Below are positions 1-64,000 of a DNA stretch of 64,000 nucleotides, piece after piece. The notes under the pieces were generated by a model. It worked only from the letters and a program-made list of their open reading frames with translations, did not search any database and was not told the DNA's origin. Source of the stretch: Candidatus Hydrogenedentota bacterium (lineage in GTDB: Bacteria; Hydrogenedentota; Hydrogenedentia; Hydrogenedentales; SLHB01); NCBI GenBank assembly GCA_045863335.1, contig BTVY01000004.1, forward strand, positions 139,354 to 203,353, written 5' to 3'. The position numbers and the translations under genes were made by a program. Position 1 is the first letter of the stretch, and each line of letters begins with the position of its first letter.

Positions 1-1173
1 CTGGCCGACGGAATGTTGACCAAGCACGTAGTCGTTGACGCGCTACAAGGCGGCGCGGGCACGAGCACCAACATGAACGTCAACGAGGTGATCGCCAACC
101 GCGCTCTCGAACTGTTGGATGAACCACGCGGAGACTACGCGCGGGTTTCGCCGCTGAATGATATCAATCGTCACCAATCGACCAACGATACCTATCCCAC
201 CGCCCTGAAGCTTGCTGCGATTCGATTGCTGCAACGGCTCGAAGAGCGGGTCGTGTCGTTACAAGAAGCCTTCCAGGCGCAAGAGAAGGCCTTCGCACAC
301 ATCGTCAAAGTCGGCAGGACCGAGATGCAGGATGCCGTACTGACCACCCTAGGCCGCGAGATGGGCGCTTATGCCGAGGCTTTCAACCGCGACCGATGGC
401 GCATCTACAAATGCGAAGAAAGATTGCGCGTCGTGAATCTCGGCGGTACGGCCATTGGCACGGGCCTCGCCGCTCCGCGTCAGTACATCTTTCGCGTGGT
501 AGACACCTTGCGCGAATTGACCGGCATCGGATTCGCCCGCGCCGAGAACCTGATCGATGCGACGCAGAACGCCGACGTTTTCGTGGAGGTCTCGGGCATT
601 CTCAAGGCCTGCGCGGCGTCTTTGCTGAAAGTCTGCGGCGACTTGCGGCTCTTGTCATCGGGTCCGGAGGCCGGCTTTGGAGAGATCCGGCTGCCGGAAC
701 GCCAGGCGGGATCATCAATCATGCCGGGCAAAGCAAACCCCGTGATCCCTGAAGCCGTCAGTCAGGCGGCCATGATGGTGTTCGGTCATGACGTGATGAT
801 TGCAAACGCATGCGCGCAAGGAAGCCTGGAACTGAATCCGTATTTGCCGCTCATTGCGAATTGTCTGCTCGAGAGTTGTGACCTGCTGGAGAGAAGTTGC
901 CACATTCTTCGCGCGTTTTGCGTGGAAGGCATCGAAGCCGACGAAGCGCGATGCAAATCGCACGTGGATTCATCGACAGCCATTGCGACGGCGCTCCTGC
1001 CAGTGCTGGGCTACGAAGCCGTCTGCGAAATCGTGGCGAGCGCGAAGCAGTCCGGAAGAACGGTTCGCGAGACGGTGTTGCAGGAAGGGCGTTTGACCGC
1101 CGCACAGTTTGATGATTTGATCTCACCGGAGGCGGTGTGCCGTCTGGGTATGCCCGAAACTCCGAAAGGATAG
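1..1173 (+). CDS. aspA: Aspartate ammonia-lyase (fumarase/aspartase family), 5'-truncated by window edge
   Basis: Motifs QGGAGTSTNMNVNEV, HQSTNDTYPT, KVGRTEMQDA and signature GSSIMPGKANP; frame is open from base 1. Confidence 0.9.
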   Translation: MADGMLTKHVVVDALQGGAGTSTNMNVNEVIANRALELLDEPRGDYARVSPLNDINRHQSTNDTYPTALKLAAIRLLQRLEERVVSLQEAFQAQEKAFAHIVKVGRTEMQDAVLTTLGREMGAYAEAFNRDRWRIYKCEERLRVVNLGGTAIGTGLAAPRQYIFRVVDTLRELTGIGFARAENLIDATQNADVFVEVSGILKACAASLLKVCGDLRLLSSGPEAGFGEIRLPERQAGSSIMPGKANPVIPEAVSQAAMMVFGHDVMIANACAQGSLELNPYLPLIANCLLESCDLLERSCHILRAFCVEGIEADEARCKSHVDSSTAIATALLPVLGYEAVCEIVASAKQSGRTVRETVLQEGRLTAAQFDDLISPEAVCRLGMPETPKG

Positions 1174-1182
1174 CAAGGAAGC

Positions 1183-2502
1183 ATGCAGTCTGCACCCAAA
1201 TCGTTCCGCTTGCACATCGGCCTCTTTGGCCGGCGCAACGTGGGCAAATCGAGCCTGCTGAACGCGATTACGCGCCAGCAGGCCGCCATCGTGTCCGAAC
1301 ATGCCGGCACCACGACGGATCCCGTCGAGAAACCCATGGAATTGCTTCCGCTCGGCCCCGTGCTCTTCATCGACACGGCGGGCGTCGACGACGTGGGCGC
1401 CCTGGGCGAATTGCGCGTGAAACGGACGCAACAGGTTTTCGAGCGCACGGACCTGGGCGTACTTGTCGCGGAAGCGGGGGAGTGGGGCGAGTTCGAGTCC
1501 GAGATCCTCAGCGAATTCACGGCACGGGAGATCCCGGCGATCGTGGTGTTCAACAAGGTTGACCGCGCACAACCCGACCCCGCCGTGCTCGCTGCGCTGG
1601 AGGCCAAGGACATCGCGTGCGTCGCGACCGTTGCCTCCACGGGCACGGGCATTCTCGACTTCCGCGAAGCCCTGCTCCAGAACGCGCCCGAGGAATTCGT
1701 CAACAATCCGGCCATCGTTGGCGACCTGGTCGGCGCGGGTGAAATGGCGGTGCTCGTCGTTCCCATCGACAAGGAAGCGCCCAAGGGACGGCTAATCATG
1801 CCGCAGGTGCAGTCGATTCGCGACCTGCTCGACTCGGATGCTTATTGCATGGTCGTGAAGGAACGGGAGCTGCGCAGCGCTTTGGATCGCCTGAAGTCAC
1901 CCCCAAAACTCGTGGTGACCGATTCTCAGGCCTTTCTCAAAGTGGCCGCGGATACGCCGCGCGAGATTCCCTTGACGAGTTTCTCGATCCTCTTTGCGCG
2001 GTTTCACGGCGATCTCTTGACGCAGGTGCAAGGCACGCTCGCTATCGATTCGCTGCGTACCGGCGACCGAGTTCTCGTCGCCGAAGCGTGCAGCCATCAT
2101 CCCATTGGCGAAGATATTGGCCGCGTGAAGATCCCCCGCTGGTTGACCCAATACGTCGGCGGAAAACTCCACTTCGACACGGTCCAGGGCCACGACTTCC
2201 CAGAGAACCTTGCGGAGTACAAGCTGGTAATTCACTGCGGCGCTTGCACTACCAACCGCAGGGAAATGCTAAGCCGCATCATGCGTTGCCGGCAGGCTGG
2301 CGTGCCGATCACGAATTATGGGCTGACCATCGCGTACAGCCTGGGGATCTTCGAGCGGGCCTTAGAGCCGTTTCCAGCGGCGCTTGAAGCGTACCGAGCG
2401 GTGGCGCGAAAGCCGCGGGCGGCAGATCAGACTGATCGGCCCGATCGGTCGGATCAGTCAGATTTTGTTTGCATCGCTACGGAGAATTATCCCAAGCCAT
2501 GA
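1183..2502 (+). CDS. hydF: [FeFe]-hydrogenase H-cluster maturation GTPase HydF
   Basis: G1 GRRNVGKSS, GTTTDPV, DTAG, NKVD, APKGRLIMPQ, LVVTDSQ and Fe-S motif EACSHH...IHCGAC. Confidence 0.95.
   Translation: MQSAPKSFRLHIGLFGRRNVGKSSLLNAITRQQAAIVSEHAGTTTDPVEKPMELLPLGPVLFIDTAGVDDVGALGELRVKRTQQVFERTDLGVLVAEAGEWGEFESEILSEFTAREIPAIVVFNKVDRAQPDPAVLAALEAKDIACVATVASTGTGILDFREALLQNAPEEFVNNPAIVGDLVGAGEMAVLVVPIDKEAPKGRLIMPQVQSIRDLLDSDAYCMVVKERELRSALDRLKSPPKLVVTDSQAFLKVAADTPREIPLTSFSILFARFHGDLLTQVQGTLAIDSLRTGDRVLVAEACSHHPIGEDIGRVKIPRWLTQYVGGKLHFDTVQGHDFPENLAEYKLVIHCGACTTNRREMLSRIMRCRQAGVPITNYGLTIAYSLGIFERALEPFPAALEAYRAVARKPRAADQTDRPDRSDQSDFVCIATENYPKP
2425..2463 (+). repeat. Degenerate 9-bp tandem repeat (GATCRGNNN x4) in frame in the hydF 3' tail
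   Basis: gatcagact gatcggccc gatcggtcg gatcagtca gat encodes DQT-DRP-DRS-DQS-D. Confidence 0.7.
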
Positions 2503-3551
2503 ACGAGCCGCTCACCGAGAATGTTATCCAGCAGTGGCTCCGCGAAGAAGATCCTTCGCAATTGGACGCGCTCTGGCACTGGGCCGACCGGGTTCGCCGG
2601 GAAAACGTCGGAAACGCCGTGCACCTGCGCGGACTCATCGAGATCTCGAACTACTGCAGCCGTCAGTGCGGCTACTGCGGTCTCCGCGCCGCGAATACGG
2701 ACCTGGAACGGTATCGGATGACCTCGGATGAAATCCTGGAATCCGCCCACGAGGCGGCCCGATACCGGTACGGCACCGTCGTTATGCAGGCCGGCGAAGA
2801 CTACGGAATCGAGACCGAATGGCTCGCGGAGATTGTCTCGCGGATCAAAATGGAAACGCCGCTTGCGGTGACCCTCAGCATGGGGGAACGCCCCGAGGAC
2901 GACTTGAGACGTTGGCGTGAAGCGGGCGCAGACCGGTACTTGCTCCGGTTCGAGACCTCCGACCCCGAACTGTTCGCCGCCATTCATCCGCCCCATCCCG
3001 CGCATCCCGCGCAGAGTCGTTTGGAGATTCTAAGGACGCTACGCCGACTCGGGTACGAAGTGGGTAGTGGCGTCATGATTGGAATTCCCGGGCAGTCCTA
3101 CGAAAGCCTCGCCCACGACATCGCCACCTTCCGGGACTGCGACCTCGATATGGTCGGGGTGGGTCCGTACATCTCCCATCCGTCAACGCCGCTTGGTGAA
3201 GGCGACGCGATCCAACCGCTGGAGCCGGGACGACAGGTTCCGAACACGGAACTCATGACGTACAAGGTCGTCGCGCTGACCCGGCTGGTTTGTCCGCGCG
3301 CCAATATTCCCAGCACGACTGCGTTGGCGACCCTGAACCTCGCGAGCGGGCGCGAACTCGGATTGCAGCGGGGCGCGAACGTGATTATGCCGAACATGAC
3401 CCCGCCCAAGTACCGGGCTCTATATCAGATCTACCCCGCGAAAGCCTGCATTCAGGAGACGTCTCAGGAATGCAGGATTTGTTTGCAGGGCCGCATTCAG
3501 TCCATTGGACGCATCGTGGGGAGTGGTCCAGGCGGCCGGACGAAAACCTGA
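2499..3551 (+). CDS. hydE: [FeFe]-hydrogenase maturation radical SAM protein HydE
   Basis: RGLIEISNYCSRQCGYCG (CxxxCxxC), RYLLRFET, GSGVMIGIPGQ, NIPSTTAL, GANVIMPN, YQIYPAK; ATGA overlap with hydF stop. Confidence 0.93.
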   Translation: MNEPLTENVIQQWLREEDPSQLDALWHWADRVRRENVGNAVHLRGLIEISNYCSRQCGYCGLRAANTDLERYRMTSDEILESAHEAARYRYGTVVMQAGEDYGIETEWLAEIVSRIKMETPLAVTLSMGERPEDDLRRWREAGADRYLLRFETSDPELFAAIHPPHPAHPAQSRLEILRTLRRLGYEVGSGVMIGIPGQSYESLAHDIATFRDCDLDMVGVGPYISHPSTPLGEGDAIQPLEPGRQVPNTELMTYKVVALTRLVCPRANIPSTTALATLNLASGRELGLQRGANVIMPNMTPPKYRALYQIYPAKACIQETSQECRICLQGRIQSIGRIVGSGPGGRTKT

Positions 3552-3654
3552 GCGGGCGAATCAGGTTTTCGTGTCGAATCGCGGCAAGTTGAGCCGTGAC
3601 TGTATCTTGCCGGTCCAAAAGTGATAGGATGTGCTGGGTAGGAGGCTCTTCGGC

Positions 3655-4386
3655 ATGTCCAAAAAGGCAAAAGGGCCGATCCTTAACCAGTTGGTTTTGG
3701 AACGGCTTATGCACTATTACCATCTCGTCGGGGAACAAATTCCCGATCAGGCGACGGGGTGGGTTTCCAGCGCGCACATCGCTCAACTGCTCGCCATGGA
3801 CGACACGCTGGTCCGCAAGGATTTGGCGGCGATCGGCGTGCGCGGCCGGCCCCGGGTCGGTTTCAGCATCGCCGAGTTGAAGGGGAGAATCCGGGAAGTC
3901 CTGGGCTTCAACGACATGTACAAGGCGATCATCGTCGGCGCTGGCCGTCTCGGCGGGGCGATCGTCTCCTACGCGGGTTTCGCCAAGTACGGAATGTACG
4001 TGGTCGCCATGTTTGACGCGGATGAATCCCGCATCGGCTCGGTCATGGGAGGCGTGCTGGTTCAATCCATCGAGAATGTGGAATCCGTGATACGCCGCCA
4101 CGACGTTCATATGGCCATTCTGACCGTGCCCGCGGAAGTGGCGCAGCCGTTGGCAGACAGGCTGGTGGCGGCGGGAATTCGGGCCATCTGGAACTTTGCC
4201 CCTACTAGCCTTTCGGTACCCCCCGAGGTGTTTGTGCGCCATGAACACATCTCCGTCGGTCTGGCGGAGGTGGCCTACTACCTGAAGCGTAACGATCTGA
4301 TGAGCGAGGACTGGCCAAGCGAAGCCTGGCACGCTGTTGAAGAGACCGGCTCCGATTCTTCGGAACCCGCGCCGGGCCAACCGTAG
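3655..4386 (+). CDS. rex: Redox-sensing transcriptional repressor Rex
   Basis: Winged helix RLxxY...SS..IA...VRKDLAAIGVRGRPRVG, Rossmann GAGRLG, AILTVP, GIRAIWNFAP; AGGAGG RBS at 3640-3645. Confidence 0.9.
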   Translation: MSKKAKGPILNQLVLERLMHYYHLVGEQIPDQATGWVSSAHIAQLLAMDDTLVRKDLAAIGVRGRPRVGFSIAELKGRIREVLGFNDMYKAIIVGAGRLGGAIVSYAGFAKYGMYVVAMFDADESRIGSVMGGVLVQSIENVESVIRRHDVHMAILTVPAEVAQPLADRLVAAGIRAIWNFAPTSLSVPPEVFVRHEHISVGLAEVAYYLKRNDLMSEDWPSEAWHAVEETGSDSSEPAPGQP

Positions 4387-4395
4387 CCGACGGTG

Positions 4396-4752
4396 CTAGT
4401 TCCCCGCCGAACTTGACCTTCTTCGCCGCCGTTCCTTTTGCTTTCGGATTTTCGCCATCCGTTTCGCTTCCGGGCTCAAGTCGCCAAGGTTCCGCGCCTC
4501 CAATAACTCGCACATCCGCCTTCGGGCGTAAAAACGATTTAGGGCCTGCGAACGGGCCTTCTGCATCTTGACTTCGAGACCCGTGGGCTTGTGCTGAAGA
4601 TGAACGCAGGTCGAGGTCTTGTTTACGTGCTGACCGCCAGCGCCCCCGCTGCGAATGAACCGCTCGTCGAGGTCCGCTTCCTTTAAATCACACGCCGCCA
4701 TACGACGTTCCAGTTCGGCTTCCTTGGCGGGCGTTACGCCAAATCGGGACAT
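4396..4752 (-). CDS. Codon-independent peptidyl-tRNA hydrolase / release-factor-like protein (RF-1 GGQ domain, ArfB/C12orf65-like)
   Basis: FIRSGGAGGQHVNKTSTCVHLQHKPTG, RSQALNR and a basic C-terminal tail KIRKQKERRRRR. Confidence 0.88.
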   Translation of the reverse strand: MSRFGVTPAKEAELERRMAACDLKEADLDERFIRSGGAGGQHVNKTSTCVHLQHKPTGLEVKMQKARSQALNRFYARRRMCELLEARNLGDLSPEAKRMAKIRKQKERRRRRSSSAGN

Positions 4753-4872
4753 GCTTCACCTCGACTCTAGTTGCAGGAGTTCGCGGGTTCGATGGGCGGA
4801 AGTATGAACGGGATTGGGAAGGGAGGCAAATGCAGGAGAGAGCCTGAGGGACGTGAGCGACAAACCCGCCCG

Positions 4873-5067
4873 CTAGGCCAACAGGTCCAGGTTTTGTCCC
4901 ACGTAGGGGTCGAAGGAAACCACGGCCTGGATCAGATTCAGCGCGGCGGTACCGACATCCTTCACCACCTGCTGTTGACGGGTGTAGGCCTGGGCCTGGT
5001 ACTGGGCCTCGAACTGAACTTGGCTGATATGGGTGGATACACCACCAATCTGGTTAATACCAGCCAT
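4873..5067 (-). CDS. Small YjfB-like (putative motility) protein
   Basis: C-terminus AALNLIQAV...PYVGQNLDLLA fits the YjfB pattern; strong RBS TAAGGAGGT; sigma28-like promoter upstream. Confidence 0.65.
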   Translation of the reverse strand: MAGINQIGGVSTHISQVQFEAQYQAQAYTRQQQVVKDVGTAALNLIQAVVSFDPYVGQNLDLLA

Positions 5068-5124
5068 CTTGGACCTCCTTATCCTGACGCTGGCGCGTAC
5101 TCAGTAGAATCCGTTCTGGAGATA

Positions 5125-5152
5125 TTATCGGAAGAACAAGCGCCAAACTTTA
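5125..5152 (-). promoter_or_regulatory. Putative sigma28 (FliA/SigD) promoter
   Basis: Minus strand reads TAAAGTTT-N12-TCCGATAA, against consensus TAAAGTTT-N11-GCCGATAA. Confidence 0.65.
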
Positions 5153-5169
5153 ACGTGGAACGCGGCGCC

Positions 5170-5210
5170 AGACAGAGAATGGGACCCCCACGTTCTGCAG
5201 GAGCCCCATT
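5170..5210 (-). terminator. Stem-loop downstream of the ceramidase-like gene
   Basis: Minus strand AATGGGGCTCCTGC-loop-GTGGGGGTCCCATT pairs with several G-U pairs; followed by a pyrimidine tract. Confidence 0.45.
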
Positions 5211-5247
5211 GTTGGAAACTATTTCAACACAGACTGTTAGCGTGTAA

Positions 5248-6537
5248 TTAGCCGCCGGACGCCCCGAGTTTTTCCGGGCGCGGGCTGGCTTCGGCGAAGG
5301 CGAGCGCCTCGTCGATATAGATCCGTCCGGTCATTTCTCCGAGACTCGTCTGGGACACGTAGTCGTAGCGCTTGAAGCTGTTGAAATCCTCCGGCGTCAA
5401 GATGTATCCGAAGGCATCGTTCGTCAGGCCGAAGAGAAAGTTGTGTTCGCCATACATGTTGCGCTTCAGGTAGAAGCCGATGTTCGGAAGCGCTTCGCCG
5501 GGGATGGTCAGAATTTGGGCGTTCCCGAGATTAACCAGGTTCACCTGCGTGTCGGCGACGTTGTCATCCGCAATGGGATAGCCGAGCGGCGAGTTTTTCA
5601 CGATGGCCAGCATCATCTCCGATTCGATGGGGAATGACACTGTCGTCTCCGCGCAGTAGAGTTCCGGGTCTTCCTGTATCGGCGCATTGGCGACGATACG
5701 AAGCGCCTCATCGGCAAGCAGGTTTCCGATGCGCTGGCACTCTTCCCAAGTTTGAATGTCCTTACCGTCGGGACCGCGGCAGTCGGCGGTGACCATGCCG
5801 CCCTGGGCGCCGTTCATGAAGATCGCCATGCCGCCGCCTTGGGTCTCGATCCGGTCGTGGAGCGGACCCACCATATCGGGGCTGAGAATGCCTTGGCTGT
5901 CCCCGATGACCTCGGGGTGAATGGCGTAATTCACGAGCGTGGCGATTGCGGCGCCGTCTTCCCCTACGAACTGCATCACGTTGCAGCGCCGGTCGTAAAG
6001 TTGGGGCGCGTAGTAGTTGTACGCGATCTTCTCGGCGGCTTCGCCCGTGGCGACCTTCACGCCTGCTGGTTTCACGGACGCCAGCGCTTCATTGATCGCG
6101 TCCGCAATGTCTTTGCAGGTACGGTCGATGTAGTTCAAATCGGCTGCAGTCTCGCCCTGTTCGTTCGCGAAGGCGTACATGTCCGGCGCGCTATGCGTGT
6201 GGGTGGAGCCGATGATGATATCCTCCGGCGGAATGCCATCGACCTGTTTTCGCACGCGGTCGCAAAGGACGCCGGGGAAACCCAGGTACGGCACGCTCAC
6301 AATGGCGACGCGGGTGTTGCCCTGCTCCAGCACCAGCGCGCGCACCTCCAGTTCGCCCTTCTTCTCCGTAGCGGGCTCCGGGATTCCCACGCCTCCGGAA
6401 ACCGGTAACAAGGGGTCGGGGGTCACGGTTCGGCTCGCGATTCCCACCTGAAGTTCCGCGTTTCCGGCAACCGGGAAGATGAGCGCTGTCATCGCCAGAA
6501 CCGCGATTCCCAATAAGACACTCCGTACACTTGGCAT
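5248..6537 (-). CDS. Secreted neutral/alkaline ceramidase-like metallohydrolase
   Basis: Signal peptide, STHTHSAP motif, VNYAIHP, NGAQGG, TIPGE, GLTNDAFGY. Confidence 0.75.
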   Translation of the reverse strand: MPSVRSVLLGIAVLAMTALIFPVAGNAELQVGIASRTVTPDPLLPVSGGVGIPEPATEKKGELEVRALVLEQGNTRVAIVSVPYLGFPGVLCDRVRKQVDGIPPEDIIIGSTHTHSAPDMYAFANEQGETAADLNYIDRTCKDIADAINEALASVKPAGVKVATGEAAEKIAYNYYAPQLYDRRCNVMQFVGEDGAAIATLVNYAIHPEVIGDSQGILSPDMVGPLHDRIETQGGGMAIFMNGAQGGMVTADCRGPDGKDIQTWEECQRIGNLLADEALRIVANAPIQEDPELYCAETTVSFPIESEMMLAIVKNSPLGYPIADDNVADTQVNLVNLGNAQILTIPGEALPNIGFYLKRNMYGEHNFLFGLTNDAFGYILTPEDFNSFKRYDYVSQTSLGEMTGRIYIDEALAFAEASPRPEKLGASGG

Positions 6538-6616
6538 GATTCGGCACCTCGTAAATTCGGCTTGAATGTGTTGATACTGCGCACGACCACACAGCGTTAT
6601 CGCATGAGGGAAGCGG

Positions 6617-6653
6617 AAAACACAAGCCCCGGCTCGTCAACCGTGCCGGGGCC
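6617..6653 (-). terminator. Rho-independent terminator
   Basis: Minus strand GCCCCGGCACG-GTTGA-CGAGCCGGGGC followed by TTGTGTTTT. Confidence 0.6.
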
Positions 6654-6686
6654 ATTCATGGGCGGGCGATTAGGGTGTTAGCGCCG

Positions 6687-7868
6687 TCAGTCGCGCGATT
6701 CCTCCAGTTCGCGGTCAACCGCCTGGCTGTACCAGCGGTTGAAGACCGAGACCCACAGGATTAACAACACCCAGGCGACCGGGGCGTACGCCGCGCGATC
6801 CAGCGAAAAGGTATTGTCGAAGGCCGTCAAAGGGCGCTCCGCCATATAGCTTGCGGCAAATCCCCACAAGGCAAGAATGATAATGGCCAGGAGCATCTGG
6901 GCCGACACCTTGGCCTCGAAGTACGCCGGACGGGACCGTAGAAACAACGCGACCGCCGACAAGATGGACACGACGGCCAGTCCGGTAAAGATGGCGAGGT
7001 CCGGTGTCCATTCGGCGGAGGTAATGAGTGGTCCGTCAGTGGTGCCGCGTTGGTAGGCCCAGACCAGCAGCGCGCACCCGGCGAATCCAACACCGCCGAC
7101 GAGATTCCACAGGGCGACTTGCCGAACGACCTTCGATTCGACGGGCGCCACCTTGGCCCGGCGATCCCGAATGGCCCGAGCGGTTCGAAGGAGCTGATTG
7201 GGACCCAACATGGACAACTGATGGATTCCCCAGACGACAAGAGTGAGTCCGACGGCCATCGGTATCAGCGAGGGGTCAAAGAGTGTGCTCCCTGGCGTGA
7301 CGGTGTACGCCGTCGAGGCCACCAAGTCGCCAAGACCGGCCGCGAGGAGCAGGGCGCCGTTTGAGCCATAAAGTCCGCGTTTTGGCGCGCAGATGCCGGA
7401 CAGTCCGATGGCAACCAATGCGATGCCCCAACCGAACCACACATTTCCGGACAACAGCAGGTGTAATGCGCCGAAGAGCAGAATCGCCACGCCGGAGAAC
7501 CGGACCTCTTTGGCGATCTCGGTGTGTTCCTTGTGCGGCATCCAGGCAACGAGCTTAAGCATCTGCACTTTCGTGCATGGGAACGAATAGCTTTTCATTC
7601 CCTCGATGACGTGGAAGGTGATGGTTCGTCCGCCGATCAGGTCATAAGAGAACTTCAGATAGCGTGCGGCTTCCTCCCGGTGCAACTGCATGACATGCTT
7701 GTCGCCCGGTTTCATCAGGGTGAGCAGATCGCCATCAAGGCGAACGGTCCAGATTTCGTTGTGATACCCGCGACGGGGCCGAAACTGGAGGAAAAACGGC
7801 GCCGCATGGCGCGGCGGAATTGTTGGTTGCGCGATACCCATCGGCTTCGTGACCTCCTTCATCGTCAC
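6687..7868 (-). CDS. Hypothetical multi-pass membrane protein with a soluble N-terminal domain
   Basis: About 8 hydrophobic segments after a ~120-aa soluble region; no family recognised; start uncertain. Confidence 0.7.
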   Translation of the reverse strand: MTMKEVTKPMGIAQPTIPPRHAAPFFLQFRPRRGYHNEIWTVRLDGDLLTLMKPGDKHVMQLHREEAARYLKFSYDLIGGRTITFHVIEGMKSYSFPCTKVQMLKLVAWMPHKEHTEIAKEVRFSGVAILLFGALHLLLSGNVWFGWGIALVAIGLSGICAPKRGLYGSNGALLLAAGLGDLVASTAYTVTPGSTLFDPSLIPMAVGLTLVVWGIHQLSMLGPNQLLRTARAIRDRRAKVAPVESKVVRQVALWNLVGGVGFAGCALLVWAYQRGTTDGPLITSAEWTPDLAIFTGLAVVSILSAVALFLRSRPAYFEAKVSAQMLLAIIILALWGFAASYMAERPLTAFDNTFSLDRAAYAPVAWVLLILWVSVFNRWYSQAVDRELEESRD

Positions 7869-7970
7869 GGCAAGCCGGTCCCAAAACTGATGTTACCACA
7901 GGAATCAAAAATGCGCCAATCCGCTATGGGATTGGCGCGCGTAAGTGTTTGCAAGGCTGTAGTTAATGGA

Positions 7971-8759
7971 CTACCGCATCTCCTGGCCGCCGGTAACGTT
8001 GACCGCCTGACCCGTCATGTACGACGAATCCTCCGACGCCAGAAATACGACCACGTTGGTCACGTCCTGATAGGTACACCCGCGCTTCATGGGCACTTGA
8101 TCGATGTATTTCTGGCGAACTTCGGCTTCGGAAATGCCCTGGTTCGCGGCGTACTGCTTGAACAGGCTGTTCACCCAGAGCGGCGAATCGAGCAAATTTC
8201 CGGGGCAAATGGAGTTGACGCGGATGCCGCGTTCGGCGAATTCGAGCGCGAGGCTCTGCGTGACGCCGATGCCGCCGAACTTGGACGCCGCATAGGCGCT
8301 ATTCCTGAAGCTGCCCTTCTTGCCGGACTTGGAATTGATCTGAATGATCGAACCGCCACCGCCACCCAGCATGACGCGGGCGGCTTCCCGTGCGCACAGG
8401 AAGTAGCCGGTCAAGTTCACGTCGATGACCTTCCGCCATTTCGCGGCGTCGAATTCGATGGAATCGCCGGAGATGAGAATACCGGCATTGGAGACCAGGA
8501 TATCCAGTCCGCCCAGACGCTGCGCCGCGCGGTCCATGGCGACGCGCACGGCCGCATCGTCGCACACGTCAACAGACTCACTCACAACCGCGCGCCCGGT
8601 ATCTTTCGCGACACGGTCAGCCGTTTCCGCAACGGTATCCGCATTGAGATCCCAGGCGACGACGTCGCACCCTTCCTTCGCCAGCCGTTCCACGATGGCC
8701 GCGCCCAGACCCTGGGCGGCGCCCGTAATCACGGCGCGTTTGTTCTGTAGCCGGGCCAT
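7971..8759 (-). CDS. srlD: Sorbitol-6-phosphate 2-dehydrogenase (SDR)
   Basis: TGAAQGLG, IIQINSKSGKKG, YAASKFGG, GNLLDSPLW, YIDQVPMKRGC, NVTGGQ; TGATG overlap with upstream gene. Confidence 0.85.
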   Translation of the reverse strand: MARLQNKRAVITGAAQGLGAAIVERLAKEGCDVVAWDLNADTVAETADRVAKDTGRAVVSESVDVCDDAAVRVAMDRAAQRLGGLDILVSNAGILISGDSIEFDAAKWRKVIDVNLTGYFLCAREAARVMLGGGGGSIIQINSKSGKKGSFRNSAYAASKFGGIGVTQSLALEFAERGIRVNSICPGNLLDSPLWVNSLFKQYAANQGISEAEVRQKYIDQVPMKRGCTYQDVTNVVVFLASEDSSYMTGQAVNVTGGQEMR

Positions 8760-10366
8760 CAGACGTACTTCTCCAACAGGGCTTCCTCGGCTTCCTTCGT
8801 CCATGCGGAGTGGGGGCCCAGCTTACCCTTGAGTTCCGGAATGCGCTCCTCGACTTCCTCGACGGGCATGAGCGGAAGCTCCGGGATTTGCGTATAGATG
8901 ACCGTCTTGCCCGGGAAGCGCGCGTCGTTCACGCCCTCAAGCCCTTCGCGGGCGGAATTCAGTCCGCCAATGGCCGCGACGCTGAGGTTCGTGTTAAGCT
9001 CGCCGGATTCGACCATTTCAAGAACCTTCCGCAAATCGCTGATGCGCGATCCGCTGGAGCCGATCATCTTGATTCCGCGGCACAGGTCTTTGATCTGGAT
9101 GTCCGCGCACTTGCCGAGACCGACGCCGGCGAAGATGTTGAGGACCGCGTTGTCCGCCGCGTACGCCATGGCCGCGGGGACAAGCGGCGCCACGGGCGCC
9201 ATGACGATGACGTCGTCATACCCGCCTGTGGCCAGGGCGTGGATTTTCTCGTCCATGGCGGCCTGCGATTCGAACTCGCTTGGCGCCAGCGTGACCAGTT
9301 TTACCCCGCGCTGCTTGGCCAAATCGCCGAAGCGGCGTTCGATGTGGTCGAGGCGTGCCCGATCGAGGTCCGTGACGACCACGAGGTTCGGTCCGCTTGA
9401 GATCTCGATGGCGCGCTGCACGTGCATCTGGCCCATGGGACCGCCCGCGCCGAGGAAGAGGGCCTCGCCGCCGGGGAGCAAGTCGTGGCGCGTGTTCGCC
9501 TGCTGGATGGACTGCAAGTCGTTTCCGCCGCCGTAGAACCGGATCCCTTCGTAGTGGATGCGCCCGATATCGAGGGAGGCCGTGCCGTCGCTGGATGGCG
9601 AACCGAGCAGGTACATGACCCCGTTCTTGTTCAAACGCGATGCCAAGGTGTTGACCAGTTCCGGGGACGGCATGGGAAGGATGATGTCGTCAAACGTGGC
9701 ATCATGGTTCAGGCCGTCTAGCGAACGAGACAGGACTTGCGCCGCCGGATATTCCTTGCGAAACGCATCCGCATCGATGTCCGTGACCACAAGAACGGCA
9801 TTGCCTTCCGCGGGCGCCATGCGCTCTTTCAGGTTGTACGACATTTCCACGCAGGCCCACGGCTCGGACAAGGCAGCCTGGCTGTAGCCCGTCTCCGGTT
9901 TGACCGGCAGCAGGTAACAACCTTCGTCGCCTTCCAGCGCCATTTCGTCCAGGTAGCAGTACTCGGCCAGGCCGCCTGGGATGAGGTAGCCAAAGGCAAA
10001 CCCGAGGCCCTTGTAGTAGATGTCCGCCTGGACGATGTACCGTTCGCCAACCTTGAACTTGTCCTTCCACTGCGACCCGACCTGGACGACCGTCGCAGCG
10101 CATTCGTGGCCGAGCACCGTCGGATCTTTCGCCAGGTCGCGGCCGCGCAGGCGAGCGTGGCTGCTGCCCTGATTGATGATCTTGATGTCGGACTGGCAAA
10201 GGCCCAGCGCATCCACGCGGAGCACGATTTCGTTGTCCTTGGCCGGCCGGAGTTCGAGGGTAACCGGTTTGCCGTCCTTGCCGACGTTCTCGATTCCTGC
10301 GCCGAACACTTGCCAGGCGTCGTAGGTCTTGGGTAGCGGTTCATCCGCTTTGCGATATTTCTCCAT
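8759..10366 (-). CDS. Zinc-dependent (MDR) dehydrogenase, L-sorbose-1-phosphate reductase (SorE)-like, with an extra internal domain
   Basis: GLCQSD, LGHE, LSEPWACV, GAGGPMG, VTDLDRARL, GLNS...FPGK; start taken at MEKYRK. Confidence 0.78.
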   Translation of the reverse strand: MEKYRKADEPLPKTYDAWQVFGAGIENVGKDGKPVTLELRPAKDNEIVLRVDALGLCQSDIKIINQGSSHARLRGRDLAKDPTVLGHECAATVVQVGSQWKDKFKVGERYIVQADIYYKGLGFAFGYLIPGGLAEYCYLDEMALEGDEGCYLLPVKPETGYSQAALSEPWACVEMSYNLKERMAPAEGNAVLVVTDIDADAFRKEYPAAQVLSRSLDGLNHDATFDDIILPMPSPELVNTLASRLNKNGVMYLLGSPSSDGTASLDIGRIHYEGIRFYGGGNDLQSIQQANTRHDLLPGGEALFLGAGGPMGQMHVQRAIEISSGPNLVVVTDLDRARLDHIERRFGDLAKQRGVKLVTLAPSEFESQAAMDEKIHALATGGYDDVIVMAPVAPLVPAAMAYAADNAVLNIFAGVGLGKCADIQIKDLCRGIKMIGSSGSRISDLRKVLEMVESGELNTNLSVAAIGGLNSAREGLEGVNDARFPGKTVIYTQIPELPLMPVEEVEERIPELKGKLGPHSAWTKEAEEALLEKYV

Positions 10367-10473
10367 AGTGGACACGTTGCGTCTCCTTATCTTGCGCGTG
10401 GGGTGAAGGGGGCGTCTTTCCAACACTCCCGTCACCGACATTCCCGCGGGATTCTACGTTCGATATTCTGTAA

Positions 10474-11238
10474 TTATGATTTCCGGTCCGCGATGCTGTT
10501 CAAGCGATAATGCTCATCGGGCCGCGTGAAGATCCGATCCACATCGTGGGGCTCCATAAAGCGCGGTCCGCCGAGGGCGTAGGTTCCCACGATGATCTGT
10601 GAGGATTTCTCCGCCATATCCGTGCAACTCGTCACGGCCTTCGGCGATCCGCCCATCGTGATGAGGCCGTGGTTCTGCATGAGAATGGCGGAGGGCAAAA
10701 CGCCTTCCGCTTCGACGTACTGTTCGAACCGCGTCTTCACCTCGCGCGCCAGCACCAGCCCCGGGTCCACGTAGGGAATCCACACGGACTTGTGCTTCAT
10801 GGACACCACCTGGTCCGGGAAGATGCGCCCCGACGCCGCTTCTTCCGCCCGCTTGGAGCAGAGGATGGCGTTGGTATACACGGGGTGCGTGTGCCCGATG
10901 AAGTTGTACTCCGGCACCCGGAGGAGGATGGCGTGAAGCATCGCCTCGACCGACGGCCGCCGCGTCTCCTTGGGATCGAGCAGGGCCTCCTTGAACACCC
11001 GCGACACATCCTCATCCCCGGCAGACGGGTCATCCAGGATGGCCGTTACTTTCGAGATGGATACGGCAACAAACCCGCTTTCGTCAATGGTCGAAAGGGT
11101 TGTGCCGGAGGCTTTTACATAAAACGAATCGTCGTCGATCCGGGCGGAGGTGTTGCCTTCGCCCAGCATGGCGTAGCCCTTCGAAGGATCGCCCAGATAC
11201 CGCGACATATCGACCAATTGCTGCATGATGTTTGACAT
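10474..11238 (-). CDS. Class II aldolase/adducin family protein (RhaD-like ketose-1-phosphate aldolase domain)
   Basis: GEGNTSAR, KASG, RPSVEAMLH, HTHP and QNHG metal ligands; start taken at MSNIMQQ. Confidence 0.85.
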   Translation of the reverse strand: MSNIMQQLVDMSRYLGDPSKGYAMLGEGNTSARIDDDSFYVKASGTTLSTIDESGFVAVSISKVTAILDDPSAGDEDVSRVFKEALLDPKETRRPSVEAMLHAILLRVPEYNFIGHTHPVYTNAILCSKRAEEAASGRIFPDQVVSMKHKSVWIPYVDPGLVLAREVKTRFEQYVEAEGVLPSAILMQNHGLITMGGSPKAVTSCTDMAEKSSQIIVGTYALGGPRFMEPHDVDRIFTRPDEHYRLNSIADRKS

Positions 11239-11311
11239 AGCTGTACCGCGTCCCCTGTCCGTAAAAACACATGGATTGCCAGAGTATAGCAGGAAGGGGG
11301 GCGGCGATTGT

Positions 11312-11344
11312 AACTGCTCGCGGCTGCAAACTGCTCGCGGCTGC
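11312..11344. repeat. Perfect 16-bp direct repeat (period 17) in a divergent promoter region
   Basis: AACTGCTCGCGGCTGC at 11312-11327 and 11329-11344, just before TATAAT at 11347. Confidence 0.85.
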
Positions 11345-11419
11345 GCTATAATGGCGACGGAGGACAGGTCGGACAAGGCCGATGACCGGGGATCGGCTTT
11401 TCGTTGGGGAGTGCTTCGA

Positions 11420-11878
11420 ATGGTCTACATCAGGGCGAATGAGTTGCGCTATCTAGCTCTACATCTTCTGATCGTATTCGCGGTGGTGTTCGCTGTTATC
11501 GTTCCACTCGTCGTGAACTCCAACGAATCGTTTGGGTACGCCCTGTTCATTGCTTTCGATTTCGCGGTGACTATCTTCTGTTTGCGGTGGTGGTGCCCGC
11601 CTCTTTTTGACGATACATTGACATTCAGTGATCGTTTCGACGTAACAATCGATGATCGGGGAATCGGCGGACCGATCCGCGCAGGCACTTTTGGGTTTGC
11701 TCGACAGGAGGTCGTGCCGGTCGACAGGATCGACCTGACCCGATGCCGATACAACACCATGTTCGGCTCGTATCTCGCATTGAAGGACGGCCGTCGCCTG
11801 ATCGTCAGCTCGTTCGCCCACTCGGCAGAGAATGTCAGGCGCGTGTTCGAGGAAGTCCGCCGCCGAGTAGAAAAATAG
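11420..11878 (+). CDS. Hypothetical protein with two TM helices and a PH-like C-terminal domain
   Basis: GGGAG RBS, two hydrophobic helices, beta-rich tail; TATAAT upstream. Confidence 0.6.
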   Translation: MVYIRANELRYLALHLLIVFAVVFAVIVPLVVNSNESFGYALFIAFDFAVTIFCLRWWCPPLFDDTLTFSDRFDVTIDDRGIGGPIRAGTFGFARQEVVPVDRIDLTRCRYNTMFGSYLALKDGRRLIVSSFAHSAENVRRVFEEVRRRVEK

Positions 11879-11959
11879 GGACAGTTCCCTTTTCGTTTTT
11901 GAAGCGCCAAGATTGAGCCCCAGTGCCTGAGAAACGAAAAGGGAACTGTCCCCATTTTT
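11871..11959. repeat. 28-bp inverted repeat (REP/MITE-like element)
   Basis: AAAAATAGGGACAGTTCCCTTTTCGTTT (11871-11898) and AAACGAAAAGGGAACTGTCCCCATTTTT (11932-11959), 1 mismatch, between convergent genes. Confidence 0.85.
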
Positions 11960-11998
11960 CATCCGATCGTTTGACCAACCGGAATCTTTACGCAGCTA

Positions 11999-12955
11999 TT
12001 ACTTCCCGATGGCGTCCCGGCGTTGTTTGAGTTCGCGCCAGGTGGTGAGGATGATGCCTTCTTCTTCGATTGCTTTCTTCACTGCGGGATCGATCAGGGC
12101 GTTGTAATCGCCGAAGACGGTTTCGCGGTTGTTTGTGATCGCCTTGCCTTCTTCCGTGGGTTTGGTGGGATGGCAGTTGAACCAGGTAACACCTGGTTTC
12201 AGCGTACGGATCATGTCCACGTATTCCGCGGTCTTGTCCACGCTCTTCCAGGAGTAGCTGCGCGTGTCGATGTCGTCGAGCACGGGAAGGCCCGCCTCCC
12301 AGACCTTCTCTGCGTAGGGGCGCAATTGCTCGTAAGCTTCCGCGTCTTCCTGGCCGACGATGGTGCCGTGGCCTCCGGCGATGAGCAGGGGAATCTGCTT
12401 TTCGATGCCGACCTTCAGGTAGCGCTCGAAGTACTCGGGTGTGGCAAACAGCGTGCCCATGTGCGAATCGAGGTGTGTGATTTCGATTCCCATCTTCTCC
12501 GCGAGGGCGATTTGGGCCCGTAGTTCCTGTTCCACCTCATCGGCCGTTGCGTTCTGGACGACTTGGCCGACGTTGTCGTGCATGAAGCCCATGGCGTCGA
12601 CCAACCCCGGCACGGCGTCCCGGCCGGCGACGGGCGACCATCGGTAGGGGTCCCACTCCGCCGTGTAAGTCAGGTGCAATCCAGCGCATACGTTCGGATT
12701 CTGCTTCAGATAGGCGACGAACTCGGGAACCCAGGAACAGGGCATCATGATGCTGACGGAAGTAACGGTGCCCGCTTCGAGGGTGGCGATCGTGCCCGCA
12801 TTGGCGGCGTGGCACATGCCCGCGTCGTCGGCGTGGATCATAAGGACCCTGGCGCCCTTGGGCCAGCCGAGTTTTTCGGCGTAGGTTTCTTCCTGGGCGA
12901 GGGCGACGTTGATTGACAAGGAAAAGACAAGACTGAGCAGGATTACCATTCGCAT
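11999..12955 (-). CDS. Secreted ChbG/YdjC-family carbohydrate deacetylase
   Basis: Signal peptide, HADDAG, GLHL, THLDSHMG, CHP. Confidence 0.85.
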   Translation of the reverse strand: MRMVILLSLVFSLSINVALAQEETYAEKLGWPKGARVLMIHADDAGMCHAANAGTIATLEAGTVTSVSIMMPCSWVPEFVAYLKQNPNVCAGLHLTYTAEWDPYRWSPVAGRDAVPGLVDAMGFMHDNVGQVVQNATADEVEQELRAQIALAEKMGIEITHLDSHMGTLFATPEYFERYLKVGIEKQIPLLIAGGHGTIVGQEDAEAYEQLRPYAEKVWEAGLPVLDDIDTRSYSWKSVDKTAEYVDMIRTLKPGVTWFNCHPTKPTEEGKAITNNRETVFGDYNALIDPAVKKAIEEEGIILTTWRELKQRRDAIGK

Positions 12956-13034
12956 GTTAAGAATCTCCGTAATTCAGAAAAAGCCTGACCGGGATTATTG
13001 CACATCGGTAGGGGGCTTTTCGCGTGGGCCGGGA

Positions 13035-14690
13035 TCACTCCATCTGGAAGGCAAGCAACGTCGTGTCGTCCTGGACCGGCGCGTTGCTCCGCCAACGGGT
13101 CAGCGCATTCTTTACAGCGAGAACCGAATCCTCGAGCGGAAGCTCACGGGTTTCTCGCAGCAACTCGATGAGCCGATCCTCTCCGAAGATCATGTTATCC
13201 ATGTTCATAGCCTCCATGACGCCGTCAGAATACAGAAAGACGCGATCCCCCGTGTTCAGGGTCGTGGAAGCCTCCCGGTATGATTCGTCAGCAATGCCGA
13301 CGGGAAGTCCGTGGGGTTTGAATGTCTGATGCACACCGTCCCGGGATAGGACGATGGGGCTGGGATGTCCGGCACAGGCGAACCGGAACTCTCGTTTCTT
13401 CGGGTTTACGATGGCATACAGGATGGTGAAAAACTGGTTGGATTCCGAGTCCCAGGTGTACGTTTTGTTGAGTTGTTCGATCACCTTGGCGGGTTCCATG
13501 ATGCGGCGGTCCCGAGCGTCGTCATTTGGCGTAGATTCGTAGACGAGCGACGCCGCTCCCGCGCCCGGTTGGAGCAAGCGGCTTACGCTCGTAGACAACA
13601 GCGCGGATCCCGTGCCGTGTCCGGTCACGTCGAGCACGTACATGGCCGTGTGGTCGTCATCGAGCCGGACGATGTTCAGCATGTCTCCCGCCAACGCGTC
13701 GCAGGGTTCGAAAAACCACGCCACGCGAAGGCCGGGGATTTGCAGCCGTAGCGGCGGGAGCTGGGCCCGCTGGATCTGCGCCGCCGTGCGGAGGTCGCGG
13801 AGCAAGCGATCGTTGAGCCGCTTGAGTTCCGTCGACGTTTCTTGGAGCCGTCGTTCGGTCTCGACCCGTTCGGTGATGTCGGATTGCACACCCACGAAAT
13901 GAGTGATTTTTCCCGACGCGTCGCGAATCGGTGTAATCGAGAGACGGTTCCAGAAGATCGAGCCATCCTTTCGATAGTTCTTCAATTCGACAACACAATT
14001 CCGGCCTTCGTTAATGGCCGCCCGGATCTCGGCGCGCGCGGCATCGTTGGATTCGGGCCCCTGCAGGAAACGGCAATTGCGGCCGAGAACTTCGGCACGG
14101 GTGTATCCTGTGATCGCCTCGAAGCCGTCGTTGATGTAGATCAGTGGATTGTCCGGCAAGCGCCGGTCGCTGATCGTGATGCCCTCCAGTGTCGCGGCCA
14201 TGGCTCGTTCACGGAGCATGACATCTTCACCCGCACGGCGTTCGCTGGTGACATCCCGCATGATGAGTACGACGGCCGGTTGGGCGGATTCCGCGTCTAT
14301 GCGGGCTGCAAACGCATGATAGATGCGGAGATTCAACCGGTCGCCGCGGACAACAGCGATCTCGTCCGCCGCTTCGTCAGCACCGCGAAGGACGATGGAA
14401 AGGGGAAACCGTTCCGGGGCGTAGGTTTGACCCGGGTCGCGGGGGTCCCGCAAATCGACAACGCGAATCCACGCCGGATCCGTTACGTCGGCTACCGCTT
14501 GTACCCACAGGTCCTGCGCAGCGCGATTGGCGAACAGAACGCGTCCGGCAGCGTCTGCAATCAGTATTGCGTCCGACGAAATGTCCAAGGCTGCTCGAAG
14601 CGTTGTGAGGTTCACATCGGTGTTCCTGTACGGCTGTGGAATCCCGAGGCTCCAACTGAATTCCCGGTGGTATTGTAACGCACTTGCCAC
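13035..14690 (-). CDS. PAS-LOV-coiled coil-SpoIIE/PP2C phosphatase (RsbP/RsbU-like blue-light sensor)
   Basis: LOV core GRNCRFLQ, NYRKDG, FWN, GVQSDIT; PP2C motifs AGD, DVTGHG, AGHP, LYSDG, QDDTT; start uncertain. Confidence 0.9.
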   Translation of the reverse strand: MASALQYHREFSWSLGIPQPYRNTDVNLTTLRAALDISSDAILIADAAGRVLFANRAAQDLWVQAVADVTDPAWIRVVDLRDPRDPGQTYAPERFPLSIVLRGADEAADEIAVVRGDRLNLRIYHAFAARIDAESAQPAVVLIMRDVTSERRAGEDVMLRERAMAATLEGITISDRRLPDNPLIYINDGFEAITGYTRAEVLGRNCRFLQGPESNDAARAEIRAAINEGRNCVVELKNYRKDGSIFWNRLSITPIRDASGKITHFVGVQSDITERVETERRLQETSTELKRLNDRLLRDLRTAAQIQRAQLPPLRLQIPGLRVAWFFEPCDALAGDMLNIVRLDDDHTAMYVLDVTGHGTGSALLSTSVSRLLQPGAGAASLVYESTPNDDARDRRIMEPAKVIEQLNKTYTWDSESNQFFTILYAIVNPKKREFRFACAGHPSPIVLSRDGVHQTFKPHGLPVGIADESYREASTTLNTGDRVFLYSDGVMEAMNMDNMIFGEDRLIELLRETRELPLEDSVLAVKNALTRWRSNAPVQDDTTLLAFQME

Positions 14691-14836
14691 TCCTTCATGA
14701 TATTCAGGAGAGAATGGATTCTGTGTGGGATTTGCCGGTATCCAAATGATCGCGATACATGGAACGCAAACCGCGAAGCCGGCGTGTGCGGGCAGATCCC
14801 GCGCTTTGGCAGGCTACCGTGACGGGAGGAATCACC

Positions 14837-16051
14837 ATGAAACGGATGATGGTAGCAGTGTTGACGGTCGTGGGCTGGTTGGCGACAGCTGCGGAAGCGC
14901 CTTTCTACGAGAGTAGATTCATTTTTGACCCTGCCGCTGTTGAGAGCCACGGGCATGTCCACGCGTCGAGTATCGTTGAGTGCCCGAACGGCGATCTGCG
15001 CGCGGTTTGGTATGAGAACGGCTCCGCTCTTCCCGAAGGCTACTATGCCGAAGACCGCGACAAGAGCGACAATGTCCGCATCGGCGGGGCGCGGCGTCCG
15101 GCGGGCGAAGCGGAATGGGAGACACCGTTCGTCATGGCGGATACCTTCGGTGTGTCGGATAACAATCCCTGCATGGTTGTGGACGACGAGAAGCGACTAT
15201 GGCTCATCTATCCCACGCTCCTGGGCGTTCCCGATTGGACCTGGGGTAGCGGCCTCGTGCGATACCGTGTCGCCAGCGACTACGAGAAACCCGGAGCGCC
15301 GACTTGGGAAAAGTCGGACATCCTGATTCCACGGGTGGACGACCTGCGCCCGATGGTTGACGCATACCTTGATGATATGGTCGCATCCGGACAATGGACG
15401 GAGGAGCGCCGGGCGGAACTGGCCAAGCGCGTGGAGCAGATGTTTGCGAATCCTCTCGCGGAGCGTTTGGGATGGATGCCGCGCGCCCATCCGCTTGTGC
15501 GGTCCGACGGTGCGGTCGTCGTGCCCCTCTCCAACGAGAACTTCTCCATTCCCTGTATGGCCATTACGCGAGACGGCGGCGAAACGTGGACGTTTTCGAA
15601 CCTGGTTCCGGAAGCAGGACTTACACAACCTACGTTGGTCGAGTTTCCGGATGGGGATATTCACGCGTTCTTCCGCAACGGGGGTCCCGAACGCCGCATC
15701 AAGCGCAGCATATCCAAAGACGGCGGGATGACATGGGGGGCAATCACAACCACGGATCTGCTGCATCCCGGCGCGGGTATCGAGGCGATTGTGCTGAACA
15801 ACGGCCACCTGCTGATGGCGTATAACGACGTGGAAGAGGGTCCGCGGGACAAGCTGGCCGTTTCCATTTCGGACGACCGCGGTGAAACCTGGAAATGGAC
15901 GCGGCATCTCGAAGACACGCCGGACGGCCGCTTCGATTATCCGTCCATCGTTCAGGCAAAGGATGGGACATTACACGCCACGTATAGTTTCAACCTAGAG
16001 ACCATCAAGCATGTGCACTTCAACGAAGCGTGGGTGATGGAAGGCGACTGA
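14837..16051 (+). CDS. Secreted BNR/Asp-box sialidase-like protein
   Basis: Signal peptide, Asp boxes TRDGGETW, SKDGGMTW, SDDRGETW, DYPSIVQ; GGAGGA RBS. Confidence 0.85.
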   Translation: MKRMMVAVLTVVGWLATAAEAPFYESRFIFDPAAVESHGHVHASSIVECPNGDLRAVWYENGSALPEGYYAEDRDKSDNVRIGGARRPAGEAEWETPFVMADTFGVSDNNPCMVVDDEKRLWLIYPTLLGVPDWTWGSGLVRYRVASDYEKPGAPTWEKSDILIPRVDDLRPMVDAYLDDMVASGQWTEERRAELAKRVEQMFANPLAERLGWMPRAHPLVRSDGAVVVPLSNENFSIPCMAITRDGGETWTFSNLVPEAGLTQPTLVEFPDGDIHAFFRNGGPERRIKRSISKDGGMTWGAITTTDLLHPGAGIEAIVLNNGHLLMAYNDVEEGPRDKLAVSISDDRGETWKWTRHLEDTPDGRFDYPSIVQAKDGTLHATYSFNLETIKHVHFNEAWVMEGD

Positions 16052-16091
16052 TCCCGACGACTCGTGCAACAAAGACGGAAGGAGCGGACCT

Positions 16092-16727
16092 GTGACCGAA
16101 TCAGATAAGGCATCTTCCCTGGTTCCCGTCGGAGTATTCACGATCGCATACTTGGCGATCGCGACCATTACTGCGTTCGCCAGAGGTAACCAGGAATTCA
16201 TCTTTTACATTGTTGTCGTGGCGCTTCTGATCGGCGCGGTCCTCATCGTTCACCGGCGCGTTCACCTCAGCCCGGGCGTGTTGTGGGCGCTCAGCATCTG
16301 GGGGCTGGCGCACATGATGGGCGGTCTCGTCCGCGTGCCGGAAGGCTGGCCCATCAATGGCGACATTCGCGTGCTTTACAGTCTGTGGATCGTTCCGAAC
16401 TACCTGAAGTACGACCACGTCGTCCACGCCTACGGGTTCGGCACGACCACCTGGGTGTGCTGGCAGGGGCTGCGTTCGATCCTGGGAGCCTACACGACAA
16501 ATCCTCAGCCGACATTCGGGTTGATGGTGCTGTCCGCGACGGCGGGATTGGGTTTCGGCGCGCTCAACGAAGTAGTCGAATTCGCGGCCGTGCTGCTCGT
16601 CCCTGAGACCAACGTGGGCGGCTACATCAACACCGGCTGGGATCTCGTGGCCAATTCCGTAGGCGCGACGACGGCCGCGCTGCTTATTTTCGTCTTTGAC
16701 CGGTCCAGATCAGTGGATTCAAAGTAG
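16092..16727 (+). CDS. DUF2238-like membrane protein
   Basis: LAHMMGG, YDHVVH, NEVVEF, NTGWDLVAN in TM context. Confidence 0.75.
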   Translation: MTESDKASSLVPVGVFTIAYLAIATITAFARGNQEFIFYIVVVALLIGAVLIVHRRVHLSPGVLWALSIWGLAHMMGGLVRVPEGWPINGDIRVLYSLWIVPNYLKYDHVVHAYGFGTTTWVCWQGLRSILGAYTTNPQPTFGLMVLSATAGLGFGALNEVVEFAAVLLVPETNVGGYINTGWDLVANSVGATTAALLIFVFDRSRSVDSK

Positions 16728-16780
16728 CGCCGCCCGTGCAGTGCGGCAGCGTTTAAAAACAAGTGTGGGGGAATTGGAAC

Positions 16781-18838
16781 ATGCGAGCCAAGGTAGCACT
16801 TTATATTCTCCTGGTATTGAGCCTGTCGCTGGCGCACGGGGGTGAAATACGTGACGGTGTCTTGATCGTGGACAACAGGCCGTTCTACCCACTCGGCAGT
16901 TGGAATTTCACCACCACGACGCTGGAGGACATCGCGCTTCTCGGCATGAATACGAGCTTTCGGGGCGGTCCGGGAACCGAGGAAGCGGTCGAAGAGTTCC
17001 GAGGATTCATGCGCGAGTGCGATCGGCGGGGTATCCAGGTTGTGCCCTACCTTTCATACGGCGGCGCGGGCGTAACGCCTTGGGCGCCGGAAGCCGTGCG
17101 CGCCATCGCCAAACTGGCTTCAGAGCCCAATCTCCTCACGTGGTATGTGGGCGACGACATCACCATGCGCCATCTCGAAGGCATCCAACAAACCGTATCC
17201 ATTCTGCGTGAAGAGACTCCGACGGTTCCCACGGTGGCCGACTATATCGCCGATGAAACGCCCGAAGCGCAAACAACGTTCACGCAGTACGTTGACATCC
17301 GTTGCCAGTACACGTATCCGATTCCCGACGATCCCTACACAGAGTATCTCGCGTTCTTCGACAAACAGCGCGCCTTCGTCGGCGACCCTTTGTGGACCTG
17401 GGTGCAGAACTTCATGTGGGGCCACACGGGCCAGTTTCTTAGCGTGGGCGCGGAAGGCCCCGGGCCCATTCCCGATCCGGAGCAGGTGCGGTTGCTGGCT
17501 TTCGCCGCCATCAACCGGGGCGTGCGCGGACTGCTGTTCTTCGCTCACCACGAACTGCACCGCCTGCCGGAGCTGGCGGCCGAAGTGGCGTTGACCTGCC
17601 GCGAGATCCGGTTGTTCGAAGGCCACTTGGCGGCCGGGGAACCCACGTTCAATCTTCCCTGTTCCGACCCCGGCCTGAACGCCACAGCCTTCGCGTATGG
17701 CGGTTCGACGGTCATCTCGGCCGCGTTGTTCCGAGACCATTACCACCAGTACCTCGACGAAGGGATTATCGAGGACGTCACCATCACCTGTCCCTGGAGC
17801 GCCGAAACATTGCCCCGTGCAACGCTTGTCAACGTGCCCGATGTAGTCGCATGCGAGGTAAACCCAGGCGCGGAACCAGGAACGATTTCGATCCGCGTTC
17901 CGCGTCTGGAACTGGCGGGATTCATTCTCGTCGATCCGAAGGAAGAATCGATTGTGAGATTGGAGCAGCGACTCGAGTACATTCCCGAAGAGATGAAGAG
18001 CCTCATCGTGCCCGCAGCCGCGGCCCAGACGCGCAAGGTCTGCGGTGTGGTCTGGCAACTGGGACTCGACAACCTTTACGAATCGGAAACGGCGGTCATG
18101 GAAACGATGCGCACGCAGGAGCGTTGCGCGAGTGAAGTCGTGGATGGGGAGTACCTCGACGCCTTTCGCGCGTGGCGCAGTACGCTGCGGCACTGCCGGG
18201 GTCTGCTGGCCATGACGATGGCGTTTGCCGAGGAGCGGCGCGAGGCCATTCCCGCGAGCGTGCAGGATTACCTGGTCTCGCCCTATGGACTGCACAAGAT
18301 CCCCGGCCTGGGAGACGCGCCAGGCAATGATGAGCCGTGGCGGTTTACTCGCGAATGGCTCGTGACCGGCCCCTTCCCGCTGGAAGCAAACCTCGACGAC
18401 GAGCACGCCATGGCACCCGGATTTGAACGGGCTTATGCGCCGGAATCCGGCGACCTCAAGGCCACCTTCGACACGCTGGACGGTCCCCGATCCTGGCACG
18501 CCGCGGAGTGCGACGTGTCCGGGCTTCTCGATCTACGGCCCCTGTTCGATACGATCGACAACGTCGTCGCCTACGCCGCGTGCACGCTCAACGCCCCGCA
18601 AGACGGCGAAGCGAAACTGAGCATCGGCAGCAACGACGGCGCGCGCCTGTGGGTCAACGGCGATCTTGTCTACTCCGAACACGGCCCCCGTTCCGGCACG
18701 AAACACGATGCCGAAGTCACCGTTCCCGTGCGCCAGGGCGCCAACCCGATTCTCGTCAAAGTCGAGAACCTCGGCCGGAACTGGAAACTCTACCTCTCCG
18801 TTCACGACCCGGAACGGGCGTATACGTTCTCGCGGTAA
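16781..18838 (+). CDS. Secreted glycoside-hydrolase-like TIM-barrel protein with a C-terminal PA14-like domain
   Basis: Signal peptide; VDNRPFYPLG, PNLLTWYVGDD, GVRGLLFF; C-terminal WLVTGPF, GSNDGARLWVNG, GANPILVKV. Confidence 0.65.
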   Translation: MRAKVALYILLVLSLSLAHGGEIRDGVLIVDNRPFYPLGSWNFTTTTLEDIALLGMNTSFRGGPGTEEAVEEFRGFMRECDRRGIQVVPYLSYGGAGVTPWAPEAVRAIAKLASEPNLLTWYVGDDITMRHLEGIQQTVSILREETPTVPTVADYIADETPEAQTTFTQYVDIRCQYTYPIPDDPYTEYLAFFDKQRAFVGDPLWTWVQNFMWGHTGQFLSVGAEGPGPIPDPEQVRLLAFAAINRGVRGLLFFAHHELHRLPELAAEVALTCREIRLFEGHLAAGEPTFNLPCSDPGLNATAFAYGGSTVISAALFRDHYHQYLDEGIIEDVTITCPWSAETLPRATLVNVPDVVACEVNPGAEPGTISIRVPRLELAGFILVDPKEESIVRLEQRLEYIPEEMKSLIVPAAAAQTRKVCGVVWQLGLDNLYESETAVMETMRTQERCASEVVDGEYLDAFRAWRSTLRHCRGLLAMTMAFAEERREAIPASVQDYLVSPYGLHKIPGLGDAPGNDEPWRFTREWLVTGPFPLEANLDDEHAMAPGFERAYAPESGDLKATFDTLDGPRSWHAAECDVSGLLDLRPLFDTIDNVVAYAACTLNAPQDGEAKLSIGSNDGARLWVNGDLVYSEHGPRSGTKHDAEVTVPVRQGANPILVKVENLGRNWKLYLSVHDPERAYTFSR

Positions 18839-18843
18839 GCACG

Positions 18844-21735
18844 CTAGTTCGTTTCCAGTGCAATTTCCAGCGGAGTGGGTTCGCCGGGGACAACGAAAAC
18901 TTCTTGTTCGAACGTTGCGGCATCCGTTTGGTTTGGGAGGATAGCCCGCACCTGGACGACTGCCGCTCCGGAAGGAACGGAGGCGAATTCAAAATCACCA
19001 TTAACGCCGGTCTGCGCGCTGACACTTCGCATACCCAGGTCTCCCACGAGCGTGACGGTTGCTTCGGGAAGGGGATCTCCGATCAATGTAACGGTACCCA
19101 CCAGCGAACCGAATTCGAGAAGTACGATCTCCACGGGATGACCCGGTTCCTGCGATGAGGCGGCAACGACTCGATTTGCTCCGTAGTCGGGATGCGAGGC
19201 GAACAGATAAACATTCCCTGCAGAAAGGCCGTCCAGTACGAAGCGTCCGTCTGAACCGGTCTGCACCTCCGTCGTGGTCAAGTCCTTCTCGCCGGTCGCG
19301 GAGACGACCGCATGGGATACCGCCTGCCCTACGCTATCGCGAACCACCCCTTCCAGGCGATAGGCGTCCCGGCTGAGCACGACGACAATTCCGTCAACGG
19401 ACTGGCCGGGCTGAATTCGTCCAACAGCGGTGGCCTGTTGCGCGAACCCCGTTGCGCGGGCGACAAGAATCCTGGAGCCCGAGTCCGCCTCAATCTGGAA
19501 ACGGCCGAGGGAATCGTTCACCGAAAGGAACGTTGCGCCGGTCAGATTCACCCCGTCCTCCGGGCGTCGCCCTGGCACGACCGCGATCTGGAACTGTGTT
19601 ACGGGACGGCCGTCGCGTTCTTCGATTACGGTGCCGGAGATCGTCGGACGCGACTGCAGTACGACATCCACTCCCCGGCTTCCGGTCACAACGTCGTTGA
19701 CTGCCGCGCTTGCGAATTGCTCGTGAACGAAATCCAGCCGGTAGGTCTCTCCTGTCAGGCCGGACATCACGTAGGTTCCGTCCTCGCCCGTATAGGCGAC
19801 ATGGACGAGCGTATCATCGAGATTCTTACTGGCTGCGGTCACTTGGGTGCGGGCGATGGCTTCGCCCTCTTGGTCTGTAACCCTTCCGGAGATCTCCGTG
19901 AGCGGATCGGTCTCGTAAACCAAGCGGATTCCTGTCGCGTGTTGGCCCGGCGCGACCTGCACTGTCCCGGCGTGGCAAATGCCCTGGACGAGATGGAGAT
20001 CTTGTGCGCCGAGGATCAGATCGTAGCTGCCGGCGGCGAGTCCCGCGATCGTGAAGTGGCCATCCGGACCAGTCTCGCTGGAAAGTCGCCCCAGGGATTT
20101 CGCCATCGATGCATCCGCCAACTCCGCAAACACGACGCACTCGGCTGGCATGCCGGTGTTGTCCGTGACGATTCCTGCGATACTCGCGCCGGTTTCGATC
20201 GACAGCACGATTTCGATCCCGGACAGCCCTTCCGCAGGAACGGGGAACGGGCCAATCTCCGGCGCGAGGGTCTCGGAGGTCTTGGCGGATAGGTAGACTT
20301 CATCCCCCGTGGAAACGCCCGCAATGGTGAACGCGCCCGATCGGTTTGTGGTGCTCCCTCGCGGGCCGCCGAGGTTGGGCACACGCGCAAAAACCTGCGC
20401 CCCGGCAACTCCCGCGCCAGCGCCGTCGACAACCGTTCCGCTCACGGTAATGCTGCGCTTGAGCGGAAAGTCGACGACGGCCAAGTCCGCGTCCGGCGCG
20501 AGAACAACGTTCTGATACGTGATTCCCGATGTGTATTGGACCGGCAGTTCCGTCACGGCCAATCGAACCGCGCCGTAGTGGACGTTGGCAATCTGATAGC
20601 CGCCCGATTTGTCCGTCGCTGCAGATTCACGTTTCCTCCCCGGCCGATCGGAAGGAAAGGCGAGGACGATTGCTCCCGCAATGGCTTGCGACGAGTCTGC
20701 GTCGAAGACACGTCCTTCGACCGAGACACCGGAGCTCACGAGGACTTCGATTTCCGAATGCGCCGGATCGGCGGCCGATAACTGGAACTCAACCGGCTTC
20801 TCGAGTACGAGGACGTCGTCATCCAGGTAGGCGCTGTAGGAACCCGGCGCTAGACCGGTAAAGTCGAAGCCGCCCGCATCGCCGGTTCGTGCAAACCAAT
20901 CATTGAAAATGCCGTCTTTGTGGCGTACCCCAACCACCACGCCCGGTACTGGGGACCGGTCGGAGGCATGGACCACGGTTCCGGACACGCTTCCACCAAA
21001 AGCCAGCTGCACCACGGCGCTGTCGGTCCCCGTCTCGATCGGGTCCGTCACGACTGGCGCAAACCCGGCCGCGCTGATACGGAAGCGCCAGAACCGTCCG
21101 TCCAGGAGATCGAATGCGAACCGTCCCTCGGCGCTGCTGTGGACCGCCAATGCGGCGCCCCGAGCGCCCAACTCGTCCCCATCGCGTGCGTAAGGAACGA
21201 CTTCCGCGCCCGGTACCGGTTTCCCCTCCGGATCATCAATACGGCCGGCGAGTGGCTTCCCAGACTGGAGGATAATGCGAACCTGGGCAACCGGTTCGGT
21301 CGGCGTCAACCGCACGGTGAAGGAGCCAATTGCCGCCGTCGAGCGGGCGACGAGATCGCACATTCCAGCCGGAAGATCGGCAATTTCAAACTGGCCCAGT
21401 TCATCGGTTTGCGTGGCAACATGATCGACCAGGACATTCCCGTCCCGCACTCTGGCCAGGACGGAAACGCTTGCCGCAGGTCCAGTAGCCGACAAGACAA
21501 GTCCGGTAACCGAGCAGCCCGAATTCGAGCTATCGAGTACGGGCTGCACCTCCGGGGCGGGATCACGGGGAGCGTAGGGCTCGGGTACGGTAGTCACGCG
21601 GAGATCAGGCCGTGAAAGATTCTCCACGCTCTCACCGCCCGGACGGTCCGGGGCGCCGCTCCTGAACAGAATCGTGGCTACCACGGCCGCCAGCAAGGCC
21701 CCGAGTAGCCCCAGCAGCAAAAGTCGAACTTTCAT
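18844..21735 (-). CDS. Membrane-anchored protein of tandem carboxypeptidase-regulatory-like (prealbumin-fold) repeats
   Basis: N-terminal TM and Pro-rich linker; about 8-9 repeats of G.V.D..G.PV.GA.V...T...G.F...GL..G.Y. Confidence 0.85.
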   Translation of the reverse strand: MKVRLLLLGLLGALLAAVVATILFRSGAPDRPGGESVENLSRPDLRVTTVPEPYAPRDPAPEVQPVLDSSNSGCSVTGLVLSATGPAASVSVLARVRDGNVLVDHVATQTDELGQFEIADLPAGMCDLVARSTAAIGSFTVRLTPTEPVAQVRIILQSGKPLAGRIDDPEGKPVPGAEVVPYARDGDELGARGAALAVHSSAEGRFAFDLLDGRFWRFRISAAGFAPVVTDPIETGTDSAVVQLAFGGSVSGTVVHASDRSPVPGVVVGVRHKDGIFNDWFARTGDAGGFDFTGLAPGSYSAYLDDDVLVLEKPVEFQLSAADPAHSEIEVLVSSGVSVEGRVFDADSSQAIAGAIVLAFPSDRPGRKRESAATDKSGGYQIANVHYGAVRLAVTELPVQYTSGITYQNVVLAPDADLAVVDFPLKRSITVSGTVVDGAGAGVAGAQVFARVPNLGGPRGSTTNRSGAFTIAGVSTGDEVYLSAKTSETLAPEIGPFPVPAEGLSGIEIVLSIETGASIAGIVTDNTGMPAECVVFAELADASMAKSLGRLSSETGPDGHFTIAGLAAGSYDLILGAQDLHLVQGICHAGTVQVAPGQHATGIRLVYETDPLTEISGRVTDQEGEAIARTQVTAASKNLDDTLVHVAYTGEDGTYVMSGLTGETYRLDFVHEQFASAAVNDVVTGSRGVDVVLQSRPTISGTVIEERDGRPVTQFQIAVVPGRRPEDGVNLTGATFLSVNDSLGRFQIEADSGSRILVARATGFAQQATAVGRIQPGQSVDGIVVVLSRDAYRLEGVVRDSVGQAVSHAVVSATGEKDLTTTEVQTGSDGRFVLDGLSAGNVYLFASHPDYGANRVVAASSQEPGHPVEIVLLEFGSLVGTVTLIGDPLPEATVTLVGDLGMRSVSAQTGVNGDFEFASVPSGAAVVQVRAILPNQTDAATFEQEVFVVPGEPTPLEIALETN

Positions 21736-21787
21736 TCAACGCCACCCGTTCGATGTTGTTGAGGCCGACTTGCGTTCGATACTTTGC

Positions 21788-21817
21788 AGTTTAGCAGGGA
21801 AGTCTATGGGGTGGCAA
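21788..21817 (-). promoter_or_regulatory. Putative sigma70 promoter for the CarboxypepD-repeat gene
   Basis: Minus strand TTGCCA-N18-TAAACT with extended TGn. Confidence 0.4.
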
Positions 21818-21862
21818 TAGGGACGGCTCCGTCCCGGAGAAGGTAAATATTTGGAAAACTCA

Positions 21863-21891
21863 TTGACGAACTAATCCAGTTATGCAATACT
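21863..21891 (+). promoter_or_regulatory. Putative sigma70 promoter for the Cys-rich cassette
   Basis: TTGACG-N17-AATACT with TG at the extended -10 position. Confidence 0.55.
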
Positions 21892-21942
21892 GATGTGCGG
21901 AGAAGTAAACTGTATGGTTCGAGCAACGAAGGGGGTTCGCTT

Positions 21943-22386
21943 ATGGACGCGCAGCGATGTTTAGCGATTCTCATTGTTGGAGTTGGGGCATACTGCCTGT
22001 TGGTGCCTCAAGTTACCGATGCCGCCTGTTTGATATCGGAGCAGTCAGCATGCGCTACGGCTTGGACCTGCGAGGAAGAGTGTGAATACGGGAATCGATG
22101 TTACTCGACGCGGGTGATTGGATTTGTGTTTCCCGGATATACGAAATGCCGGTCCGTGCAGGGATCGGAAACAGGTCATCAAGACCCGTGCATCAACAGT
22201 GCTGAACCGGGGAATTGCTACCAATGGTATAACTGTGAAAAATACTTGAAATGTACTAATCCTTTGGCAGACTGCGGGGATGAATGTGAGATAAGCACTT
22301 ACTACCAATGCGGGTATGGAGGCCTAGGCAGCGTACACATTAGGTACTCGGAAATCGAAGACTACTCCAAGCCAGCGTGCCCATGA
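21943..22386 (+). CDS. Small secreted cysteine-rich protein (14 Cys after the predicted signal cleavage)
   Basis: Signal-like MDAQRCLAILIVGVGAYCLLVPQVTDA; promoter upstream; ATGA coupling to the next gene. Confidence 0.75.
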   Translation: MDAQRCLAILIVGVGAYCLLVPQVTDAACLISEQSACATAWTCEEECEYGNRCYSTRVIGFVFPGYTKCRSVQGSETGHQDPCINSAEPGNCYQWYNCEKYLKCTNPLADCGDECEISTYYQCGYGGLGSVHIRYSEIEDYSKPACP

Positions 22387-23420
22387 CGGTCGTTCGAGAA
22401 CTTGGATGGGGGCGGAGGTATTGGCGTTCGGCGTTGGTTGTGTGCGTTCTGGCCGTCACGATTTGTCTTGCCGGTAACGCAGATCCGATCGATCCCCTTA
22501 TCGCAAATCTTGTTGCGGAACAGGAAAAATCCTTGTCGCAACTGCGGCGTTTCGAGGTTACCCTCGAGTTATATATTTGGTTCGAAAGCGGCGATCTAAC
22601 CGTAGAGCACGTTGGGGAGATCAATCAGAAGCACGCGCCGGATCGCATGCGCGTCGACGTTATCCGGCAGACGACCGAAAGAGATAGGAACGGAAACACG
22701 AAAAGCGCCATGGATACTTCGGCCCGTTTCGTGGTCGGTGACGGGTACGCGCTTTACTGGATGCGCAACTCAAAAATCGCTCAAATATGGGAGTACAGGG
22801 AGGTGTCGGAACTGCCTCACCCGGCCCGGTTGATCCGCCGTATCGACATGGAAGGCGACTACATCCACTGTTTCGGGTTTGGAACCATGGATTTTGAGTT
22901 CAAGCAGTTGCTCGACCCGGATTTCACAGAGAGCTTTCGCTATGAGGTTGAGCAGGTTTCGGGCGGCAAATATGACATCAAGCTGTATCTGCGAGACGGC
23001 GTCGGACCCGAGGTCAGTCATCCAGTCCAGACAGCAATTGTTGATCCGGCCCAGGGGTGTCTGGTGGTGCATAGCTTGATGCTGGATCCGGATGGCCGGC
23101 CATACCGGCAAATCGATGTCCAGGGTGAGGAAATCGCGCCCGGGGTTTGGTTTCCTATTCGAGCCCGTCTGCAAATGTTCTCCGATGACGATGGCGACCA
23201 GGGAGGTGGCGCTCGCTTGGTCACGCTACGGGAGTACAAGGTGCGGTCCGTAGGAATTGTCGATAGCTTTGAACCAGACACCTTTACCTGGAAGAGTCTG
23301 GCGTTTCCCGCTGGAATGACGCTGTATCGTACGGACGTTCTAGGCGAGCAGCGCGCCTTAGTCGTCGAGAACGGAGAACTTGTACCCAAGGATCTCACGC
23401 GTGAAAGACGTGAACGGTAG
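22383..23420 (+). CDS. Secreted hypothetical protein, LolA/lipoprotein-sorting-like beta fold
   Basis: Signal peptide ending GNA; pattern IVDPAQGCLV...EIAPGVWFP...PDTF...FPAG. Confidence 0.65.
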   Translation: MTVVRELGWGRRYWRSALVVCVLAVTICLAGNADPIDPLIANLVAEQEKSLSQLRRFEVTLELYIWFESGDLTVEHVGEINQKHAPDRMRVDVIRQTTERDRNGNTKSAMDTSARFVVGDGYALYWMRNSKIAQIWEYREVSELPHPARLIRRIDMEGDYIHCFGFGTMDFEFKQLLDPDFTESFRYEVEQVSGGKYDIKLYLRDGVGPEVSHPVQTAIVDPAQGCLVVHSLMLDPDGRPYRQIDVQGEEIAPGVWFPIRARLQMFSDDDGDQGGGARLVTLREYKVRSVGIVDSFEPDTFTWKSLAFPAGMTLYRTDVLGEQRALVVENGELVPKDLTRERRER

Positions 23421-24495
23421 CCGCTTGCGTGACGGCATTGCGCGACGATTCTACCGTGGCCTTTGCGCAAGAACGTCGTCTAGGCGGGTTCTGTGGCGAT
23501 CGGCAGTAGCTGTTCTGGTTCTCGCCGTGGTGGGTTGTACGTCTGCTGATAGGCCGAATCCGGAAGACTTGGTTTTCGACTTCGGGTTTGCCCGGCAAGG
23601 TGACGCCGTGTCGCACGTGTTTCACGTGGCAAATCCCACGAGTATCCCCCGGTTGATTACCCGAGTTGCCACCACCTGCAACTGCACGGTGGCGAATCTG
23701 CGGGAGGGATCGTCGATACCGCCGACTGGCGTGTTGGATGTTCCTGTCGAAGTGGATCTGTCCGGGAAGACCGGAATTGTAAGTAGCAGTGTCACGCTGT
23801 TCTTTGAAGGCGAAGAAGAGCCGACTCGTCTCTTGATAAAGGGTCAAGTGCCTTACGAGTACCCTGCCGTGGTTGACTTCGGACGCGTTTTAAGAGGTTC
23901 AAAGAACTGTACACAGTCCCTGCGGATGGCAACCTATCCTGGGCAGCCGCCTATCGACATCGTAAAGGTTCGGCGTAAGGACCCGGGACTTGCGTACGCC
24001 TACCACCGAGTGTCAGGCGATCCAGACGTGCTCATTCTGGAGCTTACCGTAACGGACAAGATGGATTATGGCCGTTTTGATTTCCCTGTAGTGTGGGTTA
24101 CGAACGATTCTGGGGCACCAGACAAGCAAATGCAGATAACGGGTTTTGTTGTACCGCCAGTCGAGGTCTTGCCTAAAGAAATCAACTTTGGTTTTGTCCG
24201 TACTGACAACGACTTGAGCCCTCATGAAATCGTGGTTTCATCTACGTATGGTACAGAGATAGCCGATCTCAAGATTGAAGCGACTCGAGACGATTGTTTC
24301 GATTGGTCGATATCCAGTGCTGATTCCCACTCGGCCAAGATTCAGGTCAAGTTAAGGGAAGAATTACCTTCAGAGTTGCCCGCAGGTATTGTAAAAGGCG
24401 ACTTGCGAGTTCATTGCGAATTGGAGGGTCAAGAACACGAAGCGCGAGTTGAGTTGTATGCCGTGATTCCGGAAACCACGAACGAACTCAAATGA
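23410..24495 (+). CDS. DUF1573 (Ig-like, CxC) domain lipoprotein
   Basis: Lipobox VVGC; FDFG...HVFHVANP...RVATTCNCT; two further Ig-like repeats (VDFG, INFG). Confidence 0.8.
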   Translation: MNGSRLRDGIARRFYRGLCARTSSRRVLWRSAVAVLVLAVVGCTSADRPNPEDLVFDFGFARQGDAVSHVFHVANPTSIPRLITRVATTCNCTVANLREGSSIPPTGVLDVPVEVDLSGKTGIVSSSVTLFFEGEEEPTRLLIKGQVPYEYPAVVDFGRVLRGSKNCTQSLRMATYPGQPPIDIVKVRRKDPGLAYAYHRVSGDPDVLILELTVTDKMDYGRFDFPVVWVTNDSGAPDKQMQITGFVVPPVEVLPKEINFGFVRTDNDLSPHEIVVSSTYGTEIADLKIEATRDDCFDWSISSADSHSAKIQVKLREELPSELPAGIVKGDLRVHCELEGQEHEARVELYAVIPETTNELK

Positions 24496-24621
24496 AACCG
24501 CCCTTGAATCCCGTGTGAGGTCCACGATTAGTGATTTCATTCACAACCGCCAAATGCCTCTGTTCAAGACACCCCTTGATCCAGGTTCTTCCTCGTGCGC
24601 CCGATTAGCGCGCTCATGCCC

Positions 24622-26142
24622 TTACGTGCGGCCGGAGATGTGGGATTTTACCGTACGCCGATCGAGTCCCAACTGTTTTGCGGCGGCACTGTAGGATCCG
24701 GTCTTCTCATATACGCGACGACAGTAGATCCCGAGTAGTTCTTCGGCAGTCAGACGACAAGCAAGAAGTTCATCGAGCACAATATCCCTGTTCGCGTCGA
24801 TGAACGGTGTCGGGACATAGGACTTGCGCACCATGATGTTTCGCACGCACTGCTCCAGTTCGCGCACGTTGCCCGGCCAGGGATAGTCTGCGGGCAGGTG
24901 ATCCCAAATCCATACGTCGGTTTCTTCGGCAAGGGCCTTTGCTTCGGGCTCGCCGGCGACCCGCTGCGCGACGTGTCGGATCAGGTTGCGCAATTGTTCC
25001 CGTGATTCCGCGATCTGCTCCCGGAGCGAGGGTGTCCGGATGGTATCGGAGCAGAGCCGGTAATACAGGTCTTCGCGAAAGCGGCCGCTGCGGACGGCCT
25101 CGGTGAGGTCGCGGTTGGTCGCGGCAACGATCTTGCCTCGGAAGGGGCGGCTCTTGGTTTCGCCGACGCGCCGGAAGGTGCGGTCCTGAACGACGCGGAG
25201 CAGCTTGACCTGGATGAAGGGATCGAGTTCGCCCAGTTCATCGAGAAAGACGGTCCCGTGGTCGTGGCAGATCTCAAAGTACCCGGCGCGGTCGGCCATG
25301 GCCCCGGTGAAGGCGCCTTTCACGTGGCCGAATAGTTCTGATTCGATAAGCGTGGGGGACAGTTCAGACAGGTTCACGGGGTGGTAGGCCCGAATGAAGT
25401 CTTCCGCGGGACGTTTGCGCCGCGCGTCAAAGGGGATGTATCCGGAGTACGCGATAGCTTTTGCGACCAGTTCCTTGCCCGTACCGGAGGGTCCCGTGAT
25501 CAACGTGGTCACGTCGTTCATGCGCGAGTAGAGCGTGCGCCGGTACCGCGCCATGTCGCAGGTGAAAATCGATTGCCACGTTGCGGCGCGGAGTTGGGCC
25601 GATGCCGTGGACCCGCCGATGATGTTGTCGAAGATGTGGTGAAAGGCCCGGCGCAACTGAAAGAAACAGGCGAACAGATGTTCCCGTTCTGCCAAACCTG
25701 GAAAGGTGTAACCCCGGATATTCAGGTAGTGGGCCATGTCCGCGCAGAACGCGTCGTAGCATTCGATCGGCGCGGGTTCGTTCGCGTTGGCGACTAAGGC
25801 GGATTCGATGTACTCGCGGAGTTTGGATTCGTAGCGGTTGTATAGGAGATACAGTACCACGCTCTCGTACAGGGCGATCTCGCGGGCGCCCGCGGACTCG
25901 CCCCGTTGGAGACTCTCCCGCGCCCGGTTGGCGATCTCTTCAGCCACGTTCGTAATGCGCGCGATGTTCGGACGAACTGCCGCCTCGCCCGCTTCCCGAT
26001 GCCAGGCCGTGCCGCTGGAGACGAAGGCGCCGCCCAGCACCTCCCGCTCCAACTCGATTCGTTCCTGCGAAAAGGGGTTGCAATGGTTCAAACGGGCCAA
26101 GGCTTCCACGCGGCGGATCGAACCCTGGTCGAAGAGCACCAT
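24622..26142 (-). CDS. Sigma54-dependent enhancer-binding protein with an uncharacterised N-terminal domain
   Basis: GPSGTGKE, ESELFGHVKGAFTGA, FLDELGE, WPGNVREL, C-terminal HTH; GGAGGT RBS before MVLFDQ. Confidence 0.92.
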   Translation of the reverse strand: MVLFDQGSIRRVEALARLNHCNPFSQERIELEREVLGGAFVSSGTAWHREAGEAAVRPNIARITNVAEEIANRARESLQRGESAGAREIALYESVVLYLLYNRYESKLREYIESALVANANEPAPIECYDAFCADMAHYLNIRGYTFPGLAEREHLFACFFQLRRAFHHIFDNIIGGSTASAQLRAATWQSIFTCDMARYRRTLYSRMNDVTTLITGPSGTGKELVAKAIAYSGYIPFDARRKRPAEDFIRAYHPVNLSELSPTLIESELFGHVKGAFTGAMADRAGYFEICHDHGTVFLDELGELDPFIQVKLLRVVQDRTFRRVGETKSRPFRGKIVAATNRDLTEAVRSGRFREDLYYRLCSDTIRTPSLREQIAESREQLRNLIRHVAQRVAGEPEAKALAEETDVWIWDHLPADYPWPGNVRELEQCVRNIMVRKSYVPTPFIDANRDIVLDELLACRLTAEELLGIYCRRVYEKTGSYSAAAKQLGLDRRTVKSHISGRT

Positions 26143-26268
26143 GGTCAGCACCTCCAGATACATAAAATGTACAGGAAGTGCTCGAACTTTGTCCAGGCGC
26201 AGATGTAGCCACCGACCTCGGATGTAGTTAAATCGTTATATTGCAATCGTCAAGGTCAAGTCACCGGA

Positions 26269-26284
26269 TGGCACGGGCAATGCT
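26269..26284 (+). promoter_or_regulatory. Sigma54 -24/-12 promoter
   Basis: TGGCACGGGCAATGCT (GG-N10-GC), divergent from the activator gene. Confidence 0.7.
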
Positions 26285-26336
26285 CTTGGTAAATCGTTGC
26301 TGAAACGAATCAACGCGTGATTTGGGGATGGACATC

Positions 26337-26942
26337 ATGAAGATGGCTTTTCAACCAAAGCCTTGCGGTAAAACCCGGGGGCGCACGGGAAGCATTGCGC
26401 TTCTGGGCACGATTCTATTTGCCGGATCGGTGTTGCCGGGATGTTTTGGCTGCGAACCGGTAACCAGTGGCGGGGCGGCCAAAGAAACGATTGGCATCTA
26501 CGACTCCCGCGCCATAGCGGTGGCGTACGCCGGATCGGAATTGCACGAGGCGCAGCTCGGCAAATTAAAGGGCGACTACGACGCCGCCAAAGCCGCAGGC
26601 GACGAGGCGCGTGTCGCGGCGCTCGAGAAGGAAGGGCGGGACGGACAGCGTCAGATGCATTTGCAGGGATTCGGAACGGCGCCGGTCGATGATATTCTTC
26701 AGCACATTCAGGGAGATTTGGATCAGATCAGAGCCGACGCCGGGGTCGTGGCCCTCGTGTCAAAATGGGACGAGGCCGGACTCGCCGCGCACCCGGATGC
26801 GGCCCGCGTGGACGTGACGGAGGCACTCATCGACGCCCTTCATCCCAGCGAACGGCAGCGGAAAAGCGCAATCGACATCCAGCGGCATAAGCCAGTTCCC
26901 ATGGACGAATTGGAGAAGCACATCGAGAACGGTGACATCTGA
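26337..26942 (+). CDS. Putative lipoprotein, distantly Skp/OmpH-like
   Basis: Lipobox LPGC; IGIYDSRAIAVAY, helical middle, VDVTEALI; start uncertain. Confidence 0.65.
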   Translation: MKMAFQPKPCGKTRGRTGSIALLGTILFAGSVLPGCFGCEPVTSGGAAKETIGIYDSRAIAVAYAGSELHEAQLGKLKGDYDAAKAAGDEARVAALEKEGRDGQRQMHLQGFGTAPVDDILQHIQGDLDQIRADAGVVALVSKWDEAGLAAHPDAARVDVTEALIDALHPSERQRKSAIDIQRHKPVPMDELEKHIENGDI

Positions 26943-26967
26943 GGGTAGACCAGAAGACTGAGAAGAT

Positions 26968-27002
26968 AAGTGGGGAGAGTTGCCTTTTCGTTTTTGAATC
27001 GC
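26968..27002 (+). repeat. Degenerate copy of the 11871 repeat arm
   Basis: AAGTGGGGAGAGTTGCCTTTTCGTTTTTGAATCGC matches 11873-11907 at 30/35 positions; also between convergent genes. Confidence 0.7.
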
Positions 27003-27038
27003 TGAGAGTCCCCCTTTTCCCACCGCAGCGACCTCGCG

Positions 27039-28334
27039 CTATACGGTTTCCTTCAGCGACCACGGCTCGCGCATGGGGCGTGACAGGAAGGGGTTGGCCT
27101 CGTCGTCGCCGGGGAAGGTTTCGCTCTCGGGGTCCCAGGTCAGCTTGCGGCCGAGGCGCATGGAAATGTTGCCGACGTGCATGGCCGTGCTCAGGCGATG
27201 GATGTCTGTCGGCGTGTAGTACGGCGTCGTGCGGCCTTTGACGCCGTCGATGAAACTCTGGTGTTCCGTTGGGGGCAGCGGCCACATCTTGTTCTCAGCT
27301 GGCTCAATGACGGCGTCCAGAATGGCCGGATCGCTCGCGCGCATCGGTTTTCGCCACGATGGGCTTTCGACCCATCCGTCGGTTCCCTCGAAGCGAATGC
27401 CAGAGCCGCCCGACTTGACGATCATCTCCACACCGCCGGGGTACTCGTAGTAGATCTTGTACTCCGTCGCCGTGTTGGACATGGCGCCTTCGGGAAAAGT
27501 GCCATTGCCGTCGACCGAAATGGGTCCACCGTGCTCCTGGAACATGGCGACCTGTGCCGTGTCCATGAGGTGCGCGCCCCAATCGGTGAGCTTTCCACCC
27601 GAATAATCGAACACGTTGCGCCATTCTTGCTGGCCAGTTTTGGTGGGTGTGTACGGGGTGTAGGGTGCCGGGCCGAGCCAGAGGTCGTAATCGAACCCCT
27701 CCGGGACGGGCGCTTCTTCTTCCTTGGGAAACACCTCGCCTTCGGGCAAGACCACCAGGATGCGATTCAGTTTGCCGATGCATCCGTTGCGGACCAGTTC
27801 CGCCATGCGATGGTAGATTTCGACGGAGCGATCTTCGATGCCGCCCTGATAAACCACGCCGGTCTGTTTGATGACGTCGATGAGGACTTGCCCCTCCTCA
27901 ACCGTCAACGTCGGTTTCTCGCAGAAGACATGTTTGCCCGCCCGGGCCGCCATGACCGACATGAGCACATGCCAATGGTCCGGCGTCGAGATGACGACCG
28001 CATCGATATCCGGCCGCGCGAGGACCTCGCGGAAGTCGCCGTGCGTGCCGCAGTCGGAACTGCCGTAGGCCTCGTTCACCATGTCGCGTGCGTTTTCGCA
28101 GCGGTCGCGATAGACATCGCACACCGCCAACACTCGGGCTTCGGGGATCTTGAGAAAGGCGTCCAGATTCCATCCCGTGCCGTGTCCGCCGACGCCGATG
28201 CAGCCCAAGGTGATTTGGTTGCTAGGCGCAACGGAGTTCGCTTCCTGGCCGAACGCCGCCGGTGTCATGCATGTGACTGCGGACGCTGCTGCCGCCGTCT
28301 TCAAGAATTCCCGTCGACTCGTCTTGTACGACAT
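27039..28334 (-). CDS. Tat-exported Gfo/Idh/MocA oxidoreductase
   Basis: SRREFLK, IGVGGHG, STPDHWH, CEKP, LWLGPAP, DWGAH. Confidence 0.92.
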   Translation of the reverse strand: MSYKTSRREFLKTAAAASAVTCMTPAAFGQEANSVAPSNQITLGCIGVGGHGTGWNLDAFLKIPEARVLAVCDVYRDRCENARDMVNEAYGSSDCGTHGDFREVLARPDIDAVVISTPDHWHVLMSVMAARAGKHVFCEKPTLTVEEGQVLIDVIKQTGVVYQGGIEDRSVEIYHRMAELVRNGCIGKLNRILVVLPEGEVFPKEEEAPVPEGFDYDLWLGPAPYTPYTPTKTGQQEWRNVFDYSGGKLTDWGAHLMDTAQVAMFQEHGGPISVDGNGTFPEGAMSNTATEYKIYYEYPGGVEMIVKSGGSGIRFEGTDGWVESPSWRKPMRASDPAILDAVIEPAENKMWPLPPTEHQSFIDGVKGRTTPYYTPTDIHRLSTAMHVGNISMRLGRKLTWDPESETFPGDDEANPFLSRPMREPWSLKETV

Positions 28335-28508
28335 GTTTCAGGCCCCCGAATAGACCGTTCCACGCCGGTCACCGCGTTGCCGGCGTCTCACCGGGCAGTG
28401 TAGGTAAAAGCAGAGAATGCGGTCAAACGCTCCGGCTCCAATCCGCAGCCGGTTGATGTTCGGCTTACCCGTGTTCAACAATGGCTCTTTGAATGGAAAG
28501 GAGCAGCC

Positions 28509-29915
28509 ATGATTGCCGTTCGTTGCTTTCTCGCCCTGTGTTTGTTGAGCGTCGTGTGCCTTGCCCAGGAACCCGCACCGCTTGAAGCGTCCGCGGAATC
28601 GGCGCTCCACCGCGCGGTCGCGTTCTTTCGGGAGCAGGTTTCCGTCGAAGGAAGTTACCTCTGGCGGTACAGTGCCGACTTGAAGGTCCGCGAAGGCGAA
28701 GGAAAAGCGGACGATCAAACCGGGTGGGTGCAACCGCCGGGTACTCCCGATATCGGCGAAGCGTACCTGGTTGCCTATTCCGCGACGAAGGATGATCACT
28801 ACCTGGACGCGGCGCGGGAAACGGCCAATGCGCTGGTGCGAACGCAACTGCAGTCCGGCGGGTGGACTTACCGGATTCACTTTGATGAAGCCAGCCGCGC
28901 AAAGCAGGCGTATCGTGTCGACGGGCGAACGGAAGGGCAGAACACCACCACGCTCGACGACAACACGACGCAGGCGGCGCTGCGGTTTCTCATGCAGTTC
29001 GACAAAGCCACGGATTTCAAGGAGGAGAAGATTCACGAGTGCGTGATGTATGGCCTCGACAAACTCATCGAGGTGCAATATCCAAACGGGGCGTGGCCGC
29101 AGCGGTTCTCAGGGCCGCCCGACGCGAGCGAGTTTCCGGTGGTGAAGGCCTCGTATCCCGACTCATGGTCCCGCGAGTTTCCCGCGCGCGACTACACCCA
29201 CGACTACACGTTCAACGACAACACGATCGCGGACGTGATCGACGCCTTCCTCGACGCGGCGGACATCTACGGCGACGACCAGTACCGCGCCGCGGCGCTG
29301 AGAGGCGGCGAGTTCATCTTGCTGGCGCAGATGCCGGAACCTCAGCCCGCCTGGGCGCAGCAGTACGACCGCGACATGCATCCCGTTTGGGCGCGGAAGT
29401 TCGAGCCCCCGGCGGTGACGGGCGGCGAATCGCAAGGCGTCATGCGCTGCCTCATTGAATTGACGCGGCGCACGGGAGAAAAGCGGTTCCTGGAACCCAT
29501 ACCACGAGCCATCGCCTATTTGCGCGCTTCGGAGTTGCCGGACGGACGCCTCGCGCGGTTCTATGAACTGCAAACGAATACGCCCCTCTACTTCACGAAG
29601 GACTACCAGCTCACCTATTCCAGCGACGACATGCCCACGCACTATTCGTTCATCGGCCCTTCTGCACTCGATTCCATCGAGGCCGTGTACAAAGCCGTTC
29701 TAAGTGGCGAAGAGGCTGCGGAATCGAGCGCGCCAGCGGCTCCTCCTGCCGATGCTGTCGAGAAGATCATCGGCGCGCTTGACGAGCGCGGCGCCTGGGT
29801 GGAATCGGGCGAAATGAAATACCACGAGAACGTGGACGTCGACCGCGTGATCGACTGCCGGACCTTCGCCGCGAACGTCCGGGCGCTGGCGCAGTTTGTC
29901 GCTGCCCAAGAATGA
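28509..29915 (+). CDS. Secreted pectate lyase (PL10-like, pectic acid lyase)
   Basis: TLDDNTT, QYPNGAWPQRF, YTFNDN, AWAQQYD, WARKFEPPA...GES. Confidence 0.85.
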   Translation: MIAVRCFLALCLLSVVCLAQEPAPLEASAESALHRAVAFFREQVSVEGSYLWRYSADLKVREGEGKADDQTGWVQPPGTPDIGEAYLVAYSATKDDHYLDAARETANALVRTQLQSGGWTYRIHFDEASRAKQAYRVDGRTEGQNTTTLDDNTTQAALRFLMQFDKATDFKEEKIHECVMYGLDKLIEVQYPNGAWPQRFSGPPDASEFPVVKASYPDSWSREFPARDYTHDYTFNDNTIADVIDAFLDAADIYGDDQYRAAALRGGEFILLAQMPEPQPAWAQQYDRDMHPVWARKFEPPAVTGGESQGVMRCLIELTRRTGEKRFLEPIPRAIAYLRASELPDGRLARFYELQTNTPLYFTKDYQLTYSSDDMPTHYSFIGPSALDSIEAVYKAVLSGEEAAESSAPAAPPADAVEKIIGALDERGAWVESGEMKYHENVDVDRVIDCRTFAANVRALAQFVAAQE

Positions 29916-30156
29916 TTGAGCCGGATTGTGTTGCACCCCCGATCGCGCACGCGACGATCGTGCATTCACCATCATGGTTTCAGCCTGAGATTAGTGACAG
30001 ATCTGTAGTCGCATTAATCGCGCAAATCAAGCTAGAATGGCGCGTTCAGTAGTCTTTCGCGCGCATATTGCGCAGCTTCTTGATTGGCGGCTCAACCCTC
30101 AAAACGAGACACGTTTGCCGTGCCGGGTCCCGCCTCTATGGAAAGGATGACGTTTC

Positions 30157-32145
30157 ATGAGCTACTTCGTGACGGGCGCTACCGGATTCATCGGGCGCAA
30201 TTTGCTGGAGCGGTTACTGCGGCGAAAGGGGACCATTTACTGTCTCGTTCGCAAAGGGTCTGAGCACAAGCTGGACGCGCTGCGGAAACGGTTGGGTGCG
30301 AAACCGGACCGAATCGTGCCTGTGAAGGGAGACATCGAGCAGCCGTTGTGCGGGCTGCGCAAGCAAGACGTCTCCAGGCTGCAAGGAAAGGTCACGCATT
30401 TCGTTCACCTGGCCGCGTTCTACGACATCATGTGCGAAGACGAAGCGCCGCACGTGGCGATCAACGTTGAGGGCACGCGCCATGCCGTGGACCTGGCGCA
30501 CGCGCTGAAGGCGAAGCATTTTCAGTACGCCAGTTCGACCGCCGTCGCCGGGATGTACCCGGGCTTTTGGCGCGAAGACATGTTCGAGGAAGCCGAGAAC
30601 TTCCACCATCCCTACTTCAGCAGCAAGCACGCTGCGGAACGGGTCGTGCGCACGGAGTGCCGGATTCCCTTTCGCATCTACCGGCCCGGTATCGTCGTGG
30701 GCAATTCGAAGACGGGCGAGACGGATAAGGCCGACGGGCCGTACTACGTCTTCAAGTTTCTGAAGAAAATCCGGAACGCGCTGCCGGCGTGGGTCCCGCT
30801 CGTGGGACTGGAAGGCGGGCGCATCAACATTGTCCCAGTGGATTTCGTCGCCGATGCCATGGATCATCTCGCGCACAAGCGCGGCCTCGACGGGAAATGC
30901 TTCCATCTCACCGACCCGGACCCCTACCGCGCGGGCGAGGTGTTGAACGTCTTTGCGGACGCGGCCCACGCCCCGCAGTTTGTAATGCGGATCAACTCGC
31001 GCATGCTGGACCTCGTACCGCGCGGGATTCGCGATGCCTTGATAAACCTCCCGCCGATTCGACGGATTATCGACACGATTCTGGCGGATCTGGGGATTCC
31101 TTATGAAGTCTTCTACTACCTCAACTATCCGACGCGTTTCGATTGCCGCGACACCTCCGACGCACTGAAGGGGTCCGGGATTGACTGCCCGAGCCTGGAA
31201 TCCTACGCGGCGAAAGTCTGGGACTACTGGGAACGCCACATGGACCCGGATCTCTTCCGCGACCGCAGTCTGGCGGGAGCGGTGAAGGATCGCGTCGTCG
31301 TGGTGACGGGCGGTTCCTCAGGCATCGGCCGCGCGTCGGCCATCAAGATCGCGGACGCCGGTGCGAAAACCATACTCATCGCGCGTACGAAGGACGAGTT
31401 GGAACTCGTGCGCAAGGAGATCGAAGGCCGCGGCGCGCGCGCGTACGCGTACGTCGCCGATCTTTCGGATATGGAGCAGTGCGACGCGGTCATGGACGCG
31501 GTGTTCAAGGACCATGGACCGGTCGATATCCTCATCAACAACGCCGGGCGTTCCATCCGCCGATCCATCAAGCAGTCCTACGACCGGTTTCACGACTTTG
31601 AGCGTTTAATGCAACTCAATTATTTCGGCGCCATTCGCCTGATTTTGCGGGTGCTGCCCGGCATGGCCGAGAACCGGCGCGGGCACGTCATCAACGTCAG
31701 CACGATGGGCGTGCTCGCGAATCCGCCCCGGTTCTCCGCGTACGTGGCGTCCAAGTCGGCGTTAGACGCATTTTCCCGCTGCGCACAGGCCGAGTACCTC
31801 GATAAGGATATCAGTTTCACGACGATCAGCATGCCACTGGTGCGGACGCCGATGATCGATCCCTCGGGGATTTACGAGAACGTGCCGGCGCTTTCCGCGG
31901 ACGAAGCGGCGGACATGGTGGTGCGCGCGATCGTGGACAAGCCGCGGCGGATCGCGACAAGGCTGGGTGTCTTTGCGCAAATCATGCACGCCGTTCTACC
32001 GAATGTGGCGCTGGTGGTCCTGAACACTGCCTATAAACTGTTCCCGGATACGGGACGGGGCAAGGAAGGCGACGTGGCTGTGGAAGCGCCGCCTTCAACG
32101 GAAGCGGTGGCCTTTGCGTCGCTGATGCGGGGCATTTACTGGTAA
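30157..32145 (+). CDS. Two-domain fatty acyl-CoA reductase (extended SDR plus classical SDR)
   Basis: YFVTGATGFIG, YFSSK, YRPGIVVG; second domain TGGSSGIG, NNAGRSIRR, RFHDFER, PRFSAYVASK, MPLVRTPMI; C-terminal RGIYW. Confidence 0.85.
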   Translation: MSYFVTGATGFIGRNLLERLLRRKGTIYCLVRKGSEHKLDALRKRLGAKPDRIVPVKGDIEQPLCGLRKQDVSRLQGKVTHFVHLAAFYDIMCEDEAPHVAINVEGTRHAVDLAHALKAKHFQYASSTAVAGMYPGFWREDMFEEAENFHHPYFSSKHAAERVVRTECRIPFRIYRPGIVVGNSKTGETDKADGPYYVFKFLKKIRNALPAWVPLVGLEGGRINIVPVDFVADAMDHLAHKRGLDGKCFHLTDPDPYRAGEVLNVFADAAHAPQFVMRINSRMLDLVPRGIRDALINLPPIRRIIDTILADLGIPYEVFYYLNYPTRFDCRDTSDALKGSGIDCPSLESYAAKVWDYWERHMDPDLFRDRSLAGAVKDRVVVVTGGSSGIGRASAIKIADAGAKTILIARTKDELELVRKEIEGRGARAYAYVADLSDMEQCDAVMDAVFKDHGPVDILINNAGRSIRRSIKQSYDRFHDFERLMQLNYFGAIRLILRVLPGMAENRRGHVINVSTMGVLANPPRFSAYVASKSALDAFSRCAQAEYLDKDISFTTISMPLVRTPMIDPSGIYENVPALSADEAADMVVRAIVDKPRRIATRLGVFAQIMHAVLPNVALVVLNTAYKLFPDTGRGKEGDVAVEAPPSTEAVAFASLMRGIYW

Positions 32146-32177
32146 TTGAGAATTAGGAATTATGAATTAAGAATTGG
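32143..32177 (+). repeat. Heptamer tandem repeat (GAATTRN-like x5)
   Basis: taattga gaattag gaattat gaattaa gaattgg. Confidence 0.8.
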
Positions 32178-32218
32178 GGACCAGATTGCGCCGGGTCCTC
32201 AGTTGGAGGTTGTCCTTG

Positions 32219-33211
32219 ATGGAGTATCGGGTGCTTGGAAAATCGGATTTGAAGGTGCCGGTGGTATCGTTTGGCGCGTGGGCGATTGGCGGTTGGATGT
32301 GGGGCGGCACCGATGACGCCGCGGCCGTTCGCGCAATTCACCGCGCCATCGACGAGGGAATGACCCTGATCGACACCGCGCCCACGTACGGCATGGGACA
32401 CAGCGAGCGCGTCGTCGGCGAGGCCATTCGGGGGCGTCGCGACGAGGTGCTGATCGCGACCAAATGCGGCATTCGATGGGACCTCGAAGGGGAACATGAC
32501 GGTATGAAGACCGTCACGAACGAGGGTAAGGAAGTGACCCTCGTGCGCAATCTCACACCCGAATCGATAGTCCATGAAGTGGACCAGAGCCTGCAACGGC
32601 TGGGCATCGAGCAGATCGATCTCTACCAATGCCACTGGCCGGACCCCAAGACGCCGGTATCTGAGACCATGGATGCGTTGCTCGAGATCCAAAAGCAGGG
32701 CAAAGTACGCGCAATCGGCGTGAGCAATTTCACAGTCGAGATGATGCGGGACTGTTTGAAAAAGGGCTACATCGCGAGCGACCAACCGAAATACAACCCG
32801 CTGGAGCGAGAAATCGAAAAGGACGTGCTGCCTTTCTGCGTCGAACAGCAGATCGGCGTGCTCGCGTACAGTCCCATCGCGCAAGGGCTCATGACGGGAA
32901 AAGTAACGCGGGATCGCACCTTTGATGAAGGCGACGCGCGAGCGGACAAGCCGTGGTTTTCGGTAGAGAATCGCAAACGCGTCCTTGCGATGCTGGAAAA
33001 GATCAAACCGATTGCGGAAGCGCACGACGCGACGTTGGCGCAGGTGGCCACGCGTTGGGTCATCGACCAACCTGGCATCACGACGGCCATCGTGGGCGCT
33101 CGCAACGAAGAGCAGGTGACCGAGAATGCCAAGGCTGGATCGATCAAACTCAGCGCGGACGAGTTGGCCGCAATCCGGGCCGCCGTTGAGGAATTGGGCG
33201 AGCCGGTGTAA
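32219..33211 (+). CDS. Aldo/keto reductase
   Basis: GAWAIGG, IDTAPTYG, ATKCG, IDLYQCHWPD, IGVSNF, YSPIAQG. Confidence 0.92.
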   Translation: MEYRVLGKSDLKVPVVSFGAWAIGGWMWGGTDDAAAVRAIHRAIDEGMTLIDTAPTYGMGHSERVVGEAIRGRRDEVLIATKCGIRWDLEGEHDGMKTVTNEGKEVTLVRNLTPESIVHEVDQSLQRLGIEQIDLYQCHWPDPKTPVSETMDALLEIQKQGKVRAIGVSNFTVEMMRDCLKKGYIASDQPKYNPLEREIEKDVLPFCVEQQIGVLAYSPIAQGLMTGKVTRDRTFDEGDARADKPWFSVENRKRVLAMLEKIKPIAEAHDATLAQVATRWVIDQPGITTAIVGARNEEQVTENAKAGSIKLSADELAAIRAAVEELGEPV

Positions 33212-33242
33212 TCACCGGATGTTGCGGTACTGCAATAGCCCG

Positions 33243-33272
33243 CACGGACCGGCACGGACTGACACGGACACA
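33243..33272 (+). repeat. 10-bp tandem repeat CACGGACNNN x3
   Basis: cacggaccgg cacggactga cacggacaca between convergent genes. Confidence 0.65.
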
Positions 33273-33297
33273 TCGGGGCACTATTGCCGCGACCGGC

Positions 33298-34701
33298 CTA
33301 GGCCATCGTGTTGTTTTCGACGGCGACGCCCGCGGCGTCGTCTATCGCCAAGGCAGTTTCAGTCCCGGCCCCGATGGTGCAGTCTCGAATGGAGTTGGCC
33401 GTCCCTGGGCCGGTCCATCGAATGGCCGACGGCATCAGCTTCTCGTCGCGCGAGTCGGCAATCGTGCAGGCCGAGATGTTAACGAAACTGCTATCCGCGA
33501 TGCGGAGTCCCGGTACACCAGGGTCGGTGATCTGGCTGCCGTTCAGCGAGAATCGCGCGCAGCGCAGCACTTCGATGGAACCTTCCCGCTCGATAACGAC
33601 CGGCGTGGATGCGGTGTGCTTTCCTTCAAACGAATCGCGAATGGCGGAGCCGCTGAAGATGCAGTCCGTCGAGTCTTCAAAGGTGATGCCCGTCGCCAGC
33701 GCGTTCGGCAAGTAGTCGCGATTGTGATTGAAGCAGTTTCCGGAGACCACGATGTTGCGGCTGTTCTTCACGTGCAGATTGCGTTTGTGTCCGCTGTAAA
33801 TGAAGTTGCCGGTCAGCGTCACGCCGTCGCACTGGTCCAACAAAACGTTCGTTTCCTGGCTCCCGATGAGATTGCCACTGATGGCCAGCATGCCGACGCC
33901 GGCTTTGGTCTTCACTTCGCTGCCGATGAGCATGATGTTCGCGCCGCCGGGTGAATGCCGCGCTTGTATCGTATTGCTCGCGATGGTGCCTTCGCGCATG
34001 GAGGCGCTTTCGTCAGAGCACTCGATCCAAATCTCGGCGCTTGGCGCGACGTCTTCGCCGCCGCTCTTGTCGTAGTTGTATTCGATATCGTTGCCCGTGA
34101 TCTGCACGTTGCGCATCTCGCCGTTGAGGATCTTGATGCCGGACTGGGCGTTGTAGCTGATGTGCGAACTGGCGATGATGACCTGGTGCAGGTTCACGTG
34201 GTCGAAGAATACGCCGATGCCGCGGTTGTGGTAGATGTGGCAGTGAGAAATGAGCACGTTCCGGGCTCGGGTCTGGACATGGATACCATGGCGCAATTCC
34301 CGCAGCAACACCCCTTCGAAGGTGCTTTGCATCGTCCGTTCGATATGGATGCCGTCCGCCTCAGGGTGTTTGCCTTCGATCTCGATGTTCAGAATCGTCG
34401 GCATGCGTTCTTTCTGCCACACCCCGGCCTCGAACCCGCCGGGATCGGCGCTGCCATTGTGGGTGCCGATGATGCGAAAAGCAGGCCCCGCGCCTTCCAT
34501 GAGAATCTTGGCGGTGCCGCCGGAACCCGACAGGCAGACTCGACCCGACTTCGATTCGTCCAGCACGATGCTCTGCGTGATGCGGTAGTCGCCGGGCGGA
34601 AACACGATCTCGTTCGCCTTGCTGTCGACTGCGTGTTGAATGGCCTTCGAATCGTCTACTTCACCGTCGCCCACGGCTCCGAAATCGCGTACACTCCGCA
34701 T
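33298..34701 (-). CDS. Right-handed parallel beta-helix protein (Pectate_lyase_3-like N-terminus)
   Basis: VRDFGAVGDGEVDDSKAIQ, FPPGDY and repeated I.GN.I beta-helix turns. Confidence 0.85.
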   Translation of the reverse strand: MRSVRDFGAVGDGEVDDSKAIQHAVDSKANEIVFPPGDYRITQSIVLDESKSGRVCLSGSGGTAKILMEGAGPAFRIIGTHNGSADPGGFEAGVWQKERMPTILNIEIEGKHPEADGIHIERTMQSTFEGVLLRELRHGIHVQTRARNVLISHCHIYHNRGIGVFFDHVNLHQVIIASSHISYNAQSGIKILNGEMRNVQITGNDIEYNYDKSGGEDVAPSAEIWIECSDESASMREGTIASNTIQARHSPGGANIMLIGSEVKTKAGVGMLAISGNLIGSQETNVLLDQCDGVTLTGNFIYSGHKRNLHVKNSRNIVVSGNCFNHNRDYLPNALATGITFEDSTDCIFSGSAIRDSFEGKHTASTPVVIEREGSIEVLRCARFSLNGSQITDPGVPGLRIADSSFVNISACTIADSRDEKLMPSAIRWTGPGTANSIRDCTIGAGTETALAIDDAAGVAVENNTMA

Positions 34702-34840
34702 GATACCCTCCCAGCTTGTTTGCATGTTGAACGGGTAGTGTTGGGGATAATGCGCGACGATTGCAAGGTGGTGCGCGTGCCGGACGCGCCCAATCATGTA
34801 CAATCGGCCGGGGAGTGGGAAAGACGGGTCGTTTCTGCCT

Positions 34841-36439
34841 ATGCCGGTATCCAAAACGATAGCACGCAATACGAAATTCAACGCCGCGGGACGCCTTTGG
34901 GAAGCCGTGGTCGGCGTGGCGCTGCTGGCCTACGTGGTGCGTACGCTCGATCAGGCCGGTTACGGCATGTGGTCGCTGCTTGGGCCGTTTCTCGGGTATG
35001 TCGCGCTACTCGACCTGGGGATTGGGAGCGGATACGCCAAGTTCATCGCTCAGTACCGCGCGCGGGAAGATTCGCAGCGCATTTCCGAAGTGGTGACCAC
35101 CGGTCTCTTCGCCTACGGTGTGCTGGGGATCGCGATCGTCGCGGCGGGATGGGCCTTCATCGACATCGCCATCGACGGGGTGCTGCGATTCCAGGAACTC
35201 CGCGGGGCGAGCGCACCGCGCGATTGGGTGGTCGAGGATCTGCGGTTCCTGTTCCGCTGGGGACTCGTCCTGATGGCGGTTTCGAGCTGTGTCAACGTGT
35301 TCTCGGCCATTCAGACCGGCCTGCAGCGCATGGGCATCACGAACGTCGTCTCGTTCGTTATGTCGCTGGTGAAGGTTGCGGCAACCGTGTTCTTCCTGGA
35401 AAAGGGCTACGGCGTGCGCGGATTGCTCTACGCGAACGCGGTGGTACTGTCCGTATTCGCTCCGCTCAGCATCGCCATCGGGTTCTTCCTGCTGCCTACG
35501 CTCCGCGTAACGCCGGGCCGCTTTACGCGCCGGGCTTTTCACGAATTGTTCGGATTCGGCTGGCGCACGCAGGTTTCGCGCCTGTCGAACCTGATCACCT
35601 TCGAAACGGACATGGTCATCATCGGCTTTTTCCTGGGCGGCGTCGGCGCGGTCGGCGTGTATCAGGCCGGAGTGAATCTGGTGAACAAGGTGCGTCAGGC
35701 GCCGCTAGTCTTGTTGAGCGCGCTGATTCCCGCCGCGTCGGAACTGGATGCGCAGGAAGATCGCGAACGTTTCGCCCAGCTGTATTTGCGATCCACGAAG
35801 TACGTAGCCTCGATAGCGGTGCCGTTGATCCTGGTCAGCGCCTGCCTCGCGGGACCGCTGGTGCGCGCCATGTTTGGACCGGGTTTCGAGACATCGGCCT
35901 GGGTCATGCGCATCCTCGCTCCGGGTTATCTGGCAAACGTCTTGGCCGGGGCTGGTATTGCGCTGGCGCTCGGCAAGGGCCGTCCTGATTTGCAGATGTA
36001 CGCGGGCATCATCGCCATGGCAGTCAACCTGGCGCTCACGATCTTGCTTTACTTGTCCATTGGATTCTACGGCGTTCCCGCAGCGACGAGTATCGCTATG
36101 ATTGCCGCCAGCCTCTGGTTTGCCGGTGTGATGCGCAAGGAAACGGGTGTTGCCGCGGCCATGCTGTTCAGGGAAACTCTACTTTGGCCGGCCATCGCTA
36201 TCGCGCCGGGGTCGCTCGTGTGTGTCATCGCGGACTGGCGAACGGGCGGTCTCGCAGGCGGGATTCCCAACGCCGCCGTTACCGTGGCCGTTGCGGCGGC
36301 CGCGGCTGGAATCTATCTTTCCGTAGTGCGATACGCGCCGTTTCTCGATGACTTTGACAGGCGCTTTCTGGATGAACACCTGTGGTTGCGCAGGCTGCCG
36401 TGGCTGCGCAGGCTCGTCATTCGGCAATCGCGCCCGTGA
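34841..36439 (+). CDS. Wzx-type oligosaccharide flippase (MOP superfamily)
   Basis: TIARNT, YGMWSL, LLDLGIG, TDMVIIG, VGVYQAG, LIPAAS; about 14 TM segments. Confidence 0.88.
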   Translation: MPVSKTIARNTKFNAAGRLWEAVVGVALLAYVVRTLDQAGYGMWSLLGPFLGYVALLDLGIGSGYAKFIAQYRAREDSQRISEVVTTGLFAYGVLGIAIVAAGWAFIDIAIDGVLRFQELRGASAPRDWVVEDLRFLFRWGLVLMAVSSCVNVFSAIQTGLQRMGITNVVSFVMSLVKVAATVFFLEKGYGVRGLLYANAVVLSVFAPLSIAIGFFLLPTLRVTPGRFTRRAFHELFGFGWRTQVSRLSNLITFETDMVIIGFFLGGVGAVGVYQAGVNLVNKVRQAPLVLLSALIPAASELDAQEDRERFAQLYLRSTKYVASIAVPLILVSACLAGPLVRAMFGPGFETSAWVMRILAPGYLANVLAGAGIALALGKGRPDLQMYAGIIAMAVNLALTILLYLSIGFYGVPAATSIAMIAASLWFAGVMRKETGVAAAMLFRETLLWPAIAIAPGSLVCVIADWRTGGLAGGIPNAAVTVAVAAAAAGIYLSVVRYAPFLDDFDRRFLDEHLWLRRLPWLRRLVIRQSRP

Positions 36440-38334
36440 GACCAGGGGAATTCTCGACAGTGGAAACCGTGGGGCCGGCGAATAGACCAATCAGAACGCC
36501 GCTATGGGTCTGGCTGATCGTAGTGGTCCTGGCCCTGATCGAGCCGTTGACTCACCTTTGGATCGCCTTCGGGTTGCCCGACGGCAGCGTCCCCACGGGC
36601 CTTCACATCCCCGATACCATCTGCTTTCGCGTGTTCATGGATATGTTTGAATCCGGATTTCATTCGCCGCACGCGACCTGTCAGGCGCCGCATGGGTCTC
36701 AGTATATCGGTTATTTCGCCGTCCCGTATTATTGGCTCTACGGGGCGCTAGGGTTTGTGGGGCACGTGCTCCAGTTGAACGACTTCCTCCTGCTCGGCGT
36801 TGGCAATGGCCTTGTCGCTTTTCTTTACCTGTGGGTTGTCTACCGCTTCCTGGTTCAGGCCGCAACCCGGTTCGCGAATCTCGCCTTCGTGTTCTTTACC
36901 CTGGGCGGCGGTTTGGGTGGTGTGATGTATGTGTTGACCGGTCTCATGGGACTACACGAGGCGACGGGTTTTGAAGAAAACTTCGCGCGCCACGCCCTCT
37001 ACGAATTGATTGAAGGACCCGTTCTATCGCCGGTACTTCATTTTCCTCGCTTGTACTACGGCGTGGCGTTCGTCGTGTGTTACGGCAGCCTCACCCAACT
37101 GATCAAAGCGTCCAGGTCCGGCGCGAGCCGTCACGCCGTGTTCGCAGCGATACTGCTAGCAACGGCGTCGTTCATCAATACCCGGTTTGGAACCTTGGCG
37201 TGGGTGGTCGCGATGTTCTACCTGTACACGCAGGAAGATAGCGAAATGCGGCTTCGCGTGCGAGCGGCCGTCACGATGACCATTGCCGTGGGACTGGGGA
37301 TCGTGGCGGGCCTCCTGTTGTTGGGACTGAACCCGAGCATCGTCGGGACGACCGTATCCACCGTGCGCCAGGCCATGTGGCTCTTCCCGTTTTTGAGCGC
37401 AACGTTCTTCTTCCTGCTCCTGGTGCCGAACGAAATCCGCAGTTCTCTGCCTCGAATGCCGTTGCTTGGCCGGGCATGCAGTTGGGCTGCCATCGGATAC
37501 CTCGGCGTGTTCACGCTCTTGTACGTTGGGCATCAGGTGTATTGGGGAAACTACCTCAAAGGAGGTGAGCCGGACGCTGCCCTGTTCAGCTCCGACAAAG
37601 CCTTGATTGGCGCCGTTGCGGGGTTTGTCTTCGGCATGACGCGACGCGAGCGCGGCCGTCAACCTGATCCCGAATTGTCATGGGTCGTACTTTGGTTTCT
37701 GTCATTTCTAACAGTGGCCGTTTCGGCGTGGGGGAACGGGTGGTTCCTGAGCTTTTCGCCGCAACGATGCATGGCCATGTTGGGTGTCCCCATCGCGCTA
37801 CTGGCGGCACGCGGCGCGACGCGACTGCACAGCCACCGCCCAGTCGTGGCCCGCGCGGTCGTCCCAACAATCATTGCATGTGGAGTTACATCTGTCGCGG
37901 TGGGCGCGCTGTGCTTTCAAGGACCGCTCTTCCACGAACCCGGCCGGGATCCTTTTTCCTGGCACCACATGGAAGCAATGACGGAGGCGGATGCGAATCT
38001 GCTCGACCATTTGGGCCCGGGCGTCGTGCTCGCGCCAAAGCCGATTTCGGACGTTATCGCGCTTCGTCCGGGGAACTCCGTACTGTTTGGCGCGGCGACC
38101 GGACACGCGGACCAGTTGTACGAGACGATGAAGGAAGGTGTCGAACGGTTCTTCGATCCGAATACCGGCAACGAATACCGTAAGCAGTTTTTAACGGAGT
38201 GGTGCGTGGACTACATCTATTGTCCCGACACGTTTCCCGTTCATCCGGAAACATTGGCGGGGATTACGTCAATGGAAGAACTGGCTGTCGCCGGTCGCGC
38301 GGGAAACGCGGTCCTATTCAGGCGCGTGAAGTAG
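36436..38334 (+). CDS. Polytopic membrane protein, possible GT-C glycosyltransferase
   Basis: Many TM segments with a large first loop and a soluble C-terminus (RKQFLTEWCVDYIY); GTGA coupling to the flippase. Confidence 0.55.
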   Translation: MRPGEFSTVETVGPANRPIRTPLWVWLIVVVLALIEPLTHLWIAFGLPDGSVPTGLHIPDTICFRVFMDMFESGFHSPHATCQAPHGSQYIGYFAVPYYWLYGALGFVGHVLQLNDFLLLGVGNGLVAFLYLWVVYRFLVQAATRFANLAFVFFTLGGGLGGVMYVLTGLMGLHEATGFEENFARHALYELIEGPVLSPVLHFPRLYYGVAFVVCYGSLTQLIKASRSGASRHAVFAAILLATASFINTRFGTLAWVVAMFYLYTQEDSEMRLRVRAAVTMTIAVGLGIVAGLLLLGLNPSIVGTTVSTVRQAMWLFPFLSATFFFLLLVPNEIRSSLPRMPLLGRACSWAAIGYLGVFTLLYVGHQVYWGNYLKGGEPDAALFSSDKALIGAVAGFVFGMTRRERGRQPDPELSWVVLWFLSFLTVAVSAWGNGWFLSFSPQRCMAMLGVPIALLAARGATRLHSHRPVVARAVVPTIIACGVTSVAVGALCFQGPLFHEPGRDPFSWHHMEAMTEADANLLDHLGPGVVLAPKPISDVIALRPGNSVLFGAATGHADQLYETMKEGVERFFDPNTGNEYRKQFLTEWCVDYIYCPDTFPVHPETLAGITSMEELAVAGRAGNAVLFRRVK

Positions 38335-38367
38335 CGCGTGGTTAATCGAATCGCCCGACTACACGTC

Positions 38368-39192
38368 TCACATCGAAATTGTATCGCCTACGGGATCTTC
38401 GCCTAGCAATAGCCGGATGACCGCATTGGCCTGGTGGTGGGCGGCGACCCCGACGCGCGGCGCCATCAGCCCCGTCCCCGGTTGCGCCGCGGTTGTGAGA
38501 TCGCCGACGACCGTGATCCCGGTGCCGAGCTTGCGGGTAACCACCGTATTGCTTGGGGCGTGGCCAGCGAGGCCGGTGGCTACCACGATGGGTGTTTTGG
38601 GACGGGCGCGCCGGAAACTCTCGGTCAACATCGCCTTCTCCTCCGCCACGTCGAAGGCCTCGGCCAGCACATCCACGTGCGCGAAGATTGCGGGTACGTT
38701 CGCGGGAGTCAGCCGTTCCGTGTGGGTCTCCAAGGCAACGTACGGATTGACGCGGGATAGGTTGGCGCTCAAGGCCTGCGTCTTCAGCATGCCCACCTGA
38801 TCGAAGAAATACTGCTGCCGGTTCAGATTGCTGGGTTCGACCACGTCGAAATCGACCAGCACGAGTTTGCCCACACCCACCCGCGCCAGGGCGATAGCAA
38901 TCGCGGAACCGAGACCTCCGAGACCGGCAATACCGACGCAGGACTGCTTTAACACGGCGTGCACGCCCGGGGTATGACGGGCGGCCATAAGCGCCTCCAT
39001 CTCATCCTGCCGCGGCGCTTCGCCTCGTCGAATGAAGACCACCTCGTCGCCTTCGGAGAGCACGCAATCGCTTCGGGCCGGCGCGCCGTTCAACACCACG
39101 ATATCCGCATCCGGCTTCACCTCGTCCCGCAACTGGAACAAGGTTTTGCTATCTTCAATATCGACGGGCTTTTCGGAAAGCAGAATCTTCAT
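38368..39192 (-). CDS. thiF: Sulfur-carrier adenylyltransferase ThiF with an N-terminal ThiS-like domain
   Basis: N-terminal ubiquitin-like ...LSEGDEVVFIRRG; ARHTPG, GLGGLGS, DFDVVEPSNLNRQQY, APRVGVAAHHQAN. Confidence 0.88.
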   Translation of the reverse strand: MKILLSEKPVDIEDSKTLFQLRDEVKPDADIVVLNGAPARSDCVLSEGDEVVFIRRGEAPRQDEMEALMAARHTPGVHAVLKQSCVGIAGLGGLGSAIAIALARVGVGKLVLVDFDVVEPSNLNRQQYFFDQVGMLKTQALSANLSRVNPYVALETHTERLTPANVPAIFAHVDVLAEAFDVAEEKAMLTESFRRARPKTPIVVATGLAGHAPSNTVVTRKLGTGITVVGDLTTAAQPGTGLMAPRVGVAAHHQANAVIRLLLGEDPVGDTISM

Positions 39193-39229
39193 CAACGTAT
39201 CCTCATCAGAACGACGCAGCTTAGCGGAT

Positions 39230-39243
39230 AATCCTATAGGATT
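39230..39243. promoter_or_regulatory. Perfect 14-bp palindrome upstream of thiF (putative operator)
   Basis: AATCCTATAGGATT, 38 bp upstream of the start codon. Confidence 0.45.
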
Positions 39244-39344
39244 TTGAACGCCGGTACCACGGGGCGCGGGAAGAAAGAATGCACCATTGAACAAGTCTGC
39301 CGTGCAGCCGGCAGAGGGCGATTGCGGCCGTCCCTCCGAAGACC

Positions 39345-41924
39345 TCACGAACCGGGAAGATTCACTTTCAACATGGGATCCCCGTGAAGGTGATAGATTT
39401 CCAGGTTGTACTCCCGTCGAACCATATCGTCGCCAAGCCAGTTCCCTTGATGGAACATACCCCAACGGAACGCGGGCCCGAGCCGGTCGAAAGCCGGGCG
39501 CAATCGCCTAGTACTGATGCTCCCTTCGGCGTAGTTCGAATAGAGGGCGGCCATCAAACCGTCCAGTAAGCGGTCGTTCGCATCGGCATCACTGCCCCGA
39601 GCGGCAGCAATTACTGCGACTGCGCCGCCGTCGGGAAATCGCAACGCGCGCTCAGCGAAGCACTCGTTCTTCGGGCCGGTTTGCGGGATTTGGACGAGAC
39701 CCCAAGGGAAGCGTACGGTGTCGGTCTCATTGTCAAACCAGCCTGAATCGCAGTTCATACTGAAGACGACGGGGTAGAAGGCGGAGTCGGGGTCATCCAT
39801 GGGTATCATGTGTCCGGGGTCGGTATCGGAGTCACGCATTTCGAAGTTAGGGTGATGCCATCCTGAAAGCAGGCCGTGGTCGCAATGCACGACGAGCCCC
39901 TCGAGACCTTGCCGCCAGTTCGCCTGGATCGTGTCGGGCCCGGCATCCCACGAATAAGCGAGAATATCTGCGGGCAGCGCATGGCCATAGAAATCCGCGA
40001 CCGGATCCGGACCATCGTTCCGGTTGTAGCCAAACCGGACCGTCACTCCTTGGTCCGCTAGGAAGTCGCGAACGCGTTCCGCGCCAACGAAGAATTCCCA
40101 ATCGTCCTGTCCGTCTTGTCTGCCGATGCCGCCGTAGTCACCGCCCGGAGTTGGCGCTTCGAGGTACGGACGGCTCAGCAACAACTCGCTGTCGCTTACC
40201 ACCTCTTCGACGCGGTACCAGGGAGGACCTTCGGCAGGACTGGTCGCCGCGGCTAGATAGTCTCCCGGAAGAACATTGCCAATGAAGCCTTCGCCCACGC
40301 CACGCACTACCGGGCTTCCCAAGGTAAAGTCGAGGCGCGTTAACAGCCACGCGATGGGCCAGATCACATCGTCAAAATAACCGTACGTGGCGGCGTGTAG
40401 TGGGATGTCGCCTGGTGCGCGCGACTCGTACCGGATGACCTTGTCAACCACGGCCTTGGCTTCGTCGCGGTTATCGACCGAGATTCGGCCAAGGGCCACG
40501 TCGGGTTCGTAGTCGCCGCCGCGCAACGTTGAATAAGGCAGATCGGTTTCGACGGTCAATACATAGTCGAAGAACCCTGCCGGCGTGGGTTGTCCCCGGT
40601 AGTTCATGCCCTGGTGCGCGGGAATGAACTCCACGTCGCCAAACAAAAGAACTGCCGACATGGCTGCGGGTTCCGGCGTTGTAACGGTAGGCACCCGGTT
40701 CAGGTAATCCAACTCTTTAATGTAGTCGCGAATGCTCTCCGCGTCGGGGTAGTCCGTACCGTCGAGGGATGCCAAGTACACGCGCGTGCCGGAGTCCTGT
40801 CGCCACCGCGCCAGTCTGCGCGCCTGGCTGTATAGTTCGGGCCGGGTCACGATAAGGAGTTCGAAGGCATCGTCGCGAATGATATCCCGGTCGATGTCCA
40901 GGAGCATGCGGCTCAGAGTGCTTGCCGTCGCGAGTGGGACGAGTTCGCCATTCAGCATTTCCGTTGCCAGCCACTCCTCGGCCCCCATTTCCTGGATGCC
41001 TTTGTAGTCACCCAGGATATAGGGCAGTATCGGCGACTGCACACTCGAGAAATCGATTTGAATCCGAAGGCGCCGCGCCAGTATCAGTCGATGCTCAGCG
41101 GCAATGTACTGAACTGGAAAGACCCGTACCTTCAGTACATTCAGGTTGCCCAATTGAACCATATCGCTCTGGTATTCCCACCCGGGATACAGCGCACCGG
41201 ACTGATAGGACTCGTTATCTCGTTCAAATAGCGGACGCTGTTCCCGACGTTTCGTATTCTCGATCCATGCCGGGGGTTGAGCGGGGTACACATGGACGCC
41301 TTCGTACGGTTGCTTCAACTCGGGGGAAATGGTGATAGTCCATTGCGCCAATTCACCTGTCTGTGCGTCCTGCGGTATGGCCGCAAAGAACGTGAACGCG
41401 GGGAGTTCCGGCTTGCCGGGTTCCAGCGTCCGTTCCGCACCCGGAATCAGGATCCGATGATAGAGGTCTTGTACATCCGGCTTGATCGTTGCCGCGTTCC
41501 CGGGCAGGTGGAGTGTGCATTCGATGCGGGATAGGGTCGATGTGTGCTCCAGCGAGGGCTGCACCTGCGCGGGGTCTTCAGGCAACTTCGTGTTGAAGTC
41601 CAACGGCGGAATCACCGTTACATCCACCGTCGCGCTCGCCCCGCTGTGACGCCCCGACACCTTCAGCGAAGTCGTCCCTGGCCGTAACCCGTGAACCACC
41701 GCGGATGAATTCGCTCGCGCTATGAGCGGATTGTCAGGTTCGCAACGAACCTTCTTGTCCAGCGGATCGCTGGAGGAAACGCTGAGAGCGAACTCCGAGC
41801 CGAGTGGAACTTCGACGATGGCCGGTGCGACCTGAAATTCTACGGGTTCCGGGATCGGACAGCCCGAGAACATTGTGGTAAGAATTCCGGCCAGGAAGGT
41901 TGAGAGAACCGGTCCGATTCGCAT
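39345..41924 (-). CDS. Gingipain-family (C25) cysteine peptidase lipoprotein with Ig-like and propeptide domains
   Basis: Lipobox FSGC; PGKPELP propeptide; LLFGDVEFIP, TDLPY, VALGRI, catalytic HCDHG and SMNC, CFAE, YHLHGDP. Confidence 0.85.
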   Translation of the reverse strand: MRIGPVLSTFLAGILTTMFSGCPIPEPVEFQVAPAIVEVPLGSEFALSVSSSDPLDKKVRCEPDNPLIARANSSAVVHGLRPGTTSLKVSGRHSGASATVDVTVIPPLDFNTKLPEDPAQVQPSLEHTSTLSRIECTLHLPGNAATIKPDVQDLYHRILIPGAERTLEPGKPELPAFTFFAAIPQDAQTGELAQWTITISPELKQPYEGVHVYPAQPPAWIENTKRREQRPLFERDNESYQSGALYPGWEYQSDMVQLGNLNVLKVRVFPVQYIAAEHRLILARRLRIQIDFSSVQSPILPYILGDYKGIQEMGAEEWLATEMLNGELVPLATASTLSRMLLDIDRDIIRDDAFELLIVTRPELYSQARRLARWRQDSGTRVYLASLDGTDYPDAESIRDYIKELDYLNRVPTVTTPEPAAMSAVLLFGDVEFIPAHQGMNYRGQPTPAGFFDYVLTVETDLPYSTLRGGDYEPDVALGRISVDNRDEAKAVVDKVIRYESRAPGDIPLHAATYGYFDDVIWPIAWLLTRLDFTLGSPVVRGVGEGFIGNVLPGDYLAAATSPAEGPPWYRVEEVVSDSELLLSRPYLEAPTPGGDYGGIGRQDGQDDWEFFVGAERVRDFLADQGVTVRFGYNRNDGPDPVADFYGHALPADILAYSWDAGPDTIQANWRQGLEGLVVHCDHGLLSGWHHPNFEMRDSDTDPGHMIPMDDPDSAFYPVVFSMNCDSGWFDNETDTVRFPWGLVQIPQTGPKNECFAERALRFPDGGAVAVIAAARGSDADANDRLLDGLMAALYSNYAEGSISTRRLRPAFDRLGPAFRWGMFHQGNWLGDDMVRREYNLEIYHLHGDPMLKVNLPGS

Positions 41925-42163
41925 GGCAACTCCCCCTCCGGTTTCTGAACAGAAGCCGGAGCCTGCGTGGCCAAGCGCTCTATGCCCCCTGAGCGACAAA
42001 ACCGGAATCGGAACCGGGGACAGTTCAGTATACGCTCCCGTTCGATTTCCGTCCACAGGCTGGGCGAATCGTTGCTTGACTGCCCGCGATCGCTGTGCGA
42101 GGCTGTCACGGTGGTCCTCGGGATTCGGAATCACACGATCAAACGTGGCAGGGATTCAATTGG

Positions 42164-45100
42164 ATGCATAGATTCTTCTCGAAGTCTCTTCTTTCCATAG
42201 TCATTGCAACGTGCCCAGGATTCAGTAGCGCACAGGTGCCCGAAGAGGCTGGGCCCTTAGCGCGCGAACACATCGTGGCGCGCGGAGTTGCCACCCACCC
42301 CTGCGTCACCCTTACCCCGGAGGATGTTAAGGAAACGAAGCACCGGGTCGGGGAGTATCCATGGGCGCGGGCTTTGCAGGTCAAGATCATCGAGTCCGCT
42401 GAACCTTGGCTGCGGGAATCGGACTCGTATTGGCTGGAATTTCTGCCGGAACCGGGCGCCTGCTATGCCTACGGGTTTACGGGCGATCCGGTTACGGGAA
42501 CTACCTTTGGCACGTGGTCGGGAGCGCGGTGTGATTGGGACCATCCGGGGCAGGTGCGGAACACGGAAGGCCGGCGGTTTCCGAACGAGGAGTATCCCGA
42601 CGACGGGGAAGGCTACGTCGCTAAAGACGGCCGCGTCCACTATTTCGTCGGAATCTTCAACGCCTGGGTGACGGAACAGTGGACCCTCAACGCGCTGCCC
42701 GCGCTATCGCAGGCCTATCTGCTGATCGGTGACGAACGCTACGCGGATCGTGGCACGCTGCTGCTCGATGCGTTGGCGTCTATCTATTCCGAATCGACTT
42801 CGGGATCCTGGGATTATCCGAGCAATCCGCCCAGCGGCCGTTTCGCGCGGCCCTGGTATCAGGTGGCGCGGACGCTGGTGAAGTACGTGGATCAGTACGA
42901 TTTCATGTATCACAGCCCGTCCATGGACAAACCGTCGCGGCGGGCCGGATTCACGCGCCGCGAGAACATCGAACAGCACCTGCTCCTGGACGGCGCGTAC
43001 TACTGCTACCAACACAGTTTCGACGGCGCACTGCACAATGGGCACGCCGACTATCTGCGCGGGGCGCTGGCGGTGGGGTGCGCCATGGATATCCCGGAGT
43101 ACGTGGCAGCCGCGGTGGAGAGTCCCTTCTCCATATCCACCATGCTTGGCAACAACATCGATCGCGATGGGCGCTACTACGAAAGCGCATTGGGCTACGC
43201 CGTTCACGCACGGCTCTTGTATCTGACTTTCGCCGACCCGCTGTACAACCTCCGCAGCGCCGAGTATCCGAACGGAATCAACCTGTACGACGACCCGCGG
43301 ATGCAGACGAGTCTCCTCCTGCCTGATTTGCAGGTCGAATTGGCCGGACGCCGCCCGAATTTTGGCGATAGCGCGCCCGAACCTAGTTACCGAAAACCGC
43401 CGGAGCATCCGTTCTCCAAGACCGACTATCTGTTTCTGGAGCGGCTCTACGCTATGACGTCGAATTCCGAGCAGCGCGCCACCTTCGGCAGTGCGCTTCA
43501 GTACCTAGCCCAAGGCAATCTGGAAACCGTGCGCGCAGAGCATGCCGACGAATGGATGCTCTGGCATGCCGCCTCGGTGCCTGACTTGCCGGAGGCGCTC
43601 TCTCAGGTGCTCAACGAGCGCCTGCACGGGTCTTGGGTCGCCGGTGCGAAGGGCCTCGCCCTCCTGCGTGGCGGCGATCAGGCGGCCTTGCTTCGCTTCG
43701 GACCAAGCCTAAATCACGGCGATCCCGACGATCTGGGCCTGCTCTATTACGCAAACGGATACGAACTCAGTTACGACATCGGCTACGGACTCGGCAGCAC
43801 GCACACCCATGTGGGCTGGGCGTCGAGTACGGTCAGCCATTGTCTCGTGACCGTTGACGAGACCAACCAGCTTGCCGGTGAAGGATCGGGCGGGAGTCTC
43901 AACTACTTCGCCGCATTGCCCGGCGTGCAAGTCGTCGATGCGTCGAGTCCGCTCAGTTATTCGGCACAGGGCGTGAGCGATTACCGGCGCACCGTGGCCC
44001 TCGTGAACGCGGGCGGATATCTCGTCGACGTGTTTCGCGTGACCGGCGGACGCCAGCACGACTACGGCTTTGGAAGTATTGGCACTGAACTGACGGTCGA
44101 AGGCGTCGCGAAGCTCGAGCCGCACGAAGGCAGTCTGGCCGAGGGCTACGACTGGGGACAGCAGATCGGCAATGATGGCGATATCAAGGGGCATCCCAAC
44201 AAGCCCTACTGGAACCCGCCGCCGGGGAACGGGTACGGCTTTTTTTACAATGTGCGCCGCGGGAAGCCGGATTCTGTGTGGTCCGGCACCTGGAACATTG
44301 CGGGTGAAGCGCCGGCAAGATTGCGCATGCACATCCTGAGCGACCCGGGCGAGGCAATCGTCGCTTCCGCGCCCGGACTGTATCCAAACAAACCGCCCGC
44401 GAGTTACCTGTTGTCGAGACGCGTTGCGGGAGACGACAAGCCATTGTCCAGCACCTTCGTTTCCGTCTATGAATCCTTTGCTGCTGGCGAAGAGGACGCA
44501 CCTGTAATTCGGAGCGTTCGCCGCATCGGTACGGAAGCAATCGAGGTTGAGCGCGCGGACGGCGCCGTCGACGTTGTCCTCTGCGGAGGCGGTACGTTCG
44601 AAACGGCGTACGGCTCCATAATATTCGACGGCGACTTTGCATACCTGACTGGCGATGGAACCCGTGCCACCAGTGTCGATGTGTTGGGTTGCATAGATCT
44701 GAAAGTGAACGGGAATGTCCTCGATTCAGGTCCGGACGCTTTCGAAGCAACCGTCGTTGCGGCGGATCGCGATACGTGTTCGGTCGAACTAAACACGCCA
44801 ATTCCGGAGGGCTTGGAACAGTTGGTTGCGGTCTTCAGCAATCCGCTCTACTCAAGGACGACCGCCTATCATGTGGAAGCTGCCCAAGACTCGACCCTGG
44901 TGCTCCAGGGCAGCTCTTTCGTTGTGGGCAAAGGCCGCGTCGCGGAAATTCGGGATGAGCACACCATCGTCAGTGACGTGACCCACGAGTACGCAAAAAC
45001 GGTCCGCGCACAGCTCTCGACCCGCTACTTCGATGGCAAGACGATTGTGGGCGAAGATGGCGGAACCACTCGCGTGCGCGGGACGGAGCCCGGCACGCCG

Positions 45101-45223
45101 CTTGTTGTCACGGTCGACGATGCCTCGGTCCTGCAACCGGGTGAAGTGTTCGTGTATCGGGATGTGGTAGAAGGGGATACGGTGCGGATTGCCCTGCCCC
45201 GTACCCACACCATCACGGACTGA
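42164..45223 (+). CDS. Secreted heparinase II/III-like polysaccharide lyase
   Basis: Signal peptide; DGRYYESALGY, PNFGDS, NHGDPDDLGL, DIGYG, STVSHCLVTVD, YRRTVAL. Confidence 0.78.
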   Translation: MHRFFSKSLLSIVIATCPGFSSAQVPEEAGPLAREHIVARGVATHPCVTLTPEDVKETKHRVGEYPWARALQVKIIESAEPWLRESDSYWLEFLPEPGACYAYGFTGDPVTGTTFGTWSGARCDWDHPGQVRNTEGRRFPNEEYPDDGEGYVAKDGRVHYFVGIFNAWVTEQWTLNALPALSQAYLLIGDERYADRGTLLLDALASIYSESTSGSWDYPSNPPSGRFARPWYQVARTLVKYVDQYDFMYHSPSMDKPSRRAGFTRRENIEQHLLLDGAYYCYQHSFDGALHNGHADYLRGALAVGCAMDIPEYVAAAVESPFSISTMLGNNIDRDGRYYESALGYAVHARLLYLTFADPLYNLRSAEYPNGINLYDDPRMQTSLLLPDLQVELAGRRPNFGDSAPEPSYRKPPEHPFSKTDYLFLERLYAMTSNSEQRATFGSALQYLAQGNLETVRAEHADEWMLWHAASVPDLPEALSQVLNERLHGSWVAGAKGLALLRGGDQAALLRFGPSLNHGDPDDLGLLYYANGYELSYDIGYGLGSTHTHVGWASSTVSHCLVTVDETNQLAGEGSGGSLNYFAALPGVQVVDASSPLSYSAQGVSDYRRTVALVNAGGYLVDVFRVTGGRQHDYGFGSIGTELTVEGVAKLEPHEGSLAEGYDWGQQIGNDGDIKGHPNKPYWNPPPGNGYGFFYNVRRGKPDSVWSGTWNIAGEAPARLRMHILSDPGEAIVASAPGLYPNKPPASYLLSRRVAGDDKPLSSTFVSVYESFAAGEEDAPVIRSVRRIGTEAIEVERADGAVDVVLCGGGTFETAYGSIIFDGDFAYLTGDGTRATSVDVLGCIDLKVNGNVLDSGPDAFEATVVAADRDTCSVELNTPIPEGLEQLVAVFSNPLYSRTTAYHVEAAQDSTLVLQGSSFVVGKGRVAEIRDEHTIVSDVTHEYAKTVRAQLSTRYFDGKTIVGEDGGTTRVRGTEPGTPLVVTVDDASVLQPGEVFVYRDVVEGDTVRIALPRTHTITD

Positions 45224-45318
45224 CGGGGCGGCCCACGATTTGCTAGAATAGGACTTCAATTCGTGCGTGAGAAGTCCGTGGGGACAGGCGCGCCATAACC
45301 GGCCAATTGGAGGCGATC

Positions 45319-46269
45319 ATGAGACTGTGCCGTTTTGAACGCGATGGGGAAGAGTACGCGGGGTTCTATTTCGACAACAAGCTCGTGCCCGTTGGCGCGG
45401 CTGTGGATGCATGCGAGCAACACACACATAAGCGCCACGAATTGCCACAGGGATCAAGCCTGGTTTCTATGCTGGCCTGCGGCGAGCATCACGATGCGGC
45501 GGCCGCAGTGGGCGATTGGTTGAGCAAGAACCTCGACGGCGTCGACGCGCTGGATGTATCGAAGGTTCGTCTGTTAGCGCCGTTCCCGACGCCGCGGAAG
45601 CTGTTCTTGCTCGCGGGTAACTACGCGGCGCACATCGAAGAAGGCGGTGGCCATGCCGTGGAACGGGCGCGCACATTTCCCTACGTGTTCATGAAACCTA
45701 TATCGACGATCAATCACCCGAACGCGCCGGTGCCGATTCCATCCGTGTCGCCCGACCACATCGATTGGGAGGCCGAGCTGGCGGTGGTCATCGGCAAGGC
45801 GGCAAAACACGTCTCGGAAGCCGATGCCTTGAATTACGTCGCGGGATACACGGTCATCAACGACGTGTCCGACCGCGAGTACACCCCGAACCCTGGACGC
45901 GAGAAGCGGCCCAAAGACGAATTCTTTGACTGGCTGCACGGCAAGTGGCACGACGGGTTTTGCCCCATGGGACCTTGCGTCACTTCGGCCGAGGCCATCG
46001 GCGATCCGCAGAGTCTACAGATTACGCTCAAGGTAAACGGCGAGACCAAGCAGGATGCGTCAACGGCGTTGCAGATTTATCCCGTGGCCGGCGTAATCGA
46101 GTTCATCTCGCGATCCATCACGCTGGAACCGGGCGACATCATCTCGACCGGTACTCCGTCCGGCGTGGGCGCCGCGTCGGGTACGTACCTGCATCCCGGC
46201 GACGAAGTCGAAGTGAGCATCGACAAGATCGGCGTGCTCAAGAATCACATGGTCGCAGAGCAGGCGTAA
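45319..46269 (+). CDS. Fumarylacetoacetate hydrolase family protein
   Basis: GNYAAH, PYVFMKP, DWEAELAVVIG, NDVS, GKWHDGFCPMGP, TGTPSGVG. Confidence 0.92.
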   Translation: MRLCRFERDGEEYAGFYFDNKLVPVGAAVDACEQHTHKRHELPQGSSLVSMLACGEHHDAAAAVGDWLSKNLDGVDALDVSKVRLLAPFPTPRKLFLLAGNYAAHIEEGGGHAVERARTFPYVFMKPISTINHPNAPVPIPSVSPDHIDWEAELAVVIGKAAKHVSEADALNYVAGYTVINDVSDREYTPNPGREKRPKDEFFDWLHGKWHDGFCPMGPCVTSAEAIGDPQSLQITLKVNGETKQDASTALQIYPVAGVIEFISRSITLEPGDIISTGTPSGVGAASGTYLHPGDEVEVSIDKIGVLKNHMVAEQA

Positions 46270-46932
46270 GGCGCCAGCACCATAGCGTTTGCAGGCGCGT
46301 GATTCCGCATGGGGTCCCGCGTTCGGGGATTCCCCAAAAGGACCGCCCGCGGTTCTCGCCTTTGCGGGTTAGCATTTGTTTGCCGCACACGCGCGACGAA
46401 TGCCCCGGTACTGATAAGGAGTGGCAGTTCCGTCCCAAAACCAAGCTCGGACGTAACGTAGACTGTCTCATCGTGTCCAGATTTCTGGCGGAATTGGTGC
46501 AACCACTGGAGACTCCCGAGGGCCTGCAAATGATGGTGGTTCGCAGGACCGCCGTCGAAGGAGTGTTCGCTCGCAACAATGGCTTGCGAGGCTGGATTCG
46601 AAGCCGACGCCGGGGACTCAACGTTGTCCAGGCCGAGATGAAACGGCATCAACGTGCTCATGGCCTGTGCCCGCAGACGGGAGTCGGGCAATCCATGGCG
46701 CCACCGGAGGACCAAAACACCCGTGAACCAAACTAGAATCAGCGGCAAAGGCGATCCGTGATCCGCGATTGCGCATTCTTGGAGATTCTCCTGCACGCGG
46801 ATGACGGGGAGCTTGGTTTTGATCGGGGTGGTGGTGCGGTCGCCGCGTATGGATGCGCGGATGACATGGGACCAGGCATAGGGTAGGATTAGACCGGGAA
46901 TTCCAGCCGTAATCAGGTACCGGAGGGCCGTT

Positions 46933-48783
46933 TTGTTTTATCTGAGTGCACAAACCGGAGCGACCAAGGGACGCTCATGGAGGCTTAGTGCGGAGACGGT
47001 CTTGGTGGGCCGCGGCAACGAGTGCCACATTGTTATCGACGATTCGCTCGTGTCGCGCCGGCACTGTGAAATTTATCGGGCGGACGACGGACTTCTCGTG
47101 CGCGACCTTGGCAGCAGCAATGCCACGCTGGTCAACGGACGGCCGGTATCGGAAAGCCCGTTGCGGGAAGGCGACGAACTCGCCGTGGGGCGGACGGTAC
47201 TGTTACTCACGCGGGATGGAGACGATGGCGCGATACCCGGTCAGACGGCGGCGCCGAACGAGTTCACGACCGTACAGTTGGCGGGCGACCAGTCGGCGGT
47301 GCTTGGGGATAAAACCGCCGCGTTAATCGCCATGGCGTATCCGAATTCGGTGGAAGAACTGGCCGCCCTGTACGATATCGGACGTAAATGCAGCCGGGTC
47401 TTAACCGTCCCCGACCTCATGAAGAGTGTCTTTGAGGAGTTGCGCATTTACTTCAATCCATCTTCAGCGTGGATCGCGCGCTTGCGTCCTGGGACGCCCG
47501 AGCTGCGCTTCTATACACCGGCGAGTTGCGCCACGGGAGAAACGGTCAAACCGCCAATTGAAATTGAGCGCAAGACCCAGAAAGCCATGCTGAAGCCGGG
47601 CGGACTACTGGTGCCGATCTTCAACAAAGAGTTGGAAGAGCGGCGGCTCGGAACGCTCCTGGTAGCGCCGATGAGCCTGAGTGAACAGCGCATCGGGGCG
47701 TTGCTGGTCCGGTGCGAGGCGCCCGACGATCACTATGGAGAACGCGAGCTTCAGTTTCTCGTTTCCGTCGCAAATACGGTCGCTCCCTATTTTCGCGCAA
47801 CCGAGCACGTCGAATTGTTGCGGCAGGACAACCAACGGTTGCGGGCGCTGACGCGAAGCGCCAAGACTTTGATGGGCAATAGCCGTGCGATCCGACAGGT
47901 GCGAAACCTGATCTCCAATGCCGCTCCTTCGGACCTGCCGATCCTGATCCAGGGCGAGACGGGGACGGGGAAGGAATTGGCCGCGCTGATGATCCATGAA
48001 GAATCGCAGCGGGCCAACGGCCCCATGGTTACGGTGAACTGTGCCGCCATTCCTGCCCAACTGCTCGAGAGTGAGTTGTTCGGATACGAGAAGGGCGCCT
48101 TTACCGGGGCCATGGACAGCAAGGCTGGCCGGCTTGAGGAGGCGAACGACGGGACGCTGTTCCTGGACGAGATTGGGGACCTGTCGTTGGAGAATCAGGC
48201 GAAGCTCCTTCGCGTCATTGAGACCGGGACCTTCACACGGCTGGGCAGCAACCGTGAAACGCGCGTCAGCATTCGTGTAGTTGCCGCAAGCAACAAGCGG
48301 CTGGATAGCCTCGCCAAGGAAGGGAAGTTCCGTTCGGACCTTTACCATCGGCTCAATGGCCTGGAAGTCCAAATGCCGCCGCTGCGGGACCGCCCCTCGG
48401 ATATTCCGATTCTAGTCGAACACTTTCTCAAGCTGAGTCTTGATCGGGCGAAGCGGCCGATCCTGGGTTTTACGGACGACGCGATCGAATACCTTCGTGC
48501 ACGGCGTTGGCCCGGGAACGTGCGCGAGCTGCGTAATTTCGTGGAGCGGGCGGTGGCCCTGGCGCGGTCGGAACACATCGACATGGCGGTGCTGGAGGCC
48601 TGCGCGGCGTCCGGCGGGCGGGACGTGGACGAGCCGATGGCCAGCCTGGCGGAAGTCGAAAAGCACCATATCGCGAGCGTATTGGAGCAGTGTGGCGGCA
48701 ACATCCGGGAGGCGGCCAAGGTTCTAGGGATTGGCCGCAGCACGCTATATAACAAGATTTCGGAATACGGGATTACCATCTAG
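46933..48783 (+). CDS. FHA-GAF-AAA+ sigma54-dependent activator (Fis-type HTH)
   Basis: FHA VGRG...VSRRH...DLGSSNAT; GETGTGKE, ELFGYEKGAFTGA, WPGNVREL, HTH; TTG start with GGAGG. Confidence 0.92.
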   Translation: MFYLSAQTGATKGRSWRLSAETVLVGRGNECHIVIDDSLVSRRHCEIYRADDGLLVRDLGSSNATLVNGRPVSESPLREGDELAVGRTVLLLTRDGDDGAIPGQTAAPNEFTTVQLAGDQSAVLGDKTAALIAMAYPNSVEELAALYDIGRKCSRVLTVPDLMKSVFEELRIYFNPSSAWIARLRPGTPELRFYTPASCATGETVKPPIEIERKTQKAMLKPGGLLVPIFNKELEERRLGTLLVAPMSLSEQRIGALLVRCEAPDDHYGERELQFLVSVANTVAPYFRATEHVELLRQDNQRLRALTRSAKTLMGNSRAIRQVRNLISNAAPSDLPILIQGETGTGKELAALMIHEESQRANGPMVTVNCAAIPAQLLESELFGYEKGAFTGAMDSKAGRLEEANDGTLFLDEIGDLSLENQAKLLRVIETGTFTRLGSNRETRVSIRVVAASNKRLDSLAKEGKFRSDLYHRLNGLEVQMPPLRDRPSDIPILVEHFLKLSLDRAKRPILGFTDDAIEYLRARRWPGNVRELRNFVERAVALARSEHIDMAVLEACAASGGRDVDEPMASLAEVEKHHIASVLEQCGGNIREAAKVLGIGRSTLYNKISEYGITI

Positions 48784-49019
48784 GCCGTCGGCAAGCGATG
48801 TGAAATTCTCTGATTTCGATTATCTCCACAATTATCTTCAAGACAATTCCGCAATTCCCGTGCTACACTGGCGCTTGCAGAAAGTACGCTAATTGAACGC
48901 GGAGGAGCACTAGCACAGATCGGATTGACGAGACCTCCGGAGATGACCCCTGTGGAGTACGTGCCGAGGATTGGGGACTGGACGGCATGAATGGGTGATC
49001 AGAAGTGAGGTAGCTTGCC

Positions 49020-49514
49020 ATGTTTCAGCGTGATGACGAGGAGTACGTCCCCGAACTGCGTGAGGTTGTTGACGAGTTCGATCTCCTTCTCACCCATCTC
49101 GAATGCCACCCCCAGAAAAAGCCATTTCGGCTCTTTATAACGGATGACGGGGGTTCCCGATTGTTCCAGATCGACTCCGAGCGCGGCGTGCTTGTTTCCA
49201 CGTACCAAAGCGACGGGATTTGCCGGTATGCGGGTATGGACCGCAACGATTACTTTCGGCTCTGCGCGCTCCTGGGGAAAATCCAGTGGACGGTTCTGCA
49301 ACTGAATCCGCTGCTCGTGGAAGAGGATTTCAGCCACGTTTCGCCGTCGCCCTGTGTGTATGCGCCCCGGCCGTTCAAGCAGGACTTCGCCCTGACGCTG
49401 GAGAATCCGCAGTTGTGCCAAGGCTGCATTGATTTTTACCGGTGCCTCGGGGCGGAGACGGAGATTTTGGCTCTCCGAATGTTGTTGGACGAGTTTCGTT
49501 CCAACCATCATTAA
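49020..49514 (+). CDS. Hypothetical protein with an archaemetzincin-like Cys pattern but no HExxH
   Basis: GAGGT RBS; GVLVSTY, H-x5-C-x20-CxxC. Confidence 0.6.
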   Translation: MFQRDDEEYVPELREVVDEFDLLLTHLECHPQKKPFRLFITDDGGSRLFQIDSERGVLVSTYQSDGICRYAGMDRNDYFRLCALLGKIQWTVLQLNPLLVEEDFSHVSPSPCVYAPRPFKQDFALTLENPQLCQGCIDFYRCLGAETEILALRMLLDEFRSNHH

Positions 49515-49650
49515 GATTCCTGGCTGAAACGGTTCCGGGATTGGCCGGTATATCCGTTTGACAGCCCCGGCCACCTCCATGCAGAGTAATGGGCGCTGGG
49601 GTTTTGTCTCTTCTTTCGCCACAATCGGTCATTCTCAATCGGGAAAGGGT

Positions 49651-50013
49651 ATGTCAATGGCTAATGAATTCGACGATCAAGCTCGGACGTGGGGGATGGT
49701 GAGTCATCTGAGCGCGCTGGCGATGTTCACGTGTATTCCGTTCGCCAATATCATTGGGCCGCTCATCGTTTGGCTGACGAAAGGCAAGGAGTCGGCCTTC
49801 GTCAACGATCAGGGTAAGGAGGCCGTGAATTTCCAGATTACCATGACGATCATTTCGCTCGTCATCTTCGTGCTGTCGTACGTGGTGCCGATTATCGGTA
49901 TCTTGGGACTGCTCGTTTTTCTGGTCAATCTGGTGTTCATCATCATCGCCGGATTGCAGGCGAAACAGGGAATCGAGTATCGCTATCCTTTCAACATTCG
50001 ACTTGTTAAGTAA
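49651..50013 (+). CDS. DUF4870 membrane protein
   Basis: RTWGMVSHLS, IIGPLIVW, FVNDQGKEAVNFQIT, YRYPFNIRLVK. Confidence 0.9.
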   Translation: MSMANEFDDQARTWGMVSHLSALAMFTCIPFANIIGPLIVWLTKGKESAFVNDQGKEAVNFQITMTIISLVIFVLSYVVPIIGILGLLVFLVNLVFIIIAGLQAKQGIEYRYPFNIRLVK

Positions 50014-50076
50014 GTCGCGGACCGGCTGTACCGGTATTGTGTGTTATGATGCCTCCCATTCCAATTGGGAGGCATC

Positions 50077-50796
50077 ATGCTTTTGAAGGATAAGGTAGCG
50101 TTCATTACCGGCGGCGGCCGGGGGATTGGGCGGGGGGTCGCGCTGGCCTTCGCTCAGCAGGGTTGCGATGTGGCGGTGGCGGCGCGCACGGAAGAGGAAG
50201 TGCGGGAGACGGCAAAGCTTATCGACGCGGAAGGCTGCAAGGCGCTTGCAATCTGCTGCGATGTTGCCGATCCCCAGTCGGTCGACGCCGCCATCAAGGA
50301 AACCCTGGCCACATTCGGGCAGATCGATATCCTCGTGAACAACGCGGGGTACGCGTACTTCCGGCCGTTCCACGAATTGTCCGCCGAGGAGTGGAAGAGA
50401 ACGCTGGACGTCAACCTCACGGGGCCGTTTCGGTGTATCCAGGCCGTGCTGCCGTCGATGATGGCGCGACGTTCGGGGCGCATCATCAACATTTCGAGTG
50501 TGGCGGGAGTGAAGCCGCTTCTACACCAGAGCGCGTATTGCGCGTCCAAACACGGTCTGAACGGATTGAGCAAAGTGCTGGCCATGGAATTGCGAGAGTA
50601 TGGCATCGGCGTGCATTCCATCTGTCCCGGCGGCGTGGACACGCAACTCGCGCGGGACGCCATGCCCGACCGCGATAAGAGCAACTGGATGACAGCTGAG
50701 GATGTCGCGCATGCGTGCCTGTATCTGGCAACGTTGAGCCCGCGCGCAACGACGGATGAGATCGTGGTGCGGCGGTTTGATAGTGTGCCGAGTTAG
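50077..50796 (+). CDS. SDR-family oxidoreductase
   Basis: TGGGRGIG, NNAG, YCASK, ICPGGVDT. Confidence 0.92.
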   Translation: MLLKDKVAFITGGGRGIGRGVALAFAQQGCDVAVAARTEEEVRETAKLIDAEGCKALAICCDVADPQSVDAAIKETLATFGQIDILVNNAGYAYFRPFHELSAEEWKRTLDVNLTGPFRCIQAVLPSMMARRSGRIINISSVAGVKPLLHQSAYCASKHGLNGLSKVLAMELREYGIGVHSICPGGVDTQLARDAMPDRDKSNWMTAEDVAHACLYLATLSPRATTDEIVVRRFDSVPS

Positions 50797-50838
50797 GAAT
50801 GATGAATTACGAATTACGAATTAAGAATTAAGAATCTA
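50790..50838 (+). repeat. Heptamer tandem repeat (GAATTAN-like x7)
   Basis: gagttag gaatgat gaattac gaattac gaattaa gaattaa gaatcta. Confidence 0.85.
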
Positions 50839-50863
50839 AAGAGCTATCAGGAGTTGAAAGGGC

Positions 50864-53047
50864 TTGAGCGAGGAATCCGGTTCTGGACGACAGACGACGA
50901 TTGGCGAGTCGTCGGAGGCCGCCGCGCTGGATACGGTGGAAGGCACGGTGGAGCGGATCGTCTTTGAAGGAAAGGACAGCGGGTTTCTCGTGGGGCGGCT
51001 TCAGCGACGGCAGCCGCCGGGGTTGATGACGTTCGTGGGGACCGGGCTGGCCGTGTCGCCGGGGGAGACGGTGCGGCTGTGGGGGCGCTGGGTCGACGAC
51101 GCCAAGTTTGGACGGCAGTTGCGGGTGGAACGGTATGAGACGGTGCTGCCCGCGACAGCGGACGCGATCGAGAAATACCTGGGTTCGGGATTGATCAACG
51201 GGATTGGACCTGCATACGCAAAGCGGCTGGTCAAGGCCTTCGGCGTGGAAACGCTGCGCGTTATCGACGAGGAACCAGCGCGGCTACGCAAGGTCGAGGG
51301 CATCGGCGCGAAGCGGGCGGCGCAAATCCGCGAGGCATGGCAAGAGCAAAAGGCGATCCAGTCGATCATGCTGTTCTTGCAAGGGCACGGCATCGCGGCG
51401 TCGCAGGCGGTGCGCATCTACAAGCACTACGGCGATAAGGCGGTGGCCGTGTTGCGGGATAACCCGTACCGGCTGGCCCAGGACATCCCCGGCATCTCAT
51501 TCAAGATTGCGGATGACATCGCGTCGCAAATGGGGATTGAAACGGCGTCCCCGAAGCGGGCCGCCGCGGGCGTGCTTCATACGCTCCGGCGCGCCACGGG
51601 GGACGGACACACCTTCTTGCCGCAGGAACCGCTGATTTCGGGCGCGGCGGAATTGTTGGGCGTCGATTCAGGCATCGTCGAGACGGTATTGCAGGCCATG
51701 TGCGAGACCGATCAGGTCGTGCGCGAAGGAACCGACTACTTCCTCCCCACCTTGCACCAGGCGGAAACCAACTGCGCAAAACTCCTCAAGCGATTGCTGA
51801 GCGCGCCGAAGGAAGACTTTCCGATTCAGGTAGAGAAAGCCATCGCGTGGGTGGAGAAGACGAAGCGCATCGAACTGTCGGAAGAACAGCGGGCGGCGGT
51901 GCGGACCGCGGCGACGGCGAAGGCGATGGTGATCACGGGCGGACCGGGTACGGGAAAGACGACGCTGCTGAACGGGCTGCTGGCAATCTTTGTGCGCAAG
52001 GGAATGCAGGTATTGCTTGCCGCGCCGACGGGCCGCGCGGCGAAGCGCATGGAAAACGCGACGGGACGCGAAGCGAAAACCATCCATCGGCTCCTGGAGT
52101 GGAGTCCAAAATCGGGCGGGTTCACGCGGCACGAAGGGAATCCGCTGGACGCGGATCTCGTGGTCATCGACGAAAGTTCGATGATGGATATCGGACTCAT
52201 GCACAGCCTCCTGCGCGCGCTGCCGCCGCAGGCGCGGCTGTTTCTGGTGGGCGATGTCGATCAGCTTCCGTCCGTGGGGCCGGGCAATGTGTTGATGGAC
52301 ATTATCGCGAGCCAGACGGTGCCGGTGGTGTGGTTGAAGACCGTGTTCCGGCAGGCGGCGGAAAGCGGGATCATTACTAACGCGCACCGGATCAATTCCG
52401 GCGAGTTTCCCCAGTTCAACGATCGGGACTTCTTCTTCGTGGACCGCAAAGAGCCCGAGAAAGCGCTCGCGACCGTGCGGGAACTGGTTACCAAGCGAAT
52501 CCCGGACAAGTTTGGATTGGATCCGTTGCGGGATATCCAGGTGCTGGCGCCGATGCATCGGGGCGATGTGGGCGTGGCGCGGTTGAACGTTGCGTTGCGG
52601 GAATCGTTGAACGCCGGTACGCCGACGATTGGCCAACGGTCATTTGGGTTGCACGACAAGGTCATGCAGACGCGCAACAACTACGAGTTGGACGCCTTTA
52701 ACGGCGACGTGGGAATCGTGACGCAGGTCGACGAGGTATTGCAGGAGGTCATCGTGCATTACGAGGACCGGGACGTATTGTACCCATTCGACGAGTTGGA
52801 CGAACTCACGCCGGCCTATGCGAGCACGGTGCACAAGGCGCAGGGCAGCGAGTATCCGGTGGTGGTGCTGCCTATGAGCACGCAACATTACCTCATGTTG
52901 CAGAGGAACGTGTTTTACACGGCGATCACGCGGGCGAAACAGATGGTGATCATCGTGGGGGATACGCGCGCGGTGGCGCGGGCGGTACACAATGTGCAAG
53001 CGTCGAAGCGGTATTCGCGGTTGGCGGAGCGGTTGGCGAACCGGTAG
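50864..53047 (+). CDS. recD2: ATP-dependent RecD2 (SF1B) DNA helicase
   Basis: YLGSGLINGIG HhH, NPYRLA, GGPGTGKT, APTGRAA, IDESSM, GDVDQLPSVG, TVHKAQGSE, YTAITRA. Confidence 0.93.
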   Translation: MSEESGSGRQTTIGESSEAAALDTVEGTVERIVFEGKDSGFLVGRLQRRQPPGLMTFVGTGLAVSPGETVRLWGRWVDDAKFGRQLRVERYETVLPATADAIEKYLGSGLINGIGPAYAKRLVKAFGVETLRVIDEEPARLRKVEGIGAKRAAQIREAWQEQKAIQSIMLFLQGHGIAASQAVRIYKHYGDKAVAVLRDNPYRLAQDIPGISFKIADDIASQMGIETASPKRAAAGVLHTLRRATGDGHTFLPQEPLISGAAELLGVDSGIVETVLQAMCETDQVVREGTDYFLPTLHQAETNCAKLLKRLLSAPKEDFPIQVEKAIAWVEKTKRIELSEEQRAAVRTAATAKAMVITGGPGTGKTTLLNGLLAIFVRKGMQVLLAAPTGRAAKRMENATGREAKTIHRLLEWSPKSGGFTRHEGNPLDADLVVIDESSMMDIGLMHSLLRALPPQARLFLVGDVDQLPSVGPGNVLMDIIASQTVPVVWLKTVFRQAAESGIITNAHRINSGEFPQFNDRDFFFVDRKEPEKALATVRELVTKRIPDKFGLDPLRDIQVLAPMHRGDVGVARLNVALRESLNAGTPTIGQRSFGLHDKVMQTRNNYELDAFNGDVGIVTQVDEVLQEVIVHYEDRDVLYPFDELDELTPAYASTVHKAQGSEYPVVVLPMSTQHYLMLQRNVFYTAITRAKQMVIIVGDTRAVARAVHNVQASKRYSRLAERLANR

Positions 53048-53058
53048 CGCGCGGTCCC

Positions 53059-53080
53059 GCCCGGCGTGGAAGCCGGGCGC
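53059..53080. terminator. GC-rich hairpin between convergent genes
   Basis: GCCCGGC-GTGGAA-GCCGGGC; no U tract. Confidence 0.35.
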
Positions 53081-53101
53081 TACAGGGCAATTACTGGTCC
53101 G

Positions 53102-56100
53102 TTAGGCCTCGGGCTTGGCGTCGGTGCCGTCGATAAGGACCTCGACTTCCGCGGCACTCATGATCGGTTGGCCGTCGACTTCGCTCTTGCCGAGCAGTTT
53201 CACGTAGCGGGCTGTTTGCGTCGGGAAGAACGCGGTCTTGGGGACAGCGTCGTTGGCCCATGCGCCTGATGCGACCGGCTCGCCCCATTGTTCGCCGTCC
53301 TGGCTGACGTAGACTTCAAACTCCTTCACGCGGCCGTTGGTGCTGTCTTGGCGCGGCACGTAGGTTAGTCCCGCGATCGGCTGCGGCGCGTCCAACGCGA
53401 TGACCAGTTCGTGGGGGTACCCCGGCATAGCCCCGACGAACTCGGTATGCCAGAGGGTTGAACTGTTGCCGTCAACCGCAAGGTCAGGCGGATACTCCGG
53501 CGAATAACTGTCGGTCGACGCCGTCCGCTGCACGGGTTGTTCATCGGCGCGTGCGGTCCGCACGAAGGCGAGGATCGCTTGATAGGCCTCGTTGGCCGTG
53601 TCTTCTTCCCAGCGCGTTCCACCGACGTGCGTCACGCCGGTGGGGCTTTCCTCGCTGGACTGGCCGGTGCCGAAGGGACTGCGCGGTTTGCGCAAGACGA
53701 GACTCTGTTCCGGGTCGGAGGTGTTGAGCACCTTCAGCATGGAACGGTAGTTGGCGACAATCTCGTCGTCGGTCAACGGGCGTCCGTCCTTCGGCGGCTC
53801 GGCGAGACCGAGGATCGTGTGCGTGGCATGGCAATCCGCGCAGGCGTTCTTGTCCGCGCCTTTCTCGTAGAAATATGTGTTGACATGATCGCGGTAGAAG
53901 AGAATGTCGGGCAGGCGGACCGCCGCGATCTCCGCGTCGGCCGTGATGCTTTCAGGATCGAGTCCGGCGACGCGAAGGGCTTCTTTCGCGCGGGCCTGCA
54001 GGTCGGCGTCGCCATCCATGACGGCCTTGACGCGGGCGGCGTAGCGCGGTTCCGAGGTGATGAGATTGCGTTCGACGACGGTGGTGAGCGCCGCTTCGCG
54101 GGTCTTGGGATCGGCGGCGATGAGGAGTTTGAGGACGTACTCGTGGACGTCTTCCTCGCCCCAAACGCGATCGTTCTCGCGCGCGAGGGCGAGTGACCTG
54201 GCACGGATCGCGGGACTGTCGTCCGAGAGGCCCGCGTACAGGATTGACGCCGCGCGTTTGCTGCGGCGGAGGACTTCGAGTTCCGGCAGGATCTCGAAGA
54301 CCTTCTCGCGCACGGCGATGTCGCGATCCGTGGCGGCACGCTCGAGTAAGCGAATGCCGCGGCGGCTGAGTTGCTGCTCCGCGGCATCGAGATTTTCAAC
54401 GGCGGCTTCGCGCGGTCCTACGATGCCTTCGCGCGCGGTAATGGCATTGACAACGCGGATGCGTTCGGAAGCGGGCCGTTCTTCCAATGCCGACCAGGCC
54501 GACGTAAGCACCGCGATGGCCTGGCGATCGTCCAACGCGGCGGTTTCGACCAGGGGAAGCAAACCGGCGCTGGGCTCATCGGCCGTGAGGGTTTCTTCGG
54601 CGAGGGTCTGCACCTTGTCGATGATGGCTTGATTGGCGAGCGCTTCGGGGCTGCGCGCGATGGACGCGAGCACGATGGCGCGGGTTTCGCGATCGGGTTC
54701 GGCGAGCAGTTCAAGGACGCGGGACGCGACGTCGGGTTCCTGGGTTGCGCGCAAGACGAGATCGCGTTGCACAACTTCGCGCGCGGTCGCACGCAGGTCC
54801 GGTTGCTCTGCGAACATGCCGTTGATGAGGGCCAGTTGCAGATCCCGTGACGGCGTGTGGTTCGGCATCTCGAAGAAACTGGCTAACTGGAATCCCCGGC
54901 GCAACTGGGCGGGACGGTCCTCGGCGTAGATGAGCTTGCCCAGGGTTGCATCGAGATACGATTGCTCCGGCGTGAACATGAAACTGAATTCGCGATCGTT
55001 GCCCACGTCGATCATGTTGCGCGGGACGCGGGCGTAGTAGCGGCCTTTGAAAAAGGAGCCGTCAAAACTTTCCAGCAGGGCCTCGCGTTGCAGGTCGTTG
55101 CCTTCGGCGAGGGCCGTCAACACCGGTTCGAGCAGGATGCTTTGCTCGACCGCGATGCGACCGTCGAGCACGCCCTTCCCCACCGCTTCCGGGAGATCGC
55201 GGATGTTACGCTGCATGCTGACGCCGCCGCTCTGATTTTCGTCGAAGAGGATGTACATGTTCTGTGCGAGGTTCGTGCGCAACGCGGGCGTTTCGCCATC
55301 GACGCCCATGCGTGCGATGTAGGTGTCGATGATTCGCGATTTGAACTCGGGGTTGTTGGTGCGATACCACCACTGACGCAGGGTCCGAAGGGCTTGGAGA
55401 CGCGTCAACTCGTCGGGATCGGACGCGAGTTCCACAAAGGTTTCGGCGATGTCGAGGCGCGTATCCATTCCCTGGAACTGGTAGGCGAAGGCGCGCGCCG
55501 CGGAACGCCGCACGAGCGGGTCGGCGCTGTTCAGCGCGATCTGCAGTGCGTCCGCGCCGTACCCCGTGTTACCCAGTTGGCGGAGTCCCCAGGCCGCTTC
55601 ACGCCAGACGAGTTTGGACGGATCGTCAAGCAGACCCATGAGGGGAGCGACGCTCTCGTCTCCACCGATGCGGCCTAACAAGGAGGCAGCGGCGGCACGC
55701 ACTGGTGCCTCAGAACGCTCAAGCAGGGGTAGCGTAGCGGCGACGATCGCATCGATATCTTCGGGCGCGACTTCCCAGATGTTTTCGAGCGCCTCGATTG
55801 CGTCGGCGGCTGAAGCGTCCGCAGACGGGATCGAGGCCGTTTGTCCGTTCACGTTCCCGAGTCCGGACAGCGGCGCGCCTTTGGGGTAGACCGAAGCGAG
55901 CGCCATGAGGGCGTAACGCGATTCGCGCATGGGCGTGCGGAAGTTCTCGTGCGTGTCGGTCTGGAACCAGCCGCCGAAGGCCTTTTGTCGCGAGAGCAGA
56001 AATTGCGCCGCGCTCTCCAGCCTCGGTTCGTCTTGGGGAGTGAGACCCGACTCGATCAGGGAGTAGACGATCTGGCCGGTCGTATATTCGGCGCTGGTTC

Positions 56101-57691
56101 CGTCCTGTATGCCTTCCTCGTCCCAGCCGCCGTCGGGATTCTGCAACGCGAGCAGTTCTTCGCGGAGGGCGTGGATGCGATCGGCGTACTTCTCCTTATT
56201 CATGTACGCGAGGCCGAGGAAAAGGTGAATCTTGTCCTGGAGCGTTTCGATGCGGGCCTCGGCTTCGGACGATGCGAAGATCGTTTCCAGGTTGTCGGCG
56301 GCCTGCTTGTACGTTTCGTCGCCGCTGCGGCGGTAGCACTCCTGCATCATGCGCCAGTCACGCCACGCGAACCCGAACTTGCTATCGAGGGGCACGACGC
56401 CATTCTGTTCGTCTTCCGGCAACACTTCGCGGTCGATCCAGGCGGCACGCATGAGGGGACCGAAGCGTTCGACGATGTCCGTCTCCCGGCCGCTGATCTG
56501 GCGCTCGAAGTCCGCGAGGATGCTGCCCTGTTTGCCTTGGGACTGGAGGGGAATGGCGATGAAGCGTTGCCAATAGAGATCGTCGGGGCCGTAGAACGGC
56601 GTGATGCTGTTGTAGATCCGCTCGACCACGTAGCGGAAGTTCGCCTTAGACTGGATGGGATAGCCGTTGCGATGGGCGACGAGATTGGCTTCCGTGGAAA
56701 ACACCGCGGGATGACATGCGGTGCAGCGCATGGCGGTTTCGTGCATGTTCTGCACGCGGCGGTAGATGTTGCCTTCGCGCGGCACCTGGGCGAACCACGC
56801 GTCACCCACGTCCATGATGTAGCGCAAGCCAATTTCGACGGCAAGCTGCGGATCGGAATACGGCGGCACGGGATACTTGTAGGACCGGATCATGTAACGG
56901 GGATGATTGGCGTTAACTTCGAGGTAGTAGGTGCCTTTGGTGAAGGTACGCGTGATGGATTTGGAGTACCGTTCCCGCTCGCGGTCGTGGACGATCTCCA
57001 TGGGGTCCTTCCCCTCGAGATACGGGACTGGCTCGCCGGGACCCGCGGGATCGAGCGTGTAGACCCGCATGTTCACGGATACGTCGCGGTCGGGCACGTC
57101 GAGTTCGAAGATGACGAGGCACGGTTCCTCGTCGGTGATGTCGATGCGGAACCAGTCGAGCCCCGTCTTCCCTTCCTCCTGGTTGTCGAGGTAGTCCACG
57201 TCGTCGACGCTGCCTTCCACCAGCGTGCCGATGGCGAGCGGGTTGGCCTGCGCGGGGGAATTGTTGGGTTCCGCCTCGAAACGTTGGGCGTGCTCGGGTC
57301 CGCCCAGTTCGACCCAGGCGGAATTCAAATGCACCGTTTGTGTCGAAGCGTTGGCAAAGGAGACTTGCGCGGGGCCTTCGGCGGAACCTTCGGGGAGTCG
57401 CAGGGGAAGATAGAAACTCGGATCGCCGGCGTGAAGGGACTTTTCGATGACCGTGCCGTCGGGTAGGGTTACCTGAGCGCGCAAGGCCGCGTCGGACGGG
57501 AGGCCGCCGGTCATGAGGCCGGTATCCAGCGCATAGGTGGCGCCGGCCGACATCGGCGCGGTCTGATACGTGAGCGTCGCTGAAGGTTCGATCGTTTGAT
57601 CGTCGGCTTGCCCGAGCCCGATGGGGACCGCTTCATCCGCGTTACCTATGGCGCAGAGGAAACACAGGGTAAATGCAGCGCGTCGAGACAT
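53102..57691 (-). CDS. Giant secreted multidomain protein: beta-sandwich, CxxCH, squalene-cyclase-type QW repeats, HEAT repeats, cytochrome c domain, F5/8 type C domain
   Basis: Signal MSRRAAFTLCFLCAIGNA; EAEPNN; CTACH; QNPDGGW and QKAFGGW; HEAT repeats; CADCH...SLVLRKP...HVGG; AVDGNSSTLWHT...YVPRQD...SAAE. Confidence 0.85.
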   Translation of the reverse strand: MSRRAAFTLCFLCAIGNADEAVPIGLGQADDQTIEPSATLTYQTAPMSAGATYALDTGLMTGGLPSDAALRAQVTLPDGTVIEKSLHAGDPSFYLPLRLPEGSAEGPAQVSFANASTQTVHLNSAWVELGGPEHAQRFEAEPNNSPAQANPLAIGTLVEGSVDDVDYLDNQEEGKTGLDWFRIDITDEEPCLVIFELDVPDRDVSVNMRVYTLDPAGPGEPVPYLEGKDPMEIVHDRERERYSKSITRTFTKGTYYLEVNANHPRYMIRSYKYPVPPYSDPQLAVEIGLRYIMDVGDAWFAQVPREGNIYRRVQNMHETAMRCTACHPAVFSTEANLVAHRNGYPIQSKANFRYVVERIYNSITPFYGPDDLYWQRFIAIPLQSQGKQGSILADFERQISGRETDIVERFGPLMRAAWIDREVLPEDEQNGVVPLDSKFGFAWRDWRMMQECYRRSGDETYKQAADNLETIFASSEAEARIETLQDKIHLFLGLAYMNKEKYADRIHALREELLALQNPDGGWDEEGIQDGTSAEYTTGQIVYSLIESGLTPQDEPRLESAAQFLLSRQKAFGGWFQTDTHENFRTPMRESRYALMALASVYPKGAPLSGLGNVNGQTASIPSADASAADAIEALENIWEVAPEDIDAIVAATLPLLERSEAPVRAAAASLLGRIGGDESVAPLMGLLDDPSKLVWREAAWGLRQLGNTGYGADALQIALNSADPLVRRSAARAFAYQFQGMDTRLDIAETFVELASDPDELTRLQALRTLRQWWYRTNNPEFKSRIIDTYIARMGVDGETPALRTNLAQNMYILFDENQSGGVSMQRNIRDLPEAVGKGVLDGRIAVEQSILLEPVLTALAEGNDLQREALLESFDGSFFKGRYYARVPRNMIDVGNDREFSFMFTPEQSYLDATLGKLIYAEDRPAQLRRGFQLASFFEMPNHTPSRDLQLALINGMFAEQPDLRATAREVVQRDLVLRATQEPDVASRVLELLAEPDRETRAIVLASIARSPEALANQAIIDKVQTLAEETLTADEPSAGLLPLVETAALDDRQAIAVLTSAWSALEERPASERIRVVNAITAREGIVGPREAAVENLDAAEQQLSRRGIRLLERAATDRDIAVREKVFEILPELEVLRRSKRAASILYAGLSDDSPAIRARSLALARENDRVWGEEDVHEYVLKLLIAADPKTREAALTTVVERNLITSEPRYAARVKAVMDGDADLQARAKEALRVAGLDPESITADAEIAAVRLPDILFYRDHVNTYFYEKGADKNACADCHATHTILGLAEPPKDGRPLTDDEIVANYRSMLKVLNTSDPEQSLVLRKPRSPFGTGQSSEESPTGVTHVGGTRWEEDTANEAYQAILAFVRTARADEQPVQRTASTDSYSPEYPPDLAVDGNSSTLWHTEFVGAMPGYPHELVIALDAPQPIAGLTYVPRQDSTNGRVKEFEVYVSQDGEQWGEPVASGAWANDAVPKTAFFPTQTARYVKLLGKSEVDGQPIMSAAEVEVLIDGTDAKPEA

Positions 57692-57838
57692 GGATCGGGT
57701 GCTCCTTGCAGCGGTACGGTTCAATCTGTGCCACCAGTCAACCCGAAGGGAGCGCGGTCGCGCTCAACCCGCGGGATCAGCTACGAAGACCCTTGCGCGA
57801 ATCAGTATCCCGCGCACCGCGCTTCAGATCAAGTCGTT

Positions 57839-59284
57839 TCACTTTGGAAGCGCGACAGTGCCGTTCCTTTTCGGACCGCCGAAAGGCGTGGGCCAGTCCG
57901 TTCGGGTCGCGGGGGCGCGGGTGTCGTAAAGGGCAAGCCAGCCCGGTTTGCCATCGATGACCACTAGCAGTTCGGACGTTCCATCGTCGTCAACGTCGCA
58001 GAAGGCCGTGTTCACAGGCCAGCCGGGCAGTTCGAGATGCTGTTTGATGCCACCGGTAGCGGAAACAACGTAGAGGTCGCCCCAGGGATCGCTGTTCGAA
58101 AGCCGCGCGTAGCCCGCAGGATTGCCGGTGCCTACCACGGCTTCGAGGGCTCCGTCTCCGTCGATGTCCGCCATGACGGGAGAGTTGGTGTCGAGATAGG
58201 CGCGATCGACGGGCGTGGTCCATTGCACGTCGCCCGAAACGAGATCGACGCACTGAATAGCACGAGTGCCATTGTGGCCGCCGTCACGCGTGTTTGTCAT
58301 GCCAACGCCTTCCAGCGCCGGATCGGTGTCCAGATTTCCAATGGTGAGCCCGGTACAACCGAAGGGTATACGACGAAGCAGCGCGCCAGTGCGATCAAAT
58401 ACGTGGATGTGATTCCACTCCTGATTCTGCCGGTGCTCCAGATCGAGACCGACTTTGACGAGTTCTTCCGTGTCATCGCCATCCACATCCGCGACGAAAA
58501 TCGGGGTCGATCCCAGATCTTCCTTGTGCCCATCCGAACGCCAAACGGGTTGGCCCGCTGAATTGAGCGCTATCAGGGACGAGGAGAGGTCATCGTTGTT
58601 GTACTCGCTACCGAAGACGATGTCGTCGCGGCCATCGCTGTCGAGATCGGCGAGTGCCGGAAGGCTCCAACAGAAGAGCACGCCGGTATCGCTGTGCCAA
58701 CGCGCAGACCAATCGGACGTGGCGTAGCGGAAGAGATTCCGTTGATCCGCGTATAGGAAATCGGTGACGCCGTCTTGGTCCAGATCGGCCACGACGGAAT
58801 TGTTGTTACCGAAGTGAGTCACATTCGGGAGATGTTGCCGTGGCATTCCGGTTACCGCATCGAGAACTACGGCGCCCCCGGGCGTTTCGGGATTCGCGGG
58901 AACATATGAGTACACGATGGACCCGCCCCAATCGCCGCTTGCAGGAATCCACTGCAAATACGCGCCCGGTTGCGACTCGCCGCCTGATTCGTCGTGAACC
59001 GCGGTCCATAGCAGCTCACCATGAGCGTTCACGGCGAGAACGGAGGCGCGCTTTGTGCCGTTCTCTTCATAGGCCCCTTGCACACCAATCACGACGCGGT
59101 CGTCGATCCGCCCAACGACGGCATTGACGGAGCTGTGGAGGCCGGTATCGAATCGCCAGCGTTCCTGAAGCGGGCCTTCCGCGTGGACGCCGGTGGTCGC
59201 CAATACGATGGCAAGCCATCGGATGGCGACCTTCTTTCGATACGGCGCGATGGAAGTTTTCGCTTGAAACGATTTGCGCTCCAT
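57839..59284 (-). CDS. Secreted FG-GAP/VCBS (PQQ-like) beta-propeller protein
   Basis: Repeats ADLDQDG, ADLDSDG, ADVDGDD, ADIDGDG, CDVDDDG; C-terminal WPTPFGGPKRNG. Confidence 0.82.
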   Translation of the reverse strand: MERKSFQAKTSIAPYRKKVAIRWLAIVLATTGVHAEGPLQERWRFDTGLHSSVNAVVGRIDDRVVIGVQGAYEENGTKRASVLAVNAHGELLWTAVHDESGGESQPGAYLQWIPASGDWGGSIVYSYVPANPETPGGAVVLDAVTGMPRQHLPNVTHFGNNNSVVADLDQDGVTDFLYADQRNLFRYATSDWSARWHSDTGVLFCWSLPALADLDSDGRDDIVFGSEYNNDDLSSSLIALNSAGQPVWRSDGHKEDLGSTPIFVADVDGDDTEELVKVGLDLEHRQNQEWNHIHVFDRTGALLRRIPFGCTGLTIGNLDTDPALEGVGMTNTRDGGHNGTRAIQCVDLVSGDVQWTTPVDRAYLDTNSPVMADIDGDGALEAVVGTGNPAGYARLSNSDPWGDLYVVSATGGIKQHLELPGWPVNTAFCDVDDDGTSELLVVIDGKPGWLALYDTRAPATRTDWPTPFGGPKRNGTVALPK

Positions 59285-59285
59285 T

Positions 59286-60713
59286 CTACGGTCCCTCCAT
59301 TGTGCATTGCACCACCATGCGCGACGGTAACGCCGTCCACGGCTTGGAGATGACGTCCAACTCCGAAACGGACAACACCAGGTGCGCATCGGAATCGGCC
59401 ACGCCGGACTCCCTGGCGCACCACCGCGCAAACGCGATCAATCGCATCGATTGCGGCTGCTCGCTCTCCGGATTCGCCATGTCCCTGATCCAGCGTTCCC
59501 AGCGTATGCCGCCCACCCGAAGGCGGAGAGGCGTTAGGTCGATCGTGCGGGGCTTCTCATTTACGGTCGCTTCGAGAACCGCCGTGTACATACGCGATCG
59601 CATCACCTCAGCAAAGGTAGGGTAGCATGCGAAGGGCCAGCCCTGGGTTTCCGCCTTTGCTCCGGCGAACGATACCGCCAGCACGACGAGCGCGCTTACC
59701 GCAGTGGTTTGTACGGGAATGGACTGCGCGGCCAATTCGCTGCCTCCTTCCACAGCTGCGCTCGTGCGGGTAATGCTCCGGCGTGCGAGCGCGCCCCAGT
59801 CTATGAACAGGACGTAACACGCGAGCAGGGGATGAAACAGAATGTTTAGGAGGTACCAGTTGGCGAGGTGGAAAGCGACGCCTGCGACTATCGCGAGTAC
59901 TCGTGAGCGTGGCCGGAATAAGGCGAAGAGAAACGTCAATTCAAAGAGGATAACGGCCGCTCCGCCGGCGTTTAGCAGGATTGGAAACTCGAGGATCCAC
60001 TGCCCGCGGGTCATGTCCTGCATGGCGTGGTAGCGGAGCACGAGGTTCGTCAAGTTGTCGCCGGTGATCCAATCGATGCCGGAGGTCCAAAGTTTCCAGA
60101 ATCCGGGAAAGAAGTATGCGAGCCCGATGAGGATCTCCGCGACGCGAATCGGGAAGCCGTAAGCGCTACTGCGATTCGAGATGCCGACGAGACGCTTCCG
60201 GCTTCGAGACCGGATCAGGGCGTCAACCGACAGCGCATCGCCGCAGGGGGACGCGGCCAGAATCATGAGAAACCAGATGAGGTGGTTGTAGTGGCCGACT
60301 TTGCCGACGCATTGCGGCACGCCCAGCACGTACATGCCCAGGACGGCGGCGATGACGGCGCAAGTGCGGGAACAGAATCCCACCATACCAAGTGCGCAAA
60401 CGATTATGAGCGCCCAACCGGCGTAGCGGACCGTTTCGGGATCGAAGGGCGCCAGCGAGACGAGCCAGCCCATGCCCCAAGGTACATCCATGAGTTCGGG
60501 CGGGATGCCTGCCAACCAGACCGCGTCGTCGAGATTGGTCTTTTGCAGGACAAGGGCGAAGACGACGATGCGAAACACCGCGAGATTGGCGGGCGCCATG
60601 GGGGTCAACAGGAAATCCCGGACGGCGTGGATGAAACGGCGCGGGGTCCGGAAGGCAAGAAGCGCTAGCGCGGCGATGATGGCGAGGAGAAGAATTCGCG
60701 AGAGCGCGAGCAT
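59286..60713 (-). CDS. HTTM-domain membrane protein (vitamin-K-dependent carboxylase/SdpB-like)
   Basis: LAVFRIV, GKVGH, DALSVD, YFFPGFWKL..SGIDWITG, FEL, FHLAN, WPFACYPTFA. Confidence 0.82.
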   Translation of the reverse strand: MLALSRILLLAIIAALALLAFRTPRRFIHAVRDFLLTPMAPANLAVFRIVVFALVLQKTNLDDAVWLAGIPPELMDVPWGMGWLVSLAPFDPETVRYAGWALIIVCALGMVGFCSRTCAVIAAVLGMYVLGVPQCVGKVGHYNHLIWFLMILAASPCGDALSVDALIRSRSRKRLVGISNRSSAYGFPIRVAEILIGLAYFFPGFWKLWTSGIDWITGDNLTNLVLRYHAMQDMTRGQWILEFPILLNAGGAAVILFELTFLFALFRPRSRVLAIVAGVAFHLANWYLLNILFHPLLACYVLFIDWGALARRSITRTSAAVEGGSELAAQSIPVQTTAVSALVVLAVSFAGAKAETQGWPFACYPTFAEVMRSRMYTAVLEATVNEKPRTIDLTPLRLRVGGIRWERWIRDMANPESEQPQSMRLIAFARWCARESGVADSDAHLVLSVSELDVISKPWTALPSRMVVQCTMEGP

Positions 60714-62578
60714 CAGCCCCGGTCAACTCGAAGCTCCGGCGTGAAGTCTTCGCCGGGGTTGATGAACTCGTCCATTTCCAACTGATACTGCTTGTCGTGC
60801 AGTTGCCGGTAACGGCCGTGCAGTTCGAATAACTCCTGGTGGGTGCCGCGCTCGATGATTTCCCCTTCTTCGAGAACGAGAATCTGGTCGGCGCTGCGAA
60901 TCGTGGAGAGCCGGTGCGCGATGACGAAGGTGGTGCGTCCACGGCGGAGCGACCGCAGGGCGTCTTGAATGAGCGCTTCGCTTTCGCTGTCGAGGCTCGA
61001 CGTTGCCTCGTCGAGGATGAGCACGCTGGGGTTGGCGAGGATCGCGCGCGCGATGGCGATGCGTTGCCGTTGTCCACCGGATAAGCGCACGCCACGTTCG
61101 CCGACGATGGTGTCGTACTTGTTCTCGAAGGCGTCGATGAACTCATGGCTATGGGCGATCTTGCTGACGTGAATTACCTCCTCCAACGATGCATTCGGCT
61201 TGGAAAAGCGAATGTTGTCAGCGACGGTTCCGTCGAAGAGGAAATTATCCTGCATAACGATGCCGGTGTGGTCGCGGTAGTCGTGAAGGCGAATGTCGTT
61301 GAGATCTCGTCCGTCGATGAGGATGCGGCCGTCGGTCGGACGATTGAACGCCATGACCAGCGAGATCATCGTGCTCTTGCCCGAACCGCTGGACCCGACG
61401 AGCGCGGTCGTGGACCCGGCGGGCGCGTGGAACGACACGCCGCGCAACACGGGGGTGTCGGGGAGATATTCGAACCAGACGTTCTCGAACCGCACGTCGC
61501 CTTCGACCGACGCGATAGGCTGTTTGTCCGCTTCCTCGTCGATCTCTGTAGGCATGGAGAGGATTTCGTGGATGCGGTCCAACCCGGCGAAGGCGTCGCT
61601 GATCTGGGTGCCGATGGAGGCGATCTGGACCACCGGCGCGGCAACCATGGCGGTGAACGCGATGTACATGACGAAGTCGCCGATGGTCATTTGTCCGGAA
61701 AGGATCGAGTTCCCGCCCACGGTAATCATGATGACGCCAATGACGCCCACAATGACTGTCGATACGGCGGTCGTACTGGACACGCCAATCATCGACTTCG
61801 CAATATTTCGGAAGAGCCGGTGCGCGCCCTGGGTGAATACGATCTGCTCGCGGCGCTCGGCGGTGTACGCCTTTACAATGCGAATGCCGCCGAGGGATTC
61901 CGTGAGGCGTCCGGTAACTTCGGCATTGATCTGTCCTCGCGCGCGGAAGATGGGGCGCAGGCGTTTGAAGGTAAACGCCATAAAGATGCCGAATGCGCCG
62001 AGCGTAAGAATGGTCAGGGAAGTGAGCTTCCAATTGATCCAGAAAAGCACGGACAGCGCGATCGTTGCGGTGATGACGCCGCCCACCAATTGAAGCAGGC
62101 CCGTGCCGACGAGGTTTCGAATACCCTCGGCGTCGGTCATGATGCGCGAAATCAGGACGCCGGACTGGGTGGAATCGAAAAAGCGGATCGGCAAACGCGA
62201 TACGTGCTTCTGCACACGGCGGCGCATGTCGGTGATCGCCTTCTGCGCGGCCACGCTGATGATGAGGGAGTTCGCGAACGAGGTGAAGGCCTGGATTAGC
62301 GTCGCGCCGCCCACAGCCAACGCCACCCACCACAGGAGTTCAATCTGACTAGTCGCTTCAAGAAACGGCAGGTCGGGCACATCGCCATCGACGGACTGGC
62401 CGGTGAGAGCCTCCACCACGAATTTAGATGAAAATGGAAGCACCATGCCCGCGGCGCGGTTGATGAGCATGAGCGTCATGCCGATGGCCAGGCGGTGGCG
62501 ATGACGCCAAATCAGCGCGCGCGCTTCGCGCCACACGTCGGATGCGTTGAGTTTGCGTTTCTTTTCAGAGATTGCCAT
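60713..62578 (-). CDS. ABC exporter, fused permease and ATPase (MsbA/Sav1866 type)
   Basis: TM domain plus GSSGSGKST, LSGGQ, LILDEAT, IAHRLST. Confidence 0.95.
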   Translation of the reverse strand: MAISEKKRKLNASDVWREARALIWRHRHRLAIGMTLMLINRAAGMVLPFSSKFVVEALTGQSVDGDVPDLPFLEATSQIELLWWVALAVGGATLIQAFTSFANSLIISVAAQKAITDMRRRVQKHVSRLPIRFFDSTQSGVLISRIMTDAEGIRNLVGTGLLQLVGGVITATIALSVLFWINWKLTSLTILTLGAFGIFMAFTFKRLRPIFRARGQINAEVTGRLTESLGGIRIVKAYTAERREQIVFTQGAHRLFRNIAKSMIGVSSTTAVSTVIVGVIGVIMITVGGNSILSGQMTIGDFVMYIAFTAMVAAPVVQIASIGTQISDAFAGLDRIHEILSMPTEIDEEADKQPIASVEGDVRFENVWFEYLPDTPVLRGVSFHAPAGSTTALVGSSGSGKSTMISLVMAFNRPTDGRILIDGRDLNDIRLHDYRDHTGIVMQDNFLFDGTVADNIRFSKPNASLEEVIHVSKIAHSHEFIDAFENKYDTIVGERGVRLSGGQRQRIAIARAILANPSVLILDEATSSLDSESEALIQDALRSLRRGRTTFVIAHRLSTIRSADQILVLEEGEIIERGTHQELFELHGRYRQLHDKQYQLEMDEFINPGEDFTPELRVDRG

Positions 62579-62635
62579 GGGAGTCGCCTTGTATGCGGAA
62601 GATTTGACTATTCTACAGCGGAAGCGGTGGGGATT

Positions 62636-63892
62636 TCAGCTTTGCGCCAGCGCGGCCGCCTTGGCTTGCTCCAGGCGCTGCACGCGGTGCTTTCCGTGCT
62701 GGATCAAGAAAACCTGCAAGCCGATGGCCGCCAGCATAAACAGGGGCGTGTATTGAAAGGACACGACGTGGCCGTAGTGTCCGGTCAGATACCCGACGAT
62801 GAGACTGCCGGCAAAGCCACCGGTTCCTACGGCGGCTTCGTTCATGGCGGCGCGCCGGTGCTTTAACGCGGGATTGCCGAGGCTGTAGTACACGCCGGAG
62901 AAGAACGCGACGCCAAGGTAGACGCCGACGACGCTGAAGCACGCAAGCATGATCGCGAGACTCTTCGTCCAGGCCAGCATCCAGAAGGCCGCGGCGGAGA
63001 GCACTTGAATCCAGAACAGCACAGAAAAGCGGTGGCGCCAGCCGGTCGTCCGCCCCATAACGAGGAAGGTCAACGCGGTGGAGAAGGCCAGGATAAAGGC
63101 TAACCAGGAGTACTTGGTTGCGGGCGCGGAGGACAGAAATGCCGCGGGGCTTGATTCGAACAAGAAGCGTAGTTCACCCGCAGCGACGAGATCGTCCACG
63201 CGTTTCGGGTATACGGATCGGGTGATCCCCGCCAGCGCGTTGGCAAAGAGGACGGCGCTCCATCCGCAGGTCAGATAGATTTCGCTGGCGCGATCGTGGC
63301 TGGCCCGGGCCAGAATCATCTCTTCGGTGGCATCGGCGAAATGGCTTCGCTCGTGCGGCATGGACCGGACCAGGGCAAAGGCCACGGCGCCCAGCGCGAA
63401 CAGCAATACGAAGGGCAAGCGGTAATCAATGTCGTAAAAGGGTCCTGCAAACAAGGGACTGATAGCGAACCCGAAACTCCACGCGATGTTGAACCACCCC
63501 ATGTTGCGGGAGCGAATGGCGGGGTCCGGCTCCCCTCCGACCCACGAATGGAGCGCGGGCCAGACGAGGGCTAGGGACGCGCAGGCCAAGGTGGAAACGA
63601 CGCCGCAAAACCAGGCGTTGCGGTACACCGGCATCAAGCAGAAGAGGCCGGTATAGAGCACGAGTCCGACGAGGGCCCAGGAGAGCCCGTTTTTCGCGCG
63701 CGACACGAAACCGGCGGACATGAGACAGGCCAGGGCATACGCGGCGGCCTGGGTGGCCCCGATGACGCCGGACATGGTGGCTGATCCGCCCAGTTGGTTG
63801 TAAATAAAAAAGGGGGTCGCGGTCATTCCAACCATGACGGCGAAGTCGGTGGCGAATGCGGCGAGACAAATGCGTGCGTGAGGGCGAAACAT
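62636..63892 (-). CDS. MFS transporter
   Basis: About 12 TM segments; VWPALHSW, MGWFNIAWSFG pattern. Confidence 0.85.
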   Translation of the reverse strand: MFRPHARICLAAFATDFAVMVGMTATPFFIYNQLGGSATMSGVIGATQAAAYALACLMSAGFVSRAKNGLSWALVGLVLYTGLFCLMPVYRNAWFCGVVSTLACASLALVWPALHSWVGGEPDPAIRSRNMGWFNIAWSFGFAISPLFAGPFYDIDYRLPFVLLFALGAVAFALVRSMPHERSHFADATEEMILARASHDRASEIYLTCGWSAVLFANALAGITRSVYPKRVDDLVAAGELRFLFESSPAAFLSSAPATKYSWLAFILAFSTALTFLVMGRTTGWRHRFSVLFWIQVLSAAAFWMLAWTKSLAIMLACFSVVGVYLGVAFFSGVYYSLGNPALKHRRAAMNEAAVGTGGFAGSLIVGYLTGHYGHVVSFQYTPLFMLAAIGLQVFLIQHGKHRVQRLEQAKAAALAQS

Positions 63893-63947
63893 ATTCGCGG
63901 GAGTGTACCGCGTCGTCCCGCTGCAATCAATCTCGAAACGCGAAGTT

Positions 63948-64000
63948 TGTCAAGACTCGTTAGAAATGTCCTCTGGCTTAACTCGTTAGAAATGTCCTCT
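63948..64000 (+). mobile_element. Probable insertion-sequence terminus (TGT end with subterminal repeats, IS1202/ISNCY-like), truncated by window edge
   Basis: TGTCAAG followed by ACTCGTTAGAAATGTCCTCT at 63955-63974 and 63981-64000 (period 26). Confidence 0.55.

Follow-up and report, generated by a model that had tools for sequence, protein, structure and literature searches.

A conserved four-gene cell-envelope cassette around a small disulfide-locked exported protein in Candidatus Hydrogenedentota

What does a bacterium do with a small, exported, cysteine-rich protein whose gene is tightly coupled to the genes of two larger exported proteins? The question is raised by a stretch of DNA of 64,000 nucleotides (the window) from an uncultured wastewater bacterium, Candidatus Hydrogenedentota, which carries one copy of a cassette of four genes, referred to as A, B, C and D. 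The analysis of the open reading frames and protein families between positions 18844 and 24495 confirms that all four are real genes. Together they are a conserved cell-envelope set around the small disulfide-locked protein B, and the literature searches found this cassette nowhere described. The features of the region are the following.

18844-21735, minus strand: gene A, an open reading frame of 963 aa; its product combines a hydrophobic anchor at the N-terminus, a linker rich in Pro and some 10 domains of the CarboxypepD_reg (transthyretin-like) type
21863-21891, plus strand: candidate sigma70-like promoter match 5' of B, TTGACG-17-AATACT with a TG, 9 of 12 positions
21943-22386, plus strand: gene B, an exported mini-protein of 147 aa, with its signal peptide at 21943-22023 and its mature part of 120 aa at 22024-22383
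22383-23420, plus strand: gene C, an exported protein of 345 aa; ATG at 22383, frame open from 22377, start overlapping the stop of B (ATGA)
23410-24495, plus strand: gene D, a DUF1573 lipoprotein of 361 aa; GTG at 23410, alternative starts at 23380 (where the frame opens) and 23401
23536-23538, plus strand: Cys43 of D, which is the cysteine of the lipobox LAVVGC, read from the translation
23677-23685, plus strand: CxC motif of D, Cys90-Asn-Cys92 in TTCNCT, from the translation and the alignment

Gene A is divergent from B, and B, C and D lie together on the plus strand. The overlaps by which the original prediction had coupled these three genes are present: the ATGA at 22383-22386, as read in the sequence, joins the stop codon of B to the start codon of C, and the stop codon of C (23418-23420) lies inside D, whichever start of D is chosen. 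The local AT-richness is also borne out, as the G+C content of the B-C-D stretch is 0.532, compared with a genome mean of 0.600 (standard deviation 0.020 for segments of 2.8 kb), which places it in the bottom 1.2% of the 4669 segments of the genome. The sigma70-like promoter proposed before B fares less well; the site exists, but it is no more than expected by chance, because three such sites occur in the region, compared with 2.0 +/- 1.1 in shuffled sequences. Contigs from one RNA library span the three genes B to D with a likeness of 95-99%, a match that could also come from DNA carry-over.

The reading frame of B is open from 21895, and its likely start is the ATG at 21943, which has AAGGGGG 8 nt upstream. 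The signal peptide ends, as judged by eye, at TDA, followed by AC. As had been predicted, B is a small secreted protein with 14 cysteines in its mature part and two CxxxCE units, CATAWTCEEECE and CTNPLADCGDECE; the first cysteine is mature residue 2, and the last is one residue before the C-terminus. No match to B was found in Pfam, NCBIfam or PADLOC, and it belongs to no known family. In the alignment of 16 members, which are acidic, aromatic-rich proteins of 100-125 aa, the cysteine frame is conserved, the cysteine columns being kept at an overall identity of 14-23%, and the Cx3C units are conserved as well. The mature cysteine count is even in 15 of the 16 (10, 12 or 14), and the last cysteine is 0-3 residues from the end. 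This even count, together with the fixed positions of the terminal cysteines, is the pattern of structural disulfides. When the gene is compared with that of a natural variant strain, 19 codon changes are synonymous and four are non-synonymous, and every cysteine is kept. As judged from these alignments, B is a real, disulfide-type protein that is under purifying selection. The structure predicted for it has low confidence and cannot be relied on (pLDDT 49.6). The original prediction had regarded B as a variable protein; the median pairwise identities, however, are 26-30% for each of A, B, C and D, so that the four proteins diverge about equally and B is not specially variable, which argues against a hypervariable ligand.

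Gene C has no match in the sequence-family databases searched, as none of the Pfam models (including LolA PF03548, LolA_like PF17131 and MucB_RseB PF03888) or NCBIfam models matches it at E<=0.1, and two distant relatives match LolA_like at 16.5 and 17 bits, under the cut-off of 30. At E<=1e-3, the family profile of C collects 839 representative clusters. The AF2 model of C (pLDDT 85.3, pTM 0.79) was compared with the structures 4z48, 9tp6, 9tpm, 3bk5, 1iwl and 2p4b. Foldseek gives a probability of 1.0 to DUF1329, LolA3, LolA, LolB and RseB, with E values from 9.5e-9 to 1e-4. The VIA Z scores are 14.2 to the DUF1329 structure 4z48 (rmsd 4.7, 208 aligned residues), 13.1 to LolA3, 12.9 to Porphyromonas gingivalis LolB, 10-11 to LolA and 9.2-9.4 to RseB, and model residues 38-319 are covered. 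The predicted fold of C is thus that of the LolA superfamily, an open antiparallel beta-barrel with helices, as the original prediction had proposed. C shares this fold, and the property of being exported, with LolA, LolB, RseB and DUF1329, but it differs from the superfamily in its length (345 aa, compared with 180-240 aa), in a conserved C-terminal extension that ends with NGELVP, and in its neighbors, which are not lolCDE or rseA but a CarboxypepD_reg rod, a cysteine-rich protein and a DUF1573 protein.

The recurrence of the cassette shows how the four genes are tied to each other. A match to C is found in 51 of the 54 stretches that were fetched, and these 51 loci contain A in 32 cases, D in 20, B in 19, B and D together in 17, and all four genes in 14. 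The genome itself has three sets: that of the window, one on contig C12 (C-B-D-A) and one on contig C30 (C-B-D); other genomes have up to six C matches. A short, cysteine-rich reading frame with a signal peptide had been expected upstream of C at homologous loci. Its presence is confirmed, B being found also in 17 of the 20 loci with D, but its position is not: most often the genes follow each other as C-B-D-A, all on the same strand, and B precedes C, as in the window, in only two of the 19 loci with B. The three loci that have D without B are a cut contig, a fragment of D of 188 aa and a weak match (5e-5), and the two loci that have B without D are L073 and L077, the B-like reading frame of the latter being 342 bases from the start of its contig. 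In a separate sample of five metagenome loci anchored on D, B is directly upstream of D in four, and the fifth contig begins inside D. The constant pairs are therefore C with A, as the core, and B with D, as the accessory part. In 31 of the 51 loci C has no D beside it and, in most loci, neither B nor D, so that C must do more than carry B, and its principal function does not depend on B.

Gene A is, as predicted, an anchored protein with prealbumin-type repeats on the opposite strand; Pfam assigns 10 stretches of it to CarboxypepD_reg (PF13620, 5.8e-78, 257.7 bits), and its anchor was identified by eye. All eight A-like neighbors scanned at other loci match PF13620 (7.6e-57 to 6.5e-85), and eight orthologues align collinearly over the full length. 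The notion of A as a mere back-to-back neighbor does not hold, as no other gene accompanies C as constantly as an A-like gene does, and the C-like domain is fused to CarboxypepD_reg repeats in two relatives, P0081 and P0104.

For D, the description as a DUF1573 Ig-like lipoprotein with a CxC motif has proved correct. The DUF1573 domain (PF07610, 6.5e-14, 52.2 bits versus a cut-off of 26.1) covers residues 55-147 and is followed by about 210 more residues; D also matches a HYDIN/VesB-like Ig domain at 3.9e-6 and the NCBIfam OS_HP2 (seleno)protein model at 5.4e-10, the latter under its cut-off. Its PapD-like match is sub-threshold (15.3 versus 27 bits), as are the usher and CooC_C matches of A, and no usher was found in the flanks scanned, so that the cassette is not assigned to the chaperone-usher fimbriae. 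All 15 D-type proteins in the alignment keep Cys90 and Cys92. At their N-termini, as judged by eye, some have a lipobox, whereas many have just a hydrophobic anchor. D shares the CxC with DUF1573 proteins in general, but its subgroup is distinguished by a size of about 340-380 aa, by its membrane anchor and by the tie to a B-type gene; the genome has eight DUF1573 genes, of which only three are in cassette-type sets, and the other five have no B-type neighbor. The CxC is common to all eight, and it may also bind metal, which is a counterpoint to D being the catalyst of B. Two reviews include DUF1573 among the selenoprotein families, with the motif UGC (PMC9312934, PMC13188914), and in the literature searched this listing is the only published hint on its function. 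A redox role of D would fit both the invariant CxC and this listing.

Concerning the general disulfide machinery, no match to DSBA (DsbA), DsbB, VKOR or Thioredoxin_4 was found in the genome, which is 99.4% complete. DsbB is found in one of the 94 genomes of the phylum with at least 90% completeness and in none of the 86 of high quality, and VKOR in one of the 20 genomes of the family. The genome does have three MauE-type and two DsbD-type genes, which could provide disulfide chemistry without D; the MauE matches are on contigs C51, C10 and C81, beside none of the three cassettes, so that the cassette is not a Mau-type maturation set.

Client-specific oxidative folding is known from MauE and MauD, which act with the cysteine-rich MauA subunit, and from bacteriocin operons that have a private thioredoxin-like helper. 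The cassette resembles these sets in having a cysteine-rich exported client beside its own putative thiol helper, in a lineage that relies on chemistry other than DsbA and DsbB. It differs from them in that D is an Ig-like DUF1573 protein with a CxC, neither of the thioredoxin fold nor a membrane protein like MauE, and in that neither a dehydrogenase gene nor genes for an ABC exporter or for immunity occur in the flanks scanned. Redox domains outside the thioredoxin fold include the N-terminal domain of DsbD, which has an Ig fold. CxC centers are found in Mia40 (CPC) and Erv2 (CGC), and such a pair can transfer disulfides to Cx3C clients. In agreement with these examples, D is an Ig-like periplasmic protein with a cysteine pair, and B has the conserved Cx3C; D, however, has no sequence relation to them and no attached DsbD membrane domain, and its activity is putative.

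It is possible, with a probability that we place somewhat short of even, that D oxidizes or isomerizes B and that B is received by a core scaffold made of C and A. The analysis shows the genes with their conservation and co-occurrence, the LolA-type fold of C, the CxC of D, the cysteine pattern and selection of B, and the missing Dsb matches; each contact, each chemical step and the final cellular role in this scheme are inferred. The same applies to the carrier role of C and the thiol-chaperone role of D in the original prediction, which is thus supported in part. The core layer would be formed by C, exported and of the LolA fold, and by A, the membrane-anchored rod of transthyretin-like domains. 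C is probably located at the membrane-proximal end of A, as the fusions have the C-like domain directly before the repeats. The accessory layer would be formed by the cysteine-locked B, with its 10, 12 or 14 cysteines, and the membrane-anchored D. After Sec export of B, the CxC of D would form or reshuffle the five to seven disulfides of its cognate B, and the folded B would then be held by, or passed to, the C-A scaffold, where it could be the specific cap, ligand or adhesive element of the cassette. The first 90 of the 156 listed flanking proteins show no conserved machinery for secretion or export next to the cassette, so that a display on the cell surface is a guess.

Other functions would use the same four proteins in different ways. 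The assembly of a fiber or adhesin, in which A is the stalk, B the tip or subunit, D an Ig chaperone of the PapD kind, and C moves or docks the parts, would let paralogous cassettes provide different surface specificities, as multiple fimbrial operons do. The co-diverging paralogous sets per genome, the Ig-like domains of D with their weak matches, the rod of about 10 beta-sandwich domains of A, and the termini of B, which are pinned by cysteines and would resist proteases, are consistent with such an assembly. It is nevertheless unlikely, as neither genes for an usher, a sortase or secretion nor a pilin motif were found among the same 90 flanking proteins, the PapD-like match is far under threshold (E 0.024), A has its anchor at the N-terminus with no outer-membrane or wall sorting signal seen by eye, and the invariant CxC is left unexplained. 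Quite unlikely is a role in extracytoplasmic sensing, in which C and A would be the ligand-binding ectodomain and B the cognate secreted signal or decoy that is matured by D. This role is suggested by the fusion P0104 (Peptidase_M56 of the BlaR1 type, FGE-sulfatase, C-like domain, CarboxypepD_reg repeats), by the fusion of an ECF sigma factor to a C-like domain in P0101, by the weak C homologue at locus L024, which adjoins a BlaR1/BlaI pair, and by the structural match of C to RseB, a sensor of the LolA fold (Z 9.4). However, the cytoplasmic end of A in the window consists of four residues, and Pfam finds in A neither M56 (PF05569) nor another signaling domain, so that it is no member of the BlaR1/BlaI class; M56 is seen only in P0104, which is a distant fusion, and at L024. 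Moreover, among the 150 relatives listed, only five are longer than 600 aa and only two of these have a BlaR1-type protease or sigma-factor domain, and no regulator is conserved beside the cassettes in the flanks scanned; a sigma-54 activator gene adjoins D, but it is convergent, and the sole good sigma-54 site is 5' of another gene.

As CxC motifs and clustered cysteines are common metal ligands, D and B could also be ligands of copper or of a different thiophilic metal within the envelope, where C and A would provide the scaffold, and the conserved Cx3C units of B would be in agreement with this. Against it are the structural-disulfide pattern of the B cysteines, the composition of B, which is acidic and aromatic-rich and does not offer the His and Met ligands that periplasmic copper proteins typically have (partly by eye), and flanks that, as scanned, have no copper pump, CsoR, CopZ or cupredoxin; metal handling is therefore very unlikely. 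An equally slight chance is given to C being a private carrier of the Lol type for the lipoprotein D, for the hydrophobic anchor of A, or for a lipid, rather than for B. The strong structural matches of C all carry or receive acyl chains or lipids (LolA, LolB, LolA3, LprG and DUF1329), D has a lipobox in the window, and C and A are a constant pair. Yet many D-type proteins are without a lipobox, C is often found without D, and the window and the flanks scanned have no LolCDE-type ABC genes beside the cassette, and a stable complex, rather than shuttling, is suggested by the proteins in which C is fused to A-type repeats. No PADLOC model matches A, B, C or D at E<=0.01, so that the cassette is not assigned to the anti-phage defense systems covered there.

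The scheme in which D folds B and the C-A scaffold receives it would, if correct, help to explain how proteins with five to seven disulfides are made in a phylum in which DsbB is so rare; DUF1573, a widespread domain, would gain a function, as client-specific disulfide catalyst, and the LolA fold would gain a protein-holding role. A more general version is doubtful, namely that Ig-like CxC proteins of the DUF1573 family are a new class of envelope disulfide catalyst, each with a private, co-evolving, disulfide-knotted client, where DsbA, DsbB and VKOR are largely not found, and that LolA-fold proteins are holders of folded mini-proteins on a membrane-anchored rod instead of lipid carriers. The families of B and C have no Pfam or NCBIfam model, and even if the mechanism is wrong, the rules that C goes with A and B with D provide an annotation handle for hundreds of hypothetical genes. 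If the more general version holds, the cassette would represent a broader, as yet undescribed association between LolA-like proteins and exported cysteine-rich partners. The scheme for D, B and the C-A scaffold is also favored by relatives that tie C to thiol chemistry: in P0083, the C-like domain is fused to AhpC-TSA/Redoxin (3.7e-12), P0056 being a weak similar case, and AhpC-TSA is found in 48% of the 263 members of a structural neighbor cluster in the Atlas.

The four genes between positions 18844 and 24495 form a real, conserved envelope cassette, apparently an undescribed one. In the window its members are:

18844-21735, minus strand: A, the CarboxypepD_reg rod protein, 963 residues (from the ORF list and the sequence)
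21943 (likely ATG start, preceded by AAGGGGG; frame open from 21895), plus strand: B, the Cys-rich mini-protein, 147 residues
22383-23420, plus strand: C, the LolA-fold protein, 345 residues, starting within the stop codon of B (ATGA)
23410-24495, plus strand: D, the DUF1573 lipoprotein, 361 residues, overlapping the end of C

The gene layout, the overlaps, the 14 cysteines of B and the low G+C content agree in nearly every detail with the original prediction when the ORFs, the sequence, the Pfam matches and the GC windows are considered. The sigma70-like promoter that was placed in front of B does have a candidate site, at 21863-21891, but such sites are no more numerous in this region than in shuffled sequence. 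A sigma-54 promoter is not found upstream of B within two mismatches, and no Rfam family is matched in the window, so no RNA element is found. The genome holding the window (6.75 Mb, 99.4% complete; the window lies on its contig C4) has a near-identical contig in another genome of the same genus, and the public runs containing the stretch are labelled as sludge, wastewater and bioreactor metagenomes.

The Pfam matches identify A as a true CarboxypepD_reg repeat protein (PF13620 in 10 stretches, 5.8e-78) and D as a true DUF1573 member (PF07610, 6.5e-14, 52.2 bits against a cut-off of 26.1); for B and C there is no match to any model of Pfam, NCBIfam or PADLOC. When read by eye, the N-terminus of A has a hydrophobic stretch of 20 residues, followed by a Pro-rich linker. 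Eight A orthologues align collinearly over the full length with even conservation, which marks the rod as one conserved unit rather than a shuffled repeat array. The translation of D has the lipobox VVGC and the motif TCNCT.

With a profile built from C homologues (alignment A2), C-family members are detected in 30 of the 133 genomes searched in the order (E<=1e-5) and in 29 of the 135 searched in the phylum (E<=1e-10), and multiple copies in one genome are common. Every ORF in 54 stretches around C-family matches was labelled with HMMs built from A, B, C and D. A C match is found in 51 of these stretches, accompanied by an A-like gene in 32, a D-like gene in 20 and a B-like gene in 19; B and D occur together in 17 of the 51 and all four genes in 14. 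These figures are counts seen and not independent events, because there are near-duplicate stretches from sister genomes (the window and L026; L020 and L021) and many cut contigs. The Cys-rich ORF that was expected to recur at homologous loci is thus present, and A, originally taken as a mere divergent neighbour, is a core member. The cassette has two linkage layers, C with A and B with D, and its usual order is C-B-D-A.

Most B members were overlooked by the initial B model and were recovered as the sole long ORF in the gap of about 500 bp between C and D, each gap-recovered ORF having a signal peptide and 10-15 cysteines. In the 19 loci, B is found after C (16 loci), before C (two, the window and L017) or after A (one). 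D occurs without B in three loci, where the contig is cut within C, D is a 188-aa fragment, or the match is weak (5e-5), and B occurs without D in two, L073 and L077, the B-like ORF of L077 being close to the contig start. In a D-anchored sample of five metagenome loci, which derive from the same two lineages as already seen, B is immediately upstream of D in four, and the fifth contig starts within D. The genome of the window has three sets: that of the window, one on contig C12 (C-B-D-A, on one strand) and one on contig C30 (C-B-D), whose C gene is beyond the reach of the HMM and is recognised via its WFP and NGEL motifs. Among 90 of the 156 flanking proteins, the genes next to the cassette differ between loci (sulfatases, glycoside hydrolases, Hsp90 and sugar transferases are among them) and no additional conserved regulator, transporter or secretion gene is common; the cassette is therefore self-contained.

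Several loci deviate from this arrangement. In L075 (G021:C33, 12103-12575, minus strand) a B-type gene is split across two frames, one encoding the signal peptide with the first Cys block and the other the remainder; either the gene is a pseudogene with a frameshift or the assembly is in error. Also at this locus are three genes of C type and one A-type gene that is split. In L073 (G111:C85, 5955-8577, plus strand), a C-type gene and a B-type gene are followed by another C-type copy that is truncated, the N-terminal halves of the two copies being nearly identical. Neither D nor A is within reach, and the cassette appears to be in decay or to have been duplicated recently. In the genus g4, at L057, L058 and L059, C-type genes without A, B and D adjoin dockerin-bearing PASTA-repeat proteins and a DUF4914 gene, an indication of further partners for the C family there. 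In the window, A has as its tail-to-tail neighbour an exported 691-aa protein (16763-18838, plus strand), the stops being 6 bases apart. The C-terminal part of this protein gives no more than a weak PA14-like match (E 2e-4), and the protein is not found next to the cassette elsewhere.

The LolA-like fold ascribed to C is supported by its AlphaFold2 model (11 sequences, pLDDT 85.3, pTM 0.79), for which the top Foldseek matches are nearly all LolA-superfamily structures, with probability 1.0. The VIA-align Z scores are 14.2 with the DUF1329 protein 4z48, 13.2 with 3bk5, 13.1 with LolA3, 12.9 with P. gingivalis LolB, 10-11 with LolA of several species and 9.2-9.4 with RseB. As modelled, C belongs to the LolA superfamily by fold, although it fails the sequence-family tests and is without Lol gene context. 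Judged by their listings, papers on LolA3 concern Bacteroidota lipoprotein sorting. Among 1.84 billion representatives, the C family comprises 839 clusters at E<=1e-3, 328 at 1e-10 and 91 at 1e-30, and its look-alikes in the ESM Atlas are unnamed clusters, most often of Planctomycetota and Verrucomicrobiota. The majority of 57 relatives scanned with Pfam are without any family; the following carry additional domains:

P0083: C-like part, then an AhpC-TSA/Redoxin domain (3.7e-12)
P0056: C-like part, then an AhpC-TSA/Redoxin domain (weak)
P0081: C, then CarboxypepD_reg
P0104: BlaR1 M56, FGE-sulfatase, C-like part and CarboxypepD_reg repeats
P0101: ECF sigma factor and C-like part
P0053: LolA_like and C-like part

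AhpC-TSA is also present in 48% of one 263-member structural neighbour cluster of C in the Atlas; a metagenome scan found no relative of the C-thioredoxin fusion P0083. At L024 (G021:C8, 4914-9280, minus strand), genes for a 992-aa BlaR1-type M56 protein and a BlaI-type repressor are immediately followed by a weak member of the C family (E 1e-12), an arrangement resembling the fusion P0104.

The signal peptide of B, read by eye, ends at TDA|AC, and the mature part has 14 cysteines in 120 residues. The B members (n=16) share 14-23% identity with the B of the window and keep seven Cys columns in the alignment; the first conserved cysteine is, by eye, 1-3 residues past the predicted cleavage site, and 0-3 residues follow the last one. 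Mature forms of 15 of the 16 have 10, 12 or 14 cysteines; the sixteenth, of L073, has its signal peptide misaligned. The B proteins are acidic and aromatic-rich, and each may be a client-like mini-protein in which, judging by the count, all cysteines would be paired. Its fold is not predictable (AF2, 16 sequences, pLDDT 49.6, pTM 0.25); the B profile has no match at E<=10 among the solved structures of the PDB, and the ESM Atlas gives no usable match. In a word search of 5.8 billion proteins, B as a single query retrieves one 96%-identical protein and the profile two proteins. When B of a variant strain in the sequencing run X6 is compared with that of the window, 19 of the 23 listed codon differences are synonymous and four non-synonymous, and all Cys codons are unchanged; purifying selection thus acts on B, which is a genuine gene.

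The divergence of this X6 variant is uneven along one operon, being about 5% in B and the beginning of C (27/546 and 23/466 letters, 21737-22732) and below 1% over the end of D (3/450 letters, 23931-24380), and recombination has possibly occurred. X6 is an RNA-seq library whose contigs cover 24 of the 30 bins of 21500-24700, but these contigs reveal neither transcription nor strand and the bins left uncovered carry no meaning; X24, a metatranscriptome from the same sample as the DNA run X2, covers one bin.

The B-C-D stretch has a G+C content of 53.2%, compared with a genome mean of 60.0% (sd 2.0, 2.8-kb windows), which is in the lowest 1.2% of 4669 genome windows. This composition might be that of a foreign island acquired by recent transfer. 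This reading is not favoured, since low G+C and low GC3 (0.49-0.62, compared with 0.75-0.81 in neighbouring housekeeping genes) are common to all three sets and no mobile-element genes are seen in the region. When 12 complete cassettes are compared in pairs (n=66), the median local identity is 29.6% for A, 29.7% for B, 26.4% for C and 28.2% for D; each set of four genes has diverged as a matched whole. The special variability attributed to B is not observed (29.7% compared with 26.4-29.6% in the partners), and faster evolution of B than of its partners is ruled out by these similar values.

The CxC of the D-type proteins is invariant (n=15), mostly as TSCGCT. The genome of the window has eight DUF1573 genes, all with CxC, only three of which are within such cassettes. 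DUF1573 (PF07610) is listed with the motif UGC in the tables of two prokaryotic selenoprotein reviews (PMC9312934 and PMC13188914). In these listings selenocysteine replaces the first cysteine, which points to redox chemistry at the CxC site of D; the match of D to the NCBIfam OS_HP2 (seleno)protein model is below the cut-off. The CxC of this Ig-like anchored protein is probably redox-active. DsbB, VKOR, DSBA and Thioredoxin_4 have no match in this 99.4%-complete genome, whereas control genomes respond to the same models; three MauE-type and two DsbD-type matches are present, none adjoining a cassette. DsbB is found in one of 94 phylum genomes of at least 90% completeness and in none of 86 of high quality, and VKOR in one of 20 family genomes of at least 95% completeness.

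It was originally proposed that the cassette folds, carries, and displays or secretes a disulfide-rich protein, and this mechanism is plausible. The linkage within the cassette, the fold of C, the CxC of D, the paired cysteines of B, the C fusions and the absence of a match to a standard disulfide enzyme together suggest a scheme in which, at the membrane, D would form or rearrange disulfides in the cognate B, C would be placed at the foot of A, as the C-like fusions to A-type repeats suggest, and B, once folded, would become the specific element attached to the C-A scaffold. This scheme is the favoured reading, but as a whole it is tentative, a possibility rather than a likelihood. The assembly could instead be a spacer or fibre, a sensor, a metal buffer, or a private lipid or lipoprotein carrier; each of these fits some of the features and fails on others. 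Analogies for the proposed action of D on B are found in client-specific oxidative-folding sets, such as MauE/MauD with MauA and the bacteriocin helpers, and in non-thioredoxin redox centres, such as the Ig-fold domain of DsbD and the CxC of Mia40 and Erv2.

The cassette belongs neither to the chaperone-usher systems nor to the Mau clusters, is not a BlaR1 signalling system, and is not recognised as a defence system, having no PADLOC match. Beyond the selenoprotein tables, the full-text hits for DUF1573 treat otherwise unrelated subjects, as judged from titles and abstract beginnings. By title and abstract start, the literature combining the carboxypeptidase regulatory-like domain with LolA is also unrelated, and such a cassette is absent from the sampled titles and abstract starts on Hydrogenedentota or Hydrogenedentes. 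Within the limits of these searches no published description is found, and the cassette therefore appears to be undescribed.

Convergent to D lies a sigma-54 activator gene (24622-26163, minus strand). The sole sigma-54-type site of the window within one mismatch, TGGCACGGGCAATGCT (26269-26284, plus strand), is just upstream of a divergent 206-aa ORF (26322-26942, plus strand) with a lipobox-like LPGCFGC. The activator and this ORF are probably a separate regulator-target pair, and the pair is conserved in the sister genome (L026).
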